This document shows, in pieces, positions 1 through 64,000 of a DNA stretch of 64,000 nt. The notes beneath the pieces were generated by a model, which was not told the DNA's origin, made no database searches, and worked only from the letters and a program-made list of their open reading frames with translations. Within the stretch, counting starts at the first letter, position 1, and each line of letters begins with the position of its first letter. Origin of the DNA: an uncultured bacterium (GTDB taxonomy: Bacteria; Bacteroidota; Bacteroidia; Chitinophagales; Chitinophagaceae). The position numbers and the translations under genes were made by a program. The stretch spans positions 8,027 to 72,026 of the forward strand of contig CAIKEH010000054.1 in the NCBI GenBank assembly GCA_903826405.1. The letters run 5' to 3'.

Positions 1-285
1 AAACTCTATATCATAGACTCCATAGACTTTGGATACGAAGGTGTAAGATCCTGAAGTATCCGTTGTGATGGTGAAGACGGAGTCATTATAGCGATTGCTT
101 ATGGTCACGGATACGCCGCTCTTGTCGGTGATTGCTATTCCCTTGTCGTCATAAAGGTTGACCTTCCCCGTGAGGTTTGTTGCGGATCCAGGAATCACAG
201 GCGTGACAGGGGTTGTGGAATTCTTCTTGCAAGAAATGGCCAGAAAGAAGCCAAATACTAGGACAATTGATACTTGTTTGTTCAT
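1..285 (-). CDS. Lipoprotein with carboxypeptidase-regulatory-like (beta-sandwich) domain, runs off the window edge; not in ORF track
   Basis: Hand translation from ATG at 285: MNKQVSIVLVFGFFLAISCKKNSTTPVTPVIPGSATNLTGKVNLYDDKGIAITDKSGVSVTISNRYNDSVFTITTDTSGSYTFVSKVYGVYDIEF. Lipobox LAISC; clear paralog of 402..1196 (shared YDDKG, DKxGV, YGxYD). Confidence 0.75.
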   Translation of the reverse strand, partial: MNKQVSIVLVFGFFLAISCKKNSTTPVTPVIPGSATNLTGKVNLYDDKGIAITDKSGVSVTISNRYNDSVFTITTDTSGSYTFVSKVYGVYDIEF

Positions 286-322
286 TCCATCTGATTTCAA
301 GCCTTCCGGCATTAGGGGAATG

Positions 323-330
323 CAAAAATA
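323..330 (-). promoter_or_regulatory. Bacteroidota -7 promoter element (TATTTTTG) for the 1..285 lipoprotein
   Basis: caaaaata on + strand matches TAnnTTTG on the - strand, about 40 nt upstream of the start. Confidence 0.5.
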
Positions 331-401
331 ATCCAATTAGCCGCCAATTCCGATATATGGCTGAAAAAGCTTTGTGAAGAATTTGCCAATTTGAACCCCA
401 A

Positions 402-1196
402 TCAGGGTACTATGAAGCTAAAAGCAGGCTGTGTCGTCATGTTCAGGTTCGGGAAAATGCGTTTTCCCGAAACCGGGTCAGTATAATCATTAGGTTGGGC
501 GGACTCGCCATAAGCAATCATGTAAACGGTTTGTCCGCTGCTGAAACCATAAATCGTGCGGAGTTCATCTCTGGTGAAACCACCCGTAGCGTTGTTGCTG
601 ATGAGAGATCGTGGTGTCGCTACAACTCCATAGTTCGCATTGGAAACTTGAGGATCAAGGCTCATGAAGATGCGGAAGAATCCCCTGGAGGTTGTACTGG
701 GATCGGGCGAGACGGAAATAGTATAACTCATGCCGGGTACACCATTATAAGTGCTGTCTTGAAAAGTGAACGCAGTGATAGAGGTCGAAGAAAGTTGACC
801 CAATTGTATCGTGGAGAGCAGTGTGCCGTTCACAGTGGCGCTGGCATTATAGGCATGTGTGACATTGAATACTTTATAAGTACCGATATCGTTCCTCGAA
901 TAGCTCATATCATAGGTGCCGTAAGGAATGTTGGCGAAAGCGAATTTGCCGGTGGTAAGAGTAGTAGCTTTTGAAACTTCTACCCCACCCTTGAGCAGTG
1001 ATACTTTAACACCCGCCTTATCATCGGCGTTTGCATTCCCCTTATCGTCGTACATGATGATGGATCCGGTGATGGCACCTTTGGTCGTTGAATTACCTCC
1101 TCCTCCTCCTCCTGTATCTATCTTGGAGCAGGAAAGAAGTCCTGAAAAAATAAGGGCCAATGCCGCTAAAGAGTAAATATGTTTCATTTGACGCAT
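402..1196 (-). CDS. Lipoprotein, carboxypeptidase-regulatory-like domain, Gly6 linker after the lipidated Cys
   Basis: Signal peptide ending LLSC; GGGGGG encoded by (GGA)n; GKFAFANIPYGTYDMSY is typical of CarboxypepD_reg-like folds. Confidence 0.65.
   Translation of the reverse strand: MRQMKHIYSLAALALIFSGLLSCSKIDTGGGGGGNSTTKGAITGSIIMYDDKGNANADDKAGVKVSLLKGGVEVSKATTLTTGKFAFANIPYGTYDMSYSRNDIGTYKVFNVTHAYNASATVNGTLLSTIQLGQLSSTSITAFTFQDSTYNGVPGMSYTISVSPDPSTTSRGFFRIFMSLDPQVSNANYGVVATPRSLISNNATGGFTRDELRTIYGFSSGQTVYMIAYGESAQPNDYTDPVSGKRIFPNLNMTTQPAFSFIVP
1096..1113. repeat. (CCT)6 trinucleotide microsatellite encoding the poly-Gly linker
   Basis: cctcctcctcctcctcct read directly. Confidence 0.9.
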
Positions 1197-1293
1197 GACA
1201 AAGATTTGAAAGGATTTAAACCAAGCCTGAGCAACGGCAGGACAAATTTATCCAAATCAGGAAAACATCCCACTTTATGTAATTAAAGGTTTG

Positions 1294-1301
1294 CAAAAAT
1301 A
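1294..1301 (-). promoter_or_regulatory. -7 promoter element (TATTTTTG) for the 402..1196 lipoprotein
   Basis: caaaaata on + strand in the intergenic gap. Confidence 0.45.
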
Positions 1302-1321
1302 CCGGATCCGCTATTAACTGG

Positions 1322-3277
1322 TCACTTTTCCACCTTATGATCCAAGATCATGAATCCATATGGCGGAATCACAAGGTATTCGTCGTCCCGACCTACAAGC
1401 AAATCCCTGCCCGTCCAATGGTCATGCAGTCGAACGGCAGCGGGTCCATGTTCTTTGAAAATATACCAGGTGATGAACTTATCCGTCGCGCTGTAGTTGA
1501 ACAGGCAGTATATCTTCTTCCCATTCCATTGGCGCAGAAAGCCCGCAACGTGTATATTATGGGGTGTGAGCCAGCTCATATTCTTCAGATCAGCGAACAA
1601 TTCATGGTCACGGCGAATGGAAAGCATTTTCCGATTTGCGGAATAGATACGCGCTTCGATGGTGTCTGCCTGATGAACCCGTGCATTTTTCTCCCAGTCG
1701 ATCAACGGTCGATGCATCCACCTGTTGTCATAATGTTTTGAGGGATCATCTTTCCAGGAATAGTCATTCACATAACCCAATTCATCTCCATAGAATAGCA
1801 TCGGCATCCCACCTATGAAAATACTGTGTGCCTGCATCATTAGAATTCGTGCGATCGCCGTATCGATAGCCCTGGCCTGACCGGATGAGATAGCCTGTTC
1901 CAATCCGCATAGTGAGGCAAGCGACCCGCTGATGCGGGCATCACCGGTCCGTGGGTTCGCGGAAAAGAGAGCACCCATGGCAGGTGATCCCTCTTGCACA
2001 CCGGTAAAATATCGCTGGAGGAAAAGTCGATGTTCGCGAGGGTCAAAACCTGCCTGGGCTATCGTTTGATCCGAATAACCGAGTCCTATATCGTCGTGGC
2101 AGCGGGTATACGTGATCCACGAAGTGCCGAAAGGTTTCTGCATGAGTTCATGCTGAGCGGCTAGCATGATCCGGGTGTCTCCAGAGGCCAAGGCATCCCA
2201 CTGCAATGCCATCTGAGTGGCATTGTAAGCAAAATCACATTCCCTCGCCGTGTATGTTCCTGTTCCGAAATATTTCATGATCTCTTGCGGTGCCACGATG
2301 GCTTCTCCCAAAAGAGCCATGCCCGGAGTGGCGATGGAAGTACAGAGTTTGATCAGCCGCAGTATGGAATGAGCCTCAGGTAGATTTTGGCAGGTGGTTC
2401 CCAATTGCTTCCATAGAAATGCAGGGGCATCGATTCGCAGGACATCCACCCCTAAATTGGCATAGTAGAAAATGTTATCCAGCATGCCGATGAATACGGC
2501 AGGATTTCGGTAATTGAGATCCCACTGATAGTTATGGAACACCGTCATTACCCATTGCTCACATTCCGGGATCCAAGTGAAATTTCCGGGTGAACTCTCC
2601 GGAAATATCTCCGGCATCGTGGCATCGAATGCATCAGGCACGTTTCTGTCGGGGAAGAAATAATAATGATCCTGATAATAAGATTCGCCTTTTCTGGCCC
2701 GTTTGGCCCAATCGTGTCTGTCCGATGTATGATTGAGAACGATGTCCAACATAAGGTACATGTCCTTCTGCTGCAGTATTGCTTGTAGATTTTTCAGGTC
2801 GTCGACACTACCAAAACGCAGGTTGACTTTGCGGAAATCGCTTACGGCATATCCGCCATCGCTCGCTTCTTCAGGACTCTCAAAGATCGGCATCAGATGA
2901 AGCAGATTGATCCCAAGATCTTCCAAATGATCCAGTTTTCCAGGTAGTTCGTGCAGACTTCCGCAGTAACGATCAACATAAAGGCTCATGCCGGCGAGTT
3001 GGTTGCTCAAGAACCAGTTGCCTTTTTTTTCTTTCCATGAATCACGTGACCTCATTTCTGATGGTCGTGACCGATAAGCATCAATGATCATTTCCATCAG
3101 ATCTTCAAAAAGCCTTCGTCCCTCCGGATGGCCGGAATACAGTTCCAGATAAAGATCCTCCAAGTCGCTTGAGTTGGCCAGAAATCGGGCATAGAATCCA
3201 TTGTCCGGTCCGGCAATGGATAGTCCGCCTCGAGTACAGAGATCGTTCAGATGTTCATGCAAGGTGTGACGGTACAT
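1322..3277 (-). CDS. Amylosucrase-like GH13 (GH13_4-type) glucosyltransferase/sucrose hydrolase
   Basis: GH13 motifs SDGGYAVSDF, DIVLNHTS, LRIDAPAFLWK (nucleophile Asp), GEAIV (acid/base Glu), RCHDDIG; all resemble amylosucrases. Confidence 0.85.
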   Translation of the reverse strand: MYRHTLHEHLNDLCTRGGLSIAGPDNGFYARFLANSSDLEDLYLELYSGHPEGRRLFEDLMEMIIDAYRSRPSEMRSRDSWKEKKGNWFLSNQLAGMSLYVDRYCGSLHELPGKLDHLEDLGINLLHLMPIFESPEEASDGGYAVSDFRKVNLRFGSVDDLKNLQAILQQKDMYLMLDIVLNHTSDRHDWAKRARKGESYYQDHYYFFPDRNVPDAFDATMPEIFPESSPGNFTWIPECEQWVMTVFHNYQWDLNYRNPAVFIGMLDNIFYYANLGVDVLRIDAPAFLWKQLGTTCQNLPEAHSILRLIKLCTSIATPGMALLGEAIVAPQEIMKYFGTGTYTARECDFAYNATQMALQWDALASGDTRIMLAAQHELMQKPFGTSWITYTRCHDDIGLGYSDQTIAQAGFDPREHRLFLQRYFTGVQEGSPAMGALFSANPRTGDARISGSLASLCGLEQAISSGQARAIDTAIARILMMQAHSIFIGGMPMLFYGDELGYVNDYSWKDDPSKHYDNRWMHRPLIDWEKNARVHQADTIEARIYSANRKMLSIRRDHELFADLKNMSWLTPHNIHVAGFLRQWNGKKIYCLFNYSATDKFITWYIFKEHGPAAVRLHDHWTGRDLLVGRDDEYLVIPPYGFMILDHKVEK

Positions 3278-3286
3278 AGTATAGGG

Positions 3287-4243
3287 TCATTTGAAAATAT
3301 CGGCGCTGAGGTGACGAAAGGCCTCCATGGCACCCAGATATTGGCAGGTTCTCGCACCGGCCTTATTCGCGTTATGAACATATCGTTCCCACCGATCATG
3401 TGTGAAGTCGATGATCTGTTTTCTGTCATGATCACCCAGTTGGTAAAGAAGAGCCCCTACAAATGCATCCCCAGCTCCGGTAGTATCCACCTGCTCCACT
3501 TCGATACTACCCACGATGCTGGTCTTTTTTGAAGAACAGAGAAGAGCCCCTTCCTTTCCTAATGTAATGGTAAAGATCGCAGGCGTCCTTCGTCTGAATT
3601 CCTCCACTGCATGCTCGACGGTACTCTTACCCGTGATGAGAAGTGCTTCTTCGTCACTGACCTTAAAAAAATCACAATGCTCAATGAAATTCCAGGACTG
3701 ACGAATGAAAGATGGTTGACTATCGCCGAAAAGGAGATGGCGATAGTTGGGGTCGAAACTGATGAAACGGCCAGCCAACCTCGCCTTTCCAAGCAGATCT
3801 GAATAGGCATCCTGAAGCGGACCAGGCAAGAAAGCCGTTGCTGACCCGAAATGGAAAATGGAGTATCCTGAAATGGAAAGTCCTTCGAGGTCGATTCGGC
3901 TGAGTGCAGCATCGGCACCCCGGTTGAAATAGAAATCCCTTTCCCCATTTTCCATCAGGGATACAAAGGCAAAAGTGGTGAAAAGGCTATTATCCTTGAG
4001 CATCCAGGCTGTTCCCACCCCGAATGAATTCATCACTTCAGTCAGGTGAGCGCCGAAGGGATCCTTTCCTACTTTGGCGGCCAGATCGACGTTCCCACCC
4101 AGTGCAGCGATTGCAGCTGCCACATTTGCCGGAGCGCCACCAGCTTTCTTGATGAATTGTTCACCGAATTGCAATGCCTTCCCCTTATCTGTACAGATCA
4201 TGTCTATCAGTGATTCCCCAATGCAAAGGATCTTGTTCCTCAT
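3287..4243 (-). CDS. PfkB family carbohydrate kinase (probable fructokinase); start moved from 4312 to MRNKILCIGE
   Basis: GGAPANVA, DPNYR and DTTGAGDAFVG PfkB signatures. Confidence 0.9.
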   Translation of the reverse strand: MRNKILCIGESLIDMICTDKGKALQFGEQFIKKAGGAPANVAAAIAALGGNVDLAAKVGKDPFGAHLTEVMNSFGVGTAWMLKDNSLFTTFAFVSLMENGERDFYFNRGADAALSRIDLEGLSISGYSIFHFGSATAFLPGPLQDAYSDLLGKARLAGRFISFDPNYRHLLFGDSQPSFIRQSWNFIEHCDFFKVSDEEALLITGKSTVEHAVEEFRRRTPAIFTITLGKEGALLCSSKKTSIVGSIEVEQVDTTGAGDAFVGALLYQLGDHDRKQIIDFTHDRWERYVHNANKAGARTCQYLGAMEAFRHLSADIFK

Positions 4244-4268
4244 ACCTTTTCGATTGAATTTCTTTATT

Positions 4269-5615
4269 TCATCCACCGACTCGCGATGGGATATTTGATG
4301 AATTTTCCTCAAAAGGTTCAGCGGGACTTATGAGTAATGTCGCCGCACAGGCAATGAGGAGCAGCACTCCACCAAAACTGATGGCTCTTCTTGGATCATT
4401 ATCCAGAAAATGCTGCAGTACATAACCGAAGGTCACCGTCTGCAGGATCATCGGGATCACAATCATCATATTTATGATCCCCATATATACTCCATAACGT
4501 TCTTTGGGTATGTTGTTCACCACCATCAAATACGGAACGCCCATCATACTTGCCCATGCCACACCGAATCCGGTCATGGGGGCGAACAAAATATACTTGT
4601 TGCCGATGTGTGGGAATATAAGCAGGCCTACACCCGCCATGAAAAGACAGATGACATGTACCATCTTGGGACTGGTCCTTTTCGTCAGCCATACGAGCGC
4701 GAATGCAGACAAGAAGGTGACCACATTATACCAACCATTCACCAAACCTGCCCAGCCTACGGCCTCCTGATACTTTTCCGGATCACTGGAAGGTGTTGCA
4801 TTCCAAACCGAAAGACCGATACTTTTGGAAGCATTCTGCCAATAGCAAAACAGAGCATACCACTGGAAAAGATATACCAAGGCCAACTGCCACATCACCT
4901 TCGGCATTTCCCGAACGGCACTTATGATCTCGATGAAAGGTGTGAACATGTTTGATCTTCTCGATCGCATGATCTCCAGTTCCATATCCGATGGTGGGAT
5001 CTCCGGTGTCCTACTGACTGACCAGGAAACGGAGGCGATGGAACATAACGATCCGAGGAAAAAAGAACCGAAAACCCAGTACGGGATCTGCCCGTGCATC
5101 TGTTTCAGATAGCCGATTTTCTGAAAAACAAACAACGATATATTGGCCAGAGTTATACCAAGGCCGGTGAAGAAACTCTGTGTCAGGAAGCCCGTTGCAT
5201 GCTGTGAAGGTGGTAATTTATCGGCGATGAAGGCCCGGTAAGGCTCCATGGCCGTGTTGTTAGCAGCATCCAATATCCAGAGCATTCCACCTGCCATCCA
5301 GAGAGAACTGCTGAAAGGATAAAAGAATAAGCATATGCTGCAAAGCAATGCACCGATCATGAAATAGGGCTTTCTTCTTCCGAATCGAGGATGCCAGGTC
5401 TTATCACTCATCGCCCCGATGATAGGCTGGACAAGCAGTCCGGTCATAGGACCCGCAAGATTCAGGATCGGGATCTGGTCAGGGTGAGCCCCTAGAAAAT
5501 CATAGATCGGATTCACGGCACTTTGCTGAAGACCAAAACTGTACTGGATCCCAAAGAATCCGACATTCATGTTGATGATCTGTGAGAAACTCAGCCGTGG
5601 TTTGAAAAGTGACAT
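4269..5615 (-). CDS. MFS transporter, sucrose/maltose:H+ symporter-like (GPH/SLC45 type)
   Basis: About 12 hydrophobic segments; GLLVQPIIGAMSDKTW..FGRRKPY; LDAANNTAMEPYRAFIAD. Confidence 0.85.
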   Translation of the reverse strand: MSLFKPRLSFSQIINMNVGFFGIQYSFGLQQSAVNPIYDFLGAHPDQIPILNLAGPMTGLLVQPIIGAMSDKTWHPRFGRRKPYFMIGALLCSICLFFYPFSSSLWMAGGMLWILDAANNTAMEPYRAFIADKLPPSQHATGFLTQSFFTGLGITLANISLFVFQKIGYLKQMHGQIPYWVFGSFFLGSLCSIASVSWSVSRTPEIPPSDMELEIMRSRRSNMFTPFIEIISAVREMPKVMWQLALVYLFQWYALFCYWQNASKSIGLSVWNATPSSDPEKYQEAVGWAGLVNGWYNVVTFLSAFALVWLTKRTSPKMVHVICLFMAGVGLLIFPHIGNKYILFAPMTGFGVAWASMMGVPYLMVVNNIPKERYGVYMGIINMMIVIPMILQTVTFGYVLQHFLDNDPRRAISFGGVLLLIACAATLLISPAEPFEENSSNIPSRVGG

Positions 5616-5672
5616 GGTCGGGTTGGTTGGATGAAAGGGAGAACGCCTACCCTTTCAAAAGGGGATAGCCTT

Positions 5673-5680
5673 CAAATATA
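5673..5680 (-). promoter_or_regulatory. -7 promoter element (TATATTTG) for the MFS-kinase-GH13 operon
   Basis: caaatata on + strand, about 58 nt upstream of ATG 5615. Confidence 0.5.
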
Positions 5681-5747
5681 AATCAAGAAGATGGAAAGAG
5701 CTGGCAACAAGACAATGAAAAGACGACCGGAACAAAATAGGACAAAT

Positions 5748-5761
5748 TGCAATCGTTTGAA
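5748..5761. promoter_or_regulatory. Possible LacI-family operator
   Basis: tgcaatcgtttgaa matches TGNAANCGNTTNCA with one mismatch, upstream of a sugar operon. Confidence 0.35.
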
Positions 5762-5980
5762 ATACCCCTGGAACAATCGAGTAATGCCCCAATTAATCGG
5801 AACTCTTCAGCAGAAGCCTCAGAAAAGAGTGATCACCCACGGTAAGGAAAAGGTTGACTTCATTACCTGAACAGGACCTTGAATACAATTTCTCCAACAA
5901 AAGATGCCGGCTTTTCCCATATTGACGGGCCCCGAGCCCACCGTCAGGACTACTTTGCTACCTGAAGATTCCGATCAACA

Positions 5981-7645
5981 TCAAAGTCTAGGGCCTTGGA
6001 ACCCAAGGTTACGTAACCCTCGCTTGATTTCAGGACAGCTCATGAAAAGGTTCCAGATCAAACCTGTACGGTAATTTTCTATCATCACAATGATCGGCCC
6101 CTGGTCAATCGCCAGAAAGGAATCTGCAAACCACAAGTCGTTCAACCGGAATGCATCTATGAATCCGTATGGTTTCCAAAGTTTATCTCCAAGAGTGTAA
6201 TAAAAAAATCTCAGGGTCTCCATCGACTCTTTGGGTGTGTACGCTAATGAGGATAACGCTGCTGTCGGACTGATCACCCCTGGATCATTACCGGGTTCAT
6301 TGGCGTTATATCCGCCCGGAACATCACTAGCTGTGAGTCCCCAACATAGACCACTGTAACCAAAATGACCTTGGGGATTGGCCATACAATATGATCTATT
6401 GATCTTGGAATGACTTTTCACTTGCAGTCCATAATCCGCATAGGTATCATATAATCCGTTCGGATCGATCCCCAGAAAAGAGTAATGGGACCAGAATAAT
6501 GGACCTCCGTTTGGGGGGCCCAGAGGAAGGGTCTGTCCAAAGTAAATCTGACCATTCCGCATGGCTCCATTCCCTGCCCATCCGTTCTGATAAACCGGAA
6601 GAGATATGGGATCGGCATTCGATGAAGCGGCTAAAGCATATACGATCAGCGCTTCATTCCATCCTTGCACCTTCATATTCATTGCCCAACCTAGATCTGC
6701 ACTCCAATGCCAGTACAGAACATCCTGTTGATTTTGACGGAACCAGTTCCACTCGACTCCATCCCAAATAGCATTGATCTGATCGCGAAGTGCGATCTCG
6801 GCCTGATCCGAACCACTGAAGTACTGCCTCGCAGTCAACAATCCGGCGAGTAAATATGATGTCTCAACCAGGTCACCTCCATTATCATTTGCACTGAATG
6901 GGATCGTAGACCCATTGCTGCCATTGATCCAATGAGCAAAAGCTCCATGATAACTTATACATCTGTCCCTCAGGAATCGTACGATCTTGGTGATCCGATC
7001 GCGCGTCTCTGTCCTGGAGATCAACCCCCTGTTTGCACAGGCAACCATGGCCATGATTCCGAAACCTGTTCCCCCCGTGGTCACGATATCCCCACTGCTG
7101 TTCCTTTCCCTCGCCATACCACTCACAGGATGCCCGAATTCCCAGAAAAATGCTAAGCTTCTGCGTTGAATGGAATCCAGCAAGGCCTCATCCGTGATCC
7201 TGGGGTATTTATCCGCCGAATCTATGCCCGACATGTAAATGCGTTCACCCGGATTGGACAGATTTTGACCAGAAACAGATCTGATGGAACTGCCCAAACT
7301 CAAATGAAAACTATCCAACCCTGGAATTTTGGTGGAAGGTTTCATTGAAACAATGCTATCGCTACTATCAAAAGTGTAATTCAGTTCTATCTTTCGTCCT
7401 TTCGAATCAGTGAGTTGAAGATATTGTTCTATTGAAGATCGGTTTACGGGAGAAGTGAATACCACACGAAACGTGGGCTGGAGTTTGATCCCACGTGGAA
7501 TACTGAGCATATCGATACCTTCCACCGTGACGGACCGAGCTTGCATATCGCCGTCAACGGGTTTTGTAAGGGAATCGTTTTTTTTCTTGCCACAGGAGCT
7601 CAGGAAAAAAAGAGCAAGCAAGATAGATCTGACAATTAATGACAT
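5981..7645 (-). CDS. Lipoprotein: N-terminal Ig-like domain + glucoamylase-family (GH144-type endo-beta-1,2-glucanase) domain
   Basis: Lipobox LSSC; Ig-like segment (VVFTSPVN...KPSTKI); catalytic domain FWEFGHPVSGMARER, GGTGFG, GDLVETSYL, GPLFWSHYSFLG, LAIDQGPI. Confidence 0.8.
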   Translation of the reverse strand: MSLIVRSILLALFFLSSCGKKKNDSLTKPVDGDMQARSVTVEGIDMLSIPRGIKLQPTFRVVFTSPVNRSSIEQYLQLTDSKGRKIELNYTFDSSDSIVSMKPSTKIPGLDSFHLSLGSSIRSVSGQNLSNPGERIYMSGIDSADKYPRITDEALLDSIQRRSLAFFWEFGHPVSGMARERNSSGDIVTTGGTGFGIMAMVACANRGLISRTETRDRITKIVRFLRDRCISYHGAFAHWINGSNGSTIPFSANDNGGDLVETSYLLAGLLTARQYFSGSDQAEIALRDQINAIWDGVEWNWFRQNQQDVLYWHWSADLGWAMNMKVQGWNEALIVYALAASSNADPISLPVYQNGWAGNGAMRNGQIYFGQTLPLGPPNGGPLFWSHYSFLGIDPNGLYDTYADYGLQVKSHSKINRSYCMANPQGHFGYSGLCWGLTASDVPGGYNANEPGNDPGVISPTAALSSLAYTPKESMETLRFFYYTLGDKLWKPYGFIDAFRLNDLWFADSFLAIDQGPIIVMIENYRTGLIWNLFMSCPEIKRGLRNLGFQGPRL

Positions 7646-7705
7646 GCGGCAATGATTAACATGAAATTTAAGTCTCTGATCAAAAATAATATCAACTCTT
7701 TACTA

Positions 7706-8215
7706 TCATCCCCTCACCAATCCTTTCTTCCGCAGCATGTTCAGCATGAGCGGTTCCCGTGCAGACACGTTTCGACCGCAGATGATGTCAAATATGAAAA
7801 TAGTGTGGTCTCCGGCAGGGGTTCTGGAATGCTCTTTCAATTGCAACCACGCTGCGGCGTCAGCAAGTACAGAATTGCCTTTCCATAGCACGACCGGGTA
7901 CTTGGCTGGCAATTTGCTCAACTTATCTACTTCCTTCCCGGTACGTTGACCTAAATATCTGACCAGACCATATTGATCCCTGGTCAACAATTGAAGTACA
8001 GCAGCGGATCCTGACTGGAGATTCAACAAAGTCTGCGTATCATCATAGACAGCCACCATGAACCGTTTGGGCTTCATACTGACGCCGGAAACATAAGTAC
8101 AGATGTTCATATTATGGCGATGATCAGGCCCTATCGTGCTCAGGCTCCAAACGGGAAGGTCGGACCGATTCCAAGGCTTTCGCAAGGATATTTTTTTTGT
8201 TTTTTCGGTTGTCAT
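7706..8215 (-). CDS. Flavin reductase-like (split-barrel) protein; start moved to MTTEK
   Basis: NMNICTYVSGVSMKP and GDHTIF motifs of the Flavin_Reduct family. Confidence 0.7.
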   Translation of the reverse strand: MTTEKTKKISLRKPWNRSDLPVWSLSTIGPDHRHNMNICTYVSGVSMKPKRFMVAVYDDTQTLLNLQSGSAAVLQLLTRDQYGLVRYLGQRTGKEVDKLSKLPAKYPVVLWKGNSVLADAAAWLQLKEHSRTPAGDHTIFIFDIICGRNVSAREPLMLNMLRKKGLVRG

Positions 8216-8310
8216 GAATGCCGGCGTGATGATAGATTTTGTAAAAGAAGATTTTCCCATCCATTATCGATCCGGAAGAGAAACCATGGAAAAACCGGAT
8301 CAATACGGGT

Positions 8311-8832
8311 TCATCCCCTCATTATTTTATAAATCCGTATCGAGACCAACAGCAAAAGGATCAAAGCGCCCAGACCCATCATACCCCATAACAGGCTAAG
8401 CTCCTGCTTTACTGTAACCAGTATCACGATGGCCACAAGGAACACAGTGGCCAATTCGTTCCAGATCCTGAGTTTTCCAGAGCTATAGTGGAATTCCCCC
8501 CGCAGTTGCTCCAGGTAAATCTTATGCAAAGAAAAATGATAAGCATAAAGCCCTGCAACCAAAATCAGCTTGACCCACAACCAGCCAGGCATTTGCCCGT
8601 ACATCCATGCCATGCTGAAGCCTAAAATAAAGGTGAGTATTGCAGACGGCCAAGTGATGCCAAGCCAAAGCCTTCTGATCATCAGATTGAATTGTTTGCG
8701 GAGTATCAATTTATCCGGCTCGGCCTGATCACCCGCTTCAGTATTGTAAATGAAAAGACGGACGATGTAGAACATACCGCTGAACCAGGTCACGATGAAA
8801 ATGATGTGGATCGCCTTGATATAGAAATACAT
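8311..8832 (-). CDS. hemJ: Protoporphyrinogen IX oxidase HemJ (CopD-like)
   Basis: KAIHIIFIVTWFSGMFYIVRLFIY, WLWVKL, LRIWNELAT; next to hemH. Confidence 0.9.
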   Translation of the reverse strand: MYFYIKAIHIIFIVTWFSGMFYIVRLFIYNTEAGDQAEPDKLILRKQFNLMIRRLWLGITWPSAILTFILGFSMAWMYGQMPGWLWVKLILVAGLYAYHFSLHKIYLEQLRGEFHYSSGKLRIWNELATVFLVAIVILVTVKQELSLLWGMMGLGALILLLLVSIRIYKIMRG

Positions 8833-8840
8833 GAACGGTA

Positions 8841-9896
8841 TTATTCTTTGATGGCATCAGGGGCTGATGCCTGCTGATGCACAAAGCTATGGATCCAGCC
8901 CGAAAGAACGGACACCCATCTTTGGTGCGTGTTCATGCAAGGAATGGCTGTGTACTCCGTACCCCCTGCGTCCAGGAAGGTTTCCCTTCCGCGCTCGGCG
9001 ATCTCTTCCAGAGTCTCGAGGCAATCGCTGACGAAAGCCGGGCAAACAATCAAGAGTCTTTTAATGCCCTCCTTCGGTAACTCTTCCAATCTTTTGTCCG
9101 TGAATGGCTGAAGCCAGCCGCTACCCAATCTGGACTGGAACGAAATGCTATATCGATCTGGAGGGATATGCAGCGCCTCCGCTACGAGGCGTGTGGTCTC
9201 AAAAACCTGGTGACGATAACAATGCGCGTGTGCGGGGGATGATATGGAACAGCACGCTGCTGAAGAAAGACAATGACCTTTGGTGGTGTCTGACTTTCTG
9301 ATATGCCGCTTGGGTATACCATGATAGCTGAAGAGAATATGATCATGGGGGCTTGCTATGAAAGACCTCATGCTCGATGCAAGTGCATCAATATAACCGG
9401 GATCATTATAATAGGGTTCCTTGAAACTCAGGTCAAAACCATATCCACCTTTGCGATGCGTGTCGCGGACATGCTCAACTGCAGTTTCATATGAAGACAT
9501 GGCATAATGAGGATAGAGCGGAATAGCCAGCACTTCTTCCAATCCGGGCTCTTGTTCAAGCAACTTATCAAAGGCTGCGCGTGGGGTGGAATCGCCATAT
9601 CTCATGGCTACCACCACCGGAACATCCACTTGTGCTTGCACGGCATCCCGTAGCTGACTGGTGAGCACGACCAATGGCGAACCCTCTTCAGTCCAAATGG
9701 TCCGGTATGCTTCAGCGGATTTGGGTGCCCGGAAGGGGACGATTATACCTCGTACGAGAAGTGAACGCAGCAGGTAAGGATAATCGATTACCCGCCCATC
9801 CATTAGGAATTCATTCAGATACCGACGGACGTCCTTCACCTGTGTGGAATCGGGCGAGCCGAGGTTCATTAGAATAATTCCGAACTTTCTTGACAT
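8841..9896 (-). CDS. hemH: Ferrochelatase
   Basis: LMNLGSP, PLYPHY, FSYHGIP, FQSRLG, FVSDCLETLEEI. Confidence 0.97.
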   Translation of the reverse strand: MSRKFGIILMNLGSPDSTQVKDVRRYLNEFLMDGRVIDYPYLLRSLLVRGIIVPFRAPKSAEAYRTIWTEEGSPLVVLTSQLRDAVQAQVDVPVVVAMRYGDSTPRAAFDKLLEQEPGLEEVLAIPLYPHYAMSSYETAVEHVRDTHRKGGYGFDLSFKEPYYNDPGYIDALASSMRSFIASPHDHILFSYHGIPKRHIRKSDTTKGHCLSSAACCSISSPAHAHCYRHQVFETTRLVAEALHIPPDRYSISFQSRLGSGWLQPFTDKRLEELPKEGIKRLLIVCPAFVSDCLETLEEIAERGRETFLDAGGTEYTAIPCMNTHQRWVSVLSGWIHSFVHQQASAPDAIKE

Positions 9897-9915
9897 GGTG
9901 ATTTAAAATAAGCAG

Positions 9916-9923
9916 CAAAAATA
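9916..9923 (-). promoter_or_regulatory. -7 promoter element for hemH-hemJ
   Basis: caaaaata on + strand = TATTTTTG on -, about 20 nt upstream of the start. Confidence 0.55.
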
Positions 9924-10001
9924 GACCACGGATAGAGGACATCACATATGGAAAGTCATAAAATTGTCACTTTACCGCTAAACATTTGTATTTGCCAACA
10001 A

Positions 10002-10015
10002 CTGACCAAGATCAT
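10002..10015. promoter_or_regulatory. Possible Crp/Fnr-type site in the hemH/hemA divergent spacer
   Basis: ctgaccaagatcat fits TGA-N6-TCA. Confidence 0.25.
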
Positions 10016-10079
10016 CATGATTTAAAAAGCATTTGACCTTCAGGTGACAATTCAAGATGGCATCATCCGAAAGGTAAGT

Positions 10080-10087
10080 TACTTTTG
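10080..10087 (+). promoter_or_regulatory. -7 promoter element for the hemA operon
   Basis: tacttttg = TAnnTTTG, 17 nt before ATG 10105. Confidence 0.55.
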
Positions 10088-10104
10088 CAAGATCCATTTC
10101 ACTG

Positions 10105-11358
10105 ATGAGCATTTCATTAAAGAATCCATTGCAATCCCTCGTCGTAGCGGGAATAAATTACAGAAAGAGCGACCTTACCACCAGAGGGCGTTTTGCTCTG
10201 TCCCTTGAAGCTCAGAGAAATTTGCTCCAGACAGCAAAAGTTGCTGGTTTTTCTGAAATGTTCACGCTTTCCACCTGTAATCGGACAGAGATCTATGCCA
10301 TGACAGATGATCCCGCAACCTGTATCAAACTGTTATGCGAGCAGACTGAAGGTGGATCTGACGAATTCATCCAAGAAGGATATCTAAAGAACGGACAGGA
10401 TGCCGCCGCGCATCTCATGCAGGTCACCGCAGGTCTGGATTCCCAGATCTTGGGAGACTACGAGATCGTCAGTCAGGTCAGGCAGGCGGTTCAGCTTTCC
10501 CGAAGCCACCATATGATGGGAAGTATACTGGACAGGCTGGTAGATCTGTGCTTTCAGGTTTCCAAGCAGATTAAAAACCAAACCTCTTTGCGGGAAGGCA
10601 CCGTATCTGTTTCTTTCGCAGCGGTACAATATATAAAAGGTAAGATATCCCAAGCAGCATCCCAACCCATTTTGATCGCCGGTACGGGCAAGATCGGAAA
10701 AGCAACAGCTCGACATCTCGTTCAGTACTTGGGTACCAATGAAATCACTTTGATCAATCGAACCCATAGTAAAGCAGAGGAACTAGCCAGGGAATTAGGG
10801 TTAAGATCTGTTGAACAACATAAGTTTGAAGAAGAGATAAGAAGAGCTGGGGTCATCCTGTTGGCTACAAACGAAAATAAACCCATCATTGATGCGGATA
10901 TGCTACAGGGGTATGAAGGAAAATGGATCATTGACCTTTCGGTACCATCCGCCGTTTCGGAGGATGTGCTCAAATTACCTGGCATCCGGGTTATCCAGAT
11001 CGATGAGATCTCACGCCTGAAGGATGAAAGTCTGCATAAGCGACAGCAGGATGTTCCCTTAGCCATGAAGATCATCGATCAGCAATTAGAAAGTTTTCTG
11101 GAGTGGGTGAACATGCGTCAGCAGGTTTCCGTGATCCATGCTGCCAGGAATAAAATGCAGTTGCTCAGTTCAAATGAGCATGCCACTTCGATCAGGCCGA
11201 CAGTAGGAAACGATCATCCGAATTCAGGGGCGAACGAAAGAATACAGAAAGTAATCAGCGGCATGGCACTTCGGATGCGCAGCCGACATCAACCCGGATG
11301 CCATTTCATTGAGGCGCTCCATGAATTCATCACCCCGGAGTTGATCAATATACCATGA
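10105..11358 (+). CDS. hemA: Glutamyl-tRNA reductase
   Basis: LSTCNRTEIY (catalytic Cys), GLDSQILGDYEIVSQV, NAD(P)H-binding AGTGKIG. Confidence 0.96.
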   Translation: MSISLKNPLQSLVVAGINYRKSDLTTRGRFALSLEAQRNLLQTAKVAGFSEMFTLSTCNRTEIYAMTDDPATCIKLLCEQTEGGSDEFIQEGYLKNGQDAAAHLMQVTAGLDSQILGDYEIVSQVRQAVQLSRSHHMMGSILDRLVDLCFQVSKQIKNQTSLREGTVSVSFAAVQYIKGKISQAASQPILIAGTGKIGKATARHLVQYLGTNEITLINRTHSKAEELARELGLRSVEQHKFEEEIRRAGVILLATNENKPIIDADMLQGYEGKWIIDLSVPSAVSEDVLKLPGIRVIQIDEISRLKDESLHKRQQDVPLAMKIIDQQLESFLEWVNMRQQVSVIHAARNKMQLLSSNEHATSIRPTVGNDHPNSGANERIQKVISGMALRMRSRHQPGCHFIEALHEFITPELINIP

Positions 11359-12275
11359 GTAATACGGTCAGGATCGGAACACGCGAAAGTGTGCTGGCCA
11401 TGTGGCAAGCTGAACAGGTGCGGGCCGCACTTGCCGATAATGATTTTGAAGTGGAAATTGTTCCAGTGAAAAGTGAGGGTGACCAGGATCTGGTGACCCC
11501 GCTTTATGCATTTGGCGTTCAGGGTATCTTCACCCGAAGCCTTGACGCTGCAATCCTCAATGACCGCATTGATATCGCGGTGCATTCCATGAAGGATGTT
11601 CCAGTGTTGCTTCCTGAAGGGATCATCCAACTGGCGGTCTTGGAACGGGGTCCATGGGCTGACATTTTGATCCTGAACGAAAAACATGCAGGAAAAAACT
11701 GGGAAGAGATCTGTAAGGATAAACTATCCATAGCAACCAGCAGCATCCGCCGTCGAGCTCAGTGGCTGAACAGGTTCCCTGACCACAAGATGGTGGACCT
11801 CAGGGGCAATATCGCTACACGAATCAGAAAGATCAGGGAGGAGGATTGGGATGGTGCCATCTTCGCAGAAGCAGGATTGCACAGGTTGGGACTGTTGCAA
11901 CAGAATGAGATTCCTCTGGATTGGATGCTTCCTGCACCTGCTCAGGGTGCCATCATGGTTGTTGGACGAGCAGACCTCAGGAGTTCTGAAAAGATAACCT
12001 CAATACTCAACGATCCGATCACCGCACAATGCGTGAAAGCGGAACGCGATTTCCTTCAGGAATTGCTTGGAGGCTGCTCCACCCCCATCAGCGCACATGC
12101 CCATCACAAATCCGGCATGATCCACTTCCGGGGTTCCATACATACGCCCGATGGACAGGAAACCATGTCCGTCGAACTGAAGGAAAAAGCACAGGATGCA
12201 ACAGGAATCGGATTGCGGGCAGCCGAAAACATGGTTAGGGATGGAGGCCAAGCTATCATCAGTAAGATCAAATAG
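11355..12275 (+). CDS. hemC: Hydroxymethylbilane synthase
   Basis: RIGTRES.LAMWQA, DIAVHSMKDVP, TSSIRR, LRGNIATR, GGCSTPI. Confidence 0.97.
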   Translation: MSNTVRIGTRESVLAMWQAEQVRAALADNDFEVEIVPVKSEGDQDLVTPLYAFGVQGIFTRSLDAAILNDRIDIAVHSMKDVPVLLPEGIIQLAVLERGPWADILILNEKHAGKNWEEICKDKLSIATSSIRRRAQWLNRFPDHKMVDLRGNIATRIRKIREEDWDGAIFAEAGLHRLGLLQQNEIPLDWMLPAPAQGAIMVVGRADLRSSEKITSILNDPITAQCVKAERDFLQELLGGCSTPISAHAHHKSGMIHFRGSIHTPDGQETMSVELKEKAQDATGIGLRAAENMVRDGGQAIISKIK

Positions 12276-12276
12276 A

Positions 12277-12978
12277 ATGAGTGAATCCTTACTTATATTG
12301 AGCACTCGGCCTATCGATGACCCCACCACGCAGGAACTCCGTATGAAAGGGATCGAAGTGCAAGTCGTCCCATTCATCGACACGGTGCCGATTGAGGATA
12401 TGGCCACTACACTGCGGATCAAAGAGATCATGAGCTCTCGTTCCACAGTGGTGTTCACCAGCATGAATGGCGTACAGTCCGTTGCCGATAAATTGGTTTG
12501 GGGTACACCTGCATGGCGGATCTATACCATGGGTACCACAACCAGAAAACTGGTGGAACACTACTTCGAACCGGAGTCCATCGCAGGAACGGGCAATAAC
12601 GCATCCGAGCTAGCCCATAAGATCATCCGGGATGGCGTGGACAAAGAGGTGGTTTTCTTCTGCGGAGATATACGCAGGGATGAATTACCGAATGCCCTTC
12701 GAGAGGCAGGCATCAATGTTAAAGAGATAACGGTATACAACACACTTGAAACACCGAAAAAATTGAATGAGGAATTTGACGGGATCCTTTTTTTCAGTCC
12801 AAGTGCTGTAAGGAGTTTTTTTAGGGTGAATCGGGTTCCACCGCAAACCATACTTTTCTCCATCGGAGACACCACGGCCGCTGAGATCAGAAAACATGCA
12901 CAAAATACCGTTGTCGTCAATGATGTCCCGGGGAAAGAGAACCTGATCCGGGCTCTTACCGAATATTACCAGAGGTGA
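12277..12978 (+). CDS. hemD: Uroporphyrinogen-III synthase; start moved from 12196 to MSESLL
   Basis: VFTSMNGV, VYNT, LFFSPSAV, SIGDTTA; ATG 1 nt after the hemC stop. Confidence 0.9.
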   Translation: MSESLLILSTRPIDDPTTQELRMKGIEVQVVPFIDTVPIEDMATTLRIKEIMSSRSTVVFTSMNGVQSVADKLVWGTPAWRIYTMGTTTRKLVEHYFEPESIAGTGNNASELAHKIIRDGVDKEVVFFCGDIRRDELPNALREAGINVKEITVYNTLETPKKLNEEFDGILFFSPSAVRSFFRVNRVPPQTILFSIGDTTAAEIRKHAQNTVVVNDVPGKENLIRALTEYYQR

Positions 12979-13018
12979 ATCCAGAAAAATTAGAACACGT
13001 TCGCAGAAATAGCCATTC

Positions 13019-14041
13019 ATGCTGAAAAACGACTTATTACTCAAAGCCCTGAGACAGGAACCGGTAGAAAGGCCTCCGGTCTGGATGATGCGTCAGGCAG
13101 GAAGATATCTGCCCGATTATATAAAACTCAGGAATCAGTACGATTTTTTTACCCGGGTCCAAACACCGGAACTCGCCACCGCCATCACCCTTCAACCGGT
13201 TGATCAGGTAGGCGTGGATGCAGCCATACTGTTTTCTGATATTCTGGTGATCCCACAGGCAATGGGTGTTGAAGTGTTGATGGAAGAAGGGAAAGGCCCG
13301 TCGTTGCCCAAGGTCATCCGCACGAAGAAAGATATCGATGCCCTGTTCACGGATCATGCAAAAGAACGTTTGGACTATGTGATGAAGGCCCTTCAGCTTA
13401 CGAAAAAGGAACTGGATGGAAGTGTTCCGCTCATCGGTTTCGCAGGTGCACCCTGGACCATTTTCTGCTACATGGTCGAAGGCAAAGGCAGCAAAACCTG
13501 GTCCCAAGCCAAATCATTCGCCTACAATCAGCCGGAACTCACTCATTCCCTGCTTTCCAAGATTACCGACATCACCATCGATTACCTCATTGCCCAAGCA
13601 GGATCGGGCGCGGATGTTTTACAGGTATTTGACAGTTGGGCAGGTGCCCTTAGTCCGGCAGATTTCCAATTGTTCGCTTTCCCCTATTTAGAAAGGATTG
13701 CCACAGCCGTGGCACCCCATGCACCCGTCATACTTTTCCCGAAAGGAAGCTGGTATGCGATAGAAGACCTATGCCGAACTGCTGCATCGGGTATCGGAAT
13801 CGACTGGTGCATATCCCCAAAGGACGCAAGGAAAAAGGCAGGGGTCAAAACCCTGCAGGGGAATTTCGACCCGGCGAAACTACTGGCTCCCATTCCCATG
13901 ATCCGGGAAGAAGTGAAAAAGATGATCGACGGTTTCGGCAAGCAGTCGTACATAGCCAATCTTGGTCATGGGATCACCCCTGATGTACCCGTCGATCACG
14001 CCAAGGCATTTGTGGAAGCAGTAAAGGAATATAGATCATGA
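13019..14041 (+). CDS. hemE: Uroporphyrinogen decarboxylase
   Basis: PVWMMRQAGRYLP, DAAILFSDIL, LQGNFDP, NLGHGI. Confidence 0.97.
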   Translation: MLKNDLLLKALRQEPVERPPVWMMRQAGRYLPDYIKLRNQYDFFTRVQTPELATAITLQPVDQVGVDAAILFSDILVIPQAMGVEVLMEEGKGPSLPKVIRTKKDIDALFTDHAKERLDYVMKALQLTKKELDGSVPLIGFAGAPWTIFCYMVEGKGSKTWSQAKSFAYNQPELTHSLLSKITDITIDYLIAQAGSGADVLQVFDSWAGALSPADFQLFAFPYLERIATAVAPHAPVILFPKGSWYAIEDLCRTAASGIGIDWCISPKDARKKAGVKTLQGNFDPAKLLAPIPMIREEVKKMIDGFGKQSYIANLGHGITPDVPVDHAKAFVEAVKEYRS

Positions 14042-14059
14042 AACGCTCAACTTTCCAAG

Positions 14060-14971
14060 ATGGATATCAAGCAAACCTGGGTCAATTTCATCCATGAATT
14101 GCAGGATAGCATCTGTGCCGGATTGGAGAGACAAGACGGCATGGCGCAATTCGTTGAAGATCGGTGGGAAAGGGATGAAGGTGGAGGAGGAAAGACAAGG
14201 GTCATCGCCCATGGTAAAGTCTTTGAAAAAGGTGGAGTGAACACCTCGGTAGTATTCGGTCAGGTCACTGAAACCATGCGAGACCAACTAAAGATTGATG
14301 GCCATCAATGGTTCGCCTGCGGCCTCAGTCTCGTCATTCATCCGTATAATCCATTCGTACCCACCATTCACGCCAATTACCGGATGTTCGAGCTTTATGA
14401 TCAATATGGTGCTACTGTGGACAGATGGTGGGGGGGAGGCACAGATCTCACGCCCTACTACTTATTCGATGAAGATGCCATACATTTTCATGGTACGCTG
14501 AAAACAGTTTGTGATCGATCGGACCCGGAATTGTATCCCATCTACAAGAAAACCTGCGACGATTATTTCACCAATACGCATCGGAATGGAGAGCGAAGGG
14601 GCATCGGTGGTATATTTTTCGATCATCAACGGGCGGAAGGTGTCAGGGATGCCGCATTCTGGATCAAACTTGCCCGTGACTGCGGGGATTCTTTCCTTCC
14701 CGGATATCTTCCTATCGTGGAACGCCGGAAAAGCAAGAACTTCACGCCCGCACAAAAGTACTGGCAGGAAATAAGAAGAGGCAGATACGTCGAATTCAAT
14801 CTGCTGCATGACAGGGGAACGATATTCGGATTAAAAACCAATGGACGAACGGAAAGCATCCTGATGAGCCTACCCCCTACCGTTAGATTCGATTATGCTT
14901 TTCAACCCGAGGCAGGAAGTGATGAGGAAAGATTAATTGAAATTTGTCGTAACCCCAAAAAGTGGATTTAA
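14060..14971 (+). CDS. hemF: Oxygen-dependent coproporphyrinogen III oxidase
   Basis: FEKGGVN, NPFVPTIHANYR, GGGTDLTP, RGIGGIFFD, RRGRYVEFNL. Confidence 0.97.
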   Translation: MDIKQTWVNFIHELQDSICAGLERQDGMAQFVEDRWERDEGGGGKTRVIAHGKVFEKGGVNTSVVFGQVTETMRDQLKIDGHQWFACGLSLVIHPYNPFVPTIHANYRMFELYDQYGATVDRWWGGGTDLTPYYLFDEDAIHFHGTLKTVCDRSDPELYPIYKKTCDDYFTNTHRNGERRGIGGIFFDHQRAEGVRDAAFWIKLARDCGDSFLPGYLPIVERRKSKNFTPAQKYWQEIRRGRYVEFNLLHDRGTIFGLKTNGRTESILMSLPPTVRFDYAFQPEAGSDEERLIEICRNPKKWI

Positions 14972-14980
14972 ACACCCCTC

Positions 14981-15955
14981 ATGGCAACATACCGCAGGAA
15001 TAGAATATTGAGACAATCTGCATCCATACGAAGCATGGTAGCGGAAACCCGCCTGTCTCCATCCGATTTCATCGTCCCCCTTTTCATCATTGAAGGGGAG
15101 AATACCCGGGACGAGATAGCATCCATGCCAGGCTATCACCGTCTATCACTGGACCGGACCATCGATGAAGTGCGTGACCTGTGGACGATGGGACTCCGTT
15201 CGGTATTGCTTTTCATAAAATGCAAAGATGAACTGAAGGACAATAAGGGTACGGAGGCACTCAATCCTGATGGACTCATGCAAAGAAGCATCCGTGCCAT
15301 CAAGGAAGCCGTTCCGGGGATGCTGGTCATGACCGACGTAGCACTCGACCCTTACTCTTCGTTTGGCCATGATGGCATTGTGGTTAAAGGGGAGATCGTC
15401 AATGACCCTACAATAAAAGTTCTCGCGGAAATGAGCGTAAGCCATGCCCAAGCCGGTGCGGACATGGTTGCCCCCAGCGATATGATGGATGGTCGCGTGC
15501 ATGCCATCAGAAATGCACTGGAACAGCAGGGTTTCACTAAAACAGGGATCATGAGTTATAGCGCCAAATATGCGTCGTGCTTCTATGGCCCTTTCCGGGA
15601 TGCCCTCGATTCCGCACCGGGCTTCGGCGACAAGAAAACCTATCAAATGGATTTCGCCAACCGTCTCGAAGCCATCCGGGAGGTCCAGACTGATGTAGAA
15701 GAAGGTGCAGACATCGTCATGGTCAAACCGGCACTCTCCTATCTGGACATCATACGAGAAGTAAAAAATGCAGTATCCGTACCCGTTAGTGCTTATAACA
15801 TCAGCGGGGAATATGCCATGATCAAAGCCGCAGCAAAAATGGGATGGATAGACGAGGACAAAGCCATTCTGGAGACCCTGACCTCTATCAAGCGCGCAGG
15901 TGCCGATTTGATCGCGACCTATTTCGCAAAAGATGCCGTCAGGCTCATCACCTAA
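14981..15955 (+). CDS. hemB: Porphobilinogen synthase
   Basis: TDVALDPYSSFGHDG, APSDMMDGR, FYGPFRDA, MVKPALSYLD. Confidence 0.97.
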   Translation: MATYRRNRILRQSASIRSMVAETRLSPSDFIVPLFIIEGENTRDEIASMPGYHRLSLDRTIDEVRDLWTMGLRSVLLFIKCKDELKDNKGTEALNPDGLMQRSIRAIKEAVPGMLVMTDVALDPYSSFGHDGIVVKGEIVNDPTIKVLAEMSVSHAQAGADMVAPSDMMDGRVHAIRNALEQQGFTKTGIMSYSAKYASCFYGPFRDALDSAPGFGDKKTYQMDFANRLEAIREVQTDVEEGADIVMVKPALSYLDIIREVKNAVSVPVSAYNISGEYAMIKAAAKMGWIDEDKAILETLTSIKRAGADLIATYFAKDAVRLIT

Positions 15956-15964
15956 ACAGAGAAA

Positions 15965-17251
15965 ATGAAAAGAGAAAAGAGTTTGTCCTTGTTCGAACGT
16001 GCGCAGGGATCCATACCCGGAGGAGTGAACTCTCCTGTCCGTGCCTTCAGAAGTGTAGGTGGAACCCCTATTTTCATCGACCATGCCCAAGGCTCATACC
16101 TATTTGATGCCGATGGTAATAGATACATAGACTACATTGCTTCCTGGGGGCCGATGATCCTTGGACATGCCCATCCTGCAGTGACGGAGTCCATTTGTAC
16201 TTATGCGTCAAGGTCCACCTCCTATGGTGCTCCCACCGAGTTGGAGATCAACATGGCGGAGCTGATCAAGAGCATGGTCCCCCATGTGGACCTGATCCGA
16301 ATGGTCAGCAGTGGAACGGAAGCTTGTATGAGCGCCCTGCGACTGGCCCGAGGGTATACGGGGAGGAACAAAGTCATCAAATTCGAGGGGCATTACCACG
16401 GTCATGCAGACCCATTCCTCGTGAAAGCAGGTAGCGGACTGGCCAGTTTCAATATTCAGTCCGTTCCCGGGGTGACTGCAGGGGTGACACAGGATACGCT
16501 CATTGCAAAGTATAATGATCTGGAAAGTGTACTCTCCATCACCAGACGATATCCGGGTGAGATTGCAGCCATCATCACGGAGCCTGTAGCAGGAAATATG
16601 GGATGTGTGCTTCCCGAACCTGGATTCCTCGAGGGCTTACGCGAACTCTGCGATCAAGAAGGCATACTCCTCATACTAGACGAAGTGATGACCGGATTCC
16701 GTCTTGCTCCCGGCGGCGCACAGGAAAAACTCGGCATACGTGCAGACATCGTCACTTACGGGAAAGTCATTGGAGGCGGCTTGCCTGTGGGAGCATTTGG
16801 TGGCCGAAAGGAGATCATGGAACATATCGCACCACTCGGACAAGTATATCAGGCGGGCACCCTGAGCGGGAACCCGCTGGCCATGATCGCAGGCTACACC
16901 ACATTGAAGACACTGAAGGATGATCCTTCCATATATGAACAATTGGATTCCAAGACCGCTTATCTGGAAAAAGGTATGCGCATTTTGCTCGAAAAAAAAG
17001 GGATCCCCTATCGCATCAATCGGCTCGGAAGCATGATCAGTGTTCATTTCACGAATGAGGACATCATTGATTTCGGATCCGCCTCCCGGGCAGACATACC
17101 CCTTTTCAACAGAATGTTCCATCATATGCTTGACAATGGAGTTTACCTGCCCCCATCCGCATACGAGGCCTGGTTTCTGAATAACGCGCTGACCCAGCAT
17201 GATCTGGACCACACCATCGGATCAGTCGGAGATTTCCTGAACAGTTTTTGA
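15965..17251 (+). CDS. hemL: Glutamate-1-semialdehyde 2,1-aminomutase
   Basis: IPGGVNSPVRAF, SSGTEACM, DEVMTGFR, GKVIGGGLP, AGTLSGNP. Confidence 0.97.
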   Translation: MKREKSLSLFERAQGSIPGGVNSPVRAFRSVGGTPIFIDHAQGSYLFDADGNRYIDYIASWGPMILGHAHPAVTESICTYASRSTSYGAPTELEINMAELIKSMVPHVDLIRMVSSGTEACMSALRLARGYTGRNKVIKFEGHYHGHADPFLVKAGSGLASFNIQSVPGVTAGVTQDTLIAKYNDLESVLSITRRYPGEIAAIITEPVAGNMGCVLPEPGFLEGLRELCDQEGILLILDEVMTGFRLAPGGAQEKLGIRADIVTYGKVIGGGLPVGAFGGRKEIMEHIAPLGQVYQAGTLSGNPLAMIAGYTTLKTLKDDPSIYEQLDSKTAYLEKGMRILLEKKGIPYRINRLGSMISVHFTNEDIIDFGSASRADIPLFNRMFHHMLDNGVYLPPSAYEAWFLNNALTQHDLDHTIGSVGDFLNSF

Positions 17252-17314
17252 TCCTGATCCTGAAAGAGTTTAATCCTTACTTTTACGACCTGATCAACAA
17301 ATCCCAACTCAACC

Positions 17315-18394
17315 ATGTCCCTTAATCCCATTCGGACCGGTCTGGTCAGTTTCGGCATCTCCTCACGTACCTTCCATGCACCCTTCCTGACCACCATGCC
17401 TGAATTTGAACTAGTAAAGGTCATGGAAAGGAATGGTAATGAATCGGAGAAGAAATATCCCGGCGTGATCGCTGTCCGATCCCTGGATGAATTGCTGGCG
17501 GATGAAACGATCGAACTCATCGTGATCACCTCGCCCAATGAAACCCATCATACCTATGCCATTGCGGCCATGGAAGCAGGCAAACATGTGGTGGTGGAAA
17601 AGCCATTTGCCAACAACTCCAAAGAGGCCATGGAAATGGTGGAGACCTCACACAGGACCGGAAAGATCTGCAGTGTATACCAGAATCGTAGATACGTCAC
17701 GGACTTCCTGACCATGAGGAAGATCCTCGACGAAAAATTACTGGGGGAGGTTCATGAATTCGATGCACATTACGACCGTTATCGACCACTTCCCCGAACC
17801 TATGGTACATGGAGAGAAGACGATATCCCGGGTAGTGGCGTTTTTTTCGATCTGGGACCACATCTGATCGACCAGTCCCTATGTTTTTTTGGCCTACCCC
17901 AACGAATTCATGCAGACATCAGAAGACAAAAACCATATTCCAAGGTGGATGATTATTTTGATATACGACTGGATTACGGCTGGCTTAAAGTTCTCCTGAA
18001 ATCGAGTATGCTGGTACGTGAAATGGGGCCACGATACATGATTCATGGCACCTTGGGATCTTACATCAAATCGGGCGAGGATCCTCAGGAAGACAGATTG
18101 AAGGCAGGTGAATTGCCCATCGGTGAGGATTGGTGTTATGAATCCGAAGACACTTATGGTCTACTGCATACGGAAATAGATGGAAAGCCAGTCAGGGAAA
18201 AATATCCTTCACTCCGCGGCAATTACGCAGGATTCTATGCCAACATGCATGCCAGCATCAGGAATAATGCTCCGGTGAGCGAAAAGCCCGAACATGGATT
18301 CAATGTCATCAGGATTATCGAACTGGCTTTCGAAAGTAGTGCCGTACAATGCAGCATTCCCTGTACCGGTCTGATCCCTACAACTTACCGCTAG
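17315..18394 (+). CDS. Gfo/Idh/MocA family oxidoreductase (YdgJ/IolW-like)
   Basis: SFGISSRTFHAP, VVVEKPF, VYQNRR, DLGPHLIDQ. Confidence 0.85.
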   Translation: MSLNPIRTGLVSFGISSRTFHAPFLTTMPEFELVKVMERNGNESEKKYPGVIAVRSLDELLADETIELIVITSPNETHHTYAIAAMEAGKHVVVEKPFANNSKEAMEMVETSHRTGKICSVYQNRRYVTDFLTMRKILDEKLLGEVHEFDAHYDRYRPLPRTYGTWREDDIPGSGVFFDLGPHLIDQSLCFFGLPQRIHADIRRQKPYSKVDDYFDIRLDYGWLKVLLKSSMLVREMGPRYMIHGTLGSYIKSGEDPQEDRLKAGELPIGEDWCYESEDTYGLLHTEIDGKPVREKYPSLRGNYAGFYANMHASIRNNAPVSEKPEHGFNVIRIIELAFESSAVQCSIPCTGLIPTTYR

Positions 18395-19106
18395 CATCCC
18401 TGTCGAGATACAACGTACATGCTGGGTGCTCCCTCATGAGACTAGCCGGAATATCATTGCCGACCGGACCATTGACCGTTTTCGCAATGATATCCGCCTT
18501 ATGCTTTCCATTAGCGATGAGCAACACATGAGATGTGGACAGAAGTGTACCCAAGCCCAAAGTAAGGCCTTTAGTAGGCATGTCCTTGGGTCCTAAGAAA
18601 TAGGATTGTCCGGAATGAAGAGTGATCGCTTCCAGTTCGATGACCTGAGTACGAAGCGTAGGATCGGATCCCGGTTCATTGAAACCCAAATGCCCGTTTG
18701 CACCTATCCCCAAAACGGCGATGTCGAGCCCTCCGTGTGAATCGATGATCTCTTCAGCCTTACGTTTTTCCATTTCAATGTCCGGAGCCATCCCGTCGAA
18801 AAAAGAGAACCTATCTTCCGTTATGCCAAGAGGGATGAACAGATGTTCATCGAAAAAATGCCGGCAACTTCCTTTTTCAGAATGGGGTACCCCCACCCAT
18901 TCATCCAGACCGATGAAATCCCAATTGGGTTTTGTACCCGTGGACAGATAATGGTCTCGCAGGTATTTACAGAACAGGATCGGCGTATGTCCCGAAGGAA
19001 GGCATACCAATGGTCTTTCGTATGAAGAAGCGATAGCGAGGAAATCCTCCGCAGCGGCCCAACTCATGTCGGCATAACTTTCCTTGACGACGATCTTCAT
19101 GTTCAT
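18378..19106 (-). CDS. nagB: Glucosamine-6-phosphate deaminase (NagB/AgaI family)
   Basis: LPSGHTP, GLDEWVG, LGIGANGHLGFNEPG. Confidence 0.8.
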   Translation of the reverse strand: MNMKIVVKESYADMSWAAAEDFLAIASSYERPLVCLPSGHTPILFCKYLRDHYLSTGTKPNWDFIGLDEWVGVPHSEKGSCRHFFDEHLFIPLGITEDRFSFFDGMAPDIEMEKRKAEEIIDSHGGLDIAVLGIGANGHLGFNEPGSDPTLRTQVIELEAITLHSGQSYFLGPKDMPTKGLTLGLGTLLSTSHVLLIANGKHKADIIAKTVNGPVGNDIPASLMREHPACTLYLDRDASGKL

Positions 19107-20839
19107 GGTTTTATTTGATACTCGATTTTGCCACCGATGATGGTCATCAACACCTTGGTGTTCCTGATGTTTTCAGCAGGGCATGTTGAAATGTCTTCAG
19201 ACAGGATGATGATGTCAGCCAGTTTCCCTTTGGTAATAGACCCCTTGTCCTGCTCCTGAAAGGCAGCAATGGCATTGGCCATGGTATAGGAATAGATGGC
19301 TTCGTCTCGCGTCATCACTTGCTCTGGGTGGAATGTAGAGCCATCCTTTACCCTTCTGGTTACGCTGGCATACAAACACGCGAAAGGATCGATTTCCTCT
19401 ACAGGGACATCAGTACCGTTATTGACCAATACGCCGGCATCTTTGAAGGAACGCCAGACATATGCGCCGTCTCGGGATCGTTCCTCCCCGAGTCTTTTCA
19501 CAACAAATGGGGCGTCGCTCGTGCAATGTATACCCTGCATGGAAGCCAATATATGCCAACGTGCGAATCTGGGGATCTCTGCCGGATCCACGTGCTGTGC
19601 ATGCTCCACCCTCCATCGGTGGTCACGTGTACTATCCCCGACTATCTGATCAGCGAATACATTGATCGTTTCTCGGTTGGCTCGGTCACCAATGGCATGC
19701 ACACACAACTGCAGATGATGGTCCCAGGCAAAAGAGGCGATCTTTTTCAATTCTTCAATAGGAAGTGTATTCAGCCCTTTGGTGTCTGGACGGTCCGAAT
19801 AAGGCTCCAAGAACCAGGCGCCATATGAACCAAGTGCTCCGTCGAGCACCGATTTTATAGCTTTTACGGTAAGGTGACGGTCCCCTTCATCTATCAGAGG
19901 CAATACATTTTTGTACTTTTCCAGATCGTTGATCCCGGCAAGAACCATGAGCCAATGGCGAATGCGAAGCTTACTTTCCCTAGCCAGATTACGCATCCAG
20001 GAAACGTCCTCAAAACTGGAACCTGCATCTTCAAAACTAGTCACTCCATTACGTATGCATTCGTTTTCTGCCAGTGTCAACGCCTTTCGCCATTCCGCCT
20101 TTCTCTGTTCCAAAGATCTTTGGCCATACCAGGTATCATATGCTTTTCTCGCCATCTCCTGAGCAGTTTCCGTCAAAACACCAACAGTTATACCCTGAGC
20201 ATCCCTTACGATATCACCGCCGGGAGGATTTGGAGTGAAATCGTTGATCCCAGCGAGAGATAGGGCTTTTGCATTCAAATAACTACTGTGCCCGCTGGCA
20301 TGTGATAACATGACCGGATTGTCTGGTGAGATCTTATCCAATTCGTCATGATAGGGATAGCCCAAGTGGTTCTTAGCTGGTGCATGGTCCCACTTTTCCT
20401 GATGCCATCCTTCCCCGATTATCCATTCACCTGGCTTTGATTTTTTCACAGCTTCGGCCACTTTGGAGAGGACTTCCTCCCAATTTTTGGCGTGCAGGAG
20501 ATTTATGCTGGTGAGAGATGCCCCCATAGCATATATATGACCATGCCCCTCGATCAAACCAGGCATGACAAATCTGCCTTCTGCATCTATGACCTGGGTA
20601 TTTTTGCCCAGAAATGAACCAGATCCTTTGATATCGCCAACAAAGATGATGCGTCCCGCCGATACGGCAATGGCGGATGCTCTCGGCAGTGAACCGTCCA
20701 CCGTATATACATTCGCATTACGAATGATCAGATCAGCTTTCTGTGCTTTGAGCATGTTCGAAAAAAAGGTCACCAACAGGAGAACGATGACCCTTTTGAG
20801 AACATTCATTTGCCTATTCATATTGATTCCTCTTTGCAC
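19103..20839 (-). CDS. Secreted metal-dependent amidohydrolase (YtcJ/Amidohydro_3 type)
   Basis: Signal peptide; PGLIEGHGH, HAIGDRAN, RVEHAQ, GTDVP, GKLADIIIL; true start may be MNRQ or MNVL. Confidence 0.85.
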   Translation of the reverse strand: MQRGINMNRQMNVLKRVIVLLLVTFFSNMLKAQKADLIIRNANVYTVDGSLPRASAIAVSAGRIIFVGDIKGSGSFLGKNTQVIDAEGRFVMPGLIEGHGHIYAMGASLTSINLLHAKNWEEVLSKVAEAVKKSKPGEWIIGEGWHQEKWDHAPAKNHLGYPYHDELDKISPDNPVMLSHASGHSSYLNAKALSLAGINDFTPNPPGGDIVRDAQGITVGVLTETAQEMARKAYDTWYGQRSLEQRKAEWRKALTLAENECIRNGVTSFEDAGSSFEDVSWMRNLARESKLRIRHWLMVLAGINDLEKYKNVLPLIDEGDRHLTVKAIKSVLDGALGSYGAWFLEPYSDRPDTKGLNTLPIEELKKIASFAWDHHLQLCVHAIGDRANRETINVFADQIVGDSTRDHRWRVEHAQHVDPAEIPRFARWHILASMQGIHCTSDAPFVVKRLGEERSRDGAYVWRSFKDAGVLVNNGTDVPVEEIDPFACLYASVTRRVKDGSTFHPEQVMTRDEAIYSYTMANAIAAFQEQDKGSITKGKLADIIILSEDISTCPAENIRNTKVLMTIIGGKIEYQIKP

Positions 20840-20845
20840 TGAACC

Positions 20846-22174
20846 TCAGATATACAGGTTTATCAGGTTCTCGAGCCATTCCTGGCGGCCGCTTGATTGT
20901 TTAGGTTCTCCATTTTTTATTGCATAAGCACGGAGATCTTCCAGTCCCAGTCTCCCCTCCTCAAATGCCTTGCCTTCACCACCATCGAAACTGGCGTAAC
21001 GATCTTTCCTGAATTTCCTGTAAGGGGAAAGTTGCAGCACCTTATCGGCTACCACCAATGCGCGCGCGAAATTGTCCATTCCTCCGATGTGAGAATAAAA
21101 GAGATCTTCGGGATCAGTGGAATTGCGACGTGTCTTTGCGTCGAAGTTAACACCCCCTCCTGCAAAACCACCGGCCTCCAGTATGATAAGCATGCATTCC
21201 GCAAGTTCATTGAGGTTGTTAGGGAACTGATCCGTGTCCCATCCATTCTGTGCATCACCACGGTTCGCATCTATACTTCCCAGCATGCCGGCATCGGCAG
21301 CCGTTTGCAACTCATGTTGGAAAGTGTGACCGGCAAGTGTGGCATGATTCACTTCAACGTTTATCTTGAAATCCTTGTCCAGTCCATGATGACGAAGGAA
21401 TCCGATCACCGTGGCGCAGTCGAAATCATATTGGTGCTTGGTAGGTTCGCAGGGCTTGGGTTCAATGAAGAAAGTACCTTTGAAGCCCTGTTTACGTGCA
21501 TAATCTTTTGAGGCATGTAGGAAACGAGCCAGATGATCCTGCTCCCTTTTCATGTCGGTATTGAGTAGTGTCATATAACCCTCACGGCCACCCCAAAAAA
21601 CATAATTCTCACCTCCCAATGCTATGGTGGCATCCAAAGCATTTTTGATCTGAGTTCCTGCGTAGGCAACTGCAGCGAAATCAGGATTGGTGGAAGCCCC
21701 ATTCATGTACCTGGGATTGGAGAACACGTTAGCTGTACCCCAAAGCAATTTGACTCCCGAAGCTTTTTGCTTCATTTTGGCATAGTCCACAATGGCCTGC
21801 ATGCGGGATTCGTATTCGGTGATGTTTGCTCCTTCATCAACAAGGTCAACATCATGAAAGCAATAATACGGGATACCCATTTTGGTGATGAACTCAAAAG
21901 CGGCGTCCATTTTATCCTTGGCTCGCTCTAGGGCATCAGTTTTGACGTCCCAAGGAAAATGTTTGGTTCCGGGGCCGAAGGGGTCCCCACCCGTGTTGCA
22001 GAAGCTGTGCCAATACGCAACGGCAAAACGGAAGTGGTCCTTCATGCTTTTGCCTCCGACCTCTTGATCTGCATTGTACCATTTGAAAGCGAGTGGATTG
22101 TCGGAATGGGGACCTTCAAATGCGATCTTACCAATGCTAGGGAAAAATTCCTTGTTGCCGGTTGTAATGCTCAT
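20846..22174 (-). CDS. xylA: Xylose isomerase (class II)
   Basis: [49 protein letters not shown]. Confidence 0.97.
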
Positions 22175-22279
22175 GGCTGTATTTTTTAGATTCTTTTTAG
22201 ATTATGTTTTTGGCTTTGGAGAGCGTGAAGTAAGTGATCAAAATTTAGACTGTCAAAAAAGGTTTTATCGAATTAAATA

Positions 22280-22311
22280 CCACCCTCCAAGAGTCCACCC
22301 TCCAAGAGTCC
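22280..22311. repeat. Tandem duplication of the 15-bp unit caccctccaagagtc
   Basis: ccaccctccaagagtccaccctccaagagtcc read directly. Confidence 0.9.
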
Positions 22312-22400
22312 GTTCAAATCCACTATAAAATCTAAAATTGCAGACAACCTCCTCTGAATCAACCAGTAACATATCCCTTGCTTTTTCATGAAAAAAACAT

Positions 22401-22432
22401 GCACCCTCCAAGGGTGGACTCTTGGAGGGTGC
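22401..22432 (-). terminator. Intrinsic terminator-like hairpin after the GHMP kinase gene
   Basis: 12-bp stem gcaccctccaag/cttggagggtgc; on the - strand followed after 3 nt by a T7 tract; 10 nt past the stop. Confidence 0.6.
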
Positions 22433-22441
22433 GGTTTAGAA

Positions 22442-23791
22442 TCAAATCAAGGCACCATCACTACTGCCTGAAAAAAGACAGATGCCCCGACCATATTTAC
22501 GTCGGTACCCGGTGTACAAATCCCTTAAAGCAGCTTTCCCCTCCTTCCCAGCAGTCATCACCACAACCGTTCCGCCACTTCCACCACCTGAAATCCTTGC
22601 ACCATACACCCCCTTTGCAGGTCCGGCCTCTCTGACCATGTCCACTATTTCGTCAGTCCTTGGATTTCCCAGTCCCACCATGCTGTAACTGGCATGACTC
22701 TGCATCATCAATTCCCCCATGGCACACAACAATTCATATTTGTCCCTACTTTTAGAGTAAGATCTTAATAGCCGGGCGAAACTCGATACGCGGGAATGTT
22801 CATGAACTGGATGCCTCGCACAAGCTGATAAAGCATAGGTCTTTACAGGATCAACCTGCGTTTCCGTATCAATTGTACCCCCAAAGCGAGTCAGAAAATC
22901 AGACCCCTTCATGAAGACAGGGATGGAAGACGCATAACGTTGTTCGAAAATTGAAATGGGAATATTCGATAAATAACCTCCATATGGCAAGGTGCTCCGC
23001 GAGCCAGTGAGACACGCCTGCCGTATTACTTCAGGACCAATACCATGTTCAGCTGCAATGATGGAATAGGACATGAAAGCAGCGGTTCGGACATCGCCAT
23101 AACTGGCTCCCTCTACGGCATGCCTGACACCACTATCTAAACCTGAGAATTGAACACCGGTAGGTATGGGCAAGGCTTCCAACACTGTATGAGGCTGGCA
23201 GATCAAAGGCAAAAGTTTTTTCTTTTCACCAAGACAAACCGATAACTGGTCCATCAACCCACAGGCAGCACCTGATATCCTGTTCTCAACTTGCTGTGCC
23301 CATAAAGGAAGCAGTATCCTATCAGGCTCCATGCCGTATGCACGCATGATCGCCAACATCGTTGCGACTTCTAATGCAGCCGAAGATGAAACGCCCTTCC
23401 CAACGGGCACATCGGATGAAATTAAAATGTCAGCACCAGTGATCGGTATGCCAGCTTGCCGGTTGAGTATGATGAAACAACCCACTACATAAGTGGCCCA
23501 TTCCCCACCCTGCTGGCTTCTGATATGTTCACGGAGCTCTTCATCGGTCATCTTCGGGGTTATATCCAAATTGATCAGCGCTTCACGTTCCTGCGCTCCC
23601 GCATGGGCGGAGGAAATCCGAAAAATCCGATCACCCCTTAACTGTACACTTACCGTCGTTTTCTCCGCAATGGGCATTTGCAGGAGCAGAGATCCGCTAT
23701 AATCAGCGATTCCTCCCATGACATCCAATCTTCCGGGGGACGATGCAGAGTAAACAGGTCTTCCCGGATCAAAGGTGAATCTCTGCATCAA
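22442..23791 (-). CDS. GHMP sugar kinase resembling the kinase domain of plant L-arabinokinase
   Basis: SSPGRLDVMGGIADYSGSLLLQMPI, DVPVGKGVSSSAALEV, VENRISGAACGLMDQ, GARISGGGSGGT. Confidence 0.75.
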   Translation of the reverse strand: MMQRFTFDPGRPVYSASSPGRLDVMGGIADYSGSLLLQMPIAEKTTVSVQLRGDRIFRISSAHAGAQEREALINLDITPKMTDEELREHIRSQQGGEWATYVVGCFIILNRQAGIPITGADILISSDVPVGKGVSSSAALEVATMLAIMRAYGMEPDRILLPLWAQQVENRISGAACGLMDQLSVCLGEKKKLLPLICQPHTVLEALPIPTGVQFSGLDSGVRHAVEGASYGDVRTAAFMSYSIIAAEHGIGPEVIRQACLTGSRSTLPYGGYLSNIPISIFEQRYASSIPVFMKGSDFLTRFGGTIDTETQVDPVKTYALSACARHPVHEHSRVSSFARLLRSYSKSRDKYELLCAMGELMMQSHASYSMVGLGNPRTDEIVDMVREAGPAKGVYGARISGGGSGGTVVVMTAGKEGKAALRDLYTGYRRKYGRGICLFSGSSDGALI

Positions 23792-24831
23792 ATGTCCATG
23801 TTTTGAAGTTCGAGTGCCTTGTCCTCAGGGATGGTATCCGCCATGAATGTGTCCGCCCCCGTCTCTGGTCCTGCAAGGAATTTCTGCAAACCTGGCTGTC
23901 TCAACGGAGGGCTAAATACCAGATGCATGTGATAATCTTCATAATAACCACCATCCACAGGGGCCTGTGCCATGGCCATGATGTATGGGAAAGAACTGCG
24001 GAACAATCCGTCGTATTTCCTCGTGAGTACCCGAAAAGCCTCTGCAAGTCCGTTGATTTCCTCATCGGTCATCGTGATTAGCGTCGCATGCCTTTTCTTC
24101 GGGAAGATCCAAGCCTCATATGCAAAACGAGCAAAAAAGGGGATGAACACAACAGCTGTCTCGCTTTCCCATATGATACGTTTCCTGTCCTTCAGCTCAG
24201 CCTGAATGATATCACTGAAAATATTACTTTCTTTCTGCTGTTTGTGCACATGCATCGCTTCCATCTCCCGCCTTACCATGTTGAAATGAAAATCCGTCGC
24301 GTAGATCTGACAGTGGGGATGAGGATTTGAGACTCCGACGATCTCTCCTTTGTTCTCAAAAATGAGTACAGATTTTATCTTGGGATGATTCCGGAAGAAG
24401 ACCATCTCCTCCCGAAGAGCCCTGAATATCCTGGCGATCCGGGGAACATCCAATTCTGAAAGACTCACATCATGGCGGGGATCATAACAAACCACACGAG
24501 AAATACCGGTAGCCGATGCCCGTTTGTACAAACCTTCATGAGCACTTGAGATTTCTTCAGCGATTGCCGGCGCATCAAGTCCAACCACGGGGTGATCATT
24601 ATCGAATATAAAGACATCCTGGTAATCAGGATTGACAGCACCACTGACACGCAAGTTCCCCGGACAGAGGTAACATCCGGGATCGTAAGATGACGCTTCC
24701 TTATGAATTGTTTTGACTTCGAAATTCCAGGGGCGGTTGTTCCGATGAGCGGAATAGACTACCCATTCTCTGCGAAGCGGGTGCCATCGCTTTTCCCATT
24801 TTCCTGTATGAGCCTTAGTTGTATCCATCAA
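23788..24831 (-). CDS. galT: Galactose-1-phosphate uridylyltransferase (GalT family)
   Basis: RWHPL..EWV, CYLCPGN zinc site, FENKG..GVSNPHPHCQIY catalytic HPH. Confidence 0.88.
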   Translation of the reverse strand: MMDTTKAHTGKWEKRWHPLRREWVVYSAHRNNRPWNFEVKTIHKEASSYDPGCYLCPGNLRVSGAVNPDYQDVFIFDNDHPVVGLDAPAIAEEISSAHEGLYKRASATGISRVVCYDPRHDVSLSELDVPRIARIFRALREEMVFFRNHPKIKSVLIFENKGEIVGVSNPHPHCQIYATDFHFNMVRREMEAMHVHKQQKESNIFSDIIQAELKDRKRIIWESETAVVFIPFFARFAYEAWIFPKKRHATLITMTDEEINGLAEAFRVLTRKYDGLFRSSFPYIMAMAQAPVDGGYYEDYHMHLVFSPPLRQPGLQKFLAGPETGADTFMADTIPEDKALELQNMDI

Positions 24832-24961
24832 GAGCTCCTAAGTTAAACAATATGATGGGCTTATCAATCAACTTCAAACCTGATAACCTATTGGTTAAAA
24901 CTGATTACAGATAGATCAGGATCATTTGAGGAAAATGCCGTTTTGGCTTAACTTCAAACTC

Positions 24962-26323
24962 ATGATGCCATCCTCCCGCCGAAACTTCATCCGCAACAGC
25001 GCATCCCTACTTGCACTCGCTTCCATGAGACCCAGCGGTATGGACTTTTGGGCCTTCGAGCAAAAAAGGCGTGTCGCACTCATAGGTACGGGCTGGTATG
25101 GGAAAAGCGATCTCTTTCGCCTCATGCAGGTAGCTACAGTAGAATTGGTGGGGCTATGCGACCCCGATCGAAATCAATTGAAAGAGGCTACCGAAAGGAT
25201 CAATCAGAGAACACGTACCAACAAACCCATACCGTCATACGGGGACTACAGAAAAATGCTCAGCCAAGAAAAGCCCGATGTAGTATTGATAGGCTCCCCG
25301 GACCACTGGCATGCACTCCAAGCCATAGAAGCCATCAAATCGGGAGCGAATGTCTACCTGCAAAAACCAATCAGCGTGGACGTTATCGAAGGTGAAGCCA
25401 TACTCGCGGCTGCTCGAAAATACGACAGGACTGTACAAGTTGGAACGCAGCGCCGTAGCACTCCACATTTAATGGAAGCCAAAAGAAGGATCGTCGACAC
25501 CGGCATGCTCGGCAAGGTCCATCAGGTGGAAATGTGCTGTTATTACCATATGCGAAACAGCAGCAACCCTCCCCTGCAACCCATCCCTGAATTCCTGGAC
25601 TATGACATGTGGACAGGGCCCGCCCCACTCAGACCTTACGACGGCCTGCCACATCGAGGCTGGTGGAGGGCCTTCATGGAATACGGCAACGGCATCATGG
25701 GAGACATGTGCATTCATATGTTCGATGCGGTGAGGTGGATTCTCGATCTGGGCTGGCCAGACCGTATCAGTTCCACCGGTGGACTCTTTGCGGACAACCC
25801 TGGAAAGAGCAATATCGCCGATACCCAAACCGCGATCTTCGAATATCAAGGACTGCAATGTATTTGGCAACATCGAACCTGGGGCACCGCACCTGACCCG
25901 GATTACCCCTGGGCATTCAAGATTTATGGGGAAAAAGGCACCCTCTGTGGAAGTGTTATGAGATACGATTTCATCCCAGCAGAAAAAGGGGAAAGGATCC
26001 ATGGTGATGTGGTCTACGAAAAGGAGAGATATCCGGAAGATCTAAAGGAAAAGGACATCGAATTACACACTGCCGCCGCCACCAGAGGGCATATGCGGGA
26101 TTTTTTATCGGCGATCGACAACCGAAAAAGGCCAGTGGCTGACATCGAACAAGGTCACATATCCACCGCCTCTTGCATCCTGGCCAACATCTCCATGAAG
26201 TTGGGAAGGCCATTGAGATATGACCCCATCAACCGTGTTGTAGTGGGTGATCCCGAAGCGACTGTATTTTTGAAAAGAGAATATCGTGCGCCTTGGATCC
26301 ATCCGGATCCTAAAGAAGTATGA
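24962..26323 (+). CDS. Tat-exported Gfo/Idh/MocA oxidoreductase; start moved from 24926
   Basis: SRRNFI twin-arginine motif; GTGWYG, YLQKP, QVGTQRRS, DMCIHMFD. Confidence 0.82.
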   Translation: MMPSSRRNFIRNSASLLALASMRPSGMDFWAFEQKRRVALIGTGWYGKSDLFRLMQVATVELVGLCDPDRNQLKEATERINQRTRTNKPIPSYGDYRKMLSQEKPDVVLIGSPDHWHALQAIEAIKSGANVYLQKPISVDVIEGEAILAAARKYDRTVQVGTQRRSTPHLMEAKRRIVDTGMLGKVHQVEMCCYYHMRNSSNPPLQPIPEFLDYDMWTGPAPLRPYDGLPHRGWWRAFMEYGNGIMGDMCIHMFDAVRWILDLGWPDRISSTGGLFADNPGKSNIADTQTAIFEYQGLQCIWQHRTWGTAPDPDYPWAFKIYGEKGTLCGSVMRYDFIPAEKGERIHGDVVYEKERYPEDLKEKDIELHTAAATRGHMRDFLSAIDNRKRPVADIEQGHISTASCILANISMKLGRPLRYDPINRVVVGDPEATVFLKREYRAPWIHPDPKEV

Positions 26324-26367
26324 TCACTTCAAAGTGTAATTAAACCAACTCTTCCAAGAAACAACCT

Positions 26368-27852
26368 TTATTGTATGACACGCCCCAGTTCATCCTTCCA
26401 TTGCGCATAGGAGTCCAAGTATGCCTGACTGTCCCTGGGAGGCTCATAGGTCTTCACCACATTCATCCCACGGAAACTTGCCCGATGATCGGGATAGGAT
26501 CCGCTACCCACGCCTGCGGCTCTTGCAGCGCCCAAAGCCCCGTCGGTATTGTACAATTCCACCTTACAACCGGTTGTGGCCGCGAAAGTCTCGGCAAAAA
26601 GTGGACTCAGGAACATATTGGCATGTCCTGCCCGAACCGTTTTCATTTCCATTCCCATCCCTTCCATCACCTCCATTCCATATTGCAGTGCGAATACGAT
26701 TCCTTCCTGTGCTGCTCTGGCAAGATGACTCCTGTCGTGACGGTTGAAATCCATATGGGTAAATGAAGCTCCCTTATCGATGTTCTCCAATACCCTTTCC
26801 GCACCATTCCCAAATGGAAAAATCCGCAAGCCTGCAGAGCCAACAGGTGCAGTGGCAGCAATGGCGTTGATCTCGTTATAGGTAGAACCCGAAAAAAGAT
26901 TCTTCCGTAACCAGCTGTTGAGTATGCCTGCACCATTTACGCAGAGCAAAACCCCATATCGGGGGGAACTATCGGTATGGTTGACATGTACAAAACTATT
27001 CACACGAGATTTGGGGTCATGATCTGGGCTTCCACTGACACCATATACCACGGCAGAAGTACCGGCGGTCGCCGCAACCTCTCCCGGCTCGAGTACATTA
27101 AGAGAATATGCATTATTGGGCTGGTCGCCTGCTCTATAGGTAACCGGGGTTCCGCTTTTGATACCAAGAATTGAAGCAGCAAACTCATTGACACGACCCT
27201 GCACACCGAACTGGGGCACCAAGGCAGGTATCATGGATTCAGGGATGCCATAATGGTCGAGCAGAGAAGAGGCTACCTTCTTTGCTGGGAAATCCCATAG
27301 TATGCCTTCAGATAAACCAGAAACTGTCGTTGTAGCTTCTCCAGTGAGCCTCATGGCGATGAAATCGCCGGGCAGCATGAAATAGCGGATCCGTTCAAAA
27401 AGTTCAGGTTCATTATCCTTCACCCACTTCAATTTGGAGGCAGTGAGATTCCCCGGGGAATTGAGGAAATGTTCAAGGCAGAAATGTTCACCAAGCTCAT
27501 GGAATGCCTTTTTACCGATTTCTACCGCACGACTGTCGCACCAGATGATGGACGGACGGATCACCTGGAGATCCTTATCCACACAAACAAGTCCATGCAT
27601 CTGATAGGAAATGCCGATCCCAGCGATCTCATCCGGTTTGAAAGAGGTCCGTTCCTTCAATTTCCGCGTCGCAAGGACGAGCTCTTCCCACCATCGTTCC
27701 GGATGTTGTTCCGCGAATCCATGTTTCTCAGACAAGATCTCCATCTCCGTATCCGGGGAGTTCAATGCATCGACCATCTTACCCGTTTCTATCTCGAGAA
27801 GAGCGGCCTTGATGGAAGAAGTTCCGATATCGTATCCTATCAGGTATTTCAT
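26368..27852 (-). CDS. xylB: Xylulokinase (FGGY family)
   Basis: GYDIGTSSIK, GISYQMHG, PSIIWCDSR, AGDQPNNA, GALGAA. Confidence 0.9.
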   Translation of the reverse strand: MKYLIGYDIGTSSIKAALLEIETGKMVDALNSPDTEMEILSEKHGFAEQHPERWWEELVLATRKLKERTSFKPDEIAGIGISYQMHGLVCVDKDLQVIRPSIIWCDSRAVEIGKKAFHELGEHFCLEHFLNSPGNLTASKLKWVKDNEPELFERIRYFMLPGDFIAMRLTGEATTTVSGLSEGILWDFPAKKVASSLLDHYGIPESMIPALVPQFGVQGRVNEFAASILGIKSGTPVTYRAGDQPNNAYSLNVLEPGEVAATAGTSAVVYGVSGSPDHDPKSRVNSFVHVNHTDSSPRYGVLLCVNGAGILNSWLRKNLFSGSTYNEINAIAATAPVGSAGLRIFPFGNGAERVLENIDKGASFTHMDFNRHDRSHLARAAQEGIVFALQYGMEVMEGMGMEMKTVRAGHANMFLSPLFAETFAATTGCKVELYNTDGALGAARAAGVGSGSYPDHRASFRGMNVVKTYEPPRDSQAYLDSYAQWKDELGRVIQ

Positions 27853-27853
27853 A

Positions 27854-29551
27854 TCACCAGAATCTTACGTAAAGTGCACTCAAAATGAGCAGGATGGTAA
27901 CCACCATGGCGAGATTGCGTGGGCTGAGCCTGAACATCTTGCTGTCGAGTTCGAATGCCTTGGGATTTACCTTGGGGCCAGCGAGGCTGATGGCCACCAT
28001 GACAATGACTGTGAAAACAAAAGCCCAACCCATGCAGATCAGAAAAGGGATCTCCAGTTTCCCATTGCTGTTTCTGAAAGCGGTATACAGCATGGTTTCC
28101 TGACCAAAGATACCGGGAGCGAAATTGTTGAAAAATACAGAGGTAGCAAATCCTACAAGGATCCCCGCTATAGCTGCAGAACCCGTTGTCCTTTTCCAGA
28201 ACATGCCCAGAATGAAAATGGAAAATATGCCCGGACTGATGTACCCTGTATATTTCTGTATGAAAGTAAAACCGCCTTCCCCGCCAATACCCAACATATC
28301 ATCCCAAGTGAAAAAGATAGCAACCAGCATGGCTGCGACAATGGCCATCCTGCCAACCCAGACCATCTTCTGCTCGGTAGCTTCCTGGTTAAAATATTTT
28401 TTATAGATATCCAATGTGAAGATCGTTGATATGCTGTTTGCCTTGCCAGCAAGGGAAGCAACGATGGCAGCTGTAAGAGCTGCAAGGGAAAGTCCTTTTA
28501 AGCCGGCGGGTAAGAACCCAAGGATCGCCGAATAGGCATTGTCTGCATTGAGGTGTCCACCCGAACTCATTTCCGATTGCAATTCACCCTTCTGAAATAG
28601 CACGTAGGCTGCGATTCCAGGCAACATGACGATCACGGGCATGAGTAATTTCAGAAAAGCGGCGAAAAGGATGCCCGTCCGCGCTGTGCGCAGGTCTGCT
28701 CCCAAAGCTCGTTGGGTGATATATTGATTACAACCCCAGTAATTAAGATTGACGATCCATTGACCAGCAAAATACATGGCAATTCCTGGTACGATAAGAT
28801 AACGGTTGACATCATTCTGTGGTGCATCGGGGCCCGGCTTGTCCAGGATCATATGGAAGTGATCACCTGCCTCTTTCATCAGGGTATTGAATCCGGCAAG
28901 CGCGTTGCTACCCATGCCGAATTTCTGACTGACCATGGTCAAGGCCAGATAGGTGGTCGCCAACCCCCCGATGATAAGCACACTCACTTGTATAACATCC
29001 GTGTATCCGATCACTTTCATGCCTCCCAAAGTAATGAGCAATGCAAAAATGGCAAGCAACAGAATGATGAGGTGAAAATTACCTCCACCACCGAGGTTGT
29101 TGATGGCTAGTGCTCCAAGGTAAAGTATCGAGGTGAGGTTCACGAAGATGTATAGGAATAACCAGAAAATGGCCATGATCAGGCTCACCGTTTCATTATA
29201 TCTCGTTTTCAGGAACTGGGGCATCGTGAAGATGCGGTTCTTGAGGTAAATAGGCATGAAGAAAACCGCGACAATGACAAGAGATAGTGCAGCGATCCAC
29301 TCATAAGCAGAAATAGCAATGCCCACGGTGAATCCATTGCCGGACATGCCAATGAACTGCTCAGCCGAGATGTTGGAGGCGATGAGTGAAGCACCAATTG
29401 CCCACCAGGCCAGTTGACCTTCAGCCAGGAAAAAACTCTGGGTGCTAGTCTCTTTTGTTCGTTTCCGGTAATAGATCCAGACGCCATAACCCGCCACGAT
29501 CAGGAAATATACCAGGAACACCAACCAATCCTTGGACACCAATTGTTTCAT
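27854..29551 (-). CDS. Sodium:sugar symporter (SSS family)
   Basis: SLIASNISAEQFIG, YWGCNQYITQR, many TM segments. Confidence 0.92.
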   Translation of the reverse strand: MKQLVSKDWLVFLVYFLIVAGYGVWIYYRKRTKETSTQSFFLAEGQLAWWAIGASLIASNISAEQFIGMSGNGFTVGIAISAYEWIAALSLVIVAVFFMPIYLKNRIFTMPQFLKTRYNETVSLIMAIFWLFLYIFVNLTSILYLGALAINNLGGGGNFHLIILLLAIFALLITLGGMKVIGYTDVIQVSVLIIGGLATTYLALTMVSQKFGMGSNALAGFNTLMKEAGDHFHMILDKPGPDAPQNDVNRYLIVPGIAMYFAGQWIVNLNYWGCNQYITQRALGADLRTARTGILFAAFLKLLMPVIVMLPGIAAYVLFQKGELQSEMSSGGHLNADNAYSAILGFLPAGLKGLSLAALTAAIVASLAGKANSISTIFTLDIYKKYFNQEATEQKMVWVGRMAIVAAMLVAIFFTWDDMLGIGGEGGFTFIQKYTGYISPGIFSIFILGMFWKRTTGSAAIAGILVGFATSVFFNNFAPGIFGQETMLYTAFRNSNGKLEIPFLICMGWAFVFTVIVMVAISLAGPKVNPKAFELDSKMFRLSPRNLAMVVTILLILSALYVRFW

Positions 29552-29952
29552 ATGAGATCATCGTTTGAGTTCCAATATAATTAAAATATCTCTTTCCATC
29601 ATCCGAGAGATAACCCAAACATCGCGAGCCATCATTACCATTACACAGTGGCCGGTTTATAGAAGAAATATCCTGACCAACTATTTCAATCCACATTCAG
29701 GTGGCAATGACGTCAAAAGAAAATAAATAAATGGGAAAAACCATCAGGTCGAACAGGAACTTAGGGATGATGCGGTTTGATACTTCTACTCATGGACATC
29801 TACCTTTCTAAAGGGAGTTTCAAATGAGGAGATGGGAAAAATTCAACATTCGTGTTGAACACCAGTCTTCAAACAGTAAAAATAAGCGCCGAATCATTTT
29901 GAAATGCTTTAAGCAAATTCGGAATGAATTCATTCAGACCAAGCACGAAACT

Positions 29953-30702
29953 TCAGTGCGGCAAAATCATCTGCACGAAAAAATACAGAACAGATGGACA
30001 CAATAAACAACCCATAGCGGTATGAAAAGTTGCTGTTAAGGCTCCATAAGGAACCAATTTCAGATCAGTGGCCGCCAAACCTGCCGTTACCCCACTGGTG
30101 GACCCTACCAACCCACCGAATATCATGGCAGTTTGTGGATTATCGATACCCAATCTTTTCGCCAAAAAAGGAGTTGATATAGTTACCACCACGGATTTGA
30201 CCACTCCGATAGCAATACTTATGGCGATCACTTCACTGGATGCTCCCAATGCTGAACCGGTTACCGGACCCACGATGAAAGTACATGCGCCCGCACCAAT
30301 GGTTGCGAAACTCTTGGCATCCTTATATCCCATGGCATAACCGATTGTGCCGCCAACCACAAAAGCGACTATGGTACCCATAACCAAAACCACCAAACCG
30401 ATCCAACCTGTTTTTTTGATCTCTTGAAAATTGGCGCCCATGGCGGTGGACACGATGGAGAAATCCCTTAACATGGAACCACCCAGAAGTGCCATTCCTG
30501 AAAAAGCAGGAATCGAAGCCAACCCCTTTTCTCCTCCGAAATAGGCTATGATCAAACCCATGCTGATGGCAATGGCCGCTCCCGGAATCTTACTTCCAGT
30601 GAAATTTCTGGAAATGTAATATGCCAAATACATGATGGTACCGACAACCAAAAAGGCGAATACCAATCCGTTTTTATCTAAAATGTTTATGAGATCCTTC
30701 AC
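29953..30702 (-). CDS. madM: Malonate transporter subunit MadM
   Basis: GGSMLRDFSIVST, GAGACTFIVGPVTG, LVPYGALTATFHT. Confidence 0.88.
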   Translation of the reverse strand: MKDLINILDKNGLVFAFLVVGTIMYLAYYISRNFTGSKIPGAAIAISMGLIIAYFGGEKGLASIPAFSGMALLGGSMLRDFSIVSTAMGANFQEIKKTGWIGLVVLVMGTIVAFVVGGTIGYAMGYKDAKSFATIGAGACTFIVGPVTGSALGASSEVIAISIAIGVVKSVVVTISTPFLAKRLGIDNPQTAMIFGGLVGSTSGVTAGLAATDLKLVPYGALTATFHTAMGCLLCPSVLYFFVQMILPH

Positions 30703-30711
30703 GATTGAAAT

Positions 30712-31068
30712 TTATTTTTTAGTGAACCTTGAAAATACCGGGATCAGCAGGTAACAGGCTGCTGTACCCAGGATGCCCGCTAGGATAACAACCCATCCAC
30801 CCGATAATGCAGCTTTGACATTCTGAATGGCCGACATGGCGACCACTACAGGAATATAAATGCTGCCCCAGAATAACATCCCATTTTCCGTCTCAGGGGT
30901 CATCAAGTGGTTTTTCTTGAAATAATCGTTCAGCAACATCAATAGCAACATGGAAAAGCCCACCCCCCCCAGGTTTCCGGGCAGATGAAATAGCCGTCCC
31001 AAATAATCCCCCAAAATATGCCCGGCCAAAAAACATACCGCTAAAATGGACACTCCATAAATCTTCAT
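30712..31068 (-). CDS. madL: Malonate transporter subunit MadL; start moved to MKIYGV
   Basis: MKIYGV..., NLGGVGFSM, FWGSIYIPVVVAM; next to madM. Confidence 0.88.
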   Translation of the reverse strand: MKIYGVSILAVCFLAGHILGDYLGRLFHLPGNLGGVGFSMLLLMLLNDYFKKNHLMTPETENGMLFWGSIYIPVVVAMSAIQNVKAALSGGWVVILAGILGTAACYLLIPVFSRFTKK

Positions 31069-31250
31069 ATGTGATACTGTTTGTACTGACTTTAAAAATC
31101 CCATTTCGTGCACTTCACGAATGGATGAATGCGATCACCTTCGGAGAACAACAGTAAATATATGCCCTCGACACACTGACATGATACATATTGATTTCAC
31201 ACTGATTCGGACAAATACCTAAAGATATGTACAGCTCATTCCCAGTAAAA

Positions 31251-32747
31251 TCACAAGAAGCATTTTTTGACTTCATTTTTCATCACTTTACCCATGGCGT
31301 TCCGCGGCAATTCCGATAATATGATGAATTTACGAGGCCGTTTATATCCTGCTATTCTTTGTAACAACCAATCATTCATGCCATCCACATTGAATTGATC
31401 CGCTCCTCCCTTGGACAACACCAGGGCTGCCGCAACCAATTCACCCCATTCTTCATCTTCCAGACCAACAACCGCACATTCACCTATCCATTCATGGGCT
31501 CGCAACACTTCCTCGATCTCAAGAGCGGAAATCTTGTACCCGCCGGATTTGATGATGTCCACGGAATTCCTTCCCATGATCCGATAATAACCATTCTCGA
31601 CCACGGCAACATCTCCGGTTTTGAACCATCCGTCGATTGTGAAACTTTCTTTAGTCGCATCAGGTTTTCCCCAATATTCTTTGAACACATTGGGCCCTTT
31701 GACCAAAATCTCGCCGGGACTCCCCAATGCAACTTCCCGATGATTTTCATCCACCAGTTTAACCTCAACGGTAGGTAAGGGTACGCCCACATATCCTGGT
31801 CTGCGTTCACCATGATATGGATTACTGATCGCCATTCCCAATTCCGTCATGCCATACCTCTCCAGCAAAACATGACCGCTGATTTCGCCCCATTTCTCCA
31901 TAACCGATACGGGTAACGCCGCTGAACCTGAAACCATCAATCTGAAGGAACGCATGATATGGCTGAGGGTCGATCTTTGTTCGGCCGACAGGGTTTCGTA
32001 ATGAGCAACAAGCTTGAAATAGATGGTGGGTACCGCCATGAAAATATTGATCTGGCCTTCTCCGAATGATCTGAAAGTAGCTTCGGAGGAGAAATGGTCA
32101 ATGAATGAACAGGTTGCGCCAGCCCAGAGGGAGCAACAGACCACATTGATAATGCCATGCACATGATGCAGCGGAAGAACACATAAAATATGATCATGCT
32201 CACTCCACTCCCAAAATTTGATGAGCGTGCTGATCTGGGCTTCGATGTTCAAATGCGTGGTAACGACACCTTTGGGTTTATTGGTAGTGCCACTCGTATA
32301 CAGGATGAGGGCATTCCTGCTCGGATCCACATCAGGCAGATCAAGGCCATCATCACTCACTGCATGGGCATGTTCAAGGACAATCAAAGTCAATTGATTG
32401 CTCTCTGCATATTCCCTCAGAATGGCAGACAAGTCTTCGGAAACCAATAAAATCGCAGCGCCCGTATCTTCAATGACATACTGTAAAGATGGTAATGGAT
32501 GAGTCAAACATAAGGGAACCGCCACTCCGCCAGCCAGCCATATGGCCCACAGGCTTCTTACATAGTCAAACCCAGGATGTACCATGAAAGCAATCCGCGC
32601 TTGGTGCAGATCGACACTCCCCGATAATAAGATCCGGGCCAGATCCCGGGAGCTATTCAACAAGGTGGAATAGTTATGGCCACTGCCATCTTTCCGAATG
32701 GCCGTTCTGCCGGCATATTTCTGAGCTTGTTTGAAAACCTCGAGCAT
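31251..32747 (-). CDS. Acyl-CoA synthetase, probable malonyl-CoA synthetase (MatB/ACSF3-like)
   Basis: YTSGTTNKPKG, LPLHHVHG, ERYGMTE, WFKTGD, PRNAMGKV; upstream of madLM. Confidence 0.8.
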   Translation of the reverse strand: MLEVFKQAQKYAGRTAIRKDGSGHNYSTLLNSSRDLARILLSGSVDLHQARIAFMVHPGFDYVRSLWAIWLAGGVAVPLCLTHPLPSLQYVIEDTGAAILLVSEDLSAILREYAESNQLTLIVLEHAHAVSDDGLDLPDVDPSRNALILYTSGTTNKPKGVVTTHLNIEAQISTLIKFWEWSEHDHILCVLPLHHVHGIINVVCCSLWAGATCSFIDHFSSEATFRSFGEGQINIFMAVPTIYFKLVAHYETLSAEQRSTLSHIMRSFRLMVSGSAALPVSVMEKWGEISGHVLLERYGMTELGMAISNPYHGERRPGYVGVPLPTVEVKLVDENHREVALGSPGEILVKGPNVFKEYWGKPDATKESFTIDGWFKTGDVAVVENGYYRIMGRNSVDIIKSGGYKISALEIEEVLRAHEWIGECAVVGLEDEEWGELVAAALVLSKGGADQFNVDGMNDWLLQRIAGYKRPRKFIILSELPRNAMGKVMKNEVKKCFL

Positions 32748-33023
32748 TCCTCACGTTTTTTATATAATTCAATCTGCACTCCATAAACCCCAAATCGACC
32801 CTGAAAAAAATCCCGGATAATTTTCAGATCCCAACATCCCGAGAAATCTTAAAAAAAGAAACCGGATACCCTCAAATTAAATGTTGTGAAAGGCTATCTA
32901 TGTTTTTCTTGGGTAGGGATCCTGTAAGGTGAATTTCTACATGAACAGTCGGCACCATAAAATCGATCATAATGTACGGTCTCTTTACATAAGATCGAAT
33001 GGTGACAGGGAAGTCTGCATAGC

Positions 33024-34190
33024 TTATTTGACCACAGAGAAAACATAAACGGTCCTCGAACTGTAGGTCTGGCCGGGGTTTAAGACCACCGTAGGAAAAG
33101 AGGGTTGGTTAGGACTGTCCGGATAATGCTGTGTCTCGAGGCACAAGCCCGTGCGATATTCATAAACGGAACCCTTCCCTATCTCCGAGCCATCCAGAAA
33201 ATTACCGCAGTAGAATTGTACTGCAGGTTCTGTACTGAAGATCTGCATCATACGACCAAATTCTGGTTCCGTCACTTTGGCGACCGCTCTCAGGGATCCC
33301 GATGCCGTCCTGTCCGTAAGCACAAAATTGTGATCATATCCCTTCCCGAAGGTGATCTGTTCGTCTGAGGCGCCTACCCTTTCGCCTATGGTGTGGGGAG
33401 TAGTGAAATCAAATGCCGTTCCGGCCACCTTTCGTACCTCACCTGTAGGGATCAATGTACTGTCCACAGGAGTGAATGAGTCTGCAAAAAGTTGAAGCTG
33501 GTGACCCAGTATATCACCGTTTCCTTGTCCGCGCAGGTTGAAATAAGTATGATTGGAAATATTCAACACGGTGGATCTGTCCGTAGTAGCCTTGTAGTCG
33601 ATGGCAAGTGTGTTGCTGTCAGAAAGTGTATAGGTGACTTCTACATCAAGATTGCCAGGATACCCCTCCTCCCCGTCCCTGCTGAGGTAATGGAAACGGA
33701 TGGAACCAGTTGATTCCTTGGCCTCCCAAGCAACCTTATCGAATCCTTTTTTACCTCCATGAAGAGAATTGGGTCCATTATTGGTAGACAGTGTGTATTT
33801 CTTTCCATTCAAAGAGAAACGTCCTTTTGCGACGCGATTAGCATATCTGCCCACAATGGCACCGAAATAGGATTTACCCTTACGATAACCTTGAAGGCTG
33901 TCGTAGCCCAGGGCAATATCAGCCCATTTGCCATCTCTATCCTTCATCAGGATCGAAACGATGCTGGCGCCGTAATTGGTCAGGCGGATCTCCATACCGT
34001 CTTTGTTCTTGAGTGTATACATCGCAATGGATCTGCCATCCAGTGTATCCATGAATGCGGCCGGATCGGGAACTGCAGGACTGCTCGTAACCGGGACATG
34101 CTCATTTTTCATTTTATCCGCTTCGGGGTTCTTACATGCATTCAAACCACAGATCAATAAAATGAGGATGAAGGAAGGTTTAATTTTCAT
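33024..34190 (-). CDS. galM: Aldose 1-epimerase (mutarotase), lipoprotein signal
   Basis: GRYANR, NSLHGG, NHTYFNL, GYDHNF, CLETQHYPDSPN; LNAC lipobox. Confidence 0.93.
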   Translation of the reverse strand: MKIKPSFILILLICGLNACKNPEADKMKNEHVPVTSSPAVPDPAAFMDTLDGRSIAMYTLKNKDGMEIRLTNYGASIVSILMKDRDGKWADIALGYDSLQGYRKGKSYFGAIVGRYANRVAKGRFSLNGKKYTLSTNNGPNSLHGGKKGFDKVAWEAKESTGSIRFHYLSRDGEEGYPGNLDVEVTYTLSDSNTLAIDYKATTDRSTVLNISNHTYFNLRGQGNGDILGHQLQLFADSFTPVDSTLIPTGEVRKVAGTAFDFTTPHTIGERVGASDEQITFGKGYDHNFVLTDRTASGSLRAVAKVTEPEFGRMMQIFSTEPAVQFYCGNFLDGSEIGKGSVYEYRTGLCLETQHYPDSPNQPSFPTVVLNPGQTYSSRTVYVFSVVK

Positions 34191-34206
34191 ATGATCTACT
34201 TTGTGA

Positions 34207-35358
34207 TTATGATTTTGATGCGCCGTCGTCGGTGACCACGGTATAATGCTTCAGGACGATCCCTGTAGCCTCCTGATAGGCTTGCTTTATTCGGAACAAC
34301 AACTGGTCCAATCCATTTTCCTGAACGAGATTGATCGTGCATCCACCAAACCCACCGCCCATCATCCGAGATCCAAGTATCGTGGGCTCTTCATCAGCAA
34401 GGGTTGAAAGCAGGTCAAGTTCACGACAACTCACTTCATAATCATCCCTCAATCCCCGATGCGACCCTTTCATCAATTCACCTACCCGGGAAAGATCCCC
34501 CTGGCGCATGGCCTCGCAGGTGCGCAAAACCCGATCATTCTCTTCGATCACAAATCGGCATCTTCTGAAAATGACCGGGTCAAATTCATGCTGATGGGAA
34601 AAAAGTTCCTGCAGGTCCACGTCACGCAGACTTTCCACTCCGGCTCTGGCTTTAGATATGATCCTCACACCTGCTTCACACTCATTTCTCCTGGTGTTGT
34701 ATTCAGTATTGGCAAGTGAGTGTTTGACACCGGTATCCAATAATACGATCTTATGCCCGAGCAGGTCCAGGGGAAACAATTCATAATCGAGTGATTGGCA
34801 ATCCAACCGGAGAGCATGGCCTTTCTTTCCGTTCAGGCTGGCGAACATGTCCATAATGCCGCACTGCAAGCCTATGAATTGATTCTCCGCCCTTTGCACC
34901 AGGAGTGCCAATTCCTTCCTCCCATATTCAAGACCAAGCCAATCGTTCAATGCCCAGGCTACGACTGACTGGAGGGCGGCGGAGGAACTCAGGCCCGAAC
35001 CAATGGGGACATCTGCCATGATCAATGCATTGAATGCCGGAACTGCATGACCCAGCTCTTGGAATTGCTTGACCACACCCAGAATGTAATTTGCCCAGTG
35101 ATGGCTTGATCTTTCCACGACATCAAGGTCTGCATAACACTCATCGTTGAAATCCGCGGAAACCCAATGAGATCGGGCATCTTCAGCGGGTGCAATGGCC
35201 ATCCAGGCAGCCTTGTCTATGGCCGCGGGCAATACGAAGCCCATGTTGTAATCGGTATGCTCCCCGATGATATTGACACGTCCAGGTGCCCTATAGATAC
35301 GGGGCACAGAACTGAACCTGGCCGTGAATTGCTGTCGGAGATCATCTATCGCTATCAT
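34207..35358 (-). CDS. galK: Galactokinase
   Basis: APGRVNIIGEHTDYN, GSGLSSSAA, CGIMD, GSRMMGGGFGG. Confidence 0.95.
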   Translation of the reverse strand: MIAIDDLRQQFTARFSSVPRIYRAPGRVNIIGEHTDYNMGFVLPAAIDKAAWMAIAPAEDARSHWVSADFNDECYADLDVVERSSHHWANYILGVVKQFQELGHAVPAFNALIMADVPIGSGLSSSAALQSVVAWALNDWLGLEYGRKELALLVQRAENQFIGLQCGIMDMFASLNGKKGHALRLDCQSLDYELFPLDLLGHKIVLLDTGVKHSLANTEYNTRRNECEAGVRIISKARAGVESLRDVDLQELFSHQHEFDPVIFRRCRFVIEENDRVLRTCEAMRQGDLSRVGELMKGSHRGLRDDYEVSCRELDLLSTLADEEPTILGSRMMGGGFGGCTINLVQENGLDQLLFRIKQAYQEATGIVLKHYTVVTDDGASKS

Positions 35359-35423
35359 GGCGTACGTTTCGGGAAGTACTCAAGCTAAGCAAAAAACCAT
35401 TCCGATGCATCCTGATCATTCCA

Positions 35424-36419
35424 TCATATGGAGAGCAACAAACTGCATCCCCGGATATCGCTGTTATCCAATCTGCCCAGCACTTCAAAAGAACCATCTT
35501 CATGCATTCGACCAAGATCATCGGTCGCAATAAAAGCACAGGAATGTCGGTTGGCCAGATCGATGATATTGATCACCCCTTCTTTCAATGGCTGACCCTG
35601 CGAGTCGGTAAAAGAGAAGGGATCATCCTCTGCCCTCAATATCACTTTCATCCAAGGGGGGCAATGAAATAAACCTCCCCCTTTTGAATAAGCTTGGGAA
35701 AGCAATTCGGTCATGCCATATTCAGAATGTATTTGACCAACCCCTAACTGTTCGATCAACTGACCATGCAACTGGTTCCTAGTAAGTTCCTCCCTCCTTC
35801 CTTTCATACCTCCGGTCTCCATAATAGTGGTGTAATTCAACTTCATGGGGAACAATTCTGCAAAATCAAGCAAGGCGAAGCCCACTCCGATCAATAATGT
35901 CTTCTGACTCAGTGCTTCCATACGGAGTAATTGGGCATGCAATTCGGGATATTGGTATAAAAGGAAACCACTTTCCCGGTGTCCGGAAAGTCGTATCAGT
36001 TCATCGACCATGAATACCAGGGACGAATTTCCTCTTTCGAGATACGAGGGAAGCAGCCCGATAATGCACCATTCAGAGGGGTTGCCATAAAAATTCCGGA
36101 AACAACGGGTGAAACTTTCCCGATAAAGCTCTAGGCTACGTACCGCATGACGGCTGGTCACGGCCCCTGTGGTACCACTGCTTTCAAAAACAGCCTCGGG
36201 TTCAAAGACACCTGTGACTACGAAATGAGACTTGAATAAGGAAACGGGCAGAAATGGAATGTCTGCGATTCTTTTCACTTTTCGGGATAAAGCGGGTAGA
36301 TTGTCCACGAAGTTCCTGTAAACCGGGTTTCCCCGATACTGCAGGCTGAAGGTTTCCAGAACCTTGACCTCGAATCCTGAGGCATGATTTTCGAATATGG
36401 TTTTCGCTGTTTCCTCCAT
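35424..36419 (-). CDS. LuxE-like acyl-protein synthetase / acyl transferase; start moved from 36557 to MEETAK
   Basis: FESSGTTG, SSLVFM, METGGMKG, SEYGMTELLSQ, TDDLG, VLGR; adenylate-forming. Confidence 0.75.
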   Translation of the reverse strand: MEETAKTIFENHASGFEVKVLETFSLQYRGNPVYRNFVDNLPALSRKVKRIADIPFLPVSLFKSHFVVTGVFEPEAVFESSGTTGAVTSRHAVRSLELYRESFTRCFRNFYGNPSEWCIIGLLPSYLERGNSSLVFMVDELIRLSGHRESGFLLYQYPELHAQLLRMEALSQKTLLIGVGFALLDFAELFPMKLNYTTIMETGGMKGRREELTRNQLHGQLIEQLGVGQIHSEYGMTELLSQAYSKGGGLFHCPPWMKVILRAEDDPFSFTDSQGQPLKEGVINIIDLANRHSCAFIATDDLGRMHEDGSFEVLGRLDNSDIRGCSLLLSI

Positions 36420-36473
36420 TGAAAATAGGTTATTCAGGCAGGAACGGTTAAATTCGTGTAAGCAAATCCCCTC

Positions 36474-36926
36474 ATGTTGAAAAGGATCCCTTCCATAATC
36501 GTTGTGCTGATCCTGTCGGTCATCATTGCCTTTTCCTGCAGCAAAGATACTTTTCAAAGTAAACCACAGCTATTTTTAAAAGGAGTGAATACGACGGTGG
36601 TCCCTGCCAACGGATACTTGCAGATCACCATGAGGCTTACCGATAAAGAAGGTGACTTCTACGATACGATCTGGGTCCAGAAAAAAACCACCCGTTGCCC
36701 ACAGAGCAATTTCGCCGACTCCCTTAAATACCGATTCCCTACCGATGCTCCAAGAAACCTGAATTTCGATGGCGAGGTCGTTTTGACCTTGGACTACAAT
36801 CTCGATGGATTGCAGCCAGCCTGCATCAAGCCGGATACCGCAGTATTCAGTTTTTGGATGAAGGATGCGAAGGGCAACCTCAGTGATACTGTGAGAACGC
36901 CATCTATCATCATCCTGAAACCCTGA
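36474..36926 (+). CDS. Hypothetical lipoprotein
   Basis: Signal ending AFSC; LTDKEGD motif; open 150 codons. Confidence 0.65.
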   Translation: MLKRIPSIIVVLILSVIIAFSCSKDTFQSKPQLFLKGVNTTVVPANGYLQITMRLTDKEGDFYDTIWVQKKTTRCPQSNFADSLKYRFPTDAPRNLNFDGEVVLTLDYNLDGLQPACIKPDTAVFSFWMKDAKGNLSDTVRTPSIIILKP

Positions 36927-37771
36927 TGCTCCGGTTGTGTCGTCACCTTCTTCATTTTTTCATTTATCCGAACTTGCTCTTGGTTCTTTGTTCCTTGCTT
37001 ATGGGCAAGCAGACCATCGATTTGTTCCACCTCAAAGGGGTAAATCCTGCTTTACTCCCATTCATCGCATCTGCAACCCTATGCAGTTATAGCCTGCATT
37101 GGTATCTTACCCCTTCACACCTTTCTTCCTCTCCAAGGATCGCCTGGAACAGCACCCATAAGAACCAGTTGCAATTGCTTTTCTTTGTTGGCATCTTCGG
37201 ATCATTCCTGTTTTTCATCCCACTGAAAGATCATTTTCTCGCCATCGGTATAGCAGTTGTTATCGCATTCCTGTATACCGCACCCAAGATCCCCGCATCG
37301 GGCAATCCACTTCATGGGAAGACAATGGTAGGCAAGACTTTCCTGCTCGCATCCACCTGGATGTATGTGACCACCTTATTGCCCATGCTCGTGAGTGAAC
37401 AAACCATTACACCACCTGCTGCCTGGTTCTGCGGATCCAGATTCTGCCTTATTTATTCCATTTGCATACTTTTCGATTTCAAAGATCAGGAAGACGATCG
37501 TCGTCAGGGTATCCAAAGTCTGCCCACCCTCTTCAATGAAGAGCAAGTTCGATCGCTTTATTACCTGTCGCTGGTTGCTTTTACCCTTTGCACAGTGGCT
37601 TTCGGCATGCCATTGGGATTGCGGACCTTTTCAGTCTTATTACTTCCTGGTTGCATCGCTGCCGCCATATACCCCCATGCAATAAGAAGTCGTTCGGATC
37701 TCACCTATTATGTGTTCCTGGACGGCTTGATGGCGCTTTCATCGGCGATCACCCTAATCCTGCCATTTTGA
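36926..37771 (+). CDS. UbiA prenyltransferase-like membrane protein
   Basis: Multiple TM segments; FLYT.P; Asp-rich FDFKDQEDDRRQGIQSLP. Confidence 0.7.
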   Translation: MLRLCRHLLHFFIYPNLLLVLCSLLMGKQTIDLFHLKGVNPALLPFIASATLCSYSLHWYLTPSHLSSSPRIAWNSTHKNQLQLLFFVGIFGSFLFFIPLKDHFLAIGIAVVIAFLYTAPKIPASGNPLHGKTMVGKTFLLASTWMYVTTLLPMLVSEQTITPPAAWFCGSRFCLIYSICILFDFKDQEDDRRQGIQSLPTLFNEEQVRSLYYLSLVAFTLCTVAFGMPLGLRTFSVLLLPGCIAAAIYPHAIRSRSDLTYYVFLDGLMALSSAITLILPF

Positions 37772-37772
37772 G

Positions 37773-37780
37773 TATATTTG
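37773..37780 (+). promoter_or_regulatory. -7 promoter element for the M42 peptidase operon
   Basis: tatatttg 19 nt before the TTG start. Confidence 0.5.
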
Positions 37781-37799
37781 AGTACAAAATCAACACAAC

Positions 37800-38912
37800 T
37801 TGGCCAAAGCAAAAACATCCCGTAAAAAAAGCATAGTCACCGATGAGTCCCTTGCATTCCTGAAGAAGTACATCAATAATGCATCTCCGACGGGTTTTGA
37901 GTCAGGTGGACAGAAACTCTGGCTCAATTACATCAAACCCTTCGTGGACACCCATATCACAGACCCATATGGTTCTGCAGCCGGCATCATCAACGCTGAT
38001 TCACCATTCAAAGTAGTCATCGAAGCGCATGCAGATGAGATCAGTTGGTTCGTGAATTACATCACTCCGGATGGACTCATCTACTTGAAACGGAATGGAG
38101 GGGTGGACCATCAGGTTGCTCCGGGCAAAAGAGTGATCATTCATGGCCGCAAGGGCCCGGTAAAAGCAGTATTCGGCTGGCCAGCCATCCATACCCGTAT
38201 GGGCAATCCGGAAAGCAAGGAACCCTCACCTCGCGTGGACAACCTCTTCCTGGACTGCGGGGCAAGAAGCAAAAAAGAAGTGGAGGCAACAGGGATACAT
38301 ATAGGAGCAGTAGCCACATATGAGGATGGATTCGAAGAATTATCCTATGGATATTATATCGGACGTGCGATGGACAACCGTATCGGAGGTTTCATGATCG
38401 CAGAGGTGGCCAGGCTGCTGAAGGAGAACAAGAAAAAATTACCGTACGGACTTTATGTAGTCAATGCAGTACAGGAAGAGATAGGTCTTCGTGGGGCGGA
38501 AATGATGGCCAGAAGGATCAAACCGAACATCGCCATCATCACGGATGTTACCCACGACACGACCACGCCCATGGTCAACAAGATCATAGAAGGTGATGTT
38601 GCTTGTGGTAAAGGGCCATCCCTTGCCTACGGTCCTGCCGTACACAACAAACTCATCGACATCGTGGAGGCAACAGCAGCCAAACAAAAGATCCCCGTTC
38701 AGATGAGGACCGTAAGCCGCAGTACCGGTACGGATACAGATTCCTTTGCGTATGCTAACGACGGATGCCCCTCGGTACTCATATCGATTCCGCTCCGTTA
38801 CATGCACACTCCCGTCGAAATGCTTCATAAGGACGACATCGAGAATACCATTAAACTTATGTATGAAACCCTACTGACACTAAGCCCTAAAACAAACCTC
38901 AGTTATTTTTGA
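37800..38912 (+). CDS. M42 family aminopeptidase
   Basis: EAHADEI, AMDNRIG, QEEIGLRGA, TDV, RYMHTPVE. Confidence 0.9.
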   Translation: MAKAKTSRKKSIVTDESLAFLKKYINNASPTGFESGGQKLWLNYIKPFVDTHITDPYGSAAGIINADSPFKVVIEAHADEISWFVNYITPDGLIYLKRNGGVDHQVAPGKRVIIHGRKGPVKAVFGWPAIHTRMGNPESKEPSPRVDNLFLDCGARSKKEVEATGIHIGAVATYEDGFEELSYGYYIGRAMDNRIGGFMIAEVARLLKENKKKLPYGLYVVNAVQEEIGLRGAEMMARRIKPNIAIITDVTHDTTTPMVNKIIEGDVACGKGPSLAYGPAVHNKLIDIVEATAAKQKIPVQMRTVSRSTGTDTDSFAYANDGCPSVLISIPLRYMHTPVEMLHKDDIENTIKLMYETLLTLSPKTNLSYF

Positions 38913-39061
38913 TGCATCTCCATCTACTTTATGTCGATCCAGGTAGCGGAAGCTATCTCGTCCAGGTCATCATAGCCGGAGTGCTCGGTATTGCATTCTA
39001 TTTCAAATCCAGCTGGAACTATTTAAGATCACTGTTCCGCAGGAATAAAAAAGGAGAATGA
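38912..39061 (+). CDS. 49-aa single-TM microprotein with YVDPGSGS motif (not in ORF track)
   Basis: Hand translation MHLHLLYVDPGSGSYLVQVIIAGVLGIAFYFKSSWNYLRSLFRRNKKGE; start overlaps the upstream stop (TGATG); stop lies 6 nt before the next ATG. Confidence 0.75.
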   Translation: MHLHLLYVDPGSGSYLVQVIIAGVLGIAFYFKSSWNYLRSLFRRNKKGE

Positions 39062-39067
39062 TCATCC

Positions 39068-40426
39068 ATGGCCCCTGGCTCACCCCATCCAGCTTCCTAT
39101 CGTGATCCTGCAGGGCACATCTTTTTCAGAGATAAGGTAGCTTATCGACAGGTAAACGAAGTGTATAGAGCCCATTATGAAATGTTCATGACATCCGGAC
39201 TCTATGATGAACTGACAGGAATGCAAATGCTGATCACTCATGTGGAAACGGATCTCCCCGGAAGCAATGAACACGCTTGGGCCGTATTGAAGCCCGAACA
39301 ACTAGATTTTCTCTCCTACCCTTATGAGTGGGGGTTCTCCCAATTGAGAGATGCGGCAATTCTCACGCTCGACATACAGTCCACCGCCATGGAAAAAGGG
39401 ATGTCACTAAAAGATGCCACTCCCTTCAATATCGTCTTTCGCTCAAACAAACCCGTGTTCATTGATACGCTGTCCTTCGAGACATATGATCCGTCCAGCC
39501 CTTGGGTAGCCTATCATCAGTTCTGCACTTGTTTTCTCGCCCCCCTGCTTCTAGCCGCATACCGTTCTCCGGATCTGATCCGGATGCTCGCTACGCATCC
39601 CGAGGGTATACCTCTTCAACTTTGTTCGTCATTGCTTCCCTGGTCGTCCCGCTTCCGACCCCTGGCAGCACTTCATGTTCACATGCCCGGAGGTATGAAA
39701 CCCGGCAAACAGAATTCAAAGCAGGCATCTTCGTTCAGCAAGGAAAAACTGAACCATATCATAAGCCATCTCAAAGAAGGCATCCAGGGTCTTTCGCTTA
39801 GCAAAGGGTCGGTTTGGAGCAGCTATTATGAGGATACCATCTTGAGTGATTCCTACCTGAAGGATAAGGAAAGGTTGGTCTCCAGAATGCTGCAGGGCAT
39901 ATCCTTCGATCAAGCATTTGATGCCGGTTGTAATACCGGACAATTCAGTCTGGTCTTGGCTCGCATGGGGAAAAAGGTCATCTCCGCCGATTCGGATCCT
40001 GGATGCATAGATATTCTATACAACGGAACGAAAGGTAAAGGTCTGTGTATAGACTCGCTCTTACTTGACCTGATGAATCCCACCCCACCTACGGGATGGG
40101 GTAACGCAGAAAGACTTTCATTCTGGGACAGACTGAAAACCGATCTGATACTTGCCCTTGCACTCATTCATCATCTTTGCCTCGGCCAAAATCTCTCATT
40201 CGAAAAGATAGCAACTCTTTTCAGTCGTCATGCGGAATGGCTATTGATCGAGTTCATCCCCAAAACGGATCCACGCGCCCAACAAATTTTATCGAACAAG
40301 GAAGATATCTACTCAGGATATACGGAAGAGAATTTCCTGCATGCCTTCACCGAATATTTCGCATTGGTGGATCGGGCTACCGTGCACGACTCATCCCGTT
40401 CCCTTTTCTTGCTCAGAAGAAAATAA
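39068..40426 (+). CDS. NoeA-like protein: N-terminal kinase-like domain + C-terminal class I SAM methyltransferase
   Basis: SYRDPAG, SYPYEW, LKDATPFN (catalytic-loop-like), VFIDTLSF (DFG-like); DAGCNTG SAM motif I, ISADSD. Confidence 0.75.
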   Translation: MAPGSPHPASYRDPAGHIFFRDKVAYRQVNEVYRAHYEMFMTSGLYDELTGMQMLITHVETDLPGSNEHAWAVLKPEQLDFLSYPYEWGFSQLRDAAILTLDIQSTAMEKGMSLKDATPFNIVFRSNKPVFIDTLSFETYDPSSPWVAYHQFCTCFLAPLLLAAYRSPDLIRMLATHPEGIPLQLCSSLLPWSSRFRPLAALHVHMPGGMKPGKQNSKQASSFSKEKLNHIISHLKEGIQGLSLSKGSVWSSYYEDTILSDSYLKDKERLVSRMLQGISFDQAFDAGCNTGQFSLVLARMGKKVISADSDPGCIDILYNGTKGKGLCIDSLLLDLMNPTPPTGWGNAERLSFWDRLKTDLILALALIHHLCLGQNLSFEKIATLFSRHAEWLLIEFIPKTDPRAQQILSNKEDIYSGYTEENFLHAFTEYFALVDRATVHDSSRSLFLLRRK

Positions 40427-40438
40427 AAGAGGAAAATA

Positions 40439-41932
40439 TTGAGCATCCAACGCATCATCCCCTACTTCCTACTGATCGGACTGCCGGTTTTTTTCGTCGT
40501 CCATAATTGGAATCAACAGTTCGAATACATTGACCTGAAAGATATCCTGCCCTTACTGTTTGCCTATATAAGCTTCACGATAGTTGTTTTCGTTTTGCTC
40601 AAGTTACTGCTCAAGGACAACATCCGTACCTCGATAGCCACCACTGCCCTTGGCTCGACATTCTTTTTTTTCGGTGCACTTCAAGATTTTTTAAAGACGT
40701 TTCAATTCCTGAGTATTTTTTCTCATTACTCCGTCATGTTACCCTTGCTGACAGGAGTAGTTTGGTTTATGTTTTTTCGCCTGCGCAAAAAACAAGACGG
40801 CGCCGCCAGAATGATCCGATTTCTGGCTTTGCTATTTGCCGTGCTACTCTTCTTGGAAATACTCCGATTGACCTTCACATTAGTTTCTCAGCAAAAGATC
40901 GAAGTGGATAAACATTCATCCCAAAAACCAACTTCAAGCACTTCTACTTTTCCAGATATTTACTATATCGTCACGGACGAATATTCCAGCACTCCGGCAC
41001 TCAGGGAAAGATTCGGTTATGACAATAGCCATATGGACAGTAGTCTTTCATCGCTTGGACTACAGGTCATGGGGGGATCACGCAGCAACTACAATTTCAC
41101 TCCATTTTCGATCGCCTCAACGCTCAATATGGATTACCTCCATTGGCTCAAAGATAGCATCGTCAAATCACCAGAAGATTACAACCATTGCATGCTCGAT
41201 ATCCGTGAGAATAAAGTATGTGAGATACTGACAACCCATGGTTATGAAATCCGTAATTTTTCCATTTTCGACCTTAAAGGTTCCCCTACACCAGAAAACG
41301 AATCATTCCTTCCTTTAAAAACAAAGCTCATTACGGGCCAGACTTTATGGGAACGGGTCAAAAAGGACCTCGGCCATCTCTTGTTGGCCGGGCCATTTGA
41401 GATAAGCTGGCTTTCTAATGATCTGATTTACGCGGCGGGAAAAACCACGGATACCCTACTGGCCCGAACGATTCGGGAGACCCAGATCCAATCGGCATCC
41501 CCCAGATTCGTTTACACACATCTCTACCTTCCCCATCCCCCTTTCTATGTGGATCGGAACGGCCACAGAAAAGACCTGAGCACCTTGCTAAGGGAAAAAG
41601 CAACAGATCCTGCTTCTGCATACTTGGATTATCTGCCCTACGCGAATAATAGGATACTGGAATTGATCAGCGCCATAAGATCACCAAAACTTCGTCCCTC
41701 CGTGATCATCTTACTTTCAGACCATGGATTCCGCGGTCATGGACAAAATGGGAAATATGATTTCATGAATTATTCGGCCATGGGATGGCCAGACAGCGCT
41801 CATATCCACTTCAAGGATTCCATGACCAATGTCAATGTTTTTCCTCGATTGCTGAATGACTTGTTCGATGAAGGGATACCCCTGCATATGGACAGCCTCA
41901 TCAGATTGCAGGATGCGTCAACCGGCAATTAG
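40439..41932 (+). CDS. Membrane protein with alkaline-phosphatase/sulfatase-superfamily domain (LtaS/EptA-like transferase)
   Basis: About 5 N-terminal TMs; PDIYYIVTDEY, SNYNFTPFS (putative Thr nucleophile), HLYLPHPPF, LSDHG; TTG start. Confidence 0.7.
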   Translation: MSIQRIIPYFLLIGLPVFFVVHNWNQQFEYIDLKDILPLLFAYISFTIVVFVLLKLLLKDNIRTSIATTALGSTFFFFGALQDFLKTFQFLSIFSHYSVMLPLLTGVVWFMFFRLRKKQDGAARMIRFLALLFAVLLFLEILRLTFTLVSQQKIEVDKHSSQKPTSSTSTFPDIYYIVTDEYSSTPALRERFGYDNSHMDSSLSSLGLQVMGGSRSNYNFTPFSIASTLNMDYLHWLKDSIVKSPEDYNHCMLDIRENKVCEILTTHGYEIRNFSIFDLKGSPTPENESFLPLKTKLITGQTLWERVKKDLGHLLLAGPFEISWLSNDLIYAAGKTTDTLLARTIRETQIQSASPRFVYTHLYLPHPPFYVDRNGHRKDLSTLLREKATDPASAYLDYLPYANNRILELISAIRSPKLRPSVIILLSDHGFRGHGQNGKYDFMNYSAMGWPDSAHIHFKDSMTNVNVFPRLLNDLFDEGIPLHMDSLIRLQDASTGN

Positions 41933-41937
41933 AAAAA

Positions 41938-43005
41938 TTAGTTCTTCCGTTTCGCATTCAGGTCCAGGCTGATTCCTAGTTGATTCATCGCGAATTGTCG
42001 CTGATATGGCGCCCTCGCAAATCGTAACTGAAATCGATCCAATAACACTCCAATACCATAGGAAAAACCGGTCGATCCATTTGCCGTATTCCCGATCGAA
42101 AGTTCCTGCTTACGCAAGACATTATAGGCCAACGTGAGCTCCACCCTGCCTGCAACGTAGCCTTGCACGGCAAAAATGAAATGGCGGAAAAGCTTCCCGG
42201 TGAAAGTGCTTTTACCAGCGTTACCATAATTATCAACATTGAAAAGGGTATCCCTGTACTGGATGTCGAACTGATGCAATCGCTGAGCAGTGATGGAGAA
42301 TTGTACGGGCAGCATCTTCAATCTCTTGGTGATACCCAGTTGCAGGTCGAATGGCATATCCTCACCCTGACCGGCATAGGTATGCAACTGCGCCCCCATA
42401 TTTTTGGCGACGAAGCCTAACTGTAAGAGGCTGGCGGAATCAAAGTAGTTGATGCCCACATCCATTGCAATGGCCGAAGATCTGTACATGCCATATAGGC
42501 TGGAAATATATTTTACCGAAACCCCGTAATGCCAATGCTCCAAATATTTTCTGGAAGCGGTCAATTGAATCACCATATCGCGGGGGCTGAATTCACCCAG
42601 GATATTACCGGAAGCATCGGTTTGCATCGCTTGTCCATAGGAGATATAATGAGTCCCCAAAGAAAAATTCGTACCCCAAGGTTCGTATCGCCAGCCTGCA
42701 AGAGCATGCAGATCCTTGAAGCCATCCTGGAACATTCCAAACGAGGCCGTCATCCGACCACTCATCTCCTTCCGAAGCAAGGACGGATTCTGGAAAGAAG
42801 GTCCTATATCTGAGCTGATGGCCGAAACATGGACACCACCCAACGCAGTAAGTTGAGGGCAGTTGGGTAGTTTGACGAACTGGAAAGCGGATTGACCACC
42901 CAACGTTTGAGATACCACCGGGGAATTAGGTAAAAGAGTTGAACAAAACAGCACCAGAATTAGGCTACGCATGGGATACGAATGTACGGATTCAATGCCG
43001 CCCAT
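41938..43005 (-). CDS. porQ: Type IX secretion system protein PorQ-like outer-membrane barrel
   Basis: AFQFVKLP..PQLTALGG, NPSLL, AMDVG, PFDLQLG; beta-barrel pattern. Confidence 0.7.
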   Translation of the reverse strand: MGGIESVHSYPMRSLILVLFCSTLLPNSPVVSQTLGGQSAFQFVKLPNCPQLTALGGVHVSAISSDIGPSFQNPSLLRKEMSGRMTASFGMFQDGFKDLHALAGWRYEPWGTNFSLGTHYISYGQAMQTDASGNILGEFSPRDMVIQLTASRKYLEHWHYGVSVKYISSLYGMYRSSAIAMDVGINYFDSASLLQLGFVAKNMGAQLHTYAGQGEDMPFDLQLGITKRLKMLPVQFSITAQRLHQFDIQYRDTLFNVDNYGNAGKSTFTGKLFRHFIFAVQGYVAGRVELTLAYNVLRKQELSIGNTANGSTGFSYGIGVLLDRFQLRFARAPYQRQFAMNQLGISLDLNAKRKN

Positions 43006-43013
43006 AAAATGCG

Positions 43014-43039
43014 AGGTCTCCCATGGACATGAGAGACCT
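43014..43039 (-). terminator. Hairpin between lon and porQ
   Basis: aggtctc...gagacct stem with inner catg/catg; weak U tract. Confidence 0.3.
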
Positions 43040-43141
43040 GATTTAAACCCTTAAAACAACCAACATGAAAAGAATTCCTGCGGAATTCATTCCGGATTAC
43101 AACAACACCGGGGTCATTTGGTTCAGTTCACTCATCATTCT

Positions 43142-45544
43142 TCAAACGAGTGCTAGGTCCAGAACCTGTTGCATCGTTTTTACGTAATGGAATTTCATCC
43201 CTTTGATGTACTGGCCGTTGATCTCCTCTACATCTTTTTCATTCTGCCAACACATGATGATCTCTTTCAAGCCTGCGCGTTTGGCCGCAAGCACTTTCTC
43301 CTTGATGCCACCTACTGGCAATACCTGACCACGCAGCGTTATTTCTCCGGTCATCGCCAGATAGGGTTTTACCTTCCGGCCCGTGAATGCAGAGGCCAAT
43401 GAAGTCATCATGGTAATACCAGCGCTGGGACCATCCTTTGGAACCGCACCTTCGGGAACATGTACATGTATGCTTTTCTTATTGAATTCTGCGGGATCTA
43501 TACCAGACTTCCGCGCATTGGCCTGCAAATAGGTCAATGCCGTAGTGGCACTTTCCTTCATGACATTGCCCAGGTTTCCGGTCAGTTTGAGATCACCCTT
43601 CCCCTCACTTAGACTCGTCTCGATGAAAAGAATGTCACCACCCACATATGTCCAGGCCAGACCTACCGCAACACCTGCAATGTTCGCGGTTTTGTAGAGC
43701 TCGTTGCTGTATTTTGGCTTGCCCAGGATCCGCCCGACATCCTTCATGGTCAGTGTAGGCTTGAGTTTACCCTTCATGGCGAGATCCTTGGCCATGGAAC
43801 GCATGATAGAAGCGAGTTGCCTGTCGAGTTCTCTTACCCCGCTTTCGCGGGTGTAGTTCTCGATGATCCCCCGCATCACATTGTTGCTGACGCGAATACT
43901 GTGATTCTTCAGACCATGCATCTCTTTCTGCTTGGGAAGCAAGTGTCGTTTAGCGATCTCCTCCTTTTCTTCAACTGCATAACCACTGAGTTCGATCACC
44001 TCAAGACGGTCCCGCAGAGCAGGCTGGATACTTTGGATATCGTTGGCCGTGGCAATGAAAAGCACTTTGCTGAGGTCGTATTCCAGTTCCAGATAATTAT
44101 CGTAGAAAGTATGATTCTGTTCCGGATCGAGCACCTCTAAAAGTGCAGAGGAAGGATCTCCTCGATGATCTTTACCCACCTTGTCGATCTCGTCGAGTAT
44201 CATCACCGGGTTTGAACTTTGGACCTTTCTGATCTGCTGAATGATGCGCCCTGGCATGGCACCTATATACGTTTTTCTATGACCACGAATCTCACTCTCG
44301 TCATGCAGTCCACCCAAGCTGAGTCTGGTGTATTTACGGCCGATGGCATGCGAGATGCTTCTTCCCAATGAGGTCTTACCGATACCGGGAGGGCCGACGA
44401 AACAAAGAATAGGACTTTTCATATCTCCCTTTAACTTGAGCACAGCGAGATACTCCAGGATGCGTTGCTTGATCTTGTGCATGCCAAAATGATCTTGGTC
44501 GAGGATCCTTTTCGCTCTTTTGAGATCATAAACATCCTCCGTATAATCTTCCCAGGGAAGATCCAGCATGAGGTCGATATGATTATAGACGATGGAGTAA
44601 TCCGGTGTAGAGGAATGCATGCGCTCCAACTTCTCGATCTCCTTTCGAAAGAGATTCTGCGCCGTCTGGGGCCAGATTTTGGCATCGCCTTTCTTTTTCA
44701 TCTCAGCGATCTCCCGGTCGTTGCTATCTCCACCCAGCTCTTCCTTGATGCTCTTCAGTTGTTGTTGCAGGAAATAATCGCGCTGCTGTTTGTCCAGTTC
44801 GCTCTTGGTCTTATTGGTGACCTTATTCTTCAATTCGGCGAACTGGAATTCTTTTTGCAGAAGATGAAGCAGCATTTCCGCACGTTTGCGGATGTCGTTC
44901 ATCTCGAGCAACTGCTGCTTATCGGAAAGTTCGCTGTTGAGGTTGCTACTCACGAAATGGATGAGGAAGGAAGGATTCTCGATGTTCTTGAGGATGATGG
45001 TCGCCTCTGCGGGAATGTTAGGCGATAATTGGATGATCTGTGCGGCAAGGTCCTTTATGGAACTCACTGTCGCCCGGAAAGGCTCATCATCTTTGCCTTC
45101 TTCTTCTTCAAGAATATCTACGCGGGCCTTGAAATAAGGTTCTTCTGAAGTGACCTGCCGAATGGCGAAACGCTTGCGTCCCTGAATGATCACCGTAGTG
45201 CCACCATCGGGCATTTTGATCAGCTTGATGATGCGTGCCACTGTGCCGATGTTAACCAGATCCGACATGGTGGGATCCTCGACGCTGCTGTCTTTTTGAG
45301 CAAGCACACCAACGATCTTGTCGGCACGATATGCATCGTTTACCGCTTTGATGGATTTATCCCTTCCCACGGTGATCGGTATGACCACTCCGGGGAAAAG
45401 TACGGTATTTCGCAAAGGAAGGATGGCTATCTCTTCGGGAATCGGTTTTTCATCGATACCATCATTTTCGCTTTCGTTCAGCGGAATGATAGGCATGAAA
45501 TCGAGATCCTCGTCGGTTTCAAACAGAATTGGGTTTTTTTCCAT
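43142..45544 (-). CDS. lon: Lon protease; start moved to MEKNPIL
   Basis: LPLRNTVLFPG, Walker A GPPGIGKTS, DEIDK, PKDGPSAG catalytic Ser, GGIKEK. Confidence 0.97.
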   Translation of the reverse strand: MEKNPILFETDEDLDFMPIIPLNESENDGIDEKPIPEEIAILPLRNTVLFPGVVIPITVGRDKSIKAVNDAYRADKIVGVLAQKDSSVEDPTMSDLVNIGTVARIIKLIKMPDGGTTVIIQGRKRFAIRQVTSEEPYFKARVDILEEEEGKDDEPFRATVSSIKDLAAQIIQLSPNIPAEATIILKNIENPSFLIHFVSSNLNSELSDKQQLLEMNDIRKRAEMLLHLLQKEFQFAELKNKVTNKTKSELDKQQRDYFLQQQLKSIKEELGGDSNDREIAEMKKKGDAKIWPQTAQNLFRKEIEKLERMHSSTPDYSIVYNHIDLMLDLPWEDYTEDVYDLKRAKRILDQDHFGMHKIKQRILEYLAVLKLKGDMKSPILCFVGPPGIGKTSLGRSISHAIGRKYTRLSLGGLHDESEIRGHRKTYIGAMPGRIIQQIRKVQSSNPVMILDEIDKVGKDHRGDPSSALLEVLDPEQNHTFYDNYLELEYDLSKVLFIATANDIQSIQPALRDRLEVIELSGYAVEEKEEIAKRHLLPKQKEMHGLKNHSIRVSNNVMRGIIENYTRESGVRELDRQLASIMRSMAKDLAMKGKLKPTLTMKDVGRILGKPKYSNELYKTANIAGVAVGLAWTYVGGDILFIETSLSEGKGDLKLTGNLGNVMKESATTALTYLQANARKSGIDPAEFNKKSIHVHVPEGAVPKDGPSAGITMMTSLASAFTGRKVKPYLAMTGEITLRGQVLPVGGIKEKVLAAKRAGLKEIIMCWQNEKDVEEINGQYIKGMKFHYVKTMQQVLDLALV

Positions 45545-45689
45545 GATCACTCTTTTAACGCCAACCTGGCACGATACCATATATTGGATCGTAAAAAATC
45601 AGCAAAGTTCTCTGTTTCCAATATGGTGCCAACATGAAAAATCCGGACATTTTGGCCCGGATGGACAATATTCCAATATTGGAGCAAGA

Positions 45690-46277
45690 TCAAAGATTTA
45701 TCCCAACTCCTAATTGCGCCGTTTGGCTTTTCCAACTGTCGCGATTGTCGATATCGTTAATGCTGTTGAGACCGACACTATATCGACCATAGACACGGAA
45801 ATTCAGGAAATTCAATTGCACCCCCCCGACCATGGCGAGGTTGCCGTTGGTGAAAGCCGATTTTCCATCCTGAAGCAGGTTCTGCTGTTTCGACATCAGG
45901 ATTCCGAATTGAGGCCCTGCCTGCAGGGTCAGAAATGGGAACGGGCGGATATCCAAGAGAATGGGGATGCTCAGGTAATTCAGTTTTACATTTTTGACTG
46001 TGCCGGGATTGATCGATTTATACAGCGTATCGAAGCTGTTTCCCGTCTGCAGATTGCTCTGATTGAAGAGCAGGTTAGGCTCAATTCCAAAATGCTTGCT
46101 GAACATGATTTCCGCTGCCAGTCCGGCGTGATATCCGAACTTGAATTCCTCGTTGAAGGACTTGCTATCTATGCGTACCATGTCCGCACCCGCACGAACT
46201 CCCAAATGGAAGCCCTGCGCAGAAGAGATCAGGGAAGATGAAATCATTAGTGTGGCGAAAAACAATCGAATGCTCAT
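45690..46277 (-). CDS. Outer-membrane beta-barrel (porin family) protein; start moved to MSIRLF
   Basis: Signal peptide; FHLGVRAG, YLSIPILL, AGPQFG, GRYSVGL, terminal GVGINL. Confidence 0.75.
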   Translation of the reverse strand: MSIRLFFATLMISSSLISSAQGFHLGVRAGADMVRIDSKSFNEEFKFGYHAGLAAEIMFSKHFGIEPNLLFNQSNLQTGNSFDTLYKSINPGTVKNVKLNYLSIPILLDIRPFPFLTLQAGPQFGILMSKQQNLLQDGKSAFTNGNLAMVGGVQLNFLNFRVYGRYSVGLNSINDIDNRDSWKSQTAQLGVGINL

Positions 46278-46371
46278 ATGATCTGTTTTTCTGTAAAAAC
46301 CAACATTGATGCCAGATTGGGCTTGAATAGGAAAGAAAATGTTAAATGACCCTGCACCGATCGACACTTTG

Positions 46372-46379
46372 CAAATATA
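46372..46379 (-). promoter_or_regulatory. -7 promoter element for the porin-family gene
   Basis: caaatata on + strand = TATATTTG on -. Confidence 0.45.
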
Positions 46380-46401
46380 TAACATATTCAACCACAGCAG
46401 A

Positions 46402-47403
46402 TCAGAACAACACCGCTGTGGTCAAGGCTACTAAATGAGTGAATGGATCAGTCTGGGCCTGAAAATAATAGTTTACATAGTAAGAAGGAGAAAAAGACCA
46501 ACTACCAATGATATAGCTGGCTGAAAGGGAAAATGCTGCAGACTGAAATTGGAATCCAGTAGTTCCACTGGAATTGATGTTCCGGACCTTCATGCGACGC
46601 AAACGCTGTCCGGACAACATCGTGCGCTTGGAATTCAGGACAAAAGATTCTGACCCTGCGGTGAGCATCAATCTTGGCTCCAATGAGAATCCATCCCCTT
46701 TCTTAAAAACATCATCCCAATCAAATGAATGGGAAAGCGAACCCATGACATTAAAATCACCGAGTCGGATAATGGTGGTATCCACGATATGCCGGCGAAT
46801 GCCTTGGATGACCGTGTCCAAGGCATTGACTTCACGGTAATGACCACCTGCCCATCCGATCGTCAGACCCGGTTCCAGCCAACCTTTACGTCCCTGAACA
46901 TAACCATAGAATTCGTTTCGGATCGGGGTGGTGTATGCATCGATGTCGTCGCGAGTGAAGTAATGAGTATAGGAGAGGCCGTAATCGACCCGCCCTTTTC
47001 CAATATGGTCGTATGATGGAGATAGTGCAAACTGATATGGGGTGACTTTCCCATTGACACCCATGATATAAGCCATACCGCTGAGTCCCAGACCCGACTT
47101 ATGCGTATAACTCAGCATAGGAGTGAATGCGAATTGCTTCCGCCCTGTCTGCTGAGCATTAATATTGTCATTACGCAGGCTATACAGTCGGTTTCCGACA
47201 CCAAAACTCGCTGAAAAAAAAGAGGTGTTACTTTCCATTCCTTCTACGAAAGACCTGATCTCTTTGAGCAATGAATCTTCAGAGTTGGGGCTGGCAGAAA
47301 GTGAACTTGAAGGAAAGCTATCTTTTGGCACAACCTCTTGCCCTCTACAAAATGTAGTTAACGAAATGAAAATCAAGCAAAAGAAGAAGATCTTCCTATA
47401 CAT
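46402..47403 (-). CDS. Hypothetical secreted/outer-membrane protein
   Basis: Signal peptide; alternating aromatic strands; C-terminal Phe. Confidence 0.6.
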   Translation of the reverse strand: MYRKIFFFCLIFISLTTFCRGQEVVPKDSFPSSSLSASPNSEDSLLKEIRSFVEGMESNTSFFSASFGVGNRLYSLRNDNINAQQTGRKQFAFTPMLSYTHKSGLGLSGMAYIMGVNGKVTPYQFALSPSYDHIGKGRVDYGLSYTHYFTRDDIDAYTTPIRNEFYGYVQGRKGWLEPGLTIGWAGGHYREVNALDTVIQGIRRHIVDTTIIRLGDFNVMGSLSHSFDWDDVFKKGDGFSLEPRLMLTAGSESFVLNSKRTMLSGQRLRRMKVRNINSSGTTGFQFQSAAFSLSASYIIGSWSFSPSYYVNYYFQAQTDPFTHLVALTTAVLF

Positions 47404-47491
47404 GGAGAGGTTTTGGAATGGAAATGGCGTCCCTTGGACTCAAGGGATCTATCCAGGTTTAAGAACGCATGGAAAGACAAGATATTGGGCA

Positions 47492-48739
47492 TCAGCCCAA
47501 TTCGATGACCGTGATCTCGGGAAGAATACCCACCCGTCCTGGATAACCGATGAACCCGAAGCCCCGGTTCACATACAGCCGCTGACGGTCCCGCTCATAC
47601 AATCCTGCCCACTGTTTATAGACATATTGGACCGGGCTCCAGCGAAAACCGGGCAATTCCACGCCAAATTGCATTCCATGGGTATGGCCGCTCAACATCA
47701 GGTCCACATCCCTATAACGAGGTACTATCTCGGCATCCCAATGGCTGGGATCATGACTCAAGAGTATTTTGAACGGGTATTGTTCAGTTCCGGCATATGC
47801 AAGGTCCATCTTTCCATATTTTGGAAAATTGCCCTTTGCACTCCAGTTTTCAATGCCTAAGATGGCAATCTTCTGGCCATTTCGATCCAAAGCCACGTGT
47901 TCGTTCATCAGCAGTCTCCACCCCAATTCGGCATGCACTCCTTTCAAACGTTCCAAATTAGCTTGTTTGGCCGCAGGGCTACCCCAATCATAATAGTCAC
48001 CATAATCATGATTTCCCAAGCTGCTGAAAACCCCCATTGGAGCCTTCAATCGGGAGAAAAGGTCCATGTAATCGTTCATTTCATCGGCACGGTCGTTCAC
48101 TAGGTCTCCGGTAAAGAGGATCAGATCGGCTTTTTCCGATAATATGTGCTCCACCCCCCTCTCGACAGCCTTTTTGTCCGTGAAACTTCCGGAATGGATA
48201 TCCGATATGTGAAGGATCTTCATCCCCCGAAAAGATTCCGGAAGGTTATCAAAAGTCATACGGACATGGTTTGTCCTATACTTGTACTTATTGCCGAATC
48301 CCCATAACATACTGCCGAATACGGTACCCCCCAAACCCATTCCCAGCCAACTGACGAAGGCAGAGCGAGAAATGGGAGCGCCTTTGAAATTCTCATCAGC
48401 CAGAAATTGGTAATACAGTTTGCCACCTCCCCATTGAAGGAGCCGACGAAGGTCATCGGCAAGAAAGAAAATGCAAGCGATGAATTTACCTATGAATAGA
48501 CCTATGATGGTGGCAAAAAGATAGGACCTGATCATTTTTGGCCAGGCGTTAAAACCGATCATAGGGATCAGCAGAAAGAAGGAAACAGCGATGATGGTGA
48601 TCCCCCAGTAGATCCCATAAAGCAAAGACCGGGATTTAGGGGCTAGTTGTTGGGTAACGGCCTTGAGGGCTTGAAAAAAGTACCAATCCAACAATAACAT
48701 GAGAATGATGAAAATACCAGAACCGAGGATTCTTCGCAT
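47492..48739 (-). CDS. Membrane-anchored metallophosphoesterase (YkuE-like)
   Basis: ISDIH, TGD, GNHD, SHDP, GHTHG motifs after 3-4 TMs. Confidence 0.9.
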   Translation of the reverse strand: MRRILGSGIFIILMLLLDWYFFQALKAVTQQLAPKSRSLLYGIYWGITIIAVSFFLLIPMIGFNAWPKMIRSYLFATIIGLFIGKFIACIFFLADDLRRLLQWGGGKLYYQFLADENFKGAPISRSAFVSWLGMGLGGTVFGSMLWGFGNKYKYRTNHVRMTFDNLPESFRGMKILHISDIHSGSFTDKKAVERGVEHILSEKADLILFTGDLVNDRADEMNDYMDLFSRLKAPMGVFSSLGNHDYGDYYDWGSPAAKQANLERLKGVHAELGWRLLMNEHVALDRNGQKIAILGIENWSAKGNFPKYGKMDLAYAGTEQYPFKILLSHDPSHWDAEIVPRYRDVDLMLSGHTHGMQFGVELPGFRWSPVQYVYKQWAGLYERDRQRLYVNRGFGFIGYPGRVGILPEITVIELG

Positions 48740-48978
48740 GAAATTTTTGTTATTGAAATGTTGAAATAAAAAAATCCAACAAGCTTCCTAAATTAATGAT
48801 TATCAATTATTAAATACTCTTTTTAAATAAATATTTTTATCGTGGCTCCTGACTAGATGCGAAACACGTGAGGGTATGGGTCGAGATGAATAATTCAGCC
48901 CGTTCAAGATCGCCGATCACGCTTCACATATACAACCATTCTAGTGCAATTAAGTTCCCTAAAATGGTGCCGAACCCG

Positions 48979-48986
48979 TAATTTTG
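48979..48986 (+). promoter_or_regulatory. -7 promoter element for the hydrolase-parA-parB operon
   Basis: taattttg = TAnnTTTG. Confidence 0.45.
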
Positions 48987-49089
48987 CCAACCTGTCATTT
49001 CCGGACTTTCCGGTAATGGGGAATGCATGGCGATAACGCCCTTCACCCCAGGATTTCTGCACAGGATCCCAAACTATAAAGCCGTCTAC

Positions 49090-49770
49090 ATGCGATTCAC
49101 TTATTACGGCCATTCCTGCTTCAGCGTCTCGATGAAAGGTAAAAAACTGTTATTTGACCCCTTCATCAGCCCGAACGAACAGGCAGCCGCTATTAAAGTG
49201 GATGAACTGAACGCTGATTTTATATTGATCTCACACGGCCATGAAGACCACATAGCAGATGCAGTCAGCATAGCCCAAAGGACCGGCGCTAAAGTGATTG
49301 CGGCCTATGAGATCCACAGTTGGCTGAACGCCCGTGGCGTATCCAACACCCACCCCATGAATACTGGAGGGAAATGGAACTTTGAATTTGGAACGGTCCG
49401 GTGCACCGTCGCCCAACACTCCTCCACTCTTCCGGACGGCAGTAATGGTGGCCAGCCCATGGGATTCCTGATTTCCAGTGAAGACGCCACTTTCTATTAT
49501 AGTGGAGACACTGCATTGACCTTGGACATGCAACTCATACCGGGATGGGGATCCCCTTCAGTTGCCATTTTACCTATAGGCGACAATTTCACCATGGGCT
49601 ATGAAGATGCCGCGGAAGCTGCGATGCTGGTCGGTTGCAAAAAAATAATTGGTGTACATTACGACACTTTTGGGTACATCCGGATCGACCACGACAAGGC
49701 CATCGGACACTTCCGCCAAAAAGGCTTGGAACTGCTGTTGCCGGATATAGGTTCCACCATAGAAGTATAA
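49090..49770 (+). CDS. Metallo-beta-lactamase-fold hydrolase (UPF0173); start moved to MRFTYY
   Basis: YGHSCF, SHGHEDH, HSS, YYSGDT, LPIGD.FTM, HYDTF. Confidence 0.88.
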   Translation: MRFTYYGHSCFSVSMKGKKLLFDPFISPNEQAAAIKVDELNADFILISHGHEDHIADAVSIAQRTGAKVIAAYEIHSWLNARGVSNTHPMNTGGKWNFEFGTVRCTVAQHSSTLPDGSNGGQPMGFLISSEDATFYYSGDTALTLDMQLIPGWGSPSVAILPIGDNFTMGYEDAAEAAMLVGCKKIIGVHYDTFGYIRIDHDKAIGHFRQKGLELLLPDIGSTIEV

Positions 49771-49791
49771 ACAAAACAGTCAGTCCAGAAA

Positions 49792-50604
49792 ATGGCAAGG
49801 ATCATAGGAATAGCCAATCAGAAAGGTGGTGTCGGCAAGACAACGACGGCGATCAATCTCGCCGCGAGTTTAGCGGTGCTGGAATTCAGGACACTTCTCG
49901 TGGATGCTGATCCTCAGGCCAACAGTACCACAGGCGTAGGGTTTGACCTGCATAATGTTCAGCAAAGCCTCTACGATTGCATGGTCAATGAAGGCAAGGC
50001 ACGTGATGTGGTATTGAAAACAGAGATCCCACATCTTCACCTGATACCTTCCCATATCGATCTGGTAGGGGCGGAGATCGAAATGATCAACTACCCCCAG
50101 CGGGAATCCGTACTCAAGAATATCCTCGCCGATGTGAAAGATGATTACGATTTCATCGTGATCGATTGCTCTCCTTCTTTAGGCCTCATCACCGTCAACG
50201 CCCTCGTAGCCGCGGACAGCGTAGTGGTTCCCGTACAATCGGAATTTTTCGCCCTTGAAGGGCTGGGTAAACTGTTGAACACGATCAAGATCGTGCAGAG
50301 CAGACTCAACACGAATCTGGTCATAGAAGGCATCCTCATGACGATGTATGATGGACGCCTAAGGCTCTGCAATCAAGTGGTCAGTGAGGTTCGCCGCCAC
50401 TTCGAGGATATGGTTTTCGACACCATCATTCACAGAAATACCCGATTGAGTGAAGCGCCCAGTGTGGGAAAACCGGTAGTACTCTATGATGCGGACAGCA
50501 AGGGTTCCATAAACTACCTGAATCTGGCCAAAGAGATCCTTCAACGAAACAACATGACCAGGATCCCTCAGTCAGAACGTACACTAACCATCGACAACCC
50601 ATGA
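49792..50604 (+). CDS. parA: Chromosome partitioning ATPase ParA/Soj
   Basis: NQKGGVGKTTT, DADPQAN, IDCSPSLG. Confidence 0.95.
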   Translation: MARIIGIANQKGGVGKTTTAINLAASLAVLEFRTLLVDADPQANSTTGVGFDLHNVQQSLYDCMVNEGKARDVVLKTEIPHLHLIPSHIDLVGAEIEMINYPQRESVLKNILADVKDDYDFIVIDCSPSLGLITVNALVAADSVVVPVQSEFFALEGLGKLLNTIKIVQSRLNTNLVIEGILMTMYDGRLRLCNQVVSEVRRHFEDMVFDTIIHRNTRLSEAPSVGKPVVLYDADSKGSINYLNLAKEILQRNNMTRIPQSERTLTIDNP

Positions 50605-51527
50605 GCAATCCAACCAATAAGAAAGAAGCCCTTGGCAAGGGGATAAGGTCACTGTTGGGCAGTATTGATACGGATATCAAGAGCTTGACCCCCGGCACAG
50701 GAACACTACCGATCGGGCAATTGGAAAAATCCACCTCCATCAACAGGGTTCCGATCGACCAGATAGAAGTCAATCCGAAACAACCGAGGCAGGATTTCGA
50801 TGAAGCCACTTTGAAGGAACTGGCCGCCTCGATTCGCAACCACGATATCATCCAACCCCTCACTGTTGCTCGCATATCTCCTAATAGATACAGACTCATT
50901 TCCGGAGAACGTCGCCTGCGTGCTTCCAAATTGGCGGGCCTGAAAGACCTCCCTGTTTATGTGCGTGAAGTCAACGACCAGCAACTGCTCGAAATGGCCC
51001 TCCTGGAGAACCTTCAAAGGCAGGATCTCAACTCTATTGAGATCGGCCTCAGTTATAAACGCCTGATGGATGAATGCAGTCTTACGCAGGAGCAGGTTGC
51101 CGAAAGAATGGGCAAGGAAAGAAGCACAGTGACCAATTATATCCGCCTGCTCAAACTACCACCCAGTATAGTCGTGGCAGTTCGGAGCGGTAGTTTGTCC
51201 ATGGGTCATGCACGTGCACTGGTCAATGTGGATGCAGTTGACTTGCAACTTCACATCTTTCAGGAGATCTTGAACAAAGGCCTTTCCGTTCGTCAAACCG
51301 AGGACCTTGTCCGGAAACTCTACAAATCGGATAAACCCGTTAAAAAAACGCAAAAAACTCCTGCAGCACCCGCTTTCAAAAGGATCGAGGATAAATTAGC
51401 ATCCCATTTCGGGACCAAGGTCAGATTAAACCACCAGAAAAAAGGGCATGGTCAGATCATGATCGAGTACTATTCTCTCGAAGAACTCAACGGCCTGCTG
51501 GACAAAATGCAGGTTTCCGCTGACTGA
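50601..51527 (+). CDS. parB: Chromosome partitioning protein ParB/Spo0J
   Basis: LGKGIRSL, QPRQDF, ISGERRLRA, LLENLQR, HTH region. Confidence 0.95.
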   Translation: MSNPTNKKEALGKGIRSLLGSIDTDIKSLTPGTGTLPIGQLEKSTSINRVPIDQIEVNPKQPRQDFDEATLKELAASIRNHDIIQPLTVARISPNRYRLISGERRLRASKLAGLKDLPVYVREVNDQQLLEMALLENLQRQDLNSIEIGLSYKRLMDECSLTQEQVAERMGKERSTVTNYIRLLKLPPSIVVAVRSGSLSMGHARALVNVDAVDLQLHIFQEILNKGLSVRQTEDLVRKLYKSDKPVKKTQKTPAAPAFKRIEDKLASHFGTKVRLNHQKKGHGQIMIEYYSLEELNGLLDKMQVSAD

Positions 51528-51530
51528 AAA

Positions 51531-52193
51531 ATGACAAACAGGCTCATCACCTACATCCTCATCTGCACCACCACCCTTTCACTGTTGCACTGCATCAGTC
51601 AGGCGCAATCCAATAACAAGGAGACCATCAACCCTACCCCAGGTCAGGAGCATTTGGATAAGAAAGTCTCCGACACTGCACATCATAAAGCTAGATCTGA
51701 ACCTTCTAAAGCAGCGCTTAGGTCGGCCATAATCCCCGGATGGGGGCAAGCTTACAATAAAAAATATTGGAAGATCCCGATCGTATACGCTGCTCTTGCC
51801 GTGCCGGCATATACTTTCGTAGATAATTTGAACTGGTATAAGAAAACCCGTGACGCCTACCGCATCCGATATTACAATGACACATCCACCGTTACTGAAC
51901 TGCCTACTGATGCGATCGACCCCCGGCTGAAACCGTTGAGCACCCCATCCCTGAAGCTTTACCGCAACGAGTTCAGGAAGAACGTCGACTTTTCCGTGCT
52001 GGCTTTTCTGCTGATCTGGGGGCTCAATGTAGTGGACGCAACTGTTGACGCACACCTCAGGTCATTCAATGTCACGGACGACCTCTCTCTCAGAATCAAG
52101 CCCTTTTACTCGCCAGTGGCTAAAAGCACAGGGTTGAGTTTCGTGCTCGATTTTGGTAAGAATTCGCCCTCGAGGTCGGTCATTACACGTTAA
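51531..52193 (+). CDS. DUF5683-like membrane protein
   Basis: SAIIPGWGQAYNKKYWKIP, NVVDATVDAHL; usual position between parB and dapB in Bacteroidota. Confidence 0.75.
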   Translation: MTNRLITYILICTTTLSLLHCISQAQSNNKETINPTPGQEHLDKKVSDTAHHKARSEPSKAALRSAIIPGWGQAYNKKYWKIPIVYAALAVPAYTFVDNLNWYKKTRDAYRIRYYNDTSTVTELPTDAIDPRLKPLSTPSLKLYRNEFRKNVDFSVLAFLLIWGLNVVDATVDAHLRSFNVTDDLSLRIKPFYSPVAKSTGLSFVLDFGKNSPSRSVITR

Positions 52194-52228
52194 TTTGCAA
52201 TCCAATCAGTCACACATAACTTCAGAAA

Positions 52229-52945
52229 ATGAGGATAGCATTGGTCGGCTATGGGAAAATGGGCAAGATAATCGAACAGGTCGCCGTGTCCCGAGGCCAT
52301 GAGATCGTACTCAAGATCGACATCAACAATGCCGCCGACCTTGTTCCAGAAAAATTAAAGAACGCCGACCTGGCCATCGAATTCACTGGTCCACATAGTG
52401 CCTTCGACAACGTGATGAAATGTCTCGGTTCGGGCATAGCCACGGTTTGTGGCTCAACGGGATGGTTGGAAAGGCTCCCTGAGGCGGAAGAACATTGCAG
52501 AAACCATGGCGGAACTTTCCTGTATGCCAGCAATTTCAGTGTTGGGGTGAATATCTTTTTTGAGGTCAATAAACGCCTTGCACAATTGATGTCTGGCCAC
52601 CCTGAATATACCGTCAGTTTGAAAGAGATCCACCACACCCAGAAAAAGGATGCCCCAAGTGGAACAGCCATTACTTTGGCTGAACAGGTGATCGAGTTGA
52701 TACCTTCACGGAATGGATGGATCAATCAGGAAACATCTGATCCAGAGATATTGGGAATAGTCAGCGAACGGACCGACCCAGCCCCTGGAACACATCATGT
52801 GAAATACAGCTCGGTCATTGACGATATTGAGATCATCCATACCGCCCATAGCCGAAACGGCTTCGCACTCGGGGCAGTCCTGGCCGCCGAATACATCTTC
52901 GGCAGGAAAGGCATTTTCAGCATGCACGACGTACTGGGAATTTGA
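52229..52945 (+). CDS. dapB: 4-hydroxy-tetrahydrodipicolinate reductase
   Basis: GYGKMG, GSTGW, NFSVG, EIHHTQKKDAPSGTA. Confidence 0.96.
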   Translation: MRIALVGYGKMGKIIEQVAVSRGHEIVLKIDINNAADLVPEKLKNADLAIEFTGPHSAFDNVMKCLGSGIATVCGSTGWLERLPEAEEHCRNHGGTFLYASNFSVGVNIFFEVNKRLAQLMSGHPEYTVSLKEIHHTQKKDAPSGTAITLAEQVIELIPSRNGWINQETSDPEILGIVSERTDPAPGTHHVKYSSVIDDIEIIHTAHSRNGFALGAVLAAEYIFGRKGIFSMHDVLGI

Positions 52946-53000
52946 TCAACTACCTCCCAATTCCGAAAATTCCCGAACTTCATGACATCAACGGATTCCC

Positions 53001-53411
53001 ATGCTCAACAAAAAGACCCAATATGCATTCAAAGCTCTGATGTACCTGAGCGAGCAACAGGACAAAGAGCCTGTGCTCATCGCCGAGATCGCCAAAAAGA
53101 AAAAGATCCCCCTGAAATTCCTGGAGAATATCCTGCTTGAATTGAAGAAGGACGGCATCCTGGACAGCAAGAAAGGAAAAGGAGGAGGGTACTATCTGAG
53201 AATGCCTGCCAATAAGATCCCCTTGGCCCGAATCATCCGGAAGATCGATGGCCCCATTGCCATGCTTCCCTGTGTCAGCCTATACTTCTACGAACGATGC
53301 AAGAATTGCGACGAAGCTCATTGTGGACTTCACGATACGATGATCCTGGTTCGTGACGCCACTTTGAAGATCCTGGAGAAGAAAACCGTAGCAGACCTGG
53401 CAACTCTATAA
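53001..53411 (+). CDS. Rrf2 family transcriptional regulator
   Basis: FLENILL.LK..G...S.KG.GGGY; C-terminal Cys cluster PCV...RCKNC....C. Confidence 0.88.
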   Translation: MLNKKTQYAFKALMYLSEQQDKEPVLIAEIAKKKKIPLKFLENILLELKKDGILDSKKGKGGGYYLRMPANKIPLARIIRKIDGPIAMLPCVSLYFYERCKNCDEAHCGLHDTMILVRDATLKILEKKTVADLATL

Positions 53412-53447
53412 TTTCTTTTAGTCCGTATTCACAGAATCAAAAGTCCC

Positions 53448-53918
53448 ATGGCTGAAGATCTTCACATCATCACAGGTTCGAAGTCTGCACAGTATGAAGC
53501 CCTTTTCCCTCAGATCAAAGCCCTGCTTGCGGGAGAGTCCGATCTCACCGCAAATCTTGCCAATATTGCGGCAGCCTTGAAAGAACAATTCCTTTGGTGG
53601 TGGGTGGGTTTCTATTTGGTAAAAGGTGAAGAACTGGTACTTGGTCCTTTTCAGGGGCCAGTTGCCTGTACCCGAATACGCAAGGGACGCGGCGTCTGCG
53701 GCAGCAGTTGGGCAGAGGGAAAAACACTGATCGTTCCCGACGTGGAGAAATTCCCCGGACATATCGCCTGCAGCAGCCTCTCGCGCAGCGAGATCGTCGT
53801 ACCCTTGTTCCGCGACGGCATAGTCTGGGGCGTACTGGATGTGGATAGCGAACACCCGGACCACTATGACGAGATTGATCGGGAGTGGTTGGAGAAGATC
53901 GTTGCCCTTCTGGGCTGA
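53448..53918 (+). CDS. msrC: GAF-domain free methionine-(R)-sulfoxide reductase (fRMsr-like)
   Basis: WVGFY, LGPFQGPVAC, GRGVCG, HIACS, SEIVVP, VLDVDS. Confidence 0.85.
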   Translation: MAEDLHIITGSKSAQYEALFPQIKALLAGESDLTANLANIAAALKEQFLWWWVGFYLVKGEELVLGPFQGPVACTRIRKGRGVCGSSWAEGKTLIVPDVEKFPGHIACSSLSRSEIVVPLFRDGIVWGVLDVDSEHPDHYDEIDREWLEKIVALLG

Positions 53919-53966
53919 GTCACCAGTCACCAATCAGCAGTCAGTAACCCATAACTCATAACTCCT
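53918..53966. repeat. Array of seven degenerate heptamers
   Basis: agtcacc agtcacc aatcagc agtcagt aacccat aactcat aactcct. Confidence 0.7.
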
Positions 53967-53970
53967 ATCC

Positions 53971-54495
53971 ATGACCATCCTCTATTTCCTCCTCGGCCTC
54001 ATCGTGTCTCTGCTCGTCATCGCCGCTTTCGTCGGCACGGCATGGACCATCGAACGCAGCATCGACATCAACGCATCCGCCAGCAAGGTCTGGGAACAGC
54101 TGGGCACGCTGCGCGCCCTGAACGCCTGGAACCCCTGGAGTTCCAAGGACCCCAATGTCAAACTCACTTTCAAAGGACAGGATGGCGCGGTCGGCTCCAG
54201 TTACGACTGGGACAGCACGGATAAGACCGTCGGGGCTGGCACACAAACCATCCTGGCAACGGACGCACCCCGTGAGCTCCAAACCCGCGTCGATTTCCTG
54301 CGTCCGTTCAAAGGCACAGGCAAATCCTGGCTGAAACTGAATGAAAACAACGGAAAGACCACCGTCTACTGGGGCATGGCCTCCTCCACCCCCTACCCGA
54401 TGAACATCATCAAACTGTTCGGGATGATCGAAAAGAACATGGACAAGGCTTTCAGTGAGGGGCTGGGAGAGTTGAAGAGAAGGTCGGAAGCTTGA
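53971..54495 (+). CDS. SRPBCC/START-fold protein with N-terminal TM anchor
   Basis: IERSIDINA, WNPW...DP, G.VG..Y.W, GAGTQ, FSEGLGELK. Confidence 0.8.
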   Translation: MTILYFLLGLIVSLLVIAAFVGTAWTIERSIDINASASKVWEQLGTLRALNAWNPWSSKDPNVKLTFKGQDGAVGSSYDWDSTDKTVGAGTQTILATDAPRELQTRVDFLRPFKGTGKSWLKLNENNGKTTVYWGMASSTPYPMNIIKLFGMIEKNMDKAFSEGLGELKRRSEA

Positions 54496-54616
54496 ATGGG
54501 TTTTAGGTTTTAGGTTGAGCCAATACCAAAATGCGTTGATCAAATCTCAAGGCATCTATTCGAATCAATCTCATATAAAGGAACCTAAAACCTATAACTT
54601 ATAACCAACAACTTAC
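54496..54616. repeat. Inverted heptamer arrays in the convergent spacer
   Basis: atgggtt ttaggtt ttaggtt (54496-54516) facing aacctaa aacctat aacttat aaccaac aacttac (54582-54616). Confidence 0.7.
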
Positions 54617-55857
54617 AACAACTCCCTTATCGTCGCCTCGAAATCCTGCTTGTATCTCTCATAATACTCCCCCGTCGCAGGGCCGAAGAAATCATTCGCT
54701 ATCTTTTTGACCTGACCGTCTTTGCCCACGAAAATGGTGGTTGGGAAAGTCTTTATCGGTGTCAATTGTGGCAATGTCTTCTCCGTCTTCAAACTGTCGC
54801 CGACATTGACGCCGGTGACTAAAATGGGATAATCCATGGCAAAACGTTCCTGAAATTTCCTGAGTGAACGCACCGAACGGGCGAAGTCCGAGGAATATTC
54901 ATATGCCAGGGCGATCATCTCCACTCCCCGCTGCCTGTTCAATTTATAGTATTGCGACAGATATGCCGTTTCATCCACACAATTCGGACACCAGGAACCC
55001 ATGATCTGGATCACCACCACCTTTCCTTTGAATCGCTCATCGTTGATCGAAACGAGGTTACTGTCCAGATCAGGAAATCGAAAATCCAGTCTGGACTCTC
55101 CTGGTCTCAAATGTGCCGCAGTTTCCTCCAGGTCCACCGAAGCTTTGGCGTCACGCACTGCGGACCAGGTCCGTTTGGCGATGGCACCAGCTATGAATTT
55201 CCCATCTACTATCGTGCTCGCATTGAGGATATGGGCACTGAAAAAATAGGCATGGCTTCCGTCGAAAGTGGACAAAAGAAGGGAATCCCCGGTAACGATC
55301 CCTTCGAGGTATCTGAAATCGCCGGAATTGATGACAAATGATCCTGTGATCTTATTTGCCTTTTGCCTGAGTTGCAGGATAGCTTCTTCTTTGGATCCAT
55401 CTGGCGAAATGATCTCCGATCTCCATTTCCCCTGGATGTCATAACAAGCCTTACCCTTTGAAGCAGAGAATCTTGCGCCACCCTTAGGAACTGCGACAAA
55501 TGGAACGATCAGTTCCTTCGTCGATGTGCCTTTACGCCAGATCCCGGTCAGAGTCCCATCTTTTTGCCTGCACCCTTCAAAAGCCGATTCAAAAAACGGC
55601 ATCTCCACGAAAATGGAATCTGCTCTTTCGAGAATGTTCCGAGCCTCCAGTCTTTCCCCTGCATTCAGAAAATACCAAACTGTCCTTCCCTTATCCCGGC
55701 GTTCCTCGATCTGGAACACCACACGATTGGAGTCAGCACGAATCAGCTCAGCTCGGTAAATATGTACTCCAACAGCAGATTTCTTTTGTGCATGAACAGA
55801 TAGACGAATCGTGATCAGGGCAAATAATGTTAGGACCAGTAAAGGAAATTTTTTCAT
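54613..55857 (-). CDS. Exported TlpA/ResA-like thiol-disulfide oxidoreductase; start moved to MKKFPLL
   Basis: Signal peptide; GSWCPNC CxxC; TFPTTIFVGKDG. Confidence 0.85.
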   Translation of the reverse strand: MKKFPLLVLTLFALITIRLSVHAQKKSAVGVHIYRAELIRADSNRVVFQIEERRDKGRTVWYFLNAGERLEARNILERADSIFVEMPFFESAFEGCRQKDGTLTGIWRKGTSTKELIVPFVAVPKGGARFSASKGKACYDIQGKWRSEIISPDGSKEEAILQLRQKANKITGSFVINSGDFRYLEGIVTGDSLLLSTFDGSHAYFFSAHILNASTIVDGKFIAGAIAKRTWSAVRDAKASVDLEETAAHLRPGESRLDFRFPDLDSNLVSINDERFKGKVVVIQIMGSWCPNCVDETAYLSQYYKLNRQRGVEMIALAYEYSSDFARSVRSLRKFQERFAMDYPILVTGVNVGDSLKTEKTLPQLTPIKTFPTTIFVGKDGQVKKIANDFFGPATGEYYERYKQDFEATIRELL

Positions 55858-55862
55858 GTCGG

Positions 55863-55870
55863 CAAAAATA
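55863..55870 (-). promoter_or_regulatory. -7 promoter element directly upstream of the TlpA-like start
   Basis: caaaaata on + strand; 5 nt from ATG. Confidence 0.45.
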
Positions 55871-55940
55871 TGCATTTGCCCAATGACGAGCAGCTCCTGT
55901 GGAAAATAGTCTTGTAAATAAGTAGACTTTAGGATCGTTT

Positions 55941-56894
55941 TCAGGAATGGGAAAGGGTCATATTGTCTAGCATGTGCTTGGTCATGCGGGACAGATCGAA
56001 TTCCGGCTTCCAGTTCCAGTCCGCGCGAGCCCTGCTGTCGTCGATACTGCTAGGCCAACTGTCGGCAATGGCCTGACGGGAATCCGGAACATATTCGATC
56101 TGAAAACCCGGTCGATATCGGGATATCTCAACGGCGATCTCCCGTGGTGAAAAACTCATGCCTGAGATATTATAGGATGTCCGCACGGTGATCTGTGAAG
56201 GGGGTGCTTCCATGAGTTCGATGGTCGCCCGGATGGCATCAGGCATGTACATCATGGGCAGATAGGTATCTTCTTTGAGATAAGAAACATACTTGTTCTC
56301 TGCTATCGCATCCTGGAAAATCTCCACGGCATAATCCGTGGTGCCTCCGCCTGGATCCGATTTATAACTGATCAGACCGGGATATCGTAGGCTACGAACA
56401 TCAATTCCGTAACGCTGATGATAATAATTGCACCAGAACTCCCCTGCGAATTTGCTGATACCATATACGGTGGAAGGTTCAATGACGGTTTGCTGTGGAC
56501 AATTTTCCTTTGGTGATGAAGGCCCGAAAACGGCGATACTGCTGGGCCAATAGACCTTGGTGATCTTTTCTTCCCGGGATATGTCGAGCACGTTAAGCAG
56601 ACTTTGCATATTGAGACTCCACGCCAGTGAGGGATTCTTTTCCCCAGTTGCAGACAGGATTGCTGCCAGAAGATAGATCTGGGTGATGTTCTGACGAAGC
56701 ACCAGTACATGCAGCATCTCTTTATTCATGACATCAAGCGACACATAAGGTCCCGTGCCCTTCAGCAATTCATTCTCTTCTCTGAGATCGGCAGCCAAAA
56801 CTTTTGAGCCGCCGTGTATTTTCCGGAGTGCCAGGGTGAGTTCTACCCCGATCTGCCCGCAGGCTCCGATGATGAGTATCTTTTCTTTTGTCAT
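55941..56894 (-). CDS. Extended-SDR L-threonine 3-dehydrogenase-like epimerase/dehydratase
   Basis: GACGQIG, LAAILSA.GE, PSSIAVFG, YGISK, GGGTTDY. Confidence 0.85.
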   Translation of the reverse strand: MTKEKILIIGACGQIGVELTLALRKIHGGSKVLAADLREENELLKGTGPYVSLDVMNKEMLHVLVLRQNITQIYLLAAILSATGEKNPSLAWSLNMQSLLNVLDISREEKITKVYWPSSIAVFGPSSPKENCPQQTVIEPSTVYGISKFAGEFWCNYYHQRYGIDVRSLRYPGLISYKSDPGGGTTDYAVEIFQDAIAENKYVSYLKEDTYLPMMYMPDAIRATIELMEAPPSQITVRTSYNISGMSFSPREIAVEISRYRPGFQIEYVPDSRQAIADSWPSSIDDSRARADWNWKPEFDLSRMTKHMLDNMTLSHS

Positions 56895-56991
56895 GGTTTT
56901 TTGCTTTGCTGAACAAACCTAAGCAAATCCACTTTATGGCAGATCCGACCTGAAAAGTGGATCCTTCAATTACCCTGAAAACACTATCCCC

Positions 56992-56999
56992 TACCTTTG
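56992..56999 (+). promoter_or_regulatory. -7 promoter element directly upstream of kdsA
   Basis: tacctttg; 4 nt from ATG. Confidence 0.5.
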
Positions 57000-57003
57000 C
57001 AGG

Positions 57004-57825
57004 ATGCAGCCATTTCTGAAAGAACTGTTCTCCGGGCAGTCGTACGATGAAAAACAATTCTTCCTCATCGCCGGCCCTTGTGTCATTGAGGGAGAAGAAT
57101 TGCTGAACGAGGTTGCCGAACACGTCTCCGAAACCTGCAAAAAGCTAGGCGTACCCCTGGTATTCAAATCATCATACCGGAAAGCAAACCGGACAAGTGC
57201 TGCTTCATTCACCGGTCTGGGAGATGAATTAGGTCTGAACCTGCTTAAAAAAACGGCTGAGCAGTACAGTTTGCCCTGCACCACCGATATTCATGCACAC
57301 GAGGAAGCGGACTTGGCTGCACCATTTGTAGATATTCTGCAAATTCCCGCCTTCCTATGCAGGCAGACCGACCTGTTGGTGGCAGCGGCAAGAACAGGAA
57401 AGATCGTAAATGTCAAAAAGGGGCAGTTCGTCAGCGGAGAAGCCATGAAATTCGCAGTAGAAAAGTTGAGAAAGGCGGGTAATGAAAAGATCATTCTAAC
57501 GGAAAGGGGCACCACCTTCGGCTATAATGATCTTATTGTCGACTACAGGAACATCCCCATCATGAAGTCGTTTGGGGTCCCCGTTGTCATGGATTGTACA
57601 CATGCCCTGCAGCAACCCAACCAATCCAGTGGAGTAACAGGAGGTAATCCTGAGATGATCGGTACCATTGCCAAAGCAGCCATTGCCGCCGGAGCAGATG
57701 GGCTCTTCATTGAAACTCATCCAAGGCCATCAGAGGCAAAAAGTGATGGGGCTAATATGCTGAAAATGGACCTTTTGGAGCCATTGATAAAACAATTACT
57801 TAAGATAAAATCCGCCATTAACTGA
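57004..57825 (+). CDS. kdsA: KDO 8-phosphate synthase
   Basis: IAGPCVIE, KSSYRKANRTS, QIPAFLCRQTD, NVKKGQF, ERG.TFGY, FIETHP. Confidence 0.97.
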   Translation: MQPFLKELFSGQSYDEKQFFLIAGPCVIEGEELLNEVAEHVSETCKKLGVPLVFKSSYRKANRTSAASFTGLGDELGLNLLKKTAEQYSLPCTTDIHAHEEADLAAPFVDILQIPAFLCRQTDLLVAAARTGKIVNVKKGQFVSGEAMKFAVEKLRKAGNEKIILTERGTTFGYNDLIVDYRNIPIMKSFGVPVVMDCTHALQQPNQSSGVTGGNPEMIGTIAKAAIAAGADGLFIETHPRPSEAKSDGANMLKMDLLEPLIKQLLKIKSAIN

Positions 57826-57927
57826 TCGACCCGAAACACAAAAGTCTACTGCCACAAATACCTACTGGTCAATTAAAAATAATCTTTACCTCTACTTTTT
57901 TTCGAATAATCGCTTTAAAAAATATTA

Positions 57928-57961
57928 AAAAAAATGGCCCTTTGATAAGGGCCATTTTTTT
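57928..57961. terminator. Bidirectional intrinsic terminator
   Basis: aaaaaaatggccctt-tgat-aagggccattttttt. Confidence 0.75.
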
Positions 57962-58373
57962 GCTCAGGAAAGGAGAACTCCTTTCTAAAAAATTTAAAAT
58001 GTGATTTTCTAGGCAGCGCACATAGGATAACTGAGCGTTAAAAACGGGACCAAACAATCACCAAACCTTGGAAAAAGGTGGGACCGACAGCGTAGTTATC
58101 CGGCCAGAATCATCCTGCCAGCAAAGTACATGACAGGGAACGGCGCGGGATGTTCAAAAGGTCTGGATCGAGAGTTCTCCAAGAACCCGGAAGATTCCAG
58201 GGAAAAAGAAAAAAGAGGAAAATGGATATCGGATAAAAAGCCTTGCCCTTTTTCCTCTAGGTATTCAAAGGATTTATTAGATACATAAATATCGTTCTAA
58301 AAATCAAGTAACCAGAAATAAAATCAATTATTCCGAAAAAATATCAGAGAACATTTTCATCTTGAACAGTTCG

Positions 58374-59015
58374 TTACACGAATGGAAGCCTTAACACCAA
58401 AATGTAAAGCATCCCAAAACCTTTTTTAACTGCATGCGAGAAATGACTCAGACTCGTATACCACATCTCGATCCCGATCTCCTTTAAGGTTCTTCCTTCT
58501 TCCAACAAAAGTTCAAGGGTTCGGGACTTCCTCAACAGCTGAAAATCTTCAGAGGTGCAGCCCGTAAATATCATTCAACTGTCACTTTAATCCAGGTAGA
58601 GTAATATCCACATTTTCAGACAACTGGATGATGATTGAAATTGGCGAACCGCTCCTTGTCCATTCCGCTTCATCCGGCATGAGCCCATCACTCTCTTCAA
58701 GGTTGATGCGAATGTTTAGAGTGAGTAAGTACATCTGCTGATACATTCAAGAGAAAAATGAGTGATGATTGGAGAAACTATTCTTGTCCTTAATGAAGGT
58801 AAAGGTGCGAGCGACCTTCGCTGCATCGATACCAAATACGAAGAAAGCCTCAACGATCCGCAGCTGCTGGATCCGGATCTCAGCATACAGCAGGTTCTAC
58901 CCATGAACAATTTTAGACCCCTGGACCATTTCATGGCCCAGAGAAATTCTTTATCCACCCGTTCCTGTATCATGAGGATGTCAATCTCAACAACCATACC
59001 CACTTTTCCGGACAT
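58374..59015 (-). pseudogene. Decayed AraC/XylS-family regulator
   Basis: C-terminal HTH ELLLEEGRTLKEIGIEMWYTSLSHFSHAVKKGFG; an upstream frame reads NLLYAEIRIQQL...PISIIIQLSENVDITLPGLK*QLNDIYG with in-frame stops and frameshifts. Confidence 0.6.
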
Positions 59016-59089
59016 GTCGGCAAGGATGTATCGAAAATCAGTTCTTTGAAATCTCAGTGCGATTACAAGCAGAAGTCAACAACATATGA

Positions 59090-59311
59090 TCAGAGATGAC
59101 GTAGTGGATTGCGCTTCCCACTAACGATATACCGTTTCAGGTTCATGAAGAATGCCATGACCAAATAGACAACAACAGGTGAACCCAGTGTCAGGAAGGA
59201 AATATATATGAAATACTTGCGAATGACCAATGGGGAGATACCCATTTTATCACCCAACCAGGAGCAAACTCCGAATAGGTGCCATTCAATGAAATTCTTG
59301 AATCGGTTCAT
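59090..59311 (-). CDS. PspC-domain small membrane protein; start moved from 59557 to MNRFKN
   Basis: [15 protein letters not shown]...IR.YFIY and a TM segment, typical of PspC. Confidence 0.75.
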
Positions 59312-59437
59312 GGTATGAAAATATACATAGATTTTAGAAAACGAAGAATTGTGGAGGGTCCTTGTTTTTGCGTAAATTCGCACCGCTTTGACAGCACCTC
59401 CATTCCAATCTACGCAGTCAAAATTAAAAATTACAAC

Positions 59438-61702
59438 ATGGTTTTCGATCTGGATCTTATTCGTAAAGTCTATGCTGACCTCCCCGCCAAAGTCGATGCT
59501 GCCCGAAAACTGACGGGCAAGCCCCTCACTTTGGCAGAAAAAATACTCTACTCGCATCTATATGACACTACAACCACCGCATTTTCAAGAGGTAAGGACT
59601 ATGTGGAGTTTGCTCCGGACAGGGTGGCCATGCAAGATGCCACTGCACAGATGGCACTCCTTCAATTCATGACCTGCGGCCGCAACAAGGTGGCCGTTCC
59701 CTCCACTGTCCATTGCGATCACCTGATCCAGGCCAAGACCGGTGCGGTGGCCGACCTGAAATCGGCTTTGGACACGAACCGGGAAGTTTATGATTTTCTG
59801 GCCTCCATCTCCGATAAATATGGAATCGGTTTCTGGAAGGCAGGAGCTGGAATCATCCACCAGGTGGTCTTAGAAAATTACGCCTTCCCCGGAGGCATGA
59901 TGATCGGAACGGACTCCCACACCCCGAATGCAGGTGGTCTCGGGATGGTAGCCATCGGCGTAGGTGGTGCAGATGCTGTTGATGTCATGGCCGGACTGCC
60001 TTGGGAATTAAAGATGCCGAAAGTGATAGGGATCAATCTGAAAGGTAAGATGAGCGGATGGACCTCGGCAAAGGACATCATCCTTTGGGTAGCTGGTCAG
60101 TTGACCGTAAAAGGTGGAACCGGTGCTATCGTAGAATATTTCGGTGAAGGCGCCGACAGCCTCAGCGCCACAGGCAAGGGCACGATCTGCAACATGGGCG
60201 CAGAGATAGGAGCTACCTGCTCTGTTTTCGCTTATGATGAGAAGATCGCCGGCTACCTGAAATCCACCGGCCGTGACGAAGTGGCTGCTTTGGCAGACCA
60301 GGTCAGGGATCACCTGAGACCCGATCCTGAAGTATATGCCAACCCCGAGAAATACTATGATCAGGTCCTCGAACTCGACCTAAGCACTCTCGAGCCCTAC
60401 GTAAATGGCCCCTTCACCCCGGATCTTGCAACTCCGATATCCCGCATGAAAGAAGCCGTTGAAAAGAACGGATGGCCTTCCAAACTGGAAGTCGCTTTGA
60501 TCGGATCATGCACCAACTCTTCCTATGAGGACATCAGTCGTTCCGCATCCATAGTCAAGGACGCAGTAGGCAAGGGACTCAAAGCTCATTCTGATTTCAC
60601 CATCACCCCAGGCTCGGAATTGGTGCGTTTTACGATCGAGCGCGACGGCTTCATCAAACAGTTCGAAGAGGTCGGAGGTGTAGTTCTCGCCAATGCTTGT
60701 GGTCCCTGTATCGGCCAATGGGCAAGGCATATCGACGATCCCAACCGCAAGAATACGATCATCACATCTTTCAATAGGAATTTTGCAAAACGAAATGACG
60801 GGCTCGCCAGCACCCACGCCTTTGTGGCATCACCGGAGATCGTGACCGCTATGGCCATCGCTGGCACGATATCATTCAACCCCCTTACTGATACCCTGAA
60901 GAACGAAAATGGTGAAGACGTTAAACTTGCCGAGCCGCAGGGACATGAACTTCCTCCCAAAGGATTTGCCGTCGACGACCCCGGTTATCAGGCACCCGCT
61001 GCCGATGGAAGCAACGTTCAGGTGATCGTCAGCCCGGAAAGCAAGCGACTTCAACTGCTCGCCCCTTTCAGCGCATGGGAAGGGACGGACCTCAAAGGCA
61101 TGAAGTTGCTGATAAAGGCCAAAGGGAAATGTACCACAGACCATATATCCATGGCAGGACCTTGGCTGAAATTCAGGGGGCATCTAGACAATATCTCCAA
61201 TAATATGCTCATCGGAGCAATCAACTTCTTCAACGACAAAACAGATTCCGTCAGGAACCAGATCACCGGCGAGTACGGCACTGTGCCGGATACACAGCGA
61301 GCCTACAAAGCAGCGGGCATAGGCAGTATCGTCGTGGGAGATGAGAACTACGGCGAAGGCTCCAGCCGAGAACATGCAGCCATGGAGCCTCGACACCTTG
61401 GTGTAAAGGCCATTCTGGTGCGTAGTTTCGCACGAATCCATGAAACCAACCTGAAAAAACAAGGTATGCTGGCACTCACCTTTGCAAACAAAGAGGACTA
61501 TGACAAGATCAAAGAAGACGATATGATCGACATCGTGGGACTCACCACCTTCACTGAAGGTGTGCCCTTGACCGTCGTACTGCACCATTCGGATGGCACT
61601 ACAGACAATGTCAAAGTCAACCACACCTACAACGCGCCTCAGATCGAGTGGTTCAAGGCAGGCGGGGCGCTGAATGTGATCCGTTCCCAGTTCGCCAAAT
61701 GA
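59438..61702 (+). CDS. acnA: Aconitate hydratase (mitochondrial-type); start moved from 59279 to MVFDLD
   Basis: [51 protein letters not shown]. Confidence 0.95.
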
Positions 61703-61717
61703 TAATATGATCACTGA

Positions 61718-61757
61718 AATAAGAGAAGGTCCTGTACAAACAGGACCTTCTCTTATT
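61718..61757. terminator. Strong intrinsic terminator after aconitase
   Basis: 18-bp perfect stem aataagagaaggtcctgt / acaggaccttctcttatt, loop acaa. Confidence 0.85.
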
Positions 61758-61786
61758 AAGTAGCCTTTTTAGGGCAATGTTGTACA

Positions 61787-62908
61787 TTGACCAAGCAAAT
61801 TCCCCGTATGCACCGATTTCTATCCATCCACTTACTGCTGATTTTTTTCAACCTGGTATCGTATGCCCAAAATGACCGCCCCAAAACTCTCGACTCCCTT
61901 TTTCGAACTTTTTTCCCGGATAATGAACCTGGCGGTGCGGTACTCATCGCCCGGGATGGACAAGTGAAATTCAGCAAAGGCTATGGAATTTCAGACATGC
62001 TTTCCCGCGAGCAAATGACCACCAAGACCCTGCTCAACCTGGGGTCCATCAGCAAGACCTTTGTGGCCTATGGCATCCTTCAACTTGCCGAGGAAAAAAA
62101 ACTGTCCCTGAATGACCCTGTCGGAAAATACTTCCCGGGCTTTCGGAACAAAGAGATTGCACAGAAGGTTAAATTGTTCCACCTGCTGACCCACAGTTCG
62201 GGATTGCCCGATAATCGCCGGACCAAAGAAGATAGCATTTTCTACTTGAGTGCAAAGGACTTGGAGAATTTCAATCCAATACTTGAAAACGACTCCCTTC
62301 ATTTCGAACCCGGGGAGCGTTTTGAATATTCCAATCCCGCTTTCAACGGCCTTGCACTTGTAATTGAACAAGTCACCAAAATGAAATGGCAGGACTATAT
62401 CCGCGAGCTGATCTTCCGTCCTGCAGGCATGAAAAGATCCACCATCACGGACGGGCCTTATCCGGAAAAGGGTGTTGCCCACGCATATCTAACCGATGGC
62501 GCGTCCTGGTACGAGCAGGATTATGGAGAGGAACCCACCTTCGCAGCATCAGGAAATGGCGGGGTCTGGAGCAATGTGGAAGAATTATGGAAGTATGAAT
62601 TGGCCATACAACGACACCGCTTCTTGAATCAAGCATGGATCAGTAGTTCCCGAACCCCCTATCCTTTGAAGAATTGGAAAGGTGATACTCCCCCATTCAT
62701 CGGACTAAGCTGGTTCATCACCGAAATGAACGGTGTACGCACCATCGGCCATACCGGATCTCAAGGCGGTTTCCTCGCCGACTACGTATGGGTGCCTGAT
62801 GAGGACTTCTTTTATGTCGTTCTCTGCAATACTCCTCGTGACCTGAATTCACTCAGAGCTAAAGTCTTCGCACTATCAAACATCAAAAACAGAAAAAGGG
62901 GAAAATGA
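61787..62908 (+). CDS. Serine hydrolase, beta-lactamase/AmpC-like family
   Basis: SxxK (GSISK), YSN, GHTGSQGG; signal peptide. Confidence 0.88.
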   Translation: MTKQIPRMHRFLSIHLLLIFFNLVSYAQNDRPKTLDSLFRTFFPDNEPGGAVLIARDGQVKFSKGYGISDMLSREQMTTKTLLNLGSISKTFVAYGILQLAEEKKLSLNDPVGKYFPGFRNKEIAQKVKLFHLLTHSSGLPDNRRTKEDSIFYLSAKDLENFNPILENDSLHFEPGERFEYSNPAFNGLALVIEQVTKMKWQDYIRELIFRPAGMKRSTITDGPYPEKGVAHAYLTDGASWYEQDYGEEPTFAASGNGGVWSNVEELWKYELAIQRHRFLNQAWISSSRTPYPLKNWKGDTPPFIGLSWFITEMNGVRTIGHTGSQGGFLADYVWVPDEDFFYVVLCNTPRDLNSLRAKVFALSNIKNRKRGK

Positions 62909-64000
62909 AATATCATCATGCTTACATGCTCGCTTCCTTTTTGGGATCGATCATGTCCACCTGTGCCGTCGCACAGAACGACAACCCGAAAAACAATAAC
63001 CCATTTACTGTGATCGCTTATTATACCGGCGATTCAGCTTCCATCTCCAATTACCGAATCAACCAGCTCACCCATATCATATACAGTTTCGGACACCTAG
63101 ATGGAGATACCATTACGATTGACCCGAAGAAAGGCCCAGGCACTCTGCGTGCGTTAGCAGCCTTGAAGAGATCATTTCCACAATTGAAAATCCAGATCGC
63201 CCTCGGGGGCTGGGGAGGTTGCCGAACGTGTTCAGAGGTATTCTCGACCAGTAAGGGAAGAGAGAATTTCGCCCTTTCCGTTAGAAGACTTTGTATACGA
63301 TATGGGATCGACGGCATCGATGTGGACTGGGAATATCCTGCGATCGAAGGTTATCCCGGTCATCCCTTCAAACTGGAGGACAGGGAGAACCTGACCGCTT
63401 TGTTAAAGGAACTACGCATGCAATTGGGTGCACAGGCAGAGATCAGCTTTGCCGTCGGCGCCTTCGCCAGATTTGTGAACACCTCTGCAGAATGGAGAAA
63501 AATAGAACCACTCATCGATCGAGTAAATCTCATGAATTACGATTTCGTATCTGAGGGGAGTAAGATCACCGGACACCATTCGCCCCTGTATTCCTCCGCT
63601 CAAACAGAGAACTCGGCAGATCATGCCATCAACCTTTTACGATCCGCAGGATTCCCCTTGAACAAGATCGTGATCGGTTGCGCTTTTTATTCGAGATCAT
63701 TCGAACAGGTAGGAGATCAGGATCACGGCCTCTACCAACCTGGCAAATTCTTCAAATTCATACCCTACCGAAAACTGGAAGAATTATCCAGATCGGACAG
63801 TAGCATGCATCTTTACCGGGACGAAACAACACGTTCTCCATTTCTGTATAGCCGTTCAAATAAGATCTACTACTCTTTTGATGACCCTATCTCCGTTTCA
63901 GAAAAAACCCAATATGCACTTGACAAAAGACTCAATGGGGTGATGTTCTGGGAACTGACTCTGGATAAACAGACCGGTGGACTGCTCGATGCCATCAGTA
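62905..64000 (+). CDS. GH18 chitinase-like glycoside hydrolase, truncated by the window end; not in ORF track
   Basis: Hand translation: MKYHHAYMLAS...VIAYY...LTHIIYSF...IALGGWGG...DGIDVDWEYP...NLMNYD...GVMFWEL; intact DxxDxDxE. Confidence 0.9.
   Translation, partial: MKYHHAYMLASFLGSIMSTCAVAQNDNPKNNNPFTVIAYYTGDSASISNYRINQLTHIIYSFGHLDGDTITIDPKKGPGTLRALAALKRSFPQLKIQIALGGWGGCRTCSEVFSTSKGRENFALSVRRLCIRYGIDGIDVDWEYPAIEGYPGHPFKLEDRENLTALLKELRMQLGAQAEISFAVGAFARFVNTSAEWRKIEPLIDRVNLMNYDFVSEGSKITGHHSPLYSSAQTENSADHAINLLRSAGFPLNKIVIGCAFYSRSFEQVGDQDHGLYQPGKFFKFIPYRKLEELSRSDSSMHLYRDETTRSPFLYSRSNKIYYSFDDPISVSEKTQYALDKRLNGVMFWELTLDKQTGGLLDAIS

Follow-up and report, generated by a model that had tools for sequence, protein, structure and literature searches.

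The question raised by this locus is what three tightly packed genes do together in an uncultured member of the Chitinophagaceae, and whether such a set has been described before. The genes lie on the + strand at 38912-41932 of the window (the whole 64,000-nucleotide stretch of DNA that was analyzed) and encode a microprotein, a kinase-like/methyltransferase fusion and a membrane protein. The open reading frames were confirmed at the positions given in an earlier, sequence-only reading of this DNA, with gaps of 6 and 12 nt between them, and the ATG of the microprotein overlaps the TGA of an M42 peptidase gene (TGATG). Judged by homology, the cassette is the Bacteroidota counterpart of noeA-noeB, the host-range genes of rhizobia, together with an overlooked 49-residue membrane protein, and it is very probable that the window trio is the Chitinophagaceae-type copy of this NoeA/NoeB cassette. 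We lean slightly towards the view that the cassette is a system of three parts for phospho-modification of the envelope and that it is horizontally mobile.

The second gene (39068..40426, + strand) encodes a protein of 452 amino acids. Its residues 1-451 match S. meliloti NoeA over the full length in tblastn, with 29.9% identity (E 3e-48), in agreement with its earlier description as NoeA-like, and by this homology it is a putative bifunctional enzyme with more than 7,660 homologs. Since it has neither a signal peptide nor a transmembrane helix, it is predicted to be cytoplasmic. Its AF2 model has a pLDDT of 93.2 and a pTM of 0.92. Residues about 1-215 (39068..39712, + strand) are predicted, from AF2 and Foldseek and from invariant columns that include R27, K115-D116, N121 (LKDATPFN) and D133 (FIDT), to form an atypical protein-kinase-like domain. 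The earlier reading had proposed a kinase-like fold here, and the domain modelled alone (pLDDT 93.7) bears this out, as the best 50 listed matches in the PDB were all protein-kinase-fold (E 4e-5, TMq 0.32-0.46). With TMq up to 0.46 the match is moderate, and it is compatible with a lipid, sugar or protein substrate. Residues about 277-452 (39896..40423, + strand) are predicted to be a class I SAM-dependent methyltransferase domain, as had also been proposed. Its invariant columns include a motif I of the form D285-x-G287-x-N289-x-G291, followed by the acidic D308 and D310, and its Pfam matches (Methyltransf_25/11/23) are weak. The top Foldseek matches are class I methyltransferases, including NodS and the methyltransferase domain of WbdD (4ax8, E 1.2e-8; 4azs).

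The third gene (40439-41932) has a TTG start preceded by AAGAGG and encodes a protein of 497 amino acids. Its membrane domain (40439..40882, + strand) is predicted from hydropathy and loop charges to contain about 5 transmembrane helices with the N-terminus inside; four segments are strong (peaks 3-21, 36-54, 90-115 and 128-146) and a fifth, at about 64-82, is weaker and was read by eye. Loop charges place the C-terminal domain outside. This part (40931..41932, + strand) is predicted from Pfam, conserved columns and hhalign to be an outward alkaline-phosphatase-superfamily catalytic domain, and it matches Pfam Sulfatase with 28.7 bits (cut-off 25). All the motifs quoted for it earlier (DEY, Thr, HPP, DHG) are present, as TDEY 179-182, Thr221, LPHPP 364-368 and SDHG 427-430, and H361 and H366 are invariant among 58 homologs. 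D180 is the predicted metal ligand, T221 the predicted nucleophile and D428-H429 the predicted second ligand pair. The Sulfatase match, the loop charges and a Thr at the nucleophile position together uphold the assignment of an outward membrane enzyme of this superfamily. In hhalign the protein matches S. meliloti NoeB with a probability of 97.1% (E 5.4e-11), and the two catalytic domains are very divergent, with 17% identity in this alignment. A profile search of PDB sequences gave weak sulfatase matches only, and EptA and LtaS were not found in it.

The first gene (38912..39061, + strand; alternative TTG start at 38909) encodes the 49-amino acid microprotein, MHLHLLYVDPGSGSYLVQVIIAGVLGIAFYFKSSWNYLRSLFRRNKKGE, which is predicted to be bitopic, with an outward N-terminus and a basic tail on the cytoplasmic side. 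No family model in Pfam or NCBIfam matches it. A profile search (A5) retrieved 13,642 clusters at E<=1e-3, and by this search the microprotein is a member of a large unnamed family that comprises 13,600 clusters or more. The family signature is YVDPGSGS (residues 7-14, codons 38930..38953, + strand), with the consensus Y[IL]DPG[ST]GS; in the family alignment Y7 and D9 are invariant, and conservation reaches 90% or more at P10, G11, G13 and S14. Because the motif in most family members directly follows an AxA signal-peptidase-type site, e.g. AHA or AYA, its predicted position is on the outward side of the membrane. Residues about 15-31 are predicted by the positive-inside rule to form a transmembrane helix, in which Gln18 is invariant, followed by the basic cytoplasmic tail KSSWNYLRSLFRRNKKGE (together 38954..39058, + strand). 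The tail keeps the pattern F-K-x-x-W-x-x-[IV]-K-x-F-F, and none of its conserved residues is Ser, Thr or Tyr. We can describe the microprotein as a conserved bitopic partner with a predicted outward Y-x-D-P-G-S/T-G-S N-terminus.

The sequence-only reading had presented the trio as an undescribed system, and this part of it does not hold. S. meliloti carries a nodL-noeA-noeB operon under nod box n5 (Ardourel et al., 1995, cited through PMC9758233). All three window proteins have homologs in it, with identical order and similarly tight spacing, as a 71-aa ORF between nodL and noeA, with AHA directly before YLDPGTGS, a transmembrane helix and a basic tail, shows profile homology to the microprotein. 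The window differs in that it is without nodL, a nod box and a symbiosis context, and the Bacteroidota form of the microprotein has no signal peptide, its Tyr being preceded by 6 residues. A bioinformatic description of this trio already exists for Legionella anisa, as Lani_1193-1195 (Krysinska et al., 2022; PMC9758233), and the homology of the window proteins to it is inferred through NoeA. According to that text, the Lani_1194 family combines a novel kinase-like domain with a class I methyltransferase, and its 816 neighbourhoods contain a small hypothetical neighbour in 65% and an alkaline-phosphatase-fold neighbour (HHpred to EptA) in 38%. The part of the paper available to us treats the Lani neighbours as possible effectors and does not describe the motif, topology or family size of the microprotein. 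[quoted passage not shown] What is new here is the microprotein family, the small ORF of S. meliloti, the co-occurrence in 32 genomes and a phosphonate-module swap.

One possible option, proposed for rhizobia and Legionella in PMC9758233, is that the cassette decorates a secreted, Nod-factor-like signal molecule in the cytoplasm. It would suit noeA and noeB as nod-box-regulated host-range genes; yet a nodL mutation polar on noeA and noeB changed the Nod factor in O-acetylation only, the NoeB catalytic domain is predicted outside the cytoplasm, and, like the window genome, the majority of carriers are soil and water bacteria of many phyla that are not symbiotic. We therefore consider this option very improbable.

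Another question is whether the three genes belong together at all. In 80 loci from more than 10 phyla, collected with the fusion protein as query, the microprotein adjoins the NoeA homolog in 74 of the 77 with visible upstream DNA, and about 68 of the 80 have a sulfatase-fold membrane protein as a direct neighbour, so the grouping noticed in the window recurs across phyla. Among 32 genomes, both partners are carried by 12/12 NoeA-positive ones, and 19 of the 20 NoeA-negative ones have neither. It could be argued that the adjacency is chance or lineage-specific synteny with no functional link, as the Chitinophagaceae cassette is also syntenic with unrelated M42, UbiA and LuxE-like genes. That synteny, however, is lost outside the family, whereas the trio persists in Chloroflexota, Acidobacteriota, Actinomycetota, Gemmatimonadota, Pseudomonadota and others; the set is retained even where gene order differs (L060, L076, L033 and L070), and the phyletic profile is all-or-none. 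A chance neighbourhood is rejected by this comparative genomics, with a practically negligible probability left to it. The trio is a real, widely conserved unit, and its adjacency is far above the chance level.

The copy numbers and conservation of the genes differ. Each genome has one NoeA and one microprotein versus up to 9 NoeB paralogs, the distal ones mostly without a microprotein of their own, and NoeA is better conserved (45%) than the NoeB catalytic domain (29%). This pattern fits one donor-making enzyme with several acceptor-specific transferases. In distant phyla the cassette is flanked by glycan genes (GT2, epimerases, GT1/GT4, PMT_2 and Capsule_synth), a context that is absent within the window. 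An enrichment of GtrA near the cassette was also seen, and it derives from one lineage.

In one Chitinophagaceae lineage (G070, L143, L165 and L173) a phosphonate module stands in place of NoeA. The microprotein is intact in these loci, and so is NoeB in the 3 contigs that reach it (L173 ends before NoeB). The module encodes a Fom1-like cytidylyltransferase-PEP mutase (EDKKGLKRNS), a phosphonopyruvate decarboxylase, an Fe-ADH and a TagF-like phosphotransferase, with an additional TylF-type O-methyltransferase in L143 and L165. Fom1-type enzymes make CMP-hydroxyethylphosphonate (PMC6697681), and it is a phosphonyl-tailoring cluster of this type that fills exactly NoeA's place, immediately behind the microprotein gene and, in the contigs that extend to it, ahead of NoeB. 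Such clusters are absent from the window and serve as a functional clue only; the swap, in one lineage and on the opposite strand, could be an unrelated insertion.

A mechanism that we can suggest is that NoeA, with ATP and SAM, would work at the inner leaflet on a carrier bound to the membrane and build on it, by WbdD-like chemistry, a small phosphoryl head group that is probably capped with methyl. Once the intermediate has crossed the membrane, NoeB would take over the head group as a phospho-Thr intermediate and pass it to an acceptor outside the cytoplasm, for which a glycan is the most likely candidate. For the microprotein we suggest a role in this step, at the membrane or in the periplasm, either as a subunit that NoeB cannot do without or as a handler of the lipid-linked intermediate; it would be more than a mere anchor for NoeA. 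The general logic, a head group made inside and transferred outside, has in our estimate somewhat less than an even chance, and methyl phosphate as the exact chemistry is doubtful. The sequence-only reading had likewise proposed a phosphorylated and methylated unit made in the cytoplasm and bound for a surface acceptor, and the swap of NoeA for a phosphonate head-group module lends this proposal some indirect support.

Another hypothesis is that the microprotein itself is the acceptor or carrier, with NoeB placing a phospho-substituent on its outward Tyr, Ser or Thr and NoeA making the donor or modifying the tail; PptA, which modifies pilin, and EptC, which modifies FlgG, are models for this. 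The motif is predicted to share its side of the membrane with the NoeB catalytic domain and to sit exactly at the mature N-terminus after the AxA site, its Tyr7 and Asp9 are invariant, the self-contained cassette is found in organisms with widely differing envelopes, and the microprotein remains with NoeB upon loss of NoeA. The role of covalent substrate is weakened, however, because both Ser/Thr positions of the motif vary (DPGIGS, DPGIAS, DSGTGA and DPVTGS). Moreover, a single microprotein faces up to 9 NoeB paralogs, the invariant transmembrane Gln and the conserved amphipathic tail resemble interaction surfaces more, and a 1:1 stoichiometry would make a costly carrier. We regard this hypothesis as unlikely.

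Among known systems, the layout of the trio matches that of bcsE-bcsF-bcsG, the cellulose phosphoethanolamine system of E. coli, in which a cytosolic protein, a single-pass microprotein and an alkaline-phosphatase-fold transferase share one operon. The likeness is in layout alone; homology is not expected, and BcsE is a c-di-GMP sensor and not an enzyme pair. Together with small-protein regulators such as PmrR and MgrB, this parallel raises the option of a regulatory or signalling module, in which NoeA, as protein kinase and methylase, either controls NoeB or is itself under control from across the membrane, in both cases through the microprotein. In structure the N-domain does match protein kinases best, and the conserved basic tail could serve NoeA as a docking site. 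But this tail offers no conserved Ser, Thr or Tyr, the swap lineage substitutes biosynthetic enzymes, not regulators, for NoeA, and the fused methyltransferase is retained in 94% of the family (PMC9758233), which fits WbdD-type tandem chemistry on one substrate. Such a module is quite unlikely in our judgement.

For NoeB the comparison is with EptA/MCR-1, LtaS, OpgB and BcsG, which likewise have 5 transmembrane helices and an outward catalytic domain. Enzymes of the EptA/LtaS type share with the NoeB-like protein a Thr nucleophile about 41 residues past the first acidic metal ligand and a D-H pair, and one NoeB-like homolog is named 'LTA synthase family protein' at NCBI; the solved EptA and LtaS chains give no direct sequence match to it. 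We know of no EptA/LtaS-type transferase that needs a dedicated cytoplasmic kinase-methyltransferase. For NoeA the comparison is with WbdD, the kinase and methyltransferase that terminates the E. coli O9a O-antigen chain. WbdD differs in that its domain order is reversed, its C-terminal coiled coil has no counterpart in the fusion, its kinase domain is not among the best 50 listed matches of the N-domain, and it works without a microprotein or an alkaline-phosphatase-fold partner. Yet both are bifunctional kinase/SAM-methyltransferases of the cytoplasmic face, and WbdD gives a chemical precedent for phosphorylation followed by methylation of the phosphate.

The sequence-only reading had proposed three tightly packed ORFs on one strand, and all three are present in the window. 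The microprotein gene (38912-39061, plus strand) encodes 49 amino acids from an ATG that shares bases with the TGA stop codon of the gene for the M42 aminopeptidase (TGATG). The fusion gene (NoeA-like; 39068-40426, plus strand; 452 amino acids) starts 6 nt after the microprotein ORF, and the NoeB-like gene (40439-41932, plus strand; 497 amino acids) follows 12 nt after the fusion ORF with a TTG start that is preceded by AAGAGG. In the Pfam/NCBIfam scan the M42 peptidase scored 254 bits and the 497-amino acid protein matched Pfam Sulfatase with 28.7 bits (cut-off 25), the fusion showed weak, sub-threshold Pfam methyltransferase matches at about residues 280-370, and the microprotein had no Pfam or NCBIfam match at E<=1. 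An Rfam scan of the window found no RNA families, and promoter and terminator scans gave background level only. In the genome of the window the microprotein and the fusion gene each occur once, and there are two NoeB-like genes.

Upstream, positions 35424-38912 carry a block of genes for a LuxE-like acyl-protein synthetase (minus strand), a 150-amino acid secreted/lipoprotein-like ORF, a UbiA-family prenyltransferase and the M42 peptidase. Among the 80 loci that we gathered by fusion-protein homology, homologs of these genes were found in 27, 25, 24 and 33 loci, respectively, the first three counts including the window itself and the M42 count excluding it; the block lies upstream of the cassette wherever gene maps were drawn and is limited to Chitinophagaceae-type loci. 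Directly 3' of the cassette lies PorQ of type IX secretion (41938-43005, minus strand; NCBIfam, 283 bits), which adjoins the cassette in 12 of the 80 loci, and beyond PorQ there is a putative Lon-like protease (43142-45580, minus strand), an 812-amino acid translation that was read by eye. PorQ, taken together with the best homologs, assigns the genome to Chitinophagaceae-like Bacteroidota.

The names NoeA and NoeB come from rhizobia, in which noeA and noeB have been known as host-range genes since 1995. In a tblastn search against plasmids the fusion protein matched noeA of Sinorhizobium meliloti pSymA over residues 1-451 (29.9% identity, E 3e-48), in records annotated 'noeA: nodulation protein NoeA'. 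NoeB aligned by hhalign with the profile of the 497-amino acid family (97% probability, E 5.4e-11, 286 columns), and the alignment covers the PDIYYIVTDE, T..S...LNMDY, H..PH.P and GDHG blocks. The annotated gene order on pSymA is nodL, a 71-amino acid hypothetical protein, noeA and noeB. This small protein between nodL and noeA, MPIIMSVVGFLILSIVPAHAYLDPGTGSMLVQGLIGALAIGGAAVSGYWNKIRWAVRSFLGRENNGKNGGK, matches the microprotein profile with 98% probability (E 4e-15). Its ORF (L081:3784-3999 in the fetched locus, 302196-302411 of S. meliloti pSymA CP140958.1) overlaps the noeA start by 23 nt and is the microprotein in its signal-peptide form, with AHA directly before YLDPGTGS, annotated as hypothetical only. 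Judged from its sequence, the classical nodL-noeA-noeB operon holds a fourth gene, the microprotein, and polar-mutant phenotypes credited to noeA or noeB may include this ORF. A natural noeA truncation correlates with failed nodulation of some Medicago genotypes.

Krysinska et al. (2022, PMC9758233) define a novel kinase-like family that includes NoeA and Lani_1194 of Legionella anisa, reaches some archaea and carries a fused class I methyltransferase in 94% of its members. The same paper describes a small hypothetical protein, Lani_1193, as a conserved neighbor in 65% of 816 neighborhoods, and Lani_1195/NoeB, with an alkaline-phosphatase fold and an HHpred match to EptA, in 38% of them. The features of this family (full-length homology, kinase-like N-domain, methyltransferase C-domain and conserved neighbors) are all present in the 452-amino acid protein. 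The cassette family is known genetically (1995) and bioinformatically (2022), and the window copy is an ordinary member; our literature search found no biochemistry for any family member.

More than 7,660 homologs of the fusion protein were found at 90% clustering. The 80 genome loci fetched around such homologs are spread over Chitinophagaceae, Chloroflexota, Acidobacteriota, Actinomycetota, Gemmatimonadota, Aminicenantes, Zixibacteria, Pseudomonadota, Firmicutes-type MAGs and others, and their fusion proteins keep 40-48% identity to the query. A small ORF that combines a strict motif, [YF][ILV]DPG[ST]GS, with a hydrophobic helix and a basic tail was detected directly upstream in about 63 loci; a relaxed motif gave 72 loci with 75 copies in total, and two extra divergent or interrupted copies were recognized by eye (L029 and L079). 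L079 was also considered as a gene fusion and rejected, its microprotein being in another translation frame. The sequence-only reading had expected the three genes to co-occur in other genomes, and this was borne out: the microprotein adjoins the fusion gene in 74 of 77 informative loci (three of the 80 start at the fusion gene and are therefore uninformative), and a sulfatase-fold membrane protein neighbors it in about 68 of 80. In 62 of these loci the neighbor is a homolog of the 497-amino acid protein, almost always directly downstream and co-oriented, and in six further loci it is a different sulfatase-fold membrane protein. Eight loci have no adjacent NoeB-like gene, and elsewhere in these genomes intact copies exist in six cases and fragmented ones in two.

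One possible option is that the small ORF is a mere leader or uORF of the fusion gene. However, the gene order varies, being NoeB-NoeA-microprotein in L060, with NoeB upstream in L076 and the microprotein preceding extra NoeB paralogs in L028, L033, L063 and L070, which argues against such a role. In a sample of the phylum 12 of 301 genomes carry NoeA. We compared these 12 with 20 related genomes that lack the fusion gene: both partners occur in all 12 NoeA-positive genomes (in two by inspection of divergent copies), and neither partner occurs in 19 of the 20 NoeA-negative ones. This phyletic pattern is all-or-none and is a new result. The distance matrices of the three proteins also correlate positively (Mantel r 0.44-0.52, p 0.001), a weak support for linkage since shared phylogeny alone would yield such values.

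A microprotein profile was built from 76 copies and searched against 1.84 billion representative proteins (clusters at 50%), which gave 13,642 clusters at E<=1e-3, of which 4,180 also pass E<=1e-10; public sources label these proteins 'hypothetical protein'. Their typical length is 52-129 amino acids, and two of the 150 best representatives have 161-175; one protein of 161 amino acids, P0125, is a tandem double microprotein, with two modules of signal peptide, Y-L-D-P, transmembrane helix and basic tail in one ORF. Y7, D9 and Q18 are invariant, and conservation is at least 90% at P10, G11, G13 and S14; the Ser/Thr of the motif is not invariant, as seen in the variants DPGIGS, DPGIAS, DSGTGA and DPVTGS. 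Most of the best 150 representatives have the motif from about residue 20-32 onward, with AHA (23), AYA (18), VFA, AFA, ALA, VYA or SHA immediately before it. Together with the hydrophobic stretch ahead of it, this AxA resembles the signal-peptidase I site of a Sec signal peptide, and the predicted mature protein would begin with the Tyr at the outer face, followed by the transmembrane helix and a K/R-rich tail inside. In Bacteroidota only 3-6 residues lie ahead of the Tyr.

A RiPP-like reading, in which the kinase modifies the microprotein as a precursor peptide, is unlikely in view of the stable transmembrane helix and basic-tail architecture and the predicted outward-facing motif. A programmed frameshift from the microprotein into NoeA was considered and dropped, because most loci show only 0-13 nt overlaps or short gaps. 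One contig (L094:412-1968, Logan contig ERR11523670_109462) holds a single 518-amino acid microprotein-NoeA ORF, P0079, which at first sight is a natural fusion of the two; it has a T7 homopolymer exactly at the junction, against T6 in locus L001, and since the changed run coincides with the junction the fusion probably reflects an indel or sequencing error. In the same contig a PMT_2 (GT-C) gene lies between NoeA and a sulfatase-fold gene.

The full-length fusion protein was modeled with AF2 from 67 sequences (pLDDT 93.2, pTM 0.92), and its Foldseek search against the PDB is dominated by class I methyltransferases, with WbdD at ranks 2-4 (4ax8, 4azs) and NodS close behind. The N-domain (residues 1-240) was modeled separately because the methyltransferase domain dominated this search. 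Alone it gave pLDDT 93.7, and its best 50 listed PDB matches are all of protein-kinase fold (CK2alpha, PknG, DYRK2, Src, RNase L), with E from 4e-5 and TMq of 0.32-0.46, so that the N-terminal kinase fold suggested from the sequence alone is upheld. R27, K115-D116...N121 (LKDATPFN) and D133 (FIDT) are invariant in the 67 sequences. R27 is the likely equivalent of K72, D...N would form the catalytic loop and D133 is the predicted Mg-binding Asp; as a set, these residues fit an active kinase. In the C-domain, methyltransferase motif I (D285xG287xN289xG291) and D308 are invariant and fit an active SAM binder. No signal peptide or transmembrane segment was seen in the fusion sequence or model, and we therefore place the protein in the cytoplasm.

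Hydropathy of residues 1-148 of the NoeB-like protein gives five hydrophobic segments, four strong and one weaker. A strongly basic loop, RLRKKQDGAAR, precedes the last helix and should sit inside, so residues 150-497 are predicted to be outside. Conserved in 58 homologs are D180 (in TDEY), T221, H361, H366 and D428-H429-G430. D180, the acidic metal ligand, lies 41 residues from T221, the predicted Thr nucleophile, a spacing that matches the one between acidic ligand and nucleophile in EptA (E240 to T280) and LtaS (E255 to T300). The protein is not a formylglycine-dependent sulfatase, because the C/S-x-P-x-R motif is missing: in the nucleophile region, NYNFTPFSIAS, P-F-S comes after Thr221, and neither the Pro at i+2 nor the Arg at i+4 is present. 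A phmmer search of the protein against the PDB gave no match and the family profile found only weak soluble sulfatases among PDB sequences (E>=8e-5). As these searches were uninformative, the sub-family assignment is based on the motifs and the homology to NoeB.

NoeA and the microprotein are single-copy, with mean identities of 45% and 48%, and NoeB is fast-evolving (29% mean identity over the catalytic domain) and often multiplied. The extreme is G006, a Chloroflexota-type genome (that of L053) with nine NoeB-like paralogs (for example at C115:22347-30005), a single NoeA and one microprotein; four of the nine lie in one tandem array. Distal NoeB paralogs have no microprotein of their own, except in the genome of L020, where the sole microprotein copy lies beside a second NoeB paralog. 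A single conserved NoeA with many divergent NoeB proteins is the pattern of one donor-making step with several acceptor-specific transferases. Outside Chitinophagaceae, glycan genes are enriched near the cassette (GT2, NAD-epimerases, GT1/GT4, PMT_2, cytidylyltransferases and Capsule_synth), with GT2 in six distant lineages. GtrA was found in 7 of 142 neighbors, all from one Ferruginibacter-like lineage, so it counts as one event rather than seven and was rejected as a recurrent signal.

NoeA can also be absent while its partners stay. The Chitinophagaceae genome G070 shares its genus with G150 and G266, both of which carry the canonical cassette; it retains M42, the microprotein and NoeB, and at the place of NoeA it has four opposite-strand genes (L095, G070:C34:38500-45800). 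These encode a CTP_transf_like-PEP mutase fusion (Fom1-like; diagnostic motif EDKKGLKRNS), a TPP-dependent decarboxylase (Ppd), an Fe-alcohol dehydrogenase and a TagF-like Glyphos_transf enzyme. Fom1-type fusions make CMP-hydroxyethylphosphonate (PMC6697681). A microprotein-centered metagenome scan gave three contigs with the same layout, L143 (7119-13980), L165 and L173, the first two with an additional TylF-type O-methyltransferase. The phosphonate cassette directly follows an intact microprotein gene, and an intact NoeB lies beyond it in G070, L143 and L165; the L173 contig ends before the NoeB position. The mutases of G070 and the metagenome contigs are only 72% identical, which indicates that the arrangement is old and maintained. 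A module for a small phosphonyl head group, sometimes a methylating one, can thus replace NoeA, with the microprotein and NoeB unchanged. Two other fetched stretches lack NoeA: in L154 (3890-7089) the microprotein is followed by two tandem NoeB-like genes, and in L113 (2.3 kb) by one. The next genes in L154 are a 550-amino acid ORF without a Pfam match and a biotin-synthase-like radical SAM gene.

Starting from the homologies, folds, conserved catalytic residues, predicted topology, co-occurrence and swap shown here, a mechanism can be proposed in which NoeA, by analogy with WbdD, would phosphorylate and methylate a membrane-bound carrier at the inner leaflet, giving a capped phosphodiester head group. 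The intermediate would cross the membrane before the NoeB step, in which NoeB would move the head group to an extracytoplasmic acceptor via phospho-Thr221, as an analog of EptA, LtaS, OpgB and BcsG. The microprotein may act at the membrane/periplasmic step, because it is kept with NoeB upon NoeA replacement, its motif is predicted to lie on the same side as the NoeB catalytic domain and its transmembrane Gln is invariant. Less likely rivals are the microprotein as the acceptor, a regulatory module, decoration of Nod factors and synteny by chance. If true, this model would add a new type of envelope modification and assign a bacterial microprotein a new role. A broader idea, to which we give a rather low probability, is that NoeB and the microprotein together act as a general platform for head-group transfer on the outer side, fed by interchangeable cytoplasmic modules. 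NoeA would then make a methyl-phosphate-type lipid donor, the Fom1/Ppd/ADH/TagF module (with or without the O-methyltransferase) would make a hydroxyethylphosphonate-type donor, and the microprotein with its invariant Gln would assist the crossing or docking of the unusual lipid. Such a platform, if it exists, would amount to a hitherto unrecognized, very widespread class of envelope decoration and would account for the host-range phenotype of noeA/noeB, known for 30 years.

With at least 13,600 microprotein clusters at 50% the family is very large, and it is found in both Gram-negative and Gram-positive bacteria. What is new about the microprotein is the definition of its family, with size and topology, and its occurrence in the nod operon of S. 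meliloti; the one-NoeA-to-many-NoeB ratio and the phosphonate-module swap are new as well. Experimental handles are offered by the overlooked microprotein component, by one NoeA serving many NoeB paralogs and by the exchange of NoeA for a phosphonate head-group pathway.

The cassette can be compared with known systems. WbdD has the methyltransferase before the kinase and carries a C-terminal coiled coil and a membrane-binding helix, whereas the fusion has the kinase first and its model ends in the methyltransferase beta-sheet without a coiled coil; the reversed domain order and missing coiled coil speak against a WbdD-type chain terminator. The microprotein has the layout of motif, transmembrane helix and basic tail in common with C-terminal sorting signals of the PEP-CTERM/LPXTG type. 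Curated NCBIfam sorting-signal models gave no microprotein match (E<=1) and no sortase-like gene recurs among the cassette neighbors, which speaks against a sorting signal with a cognate sortase or exosortase. EptA, LtaS, OpgB and BcsG transfer lipid head groups, and the NoeB-like protein has their type of architecture, a multi-transmembrane N-domain followed by a predicted extracytoplasmic alkaline-phosphatase core; by this analogy we infer that the donor for NoeB may likewise be a lipid head group.
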